17,906 nt of DNA from the NCBI GenBank assembly GCA_043767805.1, contig JAYUGC010000015.1:1-17906 (forward strand), in the 5' to 3' direction. The notes beneath the pieces are model-generated. The model did not search any database. It worked only from the letters and a program-made list of their open reading frames with translations, and was not told where the DNA came from. The first letter of the stretch is position 1. Every line of letters starts with the position of its first letter. This document shows positions 1 through 17,906 of the stretch, in pieces. This stretch comes from Pseudomonadota bacterium (GTDB taxonomy: Bacteria; Bdellovibrionota; FAC87; UBA2466). A program made the translations under genes and the position numbers.

Positions 1-1198
1 CCACCGGCAAGGAGCCGGTGGAGAGCGCGATCATATCGATCACCTCTTCCAGCGAGCCACCGCCGTTACCGCGCAAATCGTAGATCACGCCTGAAATTCG
101 CGGATCATCCTTGGCCACCTTCACCAGCCCTTCATAGACGTCATTGGCCACGGAAACTCTGTTCTGGCGATCCGAGTAGTAGCCCGGCAAGTCGACGACG
201 GCGATCCGATGCACGTCCTCACCGACTTGCACGTGGACCACGGACACTTTCACTCTGCCGTCCTCCACCCGAATCCGGCGCCGGGTAACCTTAATCGTCT
301 TAGGAGGCTGACCCTCCTCCGTAACCACTTTCAGATAGACGTCGGTACCCGCCTCACCGCTGATGAGTTGCAGCGCCTGCTGGGAAGGGATCTTATCGAA
401 GTCCACGAAGGTTTTGCCGTCTTGAGAAGCGCCGACAATGCGATGCCCCGGGCGTAACGAACCTTCTTCCGCCGCCCCGCCACCAGGAATGACGGACTTA
501 ATCTCGACGGCCCCGCCGCCTTTTCGAGGCGCGACGTTCACACCGATGCCTTCGAAGGAATTCTTCGTATGCACTTCAAATTGTTTGAGCGTGTCAGTCG
601 ACATGTAATTGGAATGAGGATCGAGCGCTCCCATGGCGGAGTCGAGATAGATTTCGACCAGCTGAGAGCTCTTCGCGGTCTGAGTCCATTCGAGACCGCG
701 GCTGAGATCTTCCTTGAGGCTGCTCAGCGCTTCTTCTCGCGTGGAACCGGAGCCAACGCGGATCTCGATGTCCTTTTTCACGAAATTGGTGAAAGCGTCG
801 GAGCCCGGCGGGGCTTCGCCTTTTTCGAGAGCGGCCACCATGGGGGGAATCTTTTCCTGCTTACGCTTTAAAAGGAGATTGAACATTTCCCAGGGCGCCG
901 AAAAATCCCCATTCGAGATTCCCGTGCCGTGCGCGTTCTCCAGCCGCTTCATGTGCTGATGGTCCTGTTCGCTCAAATAGATCTCGTCGGGATCCATCAT
1001 GGAAACAAACGCCGCGTGGATCTTCGCGGAGACGGAAGCAATAGGTACCTTCAGAAAGTGCTCGGTCTCGATGAGGCGGGCGACTTGGCGAGCGGTCTCT
1101 TGCTCGTCGGCGGAAGGAGGGCCAGGCTCGGCGCGCGCCGTAACAGCGAGCAACAATAGGAACCCGACCAAAAAACGAAATTCCGCACGACGGGTCAT
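1..1198 (-). CDS. prc: Carboxy-terminal/tail-specific protease, S41 family (Prc/Tsp-like), N-terminal ~399 aa; runs off the left edge
   Basis: Not in the ORF track (no stop within the window). Manual translation from ATG at 1198, with a GAGGAGG SD just upstream: signal peptide MTRRAEFRFLVGFLLLLAVTARA, then MDPDEIYL, ALDPHSNYM, PDZ-like SFEGIGV...VIPGGAAEEGSLRPGHRI, IAVVDLPGYY and the S41 motif GVIYDLRGNGGGSLEE. The catalytic Ser/Lys lie outside the window. Confidence 0.88.
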   Translation of the reverse strand, partial: MTRRAEFRFLVGFLLLLAVTARAEPGPPSADEQETARQVARLIETEHFLKVPIASVSAKIHAAFVSMMDPDEIYLSEQDHQHMKRLENAHGTGISNGDFSAPWEMFNLLLKRKQEKIPPMVAALEKGEAPPGSDAFTNFVKKDIEIRVGSGSTREEALSSLKEDLSRGLEWTQTAKSSQLVEIYLDSAMGALDPHSNYMSTDTLKQFEVHTKNSFEGIGVNVAPRKGGGAVEIKSVIPGGGAAEEGSLRPGHRIVGASQDGKTFVDFDKIPSQQALQLISGEAGTDVYLKVVTEEGQPPKTIKVTRRRIRVEDGRVKVSVVHVQVGEDVHRIAVVDLPGYYSDRQNRVSVANDVYEGLVKVAKDDPRISGVIYDLRGNGGGSLEEVIDMIALSTGSLPV

Positions 1199-1338
1199 TC
1201 AAGCCTCCTCAGCATCCACAGCCTTCAGCAGTGTATGTGAGGACAAAAAGAATACAGAAGGGATCTCTCTTTACCGAAAAAGCATCATTCGATCAGGACG
1301 TATTCCCTCCGCGTTCACCTAGAATGGAAGTCTTAACC

Positions 1339-3366
1339 ATGCAGGCTGGCCTATTCCCAATTCTGGTCCTAGTTTTGTCTGCGGCGTCGTCGTACGCGCT
1401 GAACGACTGCGACGAGTCTTTCGCTCGCGCGGCCAAGATCGTGAGCCTCTCCTCCCAAGGTAAAGTGGGCGAGGAGCAAGGAAATCGTTTTCTCGGGACT
1501 TTAACGGCTGAACAACTTTCTCCCGCACTAGATAGATCCCAGGAGCTCACCCGCGTGCTAAGCACGCGCCTCGGCACCCCGGCTGAGCTAACCGCTCTTG
1601 GCGATCTGGCGAGAGACGGGTTCGAAGTGTATGAGGTCAGCTCCAGCAAGGGAACGTTCGTTCTCAAAGTATTTGGAGACGGCGGCAGAAAGTCCATGCG
1701 TCAGTTCCTGCGAGAGCTGGCGGTGAATCACGCGGTGGGCGGTACTCTCTCCCAGCTAGTGCTGTCCCCTGGCGTCGATGCGTTCACCTTACAAGATAAA
1801 ACCGGAACTCATCCTACCCTCCTCATGCGGAAAGCCGACGGGGTCGGCCTCGACGTTCTTATCAAGCGGGTCTCCAGCGAAGCCCATGGGCTTTTGAACG
1901 CCGAGCATGCTCTTGGGTTTACGGGCCAAGCCTTGGCTGACTTTCATCAGAGGGAAAGAGCCATTGAGCCGAGCAAGACAGTAAGAAAAGAGGCTCGCGA
2001 ATTACTGAAGGACGAGCATTTAGATAAGTTTCGGCGCTGGTACGAGACGGATCAAGAAACCCCGATTAGCGTCGTCGATAGGCTTTTGGCGGAACACCTC
2101 CTCACCGGGCCTCAGGCGAAGGCATTCACCAAAGTGCTTAAAGAGAAACTGAAACGGGCCAAAAGGAACGCTCCCGGCGTCATCACCGTGGTGCACGGCG
2201 ACGCGAAGCCGAGCAATTTCTTTTTCGACAAGAAAACGGCGCGGGTGACCGCCATCGATTTGGAGACCATGGGACGCACGCTCCAGCAGACCGGCGACGC
2301 CGCGGAAGACGTGGGCCGCATGCTGGGCTCTCTAAAAAAAGAAGGGGCCCTCTCCGGACTGGGCGGCTTCGAGATAAAAAGGCTTCAAGCGGCTTTTCTC
2401 GATTCCTACTTTCACAACTGGAAGGGCAACCGCGCGCAATTCAAGGAACGAGTCGATTTCTACGAGCTCAGGTATTGGGGCGTAACCCTTGCTGACCCCA
2501 ACACTAAACTGACTCCGGAGCAGCGCCGCCGCCTCGCGGAGAACCTTCTCGACGAGGCGGAGATCTCGCGACCGGAAGTCCACGCTCTACAAAGACTCCT
2601 GGACGCTCCCTACCGCGATCTGGACGACGTGGAACTGCCCAGTAGCGTTCCTCTGGAAGTCGGCAGCCACGATTCTGAAACGATGTTCAAGCTCGCCAAG
2701 CAAACTTGGGCCGAGCTCTTCGATGACAGAGTTCTCACGGAAGCTTTGGAAAGGATAAAAGACAAATCCCTGGGTCAGGAAGACTTCCAATATTTGAAAG
2801 CGCTAAGAAAGCGCGCGATTTTGCTAAGAAGTACCTTTCAGGTGTTCGACCAGACTCATATGCCTCCCAAAAAGCTTCATCAATTCGTCCAAACCTTTGG
2901 CGAAATGAACGACGCCATCGCCAACGGGAAGACCAAGCTAGCTTCCCGGGCGGCCGAAGACGTACTGAAGCTCGTCAAAGCCAATGAGCCCAAGTCTTCC
3001 TTCTCGGCCTTTAAGCCGGCGACTCCGGCCTCCATCGGGCATCATCTTGCGGCTACCACGACCGAGATCGGGCGCACGCTCGCCAAGGCGACCCTCACGG
3101 CCAGAGAGTTTCACTCCGTTCGCAAGTCCGTGCGGCAACTTCACGCTTTCGTGCGCCTACTCCAGGCCAGTGAGCCGACGGAAGCGAAAGCCTCGGCTCT
3201 CGACTACCTGCACGCTTTGAATCTGCATACGGGGGCTATTCACGATCAGTTCGTGACCCGATCGCTGAACGGCGAAATCGACTACGAAAAGGCGACTCTC
3301 GCCGTACCCGGGGACTTGCGGGACAATCTCACCAGGATCATGACTCGGTTACAAATCGATCCTTAA
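1339..3366 (+). CDS. Putative exported fusion protein: APH/protein-kinase-like phosphotransferase domain + C-terminal CHAD (polyphosphate-binding) domain
   Basis: ORF 1231..3366; preferred start ATG 1339 (or 1324), giving signal peptide MQAGLFPILVLVLSAASSYA. Kinase motifs: FVLKVF, RELAV, VVHGDAKPSNFFFD (HGD at 2194), AIDLE, GDAAEDVGRMLGSL. CHAD-like two-fold repeat: LRKRAILLRSTFQVF...FGEMND and FHSVRKSVRQLHAF...LNLHTGAIHD. Confidence 0.75.
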   Translation: MQAGLFPILVLVLSAASSYALNDCDESFARAAKIVSLSSQGKVGEEQGNRFLGTLTAEQLSPALDRSQELTRVLSTRLGTPAELTALGDLARDGFEVYEVSSSKGTFVLKVFGDGGRKSMRQFLRELAVNHAVGGTLSQLVLSPGVDAFTLQDKTGTHPTLLMRKADGVGLDVLIKRVSSEAHGLLNAEHALGFTGQALADFHQRERAIEPSKTVRKEARELLKDEHLDKFRRWYETDQETPISVVDRLLAEHLLTGPQAKAFTKVLKEKLKRAKRNAPGVITVVHGDAKPSNFFFDKKTARVTAIDLETMGRTLQQTGDAAEDVGRMLGSLKKEGALSGLGGFEIKRLQAAFLDSYFHNWKGNRAQFKERVDFYELRYWGVTLADPNTKLTPEQRRRLAENLLDEAEISRPEVHALQRLLDAPYRDLDDVELPSSVPLEVGSHDSETMFKLAKQTWAELFDDRVLTEALERIKDKSLGQEDFQYLKALRKRAILLRSTFQVFDQTHMPPKKLHQFVQTFGEMNDAIANGKTKLASRAAEDVLKLVKANEPKSSFSAFKPATPASIGHHLAATTTEIGRTLAKATLTAREFHSVRKSVRQLHAFVRLLQASEPTEAKASALDYLHALNLHTGAIHDQFVTRSLNGEIDYEKATLAVPGDLRDNLTRIMTRLQIDP

Positions 3367-4089
3367 CTACTTGATGCCGAGAGCCCACGGCGCGGTCCCG
3401 ATCTGCGTTCGGCAGGGAGGAACGCCCTTCGAGACGAGAAGCTTACTTATCTGCTGGAAGCGCGTGCTCGTGCCGGGGTCCTCTTTGGTCGAGAGCTGAA
3501 GGAGTTGGGCGCCGGAAGACAGGGTCATCATCTCCAAATCGAAAGGAACCGGCTGGGCATCGAGTGACCATTTCAAGTTGTCGATGGGTCCAACCGCCGC
3601 CAAAGCACTCCAGGGAACCCGAGCCCTCATGGAAGTCAGAAATTTAACCTGCTTTTTGGTAAAAAGTACTTCTGGGCTCCGGCGGCCCGCGAGGACGTCC
3701 TTGAGATCGGACATGTCCGCTTCTTCTTCGCTGAATGAGCAATGGATGACGGCGTTCTTACCTTGGAAGTCCGTCTCGCACTTGAACCCGTCCTCGTCCT
3801 TGAAGTCGTCGGGAACTCTTTGAGAATCAGTGGTGAGCTTCACGGTCACTTCCACCGGCTCTCCCTTTTCGCCTCTGAGCCGCAGCAGAAGGCCCGCGCG
3901 ATACAAATCCCGGTTTCTCGTATCGAGATAGTAAAGGTACCGGCGCTTCGACTTCGAAACGTCGGCCGCGAGCTGGCGCTTGACCGCCGCGGGGCTCGTC
4001 TCACACAGCGTCCAGTGGTACTCGGCCTGAGTGGCGTGGAGCGAAGTGCTAAGAAAGAGAGTCGCTAAGGTCAGGGTGATCTTGCTCAT
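3367..4089 (-). CDS. Putative exported CYTH/triphosphate-tunnel-fold protein
   Basis: ORF 3367..4161; preferred start ATG 4089, giving signal peptide MSKITLTLATLFLSTSLHA. CYTH-type motifs YYLDTRNRDLYRAGLLLRLR, EVTVKL, FKCETD, LFTKKQ, VGPIDNLKW, LLQLSTK. Confidence 0.75.
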   Translation of the reverse strand: MSKITLTLATLFLSTSLHATQAEYHWTLCETSPAAVKRQLAADVSKSKRRYLYYLDTRNRDLYRAGLLLRLRGEKGEPVEVTVKLTTDSQRVPDDFKDEDGFKCETDFQGKNAVIHCSFSEEEADMSDLKDVLAGRRSPEVLFTKKQVKFLTSMRARVPWSALAAVGPIDNLKWSLDAQPVPFDLEMMTLSSGAQLLQLSTKEDPGTSTRFQQISKLLVSKGVPPCRTQIGTAPWALGIK

Positions 4090-4202
4090 GGGACGTAGTC
4101 TTTCGTCGAGAAGCGCACCGGTCAACGCCGGGATTGATAAAACTTCCACAAAGAACGACACAAGCCTTGTCGAGCGCGTCCTCTCCCATTAGCTGTCTCC
4201 CC

Positions 4203-4873
4203 ATGACGGGGTTTTGGGTTTTATCGATCTTCACCGCGCTGCTCCTCGGTTGCGCGGGGCGTCCAGCCTCTCCCGCACTTCCCCGCCTTGAGCTGTTTCC
4301 GTTGAAAGAAACCGCGACGCTCGGCGAGTTCCACGAACAAAGGATTTCGCTCGGAGGTTTTTCGGGACTTTGCTTCCGCGGCGAGACAGAGGGGAAGCTT
4401 CGTTTTCTCGCTCCCACCGACAGAGGCCCCAATCCAGAGCCCGTGACCCTCCCCAATAAAAGCAAAGGACGTGTCTTTCTCCTCCCGAGGCTCTCCCCGT
4501 TGGAGACGCCACAGCTTTGGCGCCTGGAAAATTCTTGGTAATTGAGCAGGGCTCGACCAAAGGCCCCCATTCGTTTCATCGCGTCTTCTCCTTAGACGTC
4601 ACGCAGGCGACGAATCTCTTAGACCGAACGGATAGAACGCATTCCCGGCCCGCCGCTAAAACCCTCGTCGCCGATCTCACCGCATTGGGTTACGACTTCG
4701 CTGAAAAAGTGGAAGGACTCACGGTCGTGAGCCCGACGACCTTGGCCGTTTTGAATGACAATGATTTCGGCGTGGCTTCCGACGATCTCCGGGAACGCTC
4801 GCGGGCCCGTATCCTTACCGACGCTCCCTCCGTTCTCGGCCTCATCCATTTGTCCGAGCCCTTGACTCCCTGA
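4203..4873 (+). pseudogene. Phytase-like (esterase-like activity of phytase family) lipoprotein, disrupted by an internal deletion and frameshift near 4498-4501
   Basis: The first frame, from ATG 4203, gives a lipoprotein signal (LLLG-C) plus the family N-terminal motifs LGGFSGL and TDRGPN. A different frame from ~4499 gives C-terminal motifs VGDATALAPGKFLVIEQG, AEKVEGLTVV and AVLNDNDFGV, ending TGA 4873. The total of ~220 codons is about half the usual family length. Confidence 0.75.
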
Positions 4874-4951
4874 GCCGTCGGAAATCCAATTGTGGTTCCC
4901 CGACGAGAGGAATAGGATTTTTTTGCTTAGGTTACCAACCAAGGAGATCCC

Positions 4952-5146
4952 ATGAAGAAACTTCTCGGACTACTGACTCTACTAGGGGCGGCGCTAGCTT
5001 TCGCCGACAACAGCCCCGTTCCGCAGAATCAGCAGCAGCAACAACAGCAGCAGGCCCAGCAAAACAAAAAACACCAACAGCAGCAACAGCACAAGCAGCA
5101 CCACCAGCACGGCCATCCTCACAATCAGCACCCGACCCCGAATTGA
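4952..5146 (+). CDS. Small secreted Gln/His/Lys-rich peptide (64 aa)
   Basis: SD AAGGAG at 4941-4946 and a classic Sec signal MKKLLGLLTLLGAALAFA. The 46-aa mature part has 19 Gln, 8 His and 3 Lys, with mixed CAG/CAA codons. Confidence 0.85.
   Translation: MKKLLGLLTLLGAALAFADNSPVPQNQQQQQQQQAQQNKKHQQQQQHKQHHQHGHPHNQHPTPN
5024..5131 (+). repeat. Coding low-complexity CAG/CAA/CAC repeat (Q8 at 5030-5053, Q5, His-rich tail)
   Basis: Read directly: cag cag cag caa caa cag cag cag ... caa cag cag caa cag cac aag cag cac cac cag cac. Confidence 0.9.
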
Positions 5147-5160
5147 GATCCGCATCTAAT

Positions 5161-5187
5161 GGGAGAGGAGGCCTTCCCTCCTCTCCC
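5161..5187 (+). terminator. 11-bp perfect stem-loop without a U-tract (partial terminator or mRNA-stabilising hairpin)
   Basis: GGGAGAGGAGG-CCTTC-CCTCCTCTCCC, 14 nt after the peptide stop codon. No poly-T follows. Confidence 0.6.
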
Positions 5188-5225
5188 CCATGAACTTGCG
5201 TTACTTAAAGTTAAGAGGCGGCTCG

Positions 5226-6896
5226 ATGTCCCCACTATTTGCGCTCCTGGTTTATCTCGTCGGTAATCTCGCTTTTGCCGGCCCTTCTACCAAACTCAGC
5301 CCAACGGAAACCGAGCTCGTGAATCAGAGGCTTCGGCGCTTTTATCAGAATAGCGAGGCGGCCATCATGAACGAGCGGGTTCCCAAATTTTCCGCCCGCA
5401 CCGGCGCCGCGGTCGAGCGGCATCGTTCGCTGCGTTTGGCTAAGGCGCCCACCAACCCCCTGCTCAAACTCGCGCAGAAAAAGGCGACACCGGAGTTTCA
5501 GAAGGCGCAACGCGAAGTCTTCAAAAAACATTTTCCGGGAGCCTACGGCCCAAGAGTTTCCGGCACGTGGTCTGCGCCCGAAGCCAACGATGCGTTAGCC
5601 GACATCAGCGACGGATGGATCGCCAAAGACAAGCTCGTTTACGATTTGGACTCCCTACCGGCCGACGGCGAGACGAAGCTCGATCTCTGGTCCGACGACT
5701 ACTGGCGCACGCGGTACGGCGGTCTCGCGTATCGTTATTCCAATCCGGAAGAGTACGAAACCTGGGAAGAGGCCGCGGACGTTTACGCCCAGCCCAAGAA
5801 CTGGGACAAGCTCGTCGACGATCTCGACAAGACCGAGCTGACCCAACGCATCCGCAAATGGTCGCCGGCGGAAAAGTACGACTTGAGTCTCTTCGATCTG
5901 GAGTTTCCTCTCACCAATCAGCAAAAAGAGCTCGGCGAGGAGTTTCTGGAAGAAGACGAAAAAACGGTCGAAGACTGGGTCGGCATCTGCCACGGCTGGG
6001 CAGCGGCCACCGTCATGGTCCCGCGTCCTGAAAAGACCGTCAAAGTCCCGGGTCCGGAGAAAACCACGATCACCTGGTACCCGAACGACATCAAGGCCGT
6101 CGCTTCGCTTCTCTGGGCGGAAGCCGAGTCGGACAATAATTTCGCGGGTGTCAAATGCGAGATTAAGAACCCGGCCTACTATCAAAACGGCCGCATGCAG
6201 GATCAAGATTGTTTCGACACGAATCCGGCGACCTTTCACTTGGCTCTCGGTAACCAGGTGGCTCTCGCCGGAAAAACGTTTCTCATGGACAACACGTTCG
6301 ACTACGAGATTTGGAATCAGCCCATCCAGTCGTACGAGTTCCTCTATTTCGATCCGATTCACCCGGAAAAACGCAGCAAGAACTGGAAAGAAGTGGCCGT
6401 GCCTTACGACGCCTCGTTCAAAGCCGGGGATCGGTTTCAAAAGCCGCTGACTCGCGGGCAGAAAAACGAAAAAGGGGTTTGGGACGATTCGGGCGTCCGC
6501 CAAATCGTGGGAGTCATCAACTCCATCGCCTATATCGGGGAAGTGTCTCCGCCCGCGCACACCGAGGTGGCCAATGACGATGAGCTCGTGCGGGTCACCT
6601 ATACCTACGACTTGGAAATCAGCGAAGCGGACGGGAAAAGCGTGGTCTCCGGCGGCGAATGGCACGAGAACTCCCACCCAGACTTCCTCTGGGTTCCCAG
6701 GAAGGGGACTCGGGCGCTTACCTCCTATGACACGAAGCCAATCGACTATTCGGGGAAACGCGAAGTGGGCGTGGACGCGACCAAATACGCCCGCAAAGCG
6801 AGCCAGAGCGGAGTTCCCCTCTGCGAGGTGCTGTCGACGCTCATTGAGCTGTCGACGGGTGCCGAAGCCGACCTTTGCCCTCCGACTTCGCCCTAA
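5226..6896 (+). CDS. Secreted transglutaminase of the GP42/TGase_elicitor family
   Basis: ORF 5190..6896; preferred start ATG 5226 (AGAGG upstream), signal peptide MSPLFALLVYLVGNLAFA. Family motifs in the expected order: LWSDDYW, SPAEKYD, WVGICHGW (Cys-His at 5988-5993), NDIKA (Asp at 6087), DTNPATFHLALGN, IWNQPI (Pep-13-like), YTYDLE, GGEW, HPDFLW. Confidence 0.85.
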   Translation: MSPLFALLVYLVGNLAFAGPSTKLSPTETELVNQRLRRFYQNSEAAIMNERVPKFSARTGAAVERHRSLRLAKAPTNPLLKLAQKKATPEFQKAQREVFKKHFPGAYGPRVSGTWSAPEANDALADISDGWIAKDKLVYDLDSLPADGETKLDLWSDDYWRTRYGGLAYRYSNPEEYETWEEAADVYAQPKNWDKLVDDLDKTELTQRIRKWSPAEKYDLSLFDLEFPLTNQQKELGEEFLEEDEKTVEDWVGICHGWAAATVMVPRPEKTVKVPGPEKTTITWYPNDIKAVASLLWAEAESDNNFAGVKCEIKNPAYYQNGRMQDQDCFDTNPATFHLALGNQVALAGKTFLMDNTFDYEIWNQPIQSYEFLYFDPIHPEKRSKNWKEVAVPYDASFKAGDRFQKPLTRGQKNEKGVWDDSGVRQIVGVINSIAYIGEVSPPAHTEVANDDELVRVTYTYDLEISEADGKSVVSGGEWHENSHPDFLWVPRKGTRALTSYDTKPIDYSGKREVGVDATKYARKASQSGVPLCEVLSTLIELSTGAEADLCPPTSP

Positions 6897-7038
6897 GTGC
6901 GCACGCGCGAGCTTTTTCCTACTTTGCGGCAACATCATTATCCGAGGCCGCTCGGCTGGACGCTTCGACGGACGAGAGCCCGATAGCCGACTGGACAAAC
7001 GCAGTATTGCCGATTACATAGGGGATTCTTCGTGTGGG

Positions 7039-7114
7039 GCCGACGTAGCTCAGTCGGTAGAGCAGCTCATTCGTAATGAGCAGGTCACCGGTTCGAGTCC
7101 GGTCGTCGGCTCCA
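7039..7114 (+). tRNA. tRNA-Thr (anticodon CGT)
   Basis: 76-nt cloverleaf GCCGACG...CGTCGGC-T-CCA, D-arm AGCTCAGTCGGTAGAGC, anticodon loop TTCGTAA (CGT at 7072-7074), T-loop GGTTCGAGTCC, encoded CCA. Confidence 0.97.
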
Positions 7115-7311
7115 GTCTTTTAGCCCCCTAGAAAGTCTAAGCCTGCCGAGCCATCACATGGAGCTCCGCAATCCGACGCAAGCCGCCCTCTTGAAGACAT
7201 CGGGCTCACCTGAATCTGAGACGGCTCGAGCGCTTCGAGCGGCTTCATGCCAGAATCGATGAGCGCCTTCAAGTCCCCGGCTTGCGTGCGTAGATACTAC
7301 GACGCGTCACC

Positions 7312-7331
7312 ACTGGTTATGACTGGTTATG
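7312..7331. repeat. Perfect 10-bp tandem direct repeat (ACTGGTTATG)x2, candidate regulator site upstream of nuoA
   Basis: The repeat is seen directly in the tRNA-nuoA intergenic region; its function is inferred. Confidence 0.5.
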
Positions 7332-7411
7332 TCCCGGAGGAGCCGATCCCAACCCACTGAAGGGCTTGAGAAATTCACGGATTCTCTCGTTGAAGGGTGC
7401 TCCCCCGTCTG

Positions 7412-7439
7412 TTACGTTACTTGCGCAAATTCAACGTAA
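7412..7439. promoter_or_regulatory. Inverted repeat TTACGTT-N14-AACGTAA with internal palindrome TTGCGCAA, candidate operator for the nuo operon
   Basis: Dyad symmetry seen directly ~40-65 nt upstream of the likely nuoA start. Confidence 0.4.
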
Positions 7440-7477
7440 GGAGTGGCCCGCCGGAAGCCTCGCGGGCTAAAGTCATA

Positions 7478-7837
7478 GTGGAATATTTGCCCGTACTTAT
7501 CATGTTGGGTATCGGTGCCGTGGTCGGCGCCGGCATGCTTCTTTTGCCCCGCCTGATCGCCCCGCGGCTGCCCAACGCCCGTAAGAACGAGCCCTTCGAG
7601 TGCGGCGTTCCCGCCCACGGCGATGCCCACCGCCGCATTTCGGTGCGTTTTTACCTCGTGGCGATTCTCTTTTTGCTTTTTGACGTGGAAGCGATTTTCT
7701 TTTTTCCCTGGGCCGTCGTGTACCGGGATTTCCTCGCCATCAACTCGTTCATCGTTTTCGAGATGGCGGCGTTCGTAGCGGTCCTCCTGGTCGGTCTCTA
7801 CTACGTTTGGCGTAAAGGAGCCCTGCTCTGGGATTGA
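7478..7837 (+). CDS. nuoA: NADH-quinone oxidoreductase subunit A
   Basis: PFECG, RFYLVAILFLLFDVEAIFFFPWA, WRKGALLWD. A GTG start at 7478 gives a typical 119 aa. Confidence 0.95.
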   Translation: MEYLPVLIMLGIGAVVGAGMLLLPRLIAPRLPNARKNEPFECGVPAHGDAHRRISVRFYLVAILFLLFDVEAIFFFPWAVVYRDFLAINSFIVFEMAAFVAVLLVGLYYVWRKGALLWD

Positions 7838-7847
7838 AGGTGATTTA

Positions 7848-8363
7848 ATGGGCAAGGACGGATCTTTAAGCTTCTTCACGACCCGCCTCGACGACTTCCT
7901 CAGCTGGGGAAGAAAGAACGCGCTTTGGCCTTTGCCTTTCGGCACGAGCTGCTGCGGCATCGAGATGATGGCAACCCTAAGCAGCGACTACGACATGGCT
8001 CGCTTCGGCGCCGAGGCCATCCGCTTTTCTCCTCGTCAGAGCGATCTCCTTATCGTCGCGGGAATCGTGAACGCGAAGATGACGCCCATCCTGGTCAGCG
8101 TCTACGAGCAGATGAGCGATCCGAAATGGGTCATGTCCTTTGGCGCCTGCGCGTCTTCGGGCGGCGTCTTTCCGGTTTATAGCGTCACGCAAGGCATCGA
8201 TCGCGTGATCCCGGTCGACATCTATATCCCCGGCTGTCCGCCCTCTCCCGATTCGGTTCTCTACGCTTTGATGGAGCTCCAAAAGCGCATTGCCCGGGGC
8301 GAGACGCATGCTCAGCACCGCATCGTGAAAGCCCGTGAAGGGAAAGGGGCGGTCACACCGTGA
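7848..8363 (+). CDS. nuoB: NADH-quinone oxidoreductase subunit B
   Basis: FGTSCCGIEM, RFSPRQSDLLIVAG, GACASSGG, PVDIYIPGCPP (N2 cluster ligands). Confidence 0.97.
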   Translation: MGKDGSLSFFTTRLDDFLSWGRKNALWPLPFGTSCCGIEMMATLSSDYDMARFGAEAIRFSPRQSDLLIVAGIVNAKMTPILVSVYEQMSDPKWVMSFGACASSGGVFPVYSVTQGIDRVIPVDIYIPGCPPSPDSVLYALMELQKRIARGETHAQHRIVKAREGKGAVTP

Positions 8364-8935
8364 TTGAAAGATTCGATATCCGCACCCGCGTGCCCACGAT
8401 TTACGGCGACTGGTGGGAACGCTTTGGCCCTGTCTGGGCCGAGCAGGCGGAAACCCTGAAACAGAAATTCGGCAACGCCGTTCCCGAAGTGCGGCTTCCG
8501 CCCACTTTCCCCACGGACGTGCCCATCGTCTACGTGCACAAAGAGCATATCGTCGAGGTTTTGACCTATTTGAGAGATTCGCTCGGTTACGACTTTTTGG
8601 CCGATCTCACGGCGACGGACGAAGGCGGCGAGCCGCGCTTTGAAGTCGTCTACAACCTCTACGCTATGAAGGCGAAGGGCCCGCGCATCCGCGTGAAGTC
8701 CAAAGTCGGCGAAGCGGAAGACATTCCGTCGATAGTTACGGTCTGGAAAGGCGCGGACTGGGCCGAGCGCGAAGTCTACGACATGTTCGGCATCAAATTT
8801 CGCGGTCACCCCAACCTCCGGCGCATCCTCATGGATTACCGCTGGGAAGGGTATCCGCTCCGTAAAGATTATCCCTTGGATGGCTATCAGGTGTTCCCGG
8901 ACGCCGAGGCCCCCGATCCAGAGAGGCTGAGATAA
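8360..8935 (+). CDS. nuoC: NADH-quinone oxidoreductase subunit C
   Basis: RFEVVYNL, WAEREVYDMFGIKFRGHPNLRRILM, GYPLRKDYPL. GTGA overlap with nuoB. Confidence 0.96.
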   Translation: MIERFDIRTRVPTIYGDWWERFGPVWAEQAETLKQKFGNAVPEVRLPPTFPTDVPIVYVHKEHIVEVLTYLRDSLGYDFLADLTATDEGGEPRFEVVYNLYAMKAKGPRIRVKSKVGEAEDIPSIVTVWKGADWAEREVYDMFGIKFRGHPNLRRILMDYRWEGYPLRKDYPLDGYQVFPDAEAPDPERLR

Positions 8936-10182
8936 TGCACGAAGGTAGAGACAAAATACCGTCGAGCAAGCTGCCCGAGCGGTTCACGTTTCAGCCGGAT
9001 CCCGACGACCTCTGGGAAGACTCGCGGGTCATCATCAATATCGGCCCGACGCATCCCTCGATGCACGGCGCGTTCCGGATGGTGGCAAAGCTTAACGGCG
9101 AGACGATCGAAAAGTCTTACTGCGAGTTCGGCTACACGCACCGCGCGAAGGAAAAGCTCGGCGAGCACCGCACCTACCATCAGTTCGTGGTCTTCACCGA
9201 TCGCCTGAATTATTGCTCGGCTCTCATCAACAACGTCACCTACGCTATGAGCGTCGAGCAGCTCATGGGCATCCAAGTGCCCGAGCGTTGCGTGTGGCTC
9301 CGCATGATGTGCGCGGAGCTCGCACGCGTCACCGATCACCTTATCTGCATCGGCATTAACGCCGTGGATCTCGGCGCCTTCAGCTTCTTCCTCTACGGCT
9401 TTCATCAGCGCGAAGAGGCCTACACCTTAATCGAAAAGCTCTGCGGCGCGCGTCTCACGACGAGCTACACCCGCATCGGCGGCTTGATGTACGACTCGCC
9501 CCCCGGCTGGGAAGACGAGCTGCGCGTTTGGATCAAAAAGACACGCGCCTGCATCAACGAGATGGATGCGATTCTCACGCACAACCAGATCTGGTGCGGC
9601 CGCACCCAAGGCGTTGGCGCCTTCACGCCCGAACAATGCCGGGATTGGTCCTTCACGGGGCCCGTGGCCCGCGCGGCCGGCATCGATCACGATTTGCGCC
9701 GAGACCAGCCTTGTCTATTTTACGACCAGGTGACGTTCGACGTTCCCACGGGCGAGCACGGCGACGTGTACGATCGCTACCTGGTCCGCATGGAAGAAGT
9801 GCGCCAATCCTTGCGCATTCTCGAGCAATGCTGCGACAAGATTAAGCCGGGGCCCATCTGGGTGGAAGACAAGCGCGTCCGCATTCCCGAGAAAGAGCTC
9901 GTCTACAACTCGATGGAAGGCATGATCCATCACTTCAAATTTTTCATGACGGGCTTCGACGTTCCCGAAGGCGAAGCCTACACCACCTTCGAAGCGGCGA
10001 ACGGAGAGCTCGGCTTTTACATCGTGAGCCGAGGCAATCCGAAGTCGCACCGCATGCGTATCCGCGGGCCGTCGGTCTGGCACTATCAAGGGCTTTCCCC
10101 CATGGTAGAAGGCTCTAAGATCGCCGACATGGTGGCCTCCATCGGAAGCCTCAACATCATCGCAGGGGAGCTCGATCGGTAA
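8935..10182 (+). CDS. nuoD: NADH-quinone oxidoreductase subunit D
   Basis: NIGPTHPSMHG, GYTHRAKEK, DRLNY, GDVYDRYLVRMEEVRQS, EAANGELG, GELDR C-terminus. Confidence 0.97.
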   Translation: MHEGRDKIPSSKLPERFTFQPDPDDLWEDSRVIINIGPTHPSMHGAFRMVAKLNGETIEKSYCEFGYTHRAKEKLGEHRTYHQFVVFTDRLNYCSALINNVTYAMSVEQLMGIQVPERCVWLRMMCAELARVTDHLICIGINAVDLGAFSFFLYGFHQREEAYTLIEKLCGARLTTSYTRIGGLMYDSPPGWEDELRVWIKKTRACINEMDAILTHNQIWCGRTQGVGAFTPEQCRDWSFTGPVARAAGIDHDLRRDQPCLFYDQVTFDVPTGEHGDVYDRYLVRMEEVRQSLRILEQCCDKIKPGPIWVEDKRVRIPEKELVYNSMEGMIHHFKFFMTGFDVPEGEAYTTFEAANGELGFYIVSRGNPKSHRMRIRGPSVWHYQGLSPMVEGSKIADMVASIGSLNIIAGELDR

Positions 10183-10662
10183 ATGGGCAAGTTACTCTCG
10201 ACACATTTTTACGAGCGCATGGACAAGTTAGTCCCGCGCTATCCCACGCGAGTCGCGTTGCTACTGCCCGCTTTCCACGCGGCTCAGGAAGAGCACGGCT
10301 GGCTAGCGCCCGAGATTTTGCACGAAGTCGCGGACTACATCGGCATTCACCCTGCGCAAGCGCGCGAAGTGGCGAGCTTCTACAACATGTACCACCTGGA
10401 GCCCGTGGGCCGGCATTTCCTGCGCATCTGCACGAACGTCTCTTGCTCTTTACGGGGCGGACAAGATCTCGTCGCTCATTGTAAGAAGAAGTACGCGGTC
10501 GATTGCAATGAAACGACCAAAGACGGCAAGATCACTTTCATCGAGGAAGAATGCCTCGGCGCCTGCGGCACGGCCCCGGCCGTGATGCTGGACGACAACT
10601 ATCACGAGAACCTTTCCGTCGAGCGCCTCGACATCATCTTGAACGGATTGGGTAACCGATGA
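10183..10662 (+). CDS. nuoE: NADH-quinone oxidoreductase subunit E
   Basis: VASFYNMY, ICTNVSCSLRG, ECLGACGTAP ([2Fe-2S] N1a). Confidence 0.96.
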   Translation: MGKLLSTHFYERMDKLVPRYPTRVALLLPAFHAAQEEHGWLAPEILHEVADYIGIHPAQAREVASFYNMYHLEPVGRHFLRICTNVSCSLRGGQDLVAHCKKKYAVDCNETTKDGKITFIEEECLGACGTAPAVMLDDNYHENLSVERLDIILNGLGNR

Positions 10663-11945
10663 AGACGCTCTACATCCAGCATTTCAAAGAGTCGTGCCGC
10701 CCCCTGTCCTACTACCTGGAGCAAATGGAAGGCTATCAGGCCGCCAAAAAAGCTTTGGCCATGGCACCGGACGCGGTCATCGACGAAGTGAAAAAATCCA
10801 ACTTGCGCGGCCGCGGGGGCGCGGGCTTTCCGGCGGGCATGAAGTGGAGCTTCATCCCGAAGATGTCCGCGAAGCCGAAATACGTAGTCTGCAACGCGGA
10901 TGAGTCCGAGCCCGGCACGTTCAAAGACCGGGATCTCATCCGGTACACGCCTCATCTTTTGATCGAAGGCATGATCATCGCGGGCCATGCCATCGCCTCC
11001 GAAGTTGGCTACATCTACATCCGCGGCGAGTACGTGCGCGAAGCGAAACTTTTACAAGCCGCCATCGAGGAGGCCTACGACAAGGGCTACCTCGGCGAGA
11101 ACGTGCTCGGCACCGGCAAGAAATTTCACTTGACGCTCCACCGGGGCGCGGGAGCGTACATCTGCGGCGAAGAGACCGCACTTTTGAACTCTCTCGAAGG
11201 TAAGCGTGGCGAGCCCCGCGTGAAGCCGCCCTTCCCGGCGATTTCGGGCGCCTTCGCGGGCCCCACGGTCGTCAACAACGTCGAGACCCTTTGTGCGGTT
11301 CCCCACATCATGCGTAACGGCGGCGAGTGGTTTGCGAAGCTAGGCTCCTCCGACAAATCGGGCGGCACGCGCCTCATCTGCGTTTCGGGGCACGTGAAGA
11401 AACCCGGCGTGTACGAGATTCAAGCGGGCAGCTTCACCATTCGGCAAATCATTTACGATCTCTGCGGCGGCATCTTGGACGACAAGCCCTTGAAGGCGGT
11501 CATTCCCGGCGGCTCCTCCGCGCCTGTTCTGACGCCCGAAGAAATCGACGTCACCTATGACATCGAGCCGCTCCAAAAGATCGGCACCATGATGGGATCG
11601 GCCGCGATGATCGTCGTCGCCGAAGGTACGTCGCTTCCGAAGCTCATCCGGCGCATCACCCACTTTTACGCCCACGAGTCTTGCGGCCAGTGCACACCCT
11701 GCCGTGAGGGCTGCCGCTGGATGGAAGACGTTTTCAACCGGATCCTCGACGGCAAAGGCCGCCCGGCGGACTTGCCCTTACTCAACGACATCGCGAACAA
11801 CATCAACGGCAAAACTTTGTGCGCGCTCGGCGACGCCGCCGCGGGCCCGGTCATCAGCTTCATCAAGAAGTTCCGCGCGGATTTCGAGGCGCTCATTCCC
11901 GGCACGGCCGCTGCTTTGACTGAAGGGAAGGCGACTCATGCCTAA
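10659..11945 (+). CDS. nuoF: NADH-quinone oxidoreductase subunit F
   Basis: LRGRGGAGFPAGMKW, NADESEPGTFKDR, GAGAYICGEETAL, ESCGQCTPCREG, TLCALGD. Confidence 0.98.
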   Translation: MKTLYIQHFKESCRPLSYYLEQMEGYQAAKKALAMAPDAVIDEVKKSNLRGRGGAGFPAGMKWSFIPKMSAKPKYVVCNADESEPGTFKDRDLIRYTPHLLIEGMIIAGHAIASEVGYIYIRGEYVREAKLLQAAIEEAYDKGYLGENVLGTGKKFHLTLHRGAGAYICGEETALLNSLEGKRGEPRVKPPFPAISGAFAGPTVVNNVETLCAVPHIMRNGGEWFAKLGSSDKSGGTRLICVSGHVKKPGVYEIQAGSFTIRQIIYDLCGGILDDKPLKAVIPGGSSAPVLTPEEIDVTYDIEPLQKIGTMMGSAAMIVVAEGTSLPKLIRRITHFYAHESCGQCTPCREGCRWMEDVFNRILDGKGRPADLPLLNDIANNINGKTLCALGDAAAGPVISFIKKFRADFEALIPGTAAALTEGKATHA

Positions 11946-13344
11946 GTGCACCATCAACGGCAAAGAGATCGAGTTCACTCCCGGCACGAACCTCATCGAG
12001 GTCGCGCGTCAGGGCGGCATCGAAGTGCCTTACTTCTGCTACCATCCCGGTCTTTCGGTTGTCGCCCAATGCCGGATGTGCGCGGTGGAAATCGAAAAAA
12101 TGCCGAAACTCCAGACGGCGTGCTCGACGCCCGCGACCGACGGTATGGTGATTCGCACCGATACGCCCCGCGTGAAAGATGCCCAAAAGGGCACGATGGA
12201 ATTTTTACTGATCAATCACCCGCTCGATTGCCCCATCTGCGACAAGTCGGGCGAGTGCGATCTGCAAGACCTGTCGTTCAAGTACGGCAGCCAGTACATG
12301 CGCTACACCGAAGAGCGCCGCGAGTTTCAAGACGACGACATGGGCCCGGTCATCAAGAAGGACATGAACCGCTGCATCCATTGCACGCGCTGCATTCGGT
12401 TCGCCGATGAGATCGCGGGCACGCGGGAAATCGTGGCCCTTCAGCGCGGTAACCACACCGAGATTACGACGGTCGACAACAAGCCTTTGGAATCGGCCTA
12501 CTCCGGCTGCTATGCGGACGTTTGCCCGACGGGCTCGCTCACCCTGAAAGATTTCCGTTTCAAGAAACGCGTTTGGTACCTGAAGCGCACCCCGACGGTC
12601 TGTGAAGGCTGCGCGCGTGGCTGCAACATGAACATGGACCAGGCGGACGAGGTCGTTTACCGGTGCACGCCTCGCACGAACATGGAAGTGAACAAGTACT
12701 GGATGTGCGACGAAGGCCGCTTCAACTTCCACTACACGAAAAGCCCGGAACGGGTAATCGTTCCGTCGGTGGACGGCTCGTGGGACCGTTCGGTGGCAAA
12801 AGCCGCGGATCTCATGGCGGGCAAACGCCTCACCATTCTCGTCGGAAGCGATCTGACAAATCAGGAAGTAGATCTCATCCAGCGCTTCAGTGAGAAGTCT
12901 TTTCCGACGTCCAAGCTCTATCACTTCGGCACGCCTGGCATTTTGAGTGCGGCCGACGACGCGGACGAGGACAAGATCTTAAAGCGCACCAGCAAGACCT
13001 CTAACTTGCATGGCGTGGAAAAGCTCGGCCTAAAGGGCTTTAAGGCCCTCGACGAAGACGCCGAAGCGGTCCTTGTCTTTAGAGGCGGCCGCGCGGTGCT
13101 TCCCGACCTGGGCCACCACTTGCCGACGGTCGGCGTGGGCGTGTTCTTTCATACGGAAGCGAAACAGTTCGACGCGCTTCTTCCCGGCACGAGCTTCGCG
13201 GAGAAAGACGGCACCATCGTCAATTTCCAGGGCAAGGAGCAGCCGCTCAAAACCTCCATCATGCCGCCGGGAGAATCGAAGCCCCTTTTTGAAATTCTCA
13301 CGCGCTGGATGAATTCGACCAAGGGTGAGCTCCGACATGGATAG
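11938..13344 (+). CDS. nuoG: NADH-quinone oxidoreductase subunit G, short form (468 aa)
   Basis: PYFCYHP...CRMC...ACST, NHPLDCPICDKSGECDLQ, RCIHCTRC...DVCPTG, CEGCARGC...WMCDEGRF. The C-terminal region is strongly reduced. Confidence 0.93.
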   Translation: MPKCTINGKEIEFTPGTNLIEVARQGGIEVPYFCYHPGLSVVAQCRMCAVEIEKMPKLQTACSTPATDGMVIRTDTPRVKDAQKGTMEFLLINHPLDCPICDKSGECDLQDLSFKYGSQYMRYTEERREFQDDDMGPVIKKDMNRCIHCTRCIRFADEIAGTREIVALQRGNHTEITTVDNKPLESAYSGCYADVCPTGSLTLKDFRFKKRVWYLKRTPTVCEGCARGCNMNMDQADEVVYRCTPRTNMEVNKYWMCDEGRFNFHYTKSPERVIVPSVDGSWDRSVAKAADLMAGKRLTILVGSDLTNQEVDLIQRFSEKSFPTSKLYHFGTPGILSAADDADEDKILKRTSKTSNLHGVEKLGLKGFKALDEDAEAVLVFRGGRAVLPDLGHHLPTVGVGVFFHTEAKQFDALLPGTSFAEKDGTIVNFQGKEQPLKTSIMPPGESKPLFEILTRWMNSTKGELRHG

Positions 13345-14422
13345 CGCTCTCTGGATCACTCTTATCAAGTGCCTTGTCCTGGCCGCGATGATCTTGCAGG
13401 TCGCGCCCATCATGCTTTGGCTCGAACGGCGCGGCTCCGCTTGGATGCAGATGCGGCTCGGGCCGAATCGCGTGGGACCCTTCGGCTTCTTTCAGCCAAT
13501 CGCGGACGCGATTAAGTTAATCAGCAAGGAAGACCCCATCCCGGGGCACGTGAATAAGTTCTTTTATGCGATAGCGCCGTCCGTTTCCGTCATTCCGGCC
13601 TTCATGACGTCCGCCATCATTCCCTTCGCAGCGCCCATCGAGCTCGAGAACGGAACCAATATCACTTTCCAGGTCGCCGACCTGAACGTCGGTCTCCTCT
13701 ATGCCTTGGCCATTGGCTCTCTCGGCGTCTACGGCATCATCATGGGTGGCTGGGCGAGCAATAGTAAGTACTCGCTGCTCGGCAGCCTCCGGTCGAGCAG
13801 TCAGATGATCAGCTACGAACTCAGCTTGGGGCTATCGCTCATCGGCATCATCATGAGCTTTTCGTCCATGGAAGTGGGCGCCATCGTCGCGGGACAAGGT
13901 TCTACCTGGTTCGAGGTGGCTGGAGTCGCCATACCGAAGCTCGGCATCCTCATCCAGCCCTTGGGCTTTTTGCTCTTTTTGACGGCAGCCTTCGCCGAGA
14001 CGAACCGCCTGCCTTTCGATTTGCCCGAAGGCGAATCGGAAATCATCGCGGGCTATCACGTCGAGTTCGGCTCGCTCAAGTTCGCGGCCTTCATGATGGC
14101 CGAGTATGTGAACATGTTCACGGCTTCTTGCCTCATCTCCGCGCTCTATTTTGGCGGCTGGCACATGCTGCCTGGCTCCGGTCTCATTTTGCAAAAGCTC
14201 GCGCTGAATGGCGACGCGCTACTATGGACGCGAGCGGGCTTGCAAGCAGCCTCGATGCTCCTGAAGGTCTCCTTCTTCATGTGGTTCTTCGTCTGGGTGC
14301 GCTGGACGCTACCTCGCTTTAGATACGATCAGCTCATGGATCTCGGGTGGAAGGTCATGCTTCCTCTCTCCCTCGCCAACATTTTCGTGACGGGGATACT
14401 CATTTACTTCCGGGTGATTTGA
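13337..14422 (+). CDS. nuoH: NADH-quinone oxidoreductase subunit H
   Basis: WLERR...RLGPNRVGP, QPIADAIKLISKE, SYEL, AETNRLPFDLPEGESE, PRFRYDQLMDLGWK. ATG at 13337. Confidence 0.97.
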   Translation: MDSALWITLIKCLVLAAMILQVAPIMLWLERRGSAWMQMRLGPNRVGPFGFFQPIADAIKLISKEDPIPGHVNKFFYAIAPSVSVIPAFMTSAIIPFAAPIELENGTNITFQVADLNVGLLYALAIGSLGVYGIIMGGWASNSKYSLLGSLRSSSQMISYELSLGLSLIGIIMSFSSMEVGAIVAGQGSTWFEVAGVAIPKLGILIQPLGFLLFLTAAFAETNRLPFDLPEGESEIIAGYHVEFGSLKFAAFMMAEYVNMFTASCLISALYFGGWHMLPGSGLILQKLALNGDALLWTRAGLQAASMLLKVSFFMWFFVWVRWTLPRFRYDQLMDLGWKVMLPLSLANIFVTGILIYFRVI

Positions 14423-14423
14423 C

Positions 14424-14864
14424 ATGCTGATGCGACGAAGCAAAGCGTTTCTGCAAAGGCTCTACATCCTGGGAATCGTGCGTGGTCTTTTGATCACCAT
14501 GCGGCACGTGTTCGGGAAAAAGGTCACCTACCAGTACCCGGAAGTGAAGCGAAAGTACTCCGGCCGTTACCGGGGCCAGCACTACATCAAGTCCATCGAA
14601 GGCGTCGAAAATTGCACGTCGTGCATGCTGTGCCCGACGGTGTGTCCGGCGCTTTGTATTCACATCGAAGCTTCGGAAGGGGACACTAAGGAAAAATATC
14701 CTAAGAAGTTCGAGATCGATTTGCTCCGGTGCATTTTCTGCGGCATGTGCGAGGAAGCTTGTCCCGAGGACGCCATCAAACTTTCGACCATTTACGAAAT
14801 GGCCGTGCCCCGCCGCACGGTTTACGACAAGAAGTTCCTCGACATCCAAAGGGGGAACAAGTGA
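14424..14864 (+). CDS. nuoI: NADH-quinone oxidoreductase subunit I
   Basis: TYQYPE, CTSCMLCPTVCP and CIFCGMCEEACP (2x[4Fe-4S]). Confidence 0.96.
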   Translation: MLMRRSKAFLQRLYILGIVRGLLITMRHVFGKKVTYQYPEVKRKYSGRYRGQHYIKSIEGVENCTSCMLCPTVCPALCIHIEASEGDTKEKYPKKFEIDLLRCIFCGMCEEACPEDAIKLSTIYEMAVPRRTVYDKKFLDIQRGNK

Positions 14865-15409
14865 TTCCGATGCCCGCTCTATTCTTCTATCTGTTCGCGG
14901 CGCTCGCCATCGCTTTCTCGCTGGTGGTGGTCTTCCACAAGAACCCCATCTCTAGCGCTTTTAGCCTGGTCTTGGTGTTTTTCTCCTTCGCGGCCATTTA
15001 TGCGCTGCTCGACGCACACCTAATCGCCGCGATGCAAGTCTTGGTGTACGCCGGCGCCGTCATGGTGCTTTTCGTTTTCGTCATCATGCTGCTGAACGCC
15101 GACGCGCCTTCGTTCGACTTCGGGCGAGCCCACGTCACCTTGCGTTTCGCTTCAGTCGCGGCGAGCGCCATTCTGCTCACCGCCTTCGTCTGGAGCTTCA
15201 AGCACACGCCGTTTCCCAGCTCCTTGGGTCAACTGACGCCTGAGGCCCTCGATTCGGTGGGCGGCAATACGGTCGGCTTGGCCCAGCAACTTTTCTCCAA
15301 GTACCTTTTGCCCTTCGAGCTGACCTCGGCTCTTTTGCTCGCGGGCATCGTGGCTGCGGTCTCCATCGCCAAGCGCAACTTGGTTACGACGGGAGGGCCA
15401 CGCGCATGA
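14861..15409 (+). CDS. nuoJ: NADH-quinone oxidoreductase subunit J
   Basis: NPISSA, QVLVYAGAVMVLFVFVIMLLN, YLLPFELTSALLL. GTG 14861 overlaps the nuoI stop, with AGGGGG upstream (alternative ATG 14870). Confidence 0.95.
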   Translation: MIPMPALFFYLFAALAIAFSLVVVFHKNPISSAFSLVLVFFSFAAIYALLDAHLIAAMQVLVYAGAVMVLFVFVIMLLNADAPSFDFGRAHVTLRFASVAASAILLTAFVWSFKHTPFPSSLGQLTPEALDSVGGNTVGLAQQLFSKYLLPFELTSALLLAGIVAAVSIAKRNLVTTGGPRA

Positions 15410-15717
15410 TGTCTTTTGTGGAGCCCTGGATCATACTGTCCTTCGCCGCGGCGATCTTTTTCATCGGCCTCATGGGGCTCTTGGTTCGTAGGAACCTGCT
15501 CGTCATTCTCATGTGCCTCGAGCTCATGCTGAACGCCGTAAATCTGACCTTCGTGACGTTTGCGAGAAACTTGCACGATACGGCGGGGCAGATGGCGGTC
15601 TTTTTCATCATCGTGGTCGCCGCCGTCGAATCGGCCATTGGCCTGAGCCTCGTCATCGCGCTTTTTAGAACCTTACGTACCGTCGACACCGATGCCATGC
15701 GCCTCTTGAGGGAATAA
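15406..15717 (+). CDS. nuoK: NADH-quinone oxidoreductase subunit K
   Basis: RRNLLVILMCLELMLNAVNL, GQMAVFF, VAAVESAIGL. Confidence 0.97.
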   Translation: MMSFVEPWIILSFAAAIFFIGLMGLLVRRNLLVILMCLELMLNAVNLTFVTFARNLHDTAGQMAVFFIIVVAAVESAIGLSLVIALFRTLRTVDTDAMRLLRE

Positions 15718-15719
15718 CC

Positions 15720-17621
15720 GTGTTAGCCGCGATCGTACTGCTGCCACTCTTGGGTTTCTTAGTGAACGGGCTCTGGTACGCGTTGGGGCAACGCGGCTCC
15801 AAGCCCAAGGCGAGCGCCGTGGTCACGGGCGGCATTGCCACGGCTCTCATTTCGCTTTCGTTCGCCTTGTCGGCGGCGAGCTTTTTCCGCCTCGTGAATC
15901 TAGGCCATCATGAGCGTCTCATCGAAGAGAAGCTCTTTTCCTGGATCACCGTCGGCGCGTTCAACTTGGATTTCATCCTGCGGCTCGATCCGCTTTCTTC
16001 CGTCTTCATTTTGGTGATTACCGGGGTCGGCGCCCTCATCCATATCTATTCGATCGGCTACATGAGCCACGACGAGAGTCCGGGCAAGTTCTTCGCGTAC
16101 CTCAATCTCTTTTGCGCGATGATGCTCATCCTCGTCTTGGGCGGCTCCCTTCCCGTGCTCTTCATGGGTTGGGAAGGCGTGGGTCTCTGTTCGTACCTCC
16201 TGATCAGCTTCTGGTACACGGACATCGAGAAGGCGAAGGCCGGCAAAAAAGCCTTCATCGTAAATCGCATCGGCGACCTGGGCTTTCTGCTCGGCGCCTT
16301 TCTCGTCTATAAGCTCTTCGGCACGTTCGATTTCGTGGCCTTGAAGGCGTCTACCCTTTCGGCTTCGCCCCATCTCATCACGGTGGCCTGCCTCTTGCTG
16401 TTTCTGGGCTGCACCGGTAAGTCGGCCCAGCTTCCTTTGTATGTTTGGCTTCCCGACGCCATGGCCGGCCCGACCCCTGTCTCGGCCCTCATCCATGCCG
16501 CGACCATGGTGACGTCCGGTATCTATCTACTTTCGCGCTTGAGCTTCCTCTTCGTGCAATCGCCAACGGCACTTTGTGTAATCGCGACGGTGGGAGCCAT
16601 CACCGCGTTTTTCGCGGGCACCATCGCGCTCGCCCAAAACGACATAAAGAAGATCCTCGCCTACTCGACGATTTCACAGCTGGGCTACATGTTTCTGGCC
16701 TGTGGGGTGGGCGCCTTCTCAGCGGGGATCTTTCACGTGGTGACTCACGCTTTCTTCAAAGCCCTCATGTTCCTCGGCGCGGGTAGCGTCATTCACGGCA
16801 TGCACGAAGAACAGGACATCCGCAAAATGGGCGAGCTCAAGAAGTACATGCCCGCGACGTACCTCACCTTCGCGGCGGGTTGGCTCGCCATTTCTGGGAT
16901 TCCCCCTTTCTCGGGCTTTTTCTCCAAAGACGAAATCCTGTGGCGTGCGTTCTCGAGCCCGGCGGGATCGGGCGCGCTTTGGGCACTGGGCGCCGTCACC
17001 GCGGTTTTGACCGCGCTCTACATGACTCGGCTCTTCGCGCTGACTTTCTTGGGCGAAGGCCGTTTCGATAAGCACCACCCGCCCCACGAGTCGCCTAAAT
17101 CGATGACGGTCCCGCTCATGGCACTCGCCGTCTTGAGCGTGCTCGGTGGGCTCCTCGGATTGCCGCACGCCTCGCTGCTCGAGCATTGGCTCGAAGGCAC
17201 CGTAAGCGAGCTTCCCGCCGGGGAAGCGGGCCACGGCCTCGAGTGGGCGCTCATGGGACTCAGCGCGGCGCTTGCCGCCGTGTCGGTATTTCTCGGCCTC
17301 AAAGCGTTTCGCGGCGGCAATGCCGAAGGCACCAGCAAAGTCGTGGGCCGCGCGGTTTACAGCGGCATGGAGAACAAATGGTGGGTCGACGAGCTCTTGG
17401 AGCGTGTCGTAGTTCGTCCCATCCATGGGCTTTCCCAGTTTCTTTGGAGATTTTTCGACGTCGGTGTTCTCGACCGGTTCGTGGTCGGTCTCGGCCGGTT
17501 CACGAAGGCGGCCGCGGAAACCGGGCGCGGGGTTCAGACGGGCTCCGTGCAGGTCTATTCGTTTGTCATGCTCTTGGGTCTCTTAGCCACGGTGGGGTTC
17601 TTGCTCTATGGAATTCTTTGA
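15720..17621 (+). CDS. nuoL: NADH-quinone oxidoreductase subunit L
   Basis: LFMGWEGVGLCSYLLI, AFIVNRIGD, GKSAQLPLYVWLPDAMAGPTPVSALIHAATMV, DIKKILAYSTISQLGYM, THAFFKAL, QTGSVQVY. Confidence 0.98.
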   Translation: MLAAIVLLPLLGFLVNGLWYALGQRGSKPKASAVVTGGIATALISLSFALSAASFFRLVNLGHHERLIEEKLFSWITVGAFNLDFILRLDPLSSVFILVITGVGALIHIYSIGYMSHDESPGKFFAYLNLFCAMMLILVLGGSLPVLFMGWEGVGLCSYLLISFWYTDIEKAKAGKKAFIVNRIGDLGFLLGAFLVYKLFGTFDFVALKASTLSASPHLITVACLLLFLGCTGKSAQLPLYVWLPDAMAGPTPVSALIHAATMVTSGIYLLSRLSFLFVQSPTALCVIATVGAITAFFAGTIALAQNDIKKILAYSTISQLGYMFLACGVGAFSAGIFHVVTHAFFKALMFLGAGSVIHGMHEEQDIRKMGELKKYMPATYLTFAAGWLAISGIPPFSGFFSKDEILWRAFSSPAGSGALWALGAVTAVLTALYMTRLFALTFLGEGRFDKHHPPHESPKSMTVPLMALAVLSVLGGLLGLPHASLLEHWLEGTVSELPAGEAGHGLEWALMGLSAALAAVSVFLGLKAFRGGNAEGTSKVVGRAVYSGMENKWWVDELLERVVVRPIHGLSQFLWRFFDVGVLDRFVVGLGRFTKAAAETGRGVQTGSVQVYSFVMLLGLLATVGFLLYGIL

Positions 17622-17906
17622 TAACCACTTGCTGAGCCTCCTCGTGTTTTTGCCGCTCGCGGCTTCGGTCGTGAGCTTTCTTCTGCCCAAGGGAGCCGTC
17701 AGCGCGCATCGCCACTGGGCGCTCGGCGTTTCCATCGTCGTTTTTCTTTTGTCGGCGCTGCTTCTCTGCCACTTCAATTCGGCGGCGACCGACTTTCAAC
17801 GCGTTGAACGGTACCCGTGGATTCCGGCCTTCGGGATTAATTATCATCTGGGCGTCGACGGCATCAGTCTTTGGCTGATTCTCCTCACCACGTTCTTGTC
17901 GCCCCT
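17608..17906 (+). CDS. nuoM: NADH-quinone oxidoreductase subunit M, N-terminal part (runs off the right edge)
   Basis: Not in the ORF track. Manual translation from ATG 17608: MEFFDNHLLSLLVFLPL...ERYPWIPAFGINYHLGVDGISLWLILLTTFLSP. Overlaps the nuoL stop. Confidence 0.93.
   Translation, partial: MEFFDNHLLSLLVFLPLAASVVSFLLPKGAVSAHRHWALGVSIVVFLLSALLLCHFNSAATDFQRVERYPWIPAFGINYHLGVDGISLWLILLTTFLSP

Follow-up and report, generated by a model that had tools for sequence, protein, structure and literature searches.

A secreted GP42-family transglutaminase and an adjacent polyglutamine peptide: a candidate enzyme-substrate module in a Bdellovibrionota genome

To our knowledge, no natural substrate has been defined for the transglutaminase (TGase) GP42, and the natural substrates of its bacterial relatives are undescribed in the literature searched. 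A 17,906-nt stretch of Bdellovibrionota DNA (contig JAYUGC010000015.1; hereafter the window) raises the question of whether such an enzyme may have its substrate encoded beside it, as an earlier note on the sequence had proposed. A gene for a small, exported and extremely Gln-rich peptide is located upstream of, and in the same orientation as, a gene for an exported transglutaminase of this family (Table 1). The best reading of the locus is that of an enzyme with a genome-encoded substrate providing both the Gln donor and the Lys acceptor, and we put its chances at about even; that the peptide is the natural substrate of the enzyme is plausible but unproven.

The placing of the downstream product in the GP42 family by the earlier note is borne out by Pfam, where TGase_elicitor (PF16683) is matched with E = 1.6e-30 and 106.6 bits (gathering cut-off 25) over profile positions 12-260 of 361 and a second stretch, and by a match to the solved GP42 structure 3tw5 (E = 1.3e-18). 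The Cys-His motif is intact, as had been claimed: C255 and H256 sit inside an invariant W-G-C-G-W block (W251, G253, C255, G257, W258; 26 aligned homologues), and the pair is Cys-His in 22 of the 26 sequences and Cys-Asp in 4. The adjacent Cys-His or 'CH' active site is an unusual motif described for GP42 (PMC10318531). The Asp motif of the earlier note is only putative: the third catalytic residue, which positions the His, is either an Asp on a helix or an Asn on beta-2, and D331, D355, D462 and D486, which are invariant in the alignment, are at most candidates for it. Like GP42 of Phytophthora sojae, the enzyme is a secreted member of the family, but it is bacterial, its N-terminal region has ~130 additional residues, its C-terminal part is longer as well, and the role of Pep-13 as an elicitor in plants has no bearing on it. 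It is the only PF16683 match in its own genome (4.52 Mb; G000), and scans of genomes and metagenome contigs gave no closer orthologue, with relatives reaching 43-46% identity at best.

The upstream ORF encodes the peptide as first described; its 46 mature residues include 19 Gln, 8 His, 5 Asn, 5 Pro and 3 Lys. All eight His lie within the C-terminal 24 residues, and both Gln codons are in use (14 CAG, 5 CAA). In the whole genome, 28 ORFs (~0.7% of ORF-sized genes) contain a Gln/Lys-rich 30-aa window, and that of the peptide is the densest, with 18 Gln of 30. No Pfam family matched the peptide, and a word-based homology search for relatives scored none of 85 candidates. Judged by eye, without a predictor program, both products have the regions and the Ala-X-Ala site typical of Sec export. 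In the peptide, Lys-Lys forms the n-region, a hydrophobic core follows, and Ala-Phe-Ala stands before Asp; the enzyme shares this c-region, and its n-region depends on the start codon. With ATG 5226, which follows a possible ribosome-binding site, the signal has 18 aa, ends in LAFA and lacks a charged n-region; with ATG 5190, which has no ribosome-binding site, it has 30 aa and contains Arg/Lys. The twin 18-aa LAFA signals of the original proposal thus hold for the peptide, and for the enzyme only with the start at 5226.

Table 1. Positions in the window of the features discussed.
Feature	Position	Strand	Basis or remark
Phytase-like (PF13449) gene, split in two frames near 4517-4541	4134..4873	+	ORFs, Pfam
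AAGGAGA, Shine-Dalgarno-like	4941..4947	+	Read from sequence; 4 nt to peptide ATG
64-aa pre-peptide ORF	4952..5146	+	ORF translation; stop 5144-5146
Peptide signal sequence, 18 aa	4952-5005	+	By-eye call
Mature Gln/His/Lys-rich part of peptide, 46 aa	5006-5143	+	
Eight-Gln-codon run (mixed CAG/CAA), core of polyGln tract	5030..5053	+	Pattern match; sole such site in the genome
G+C-rich hairpin, 11-bp stem, 5-nt loop, no T run behind	5161..5187	+	Folding against shuffles
Alternative enzyme start	ATG 5190	+	568-aa product
AAGAGG, possible ribosome-binding site for ATG 5226	5213..5218	+	Read from sequence; 7 nt before ATG
Secreted TGase_elicitor (GP42-family) transglutaminase, 556 aa	5226..6896	+	PF16683, 3tw5, 26-homologue alignment
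Enzyme Cys255-His256	5988-5993	+	26-homologue alignment
tRNA-Thr(CGU)	7039..7114	+	Followed by nuo operon from 7397

The two genes are separated by 79 nt, or by 43 nt with the alternative start at 5190, and a strong hairpin lies in this gap. The 111-nt region that holds it folds with -37.2 kcal/mol (z = -3.71), a value equalled by none of 200 shuffles. The hairpin begins 15 nt past the peptide ORF, abuts the possible start at 5190 and leaves the better ribosome-binding site uncovered; it was not flagged in a terminator scan, because it lacks a T tail, and is possibly an attenuator, a stabiliser or a weak terminator. Given the short gap, the mere 38 nt from the hairpin to ATG 5226 and a search of 4000-7500 that found no sigma-70-like site, transcription of the enzyme gene probably runs through the peptide gene or starts inside it.

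As both products carry Sec signals, any enzymatic modification would occur outside the cytoplasm, and the locus may be pictured as a module of two genes for protein cross-linking there. Its downstream member would supply the Sec-exported transglutaminase, of papain fold and of the GP42/TGase_elicitor family, and its upstream member a small, Sec-exported and intrinsically disordered peptide, in which the 19 Gln would act as acyl donors and the 3 Lys would accept the acyl group. Once exported, the enzyme would use Cys255 to attack a Gln side chain, with release of ammonia, and pass the acyl group on to a Lys amine, yielding either homopolymers of the peptide or the peptide with its His-rich tail grafted onto envelope or target proteins. 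The intergenic hairpin may keep the peptide message in excess of the enzyme message. A complex prediction, without controls, for enzyme residues 19-556 (26-row alignment) and the mature peptide returned a score of 0.00 against a mark of 0.32 and carries no weight either way.

The RiPP-like layout suggested in the earlier note survives as a likeness in gene order, with a short precursor gene directly 5' of the enzyme gene and a hairpin that could set the message ratio. RiPP clusters are defined by a leader/follower precursor recognized by a cytoplasmic enzyme, with subsequent removal of the leader, whereas the window peptide has a Sec signal in place of such a leader, the enzyme is itself exported, and the expected product would be a cross-linked polymer or graft rather than a discrete natural product. 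No RiPP enzyme, protease or transporter families were found by Pfam among the neighbouring genes scanned. A different comparison is offered by Bacillus subtilis, where Tgl and spore-coat substrates such as GerQ illustrate how structural proteins can be cross-linked into an insoluble layer outside the cytoplasm. The proposed module would likewise pair a bacterial transglutaminase with specific extracytoplasmic structural proteins, but Tgl belongs to another transglutaminase family, and its substrates are ordinary coat proteins whose genes are not known to lie beside that of the enzyme.

The exact pairing of polyGln peptide and TGase looks unique. No polyGln mini-ORF was found at 120 other TGase loci of the phylum, and a genome of the same genus (G001) lacks the peptide; its TGase is 44% identical and lies at a different locus, and other genes occupy its tRNA-Thr/nuoA region, without synteny with the window. 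Look-alike peptides, with a signal peptide, polyGln and a Gln/His-rich composition, are found in two related genera (G003 and G008), upstream of GH15 genes and each followed by a strong terminator hairpin with a T tail. Their mature parts have no Lys and carry Cys or Cys/Asp-rich cores resembling metal ligands, and within the sequence examined the TGases of these genomes are on other contigs. A general partnership of Gln/His peptides with GH15 was considered and dropped, being seen at 2 of 31 GH15 loci and at none of the three in the window's genome. A small secreted ORF of any kind before the TGase was also rejected as a rule: among 33 loci, a conserved small partner is confined to one lineage, where it is a protein of 124-128 aa rich in Cys and aromatic residues (L002/L005 and L003/L083).

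These findings bear on the main alternative, which we regard as possible but doubtful, in which an independent, lineage-specific secreted Gln/His-rich peptide lies beside the TGase by chance and is transcribed separately, up to the hairpin. Such a peptide might be a metal-binding or sticky disordered peptide of the periplasm or the extracellular space, a role to which the His-rich tail and the metal-ligand-like cores of the look-alikes would be suited, and the genome encodes a second secreted His-rich protein (C113:2431-2718). The three known peptides of the type precede two kinds of enzyme, the GH15-associated ones have clear terminators, a strong hairpin separates the two genes here, and the pairing does not recur at the 120 other TGase loci. 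Exported proteins of the window's family, moreover, commonly have polyGln behind their signal peptides. Against chance stands the arrangement in the genome itself, where the only (CAR)8 tract adjoins the only TGase_elicitor gene in ~4.5 Mb, an improbable coincidence. There is also little space for a separate enzyme promoter, and a metal-binding tail is compatible with a role as TGase substrate.

The company kept by the enzyme family elsewhere in the phylum is a further argument against a chance neighbour. PF16683 is present in 145 of 301 genomes, often in several copies, and a recurrent linkage to exported Gln/Lys-rich proteins is seen. The clearest case is a lipoprotein family of 17 copies in 15 of the 301 genomes, spanning four GTDB families, with a lipobox signal, a conserved N-domain of ~165 aa and a repeat tail rich in Gln, Lys and acidic residues. 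The tails are hypervariable (Gln 15-32%, Lys 3-20%, mostly with Asp/Glu and Gly). At 10 of the 17 loci the lipoprotein gene directly adjoins a divergently oriented PF16683 gene, and at 3 more the distance to a PF16683 gene is 3-5 kb; 14 of the 15 genomes with the lipoprotein carry PF16683, against 145 of 301 overall. The window peptide has no such N-domain and shares only the Gln/Lys-rich exported character with this family, which was not found in the window's genome or its family (f1). A closer parallel to the window is seen in another family (f14), where G298 encodes a 168-aa protein with a run of 17 Gln behind its signal peptide; the gene ends ~105 nt before a TGase gene of the same orientation, without a stable hairpin between the two. 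This is the only such pair among 51 other polyGln sites examined, where ~0.08 would be expected by chance. Within the window's own family, a Val-Lys-Gln repeat protein precedes a TGase at L009, separated from it by a canonical terminator, and a Gln/Tyr/Pro repeat lipoprotein follows one at L006. In 5 of 60 TGases, a Gln-rich N-terminal region is part of the enzyme itself. The survey of TGase neighbours proposed in the earlier note has thus failed to recover the polyGln mini-peptide and has brought out exported Gln/Lys-rich neighbours of other kinds.

With a fixed criterion applied to 60 fresh TGase loci, 7 loci have Gln/Lys-rich ORFs in 395 kb of flank, against 4 such ORFs in 795 kb of control DNA. 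This ~3.5-fold higher density (conditional binomial p = 0.038; Poisson p = 0.004) is to be read with the provisos that L009 and the window were already known when the criterion was set, that related genomes are not independent, and that the bulk of the excess is the one lipoprotein family.

Two further explanations concern the small ORF itself. It is improbable that the ORF is a chance frame over a CAG/CAA-rich stretch and is not expressed as protein. No relatives and no Pfam family were found for it, and low-complexity repeats open several frames, as in the poly-Leu ORF at 4994-5155 on the opposite strand; it has, however, a strong ribosome-binding site at ideal spacing, a canonical signal peptide with an Ala-X-Ala end and mixed Gln codons in place of a pure repeat, and the architecture recurs in two other genera with proper terminators. 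Least probable of all is a regulatory leader of the secM-secA type, in which translation or export of the ORF would control the hairpin and hence the enzyme, for while the secreted mini-ORF does precede a very stable hairpin abutting the possible start at 5190 and all three peptides of the type lie directly 5' of secreted-enzyme genes, no arrest motif is known or conserved, the related structures are ordinary terminators with T tails, the ribosome-binding site at 5213-5218 is outside the hairpin, and the extreme Gln/His composition would be left unexplained.

If enzyme and substrate are indeed encoded side by side, a wider and distinctly tentative generalization is a class of such modules in the phylum, each combining a secreted GP42-type transglutaminase with a dedicated, fast-evolving exported substrate of low-complexity Gln/Lys sequence. 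The window would hold its minimal form, a self-polymerizing polyGln/Lys peptide of 46 residues whose His-rich tail may bind metal. Such modules might build a covalent coat or adhesive, or graft their substrates onto prey or surface proteins, and would be a bacterial counterpart of involucrin-type envelope precursors. In the vertebrate cornified envelope, transglutaminases act together with involucrin, loricrin and small proline-rich proteins. These substrates have Gln/Lys-rich low-complexity repeats whose units evolve fast with composition kept, and the lipoprotein tails beside TGase_elicitor genes are alike in this; the enzymes differ, being eukaryotic and of the classical Ca-dependent family, and no homology is implied. 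Should the gene neighbours prove to be substrates, they would show what the GP42-type enzymes of the phylum build, and bioconjugation or hydrogel work would gain a useful tool in a short, genetically encoded peptide that cross-links itself with the help of its own enzyme. Another test system, with better conservation and possibly accessible in relatives that can be cultivated, is the lipoprotein-TGase pair.

As to the surroundings of the pair, a tRNA-linked insertion was considered and dropped, since composition shows no island (GC 0.54-0.62 over 1-12000). Of the listed sequencing runs that contain the stretch, none is recorded as RNA; four DNA runs yielded identical contigs from two further samples of the study, with the polyGln tract (4989-5060) unbridged. 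The frame split of the phytase-like gene is also found in contigs of two other runs, with the same sequence and no gap.

By HMM score and Cys-His motif, the enzyme is assigned to the GP42/TGase_elicitor family, as the earlier note had proposed. Its product matched Pfam PF16683 with 106.6 bits (E 1.6e-30, cut-off 25) and the solved GP42 chain 3tw5_A with E 1.3e-18. In an alignment with 25 homologues, the W-G-C-G-W block around Cys255 was invariant, and His256 followed Cys255 in 22 of the 26 sequences, the window's enzyme included; this adjacent arrangement is as described for GP42 in PMC10318531. The accessible parts of the literature on bacterial GP42/PF16683 transglutaminases (TGases) describe no substrates or partner genes. 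Cys-Asp replaces Cys-His in four aligned homologues (L011, L013, L018 and L023, paralogues of genus g11), whose activity may be altered or lost.

The claimed secreted Gln/His/Lys-rich peptide upstream was borne out as well: residues 1-18 have the make-up of a typical Sec signal (Met-Lys-Lys, hydrophobic core, Ala-Phe-Ala), and the mature 46 residues comprise 19 Gln, 8 His, 5 Asn, 5 Pro and 3 Lys. That peptide and enzyme would constitute a substrate-enzyme module is the leading reading, at about even odds. In its favour, the Gln/Lys chemistry is suitable, each product is exported, the genes lie close together and leave hardly any space for a separate promoter, and two single-copy features of the source assembly (4.52 Mb, 204 contigs, the window being contig C15) are adjacent, namely the one TGase_elicitor gene found by profile search and the one run of eight Gln codons found by pattern search. 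The gene layout resembles that of RiPP operons, but this part of the earlier label extends no further, because both products carry Sec signals and the pair thus falls outside the class. In function, the pair would come closest to Tgl and its spore-coat proteins and to vertebrate transglutaminases and their precursors of the involucrin type.

Coordinates of the features discussed (positions in the window unless a locus or contig is named)
Feature	Location	Strand	Remarks
Peptide ORF, 64 residues	4952-5146	+	read from sequence
Enzyme ORF	5226 (or 5190)-6896	+	79 nt 3' of peptide ORF (43 nt with ATG 5190); same strand
G+C-rich hairpin, 11 bp	5161-5187		between peptide and enzyme genes; by folding
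Phytase-like gene (PF13449)	4134-4873	+	upstream of module; two overlapping frames, split near 4517-4541
264-aa secreted protein	3367-4161	-	upstream of module; no Pfam match
711-aa APH-type kinase-domain protein	1231-3366	+	upstream of module
tRNA-Thr(CGU)	7039-7114		downstream of enzyme
nuo operon			downstream of enzyme, beside tRNA-Thr(CGU)
95-aa secreted protein, source genome	C113:2431-2718	+	C-terminal half His-rich
PolyGln protein, 168 aa, G298:C15 (family f14)	L291 1546-2052	+	signal peptide, 17-Gln run, Cys-containing C-domain
TGase_elicitor gene, G298	L291 2158-3609	+	co-oriented, directly 3' of polyGln gene
Look-alike peptide, 74 aa, G003	L034 1420-1644	+	
Look-alike peptide, 102 aa, G008	L039 1284-1592	-	
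Secreted 124-128-aa protein	L002 2451-2837; L003 2499-2873	+	directly 5' of TGase
TGases with Gln-rich N-terminal region	L025/L026 967-2976; L027; L030; L142 890-2650		
Repeat-tailed lipoproteins	L244-L250, L255, L256, L258; e.g. L249 466-1980, L246 1258-2028	- (both examples)	

The particular pairing seen here, of a small polyGln peptide with a TGase, looks unique rather than conserved, which weakens the module. The first TGase set comprised 33 + 30 loci from relatives and the phylum, less three duplicates (L005 = L002, L083 = L003, L124 = L029), and no small Gln-rich ORF was present in the flanks of these 60 loci or at 60 further TGase loci fetched later; for the expected Gln/Lys-rich small ORFs beside homologous TGases the outcome was mixed, none of the polyGln kind lying at 120 other loci but other exported Gln/Lys-rich proteins recurring next to the enzyme. 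Small signal-peptide ORFs of any composition were likewise no general feature 5' of the TGase. In the same-genus genome G001 the TGase is only 44% identical, lies at a different locus and lacks the peptide, and the tRNA-Thr/nuoA region is occupied by other genes. One lineage (L002, L003) has, 5' of the TGase, a conserved secreted protein with a Tyr/Trp/Cys-rich C-terminal domain, which may represent a different sort of partner or simply local synteny. In a phylum search, runs of eight Gln codons turned up at 52 places, spread over 44 of the 301 genomes; among the 51 besides the window's, one adjoined a TGase, against ~0.08 expected by chance. In this second pair, from G298, the polyGln gene ends ~105 nt 5' of the TGase, with no stable hairpin between the two.

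Support of a broader kind came from a survey of TGase neighbours for ORFs of at least 40 aa in which some 30-aa window reaches 9 Gln, or combines 6 or more Gln and 5 or more Lys to a Q+K total of 13 or more; this criterion was drawn up once L009 and the window were already known. Nine loci of the first set had a match, four in neighbours (L006, L009, L135, L140) and five in the N-terminal region of the TGase itself (L025, L026, L027, L030, L142); the latter region, right behind the signal peptide, might be a pro-region or self-substrate. Two of the neighbours come from loci in the window's own GTDB family: a Val-Lys-Gln repeat/DUF4142 protein 5' of the TGase with a canonical terminator between (L009), and a Gln/Tyr/Pro repeat lipoprotein directly 3' of it (L006). 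Among 60 further PF16683 places (395 kb of flank), taken in listed order after the criterion was fixed, seven matched, compared with four ORFs, no repeat protein among them, in three of 40 control stretches (795 kb in all, from the same contigs at a distance of 10-40 kb from the TGase); the rates differ with Poisson p 0.004 and conditional binomial p 0.038, for flanks of unequal width (1.5 kb vs 3.5 kb) and related, hence dependent, genomes. The whole 4.52-Mb source genome holds 28 such ORFs. Of the seven matches beside TGases, four are members of a single lipoprotein family, another two are TPR proteins ~2.6 kb off and probably unrelated, and the last is another protein. What recurs beside the TGase_elicitor family is exported Gln/Lys-rich proteins, which supports the module, and not the small polyGln peptide.

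Seven TGase neighbours share a lipobox signal and a ~165-aa N-domain that matched nothing in Pfam. A profile search of the 301 genomes found 17 copies in 15 genomes of four GTDB families, none in the window's family or the source genome. Within flanks of 1.5 kb, 10 of the 17 copies have a PF16683 gene right next to them, in divergent orientation every time, and at three more a PF16683 match lies 3-5 kb away on the same contig; the other four comprise one short contig, one genome without a PF16683 match and two weak matches. Of the 15 genomes, 14 carry PF16683, whereas across all 301 the figure is 145 (binomial p 3e-4, ignoring kinship). The hypervariable tails, of up to 339 aa, consist of short and wholly different repeat units that draw on Asp, Lys, Gly, Gln, Glu and Pro, and nevertheless keep their composition (15-32% Gln and 3-20% Lys, in most cases alongside acidic residues and Gly). 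Kept composition with free sequence beside a Gln-Lys ligase would be the expected look of a dedicated substrate. A literature search returned no description of this family. At L195 and L217 a second lipoprotein follows the repeat lipoprotein, and a 472-497-aa protein with a similar C-terminal end lies beyond the TGase; these recurring genes may mark a larger conserved cluster.

A search at the DNA level, using the peptide region as query, uncovered two look-alikes, in G003 and G008, that share its plan: a signal peptide leading into polyGln and on to a Gln/His-rich stretch, with a Cys/Asp-rich core in one. Both lie directly 5' of a secreted GH15 glucoamylase-like gene rather than a TGase gene, are followed by a strong terminator hairpin with a T tail, and lack Lys in the mature part. 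Such a peptide was found at 2 of 31 GH15 loci of the family and at none of the source genome's own GH15 genes, and these genomes also encode larger exported proteins in which polyGln follows the signal peptide. All this speaks for a peptide gene that stands on its own and weakens the module, since the look-alikes are separate transcription units and polyGln is generally common in these secretomes. Together with the absence of the pairing from the other TGase loci, these findings argue for an unrelated secreted Gln/His peptide, perhaps metal-binding, which is the main rival reading though less likely than the module.

The peptide itself matched no Pfam family, and a word-based homology search yielded 85 candidates of which none scored. 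AAGGAGA stands 4 nt 5' of its ATG, and its Gln tract is not a pure DNA repeat, as 14 CAG and 5 CAA codons are mixed; that the small ORF is no gene is improbable. The 111-nt intergenic region folds with -37.2 kcal/mol (z -3.71, 0 of 200 shuffles folding as well), and this strong hairpin between the genes speaks against the module. A regulatory leader is the least probable reading of the ORF. The hairpin is absent from the terminator scan because no T run follows, and a promoter scan of 4000-7500 gave no sigma-70-like site. With only 38 nt between hairpin and ATG 5226, the simplest expectation is that transcription of the enzyme runs through the peptide gene or starts inside it.

Regarding the surroundings, GC content is flat and gives no sign of a genomic island. 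The split phytase-like sequence recurs, gapless, in contigs of two other samples, which rules out an assembly slip and marks a real frameshift or pseudogene. The His-rich 95-aa protein encoded elsewhere in the source genome is likely a metal-binding periplasmic protein.
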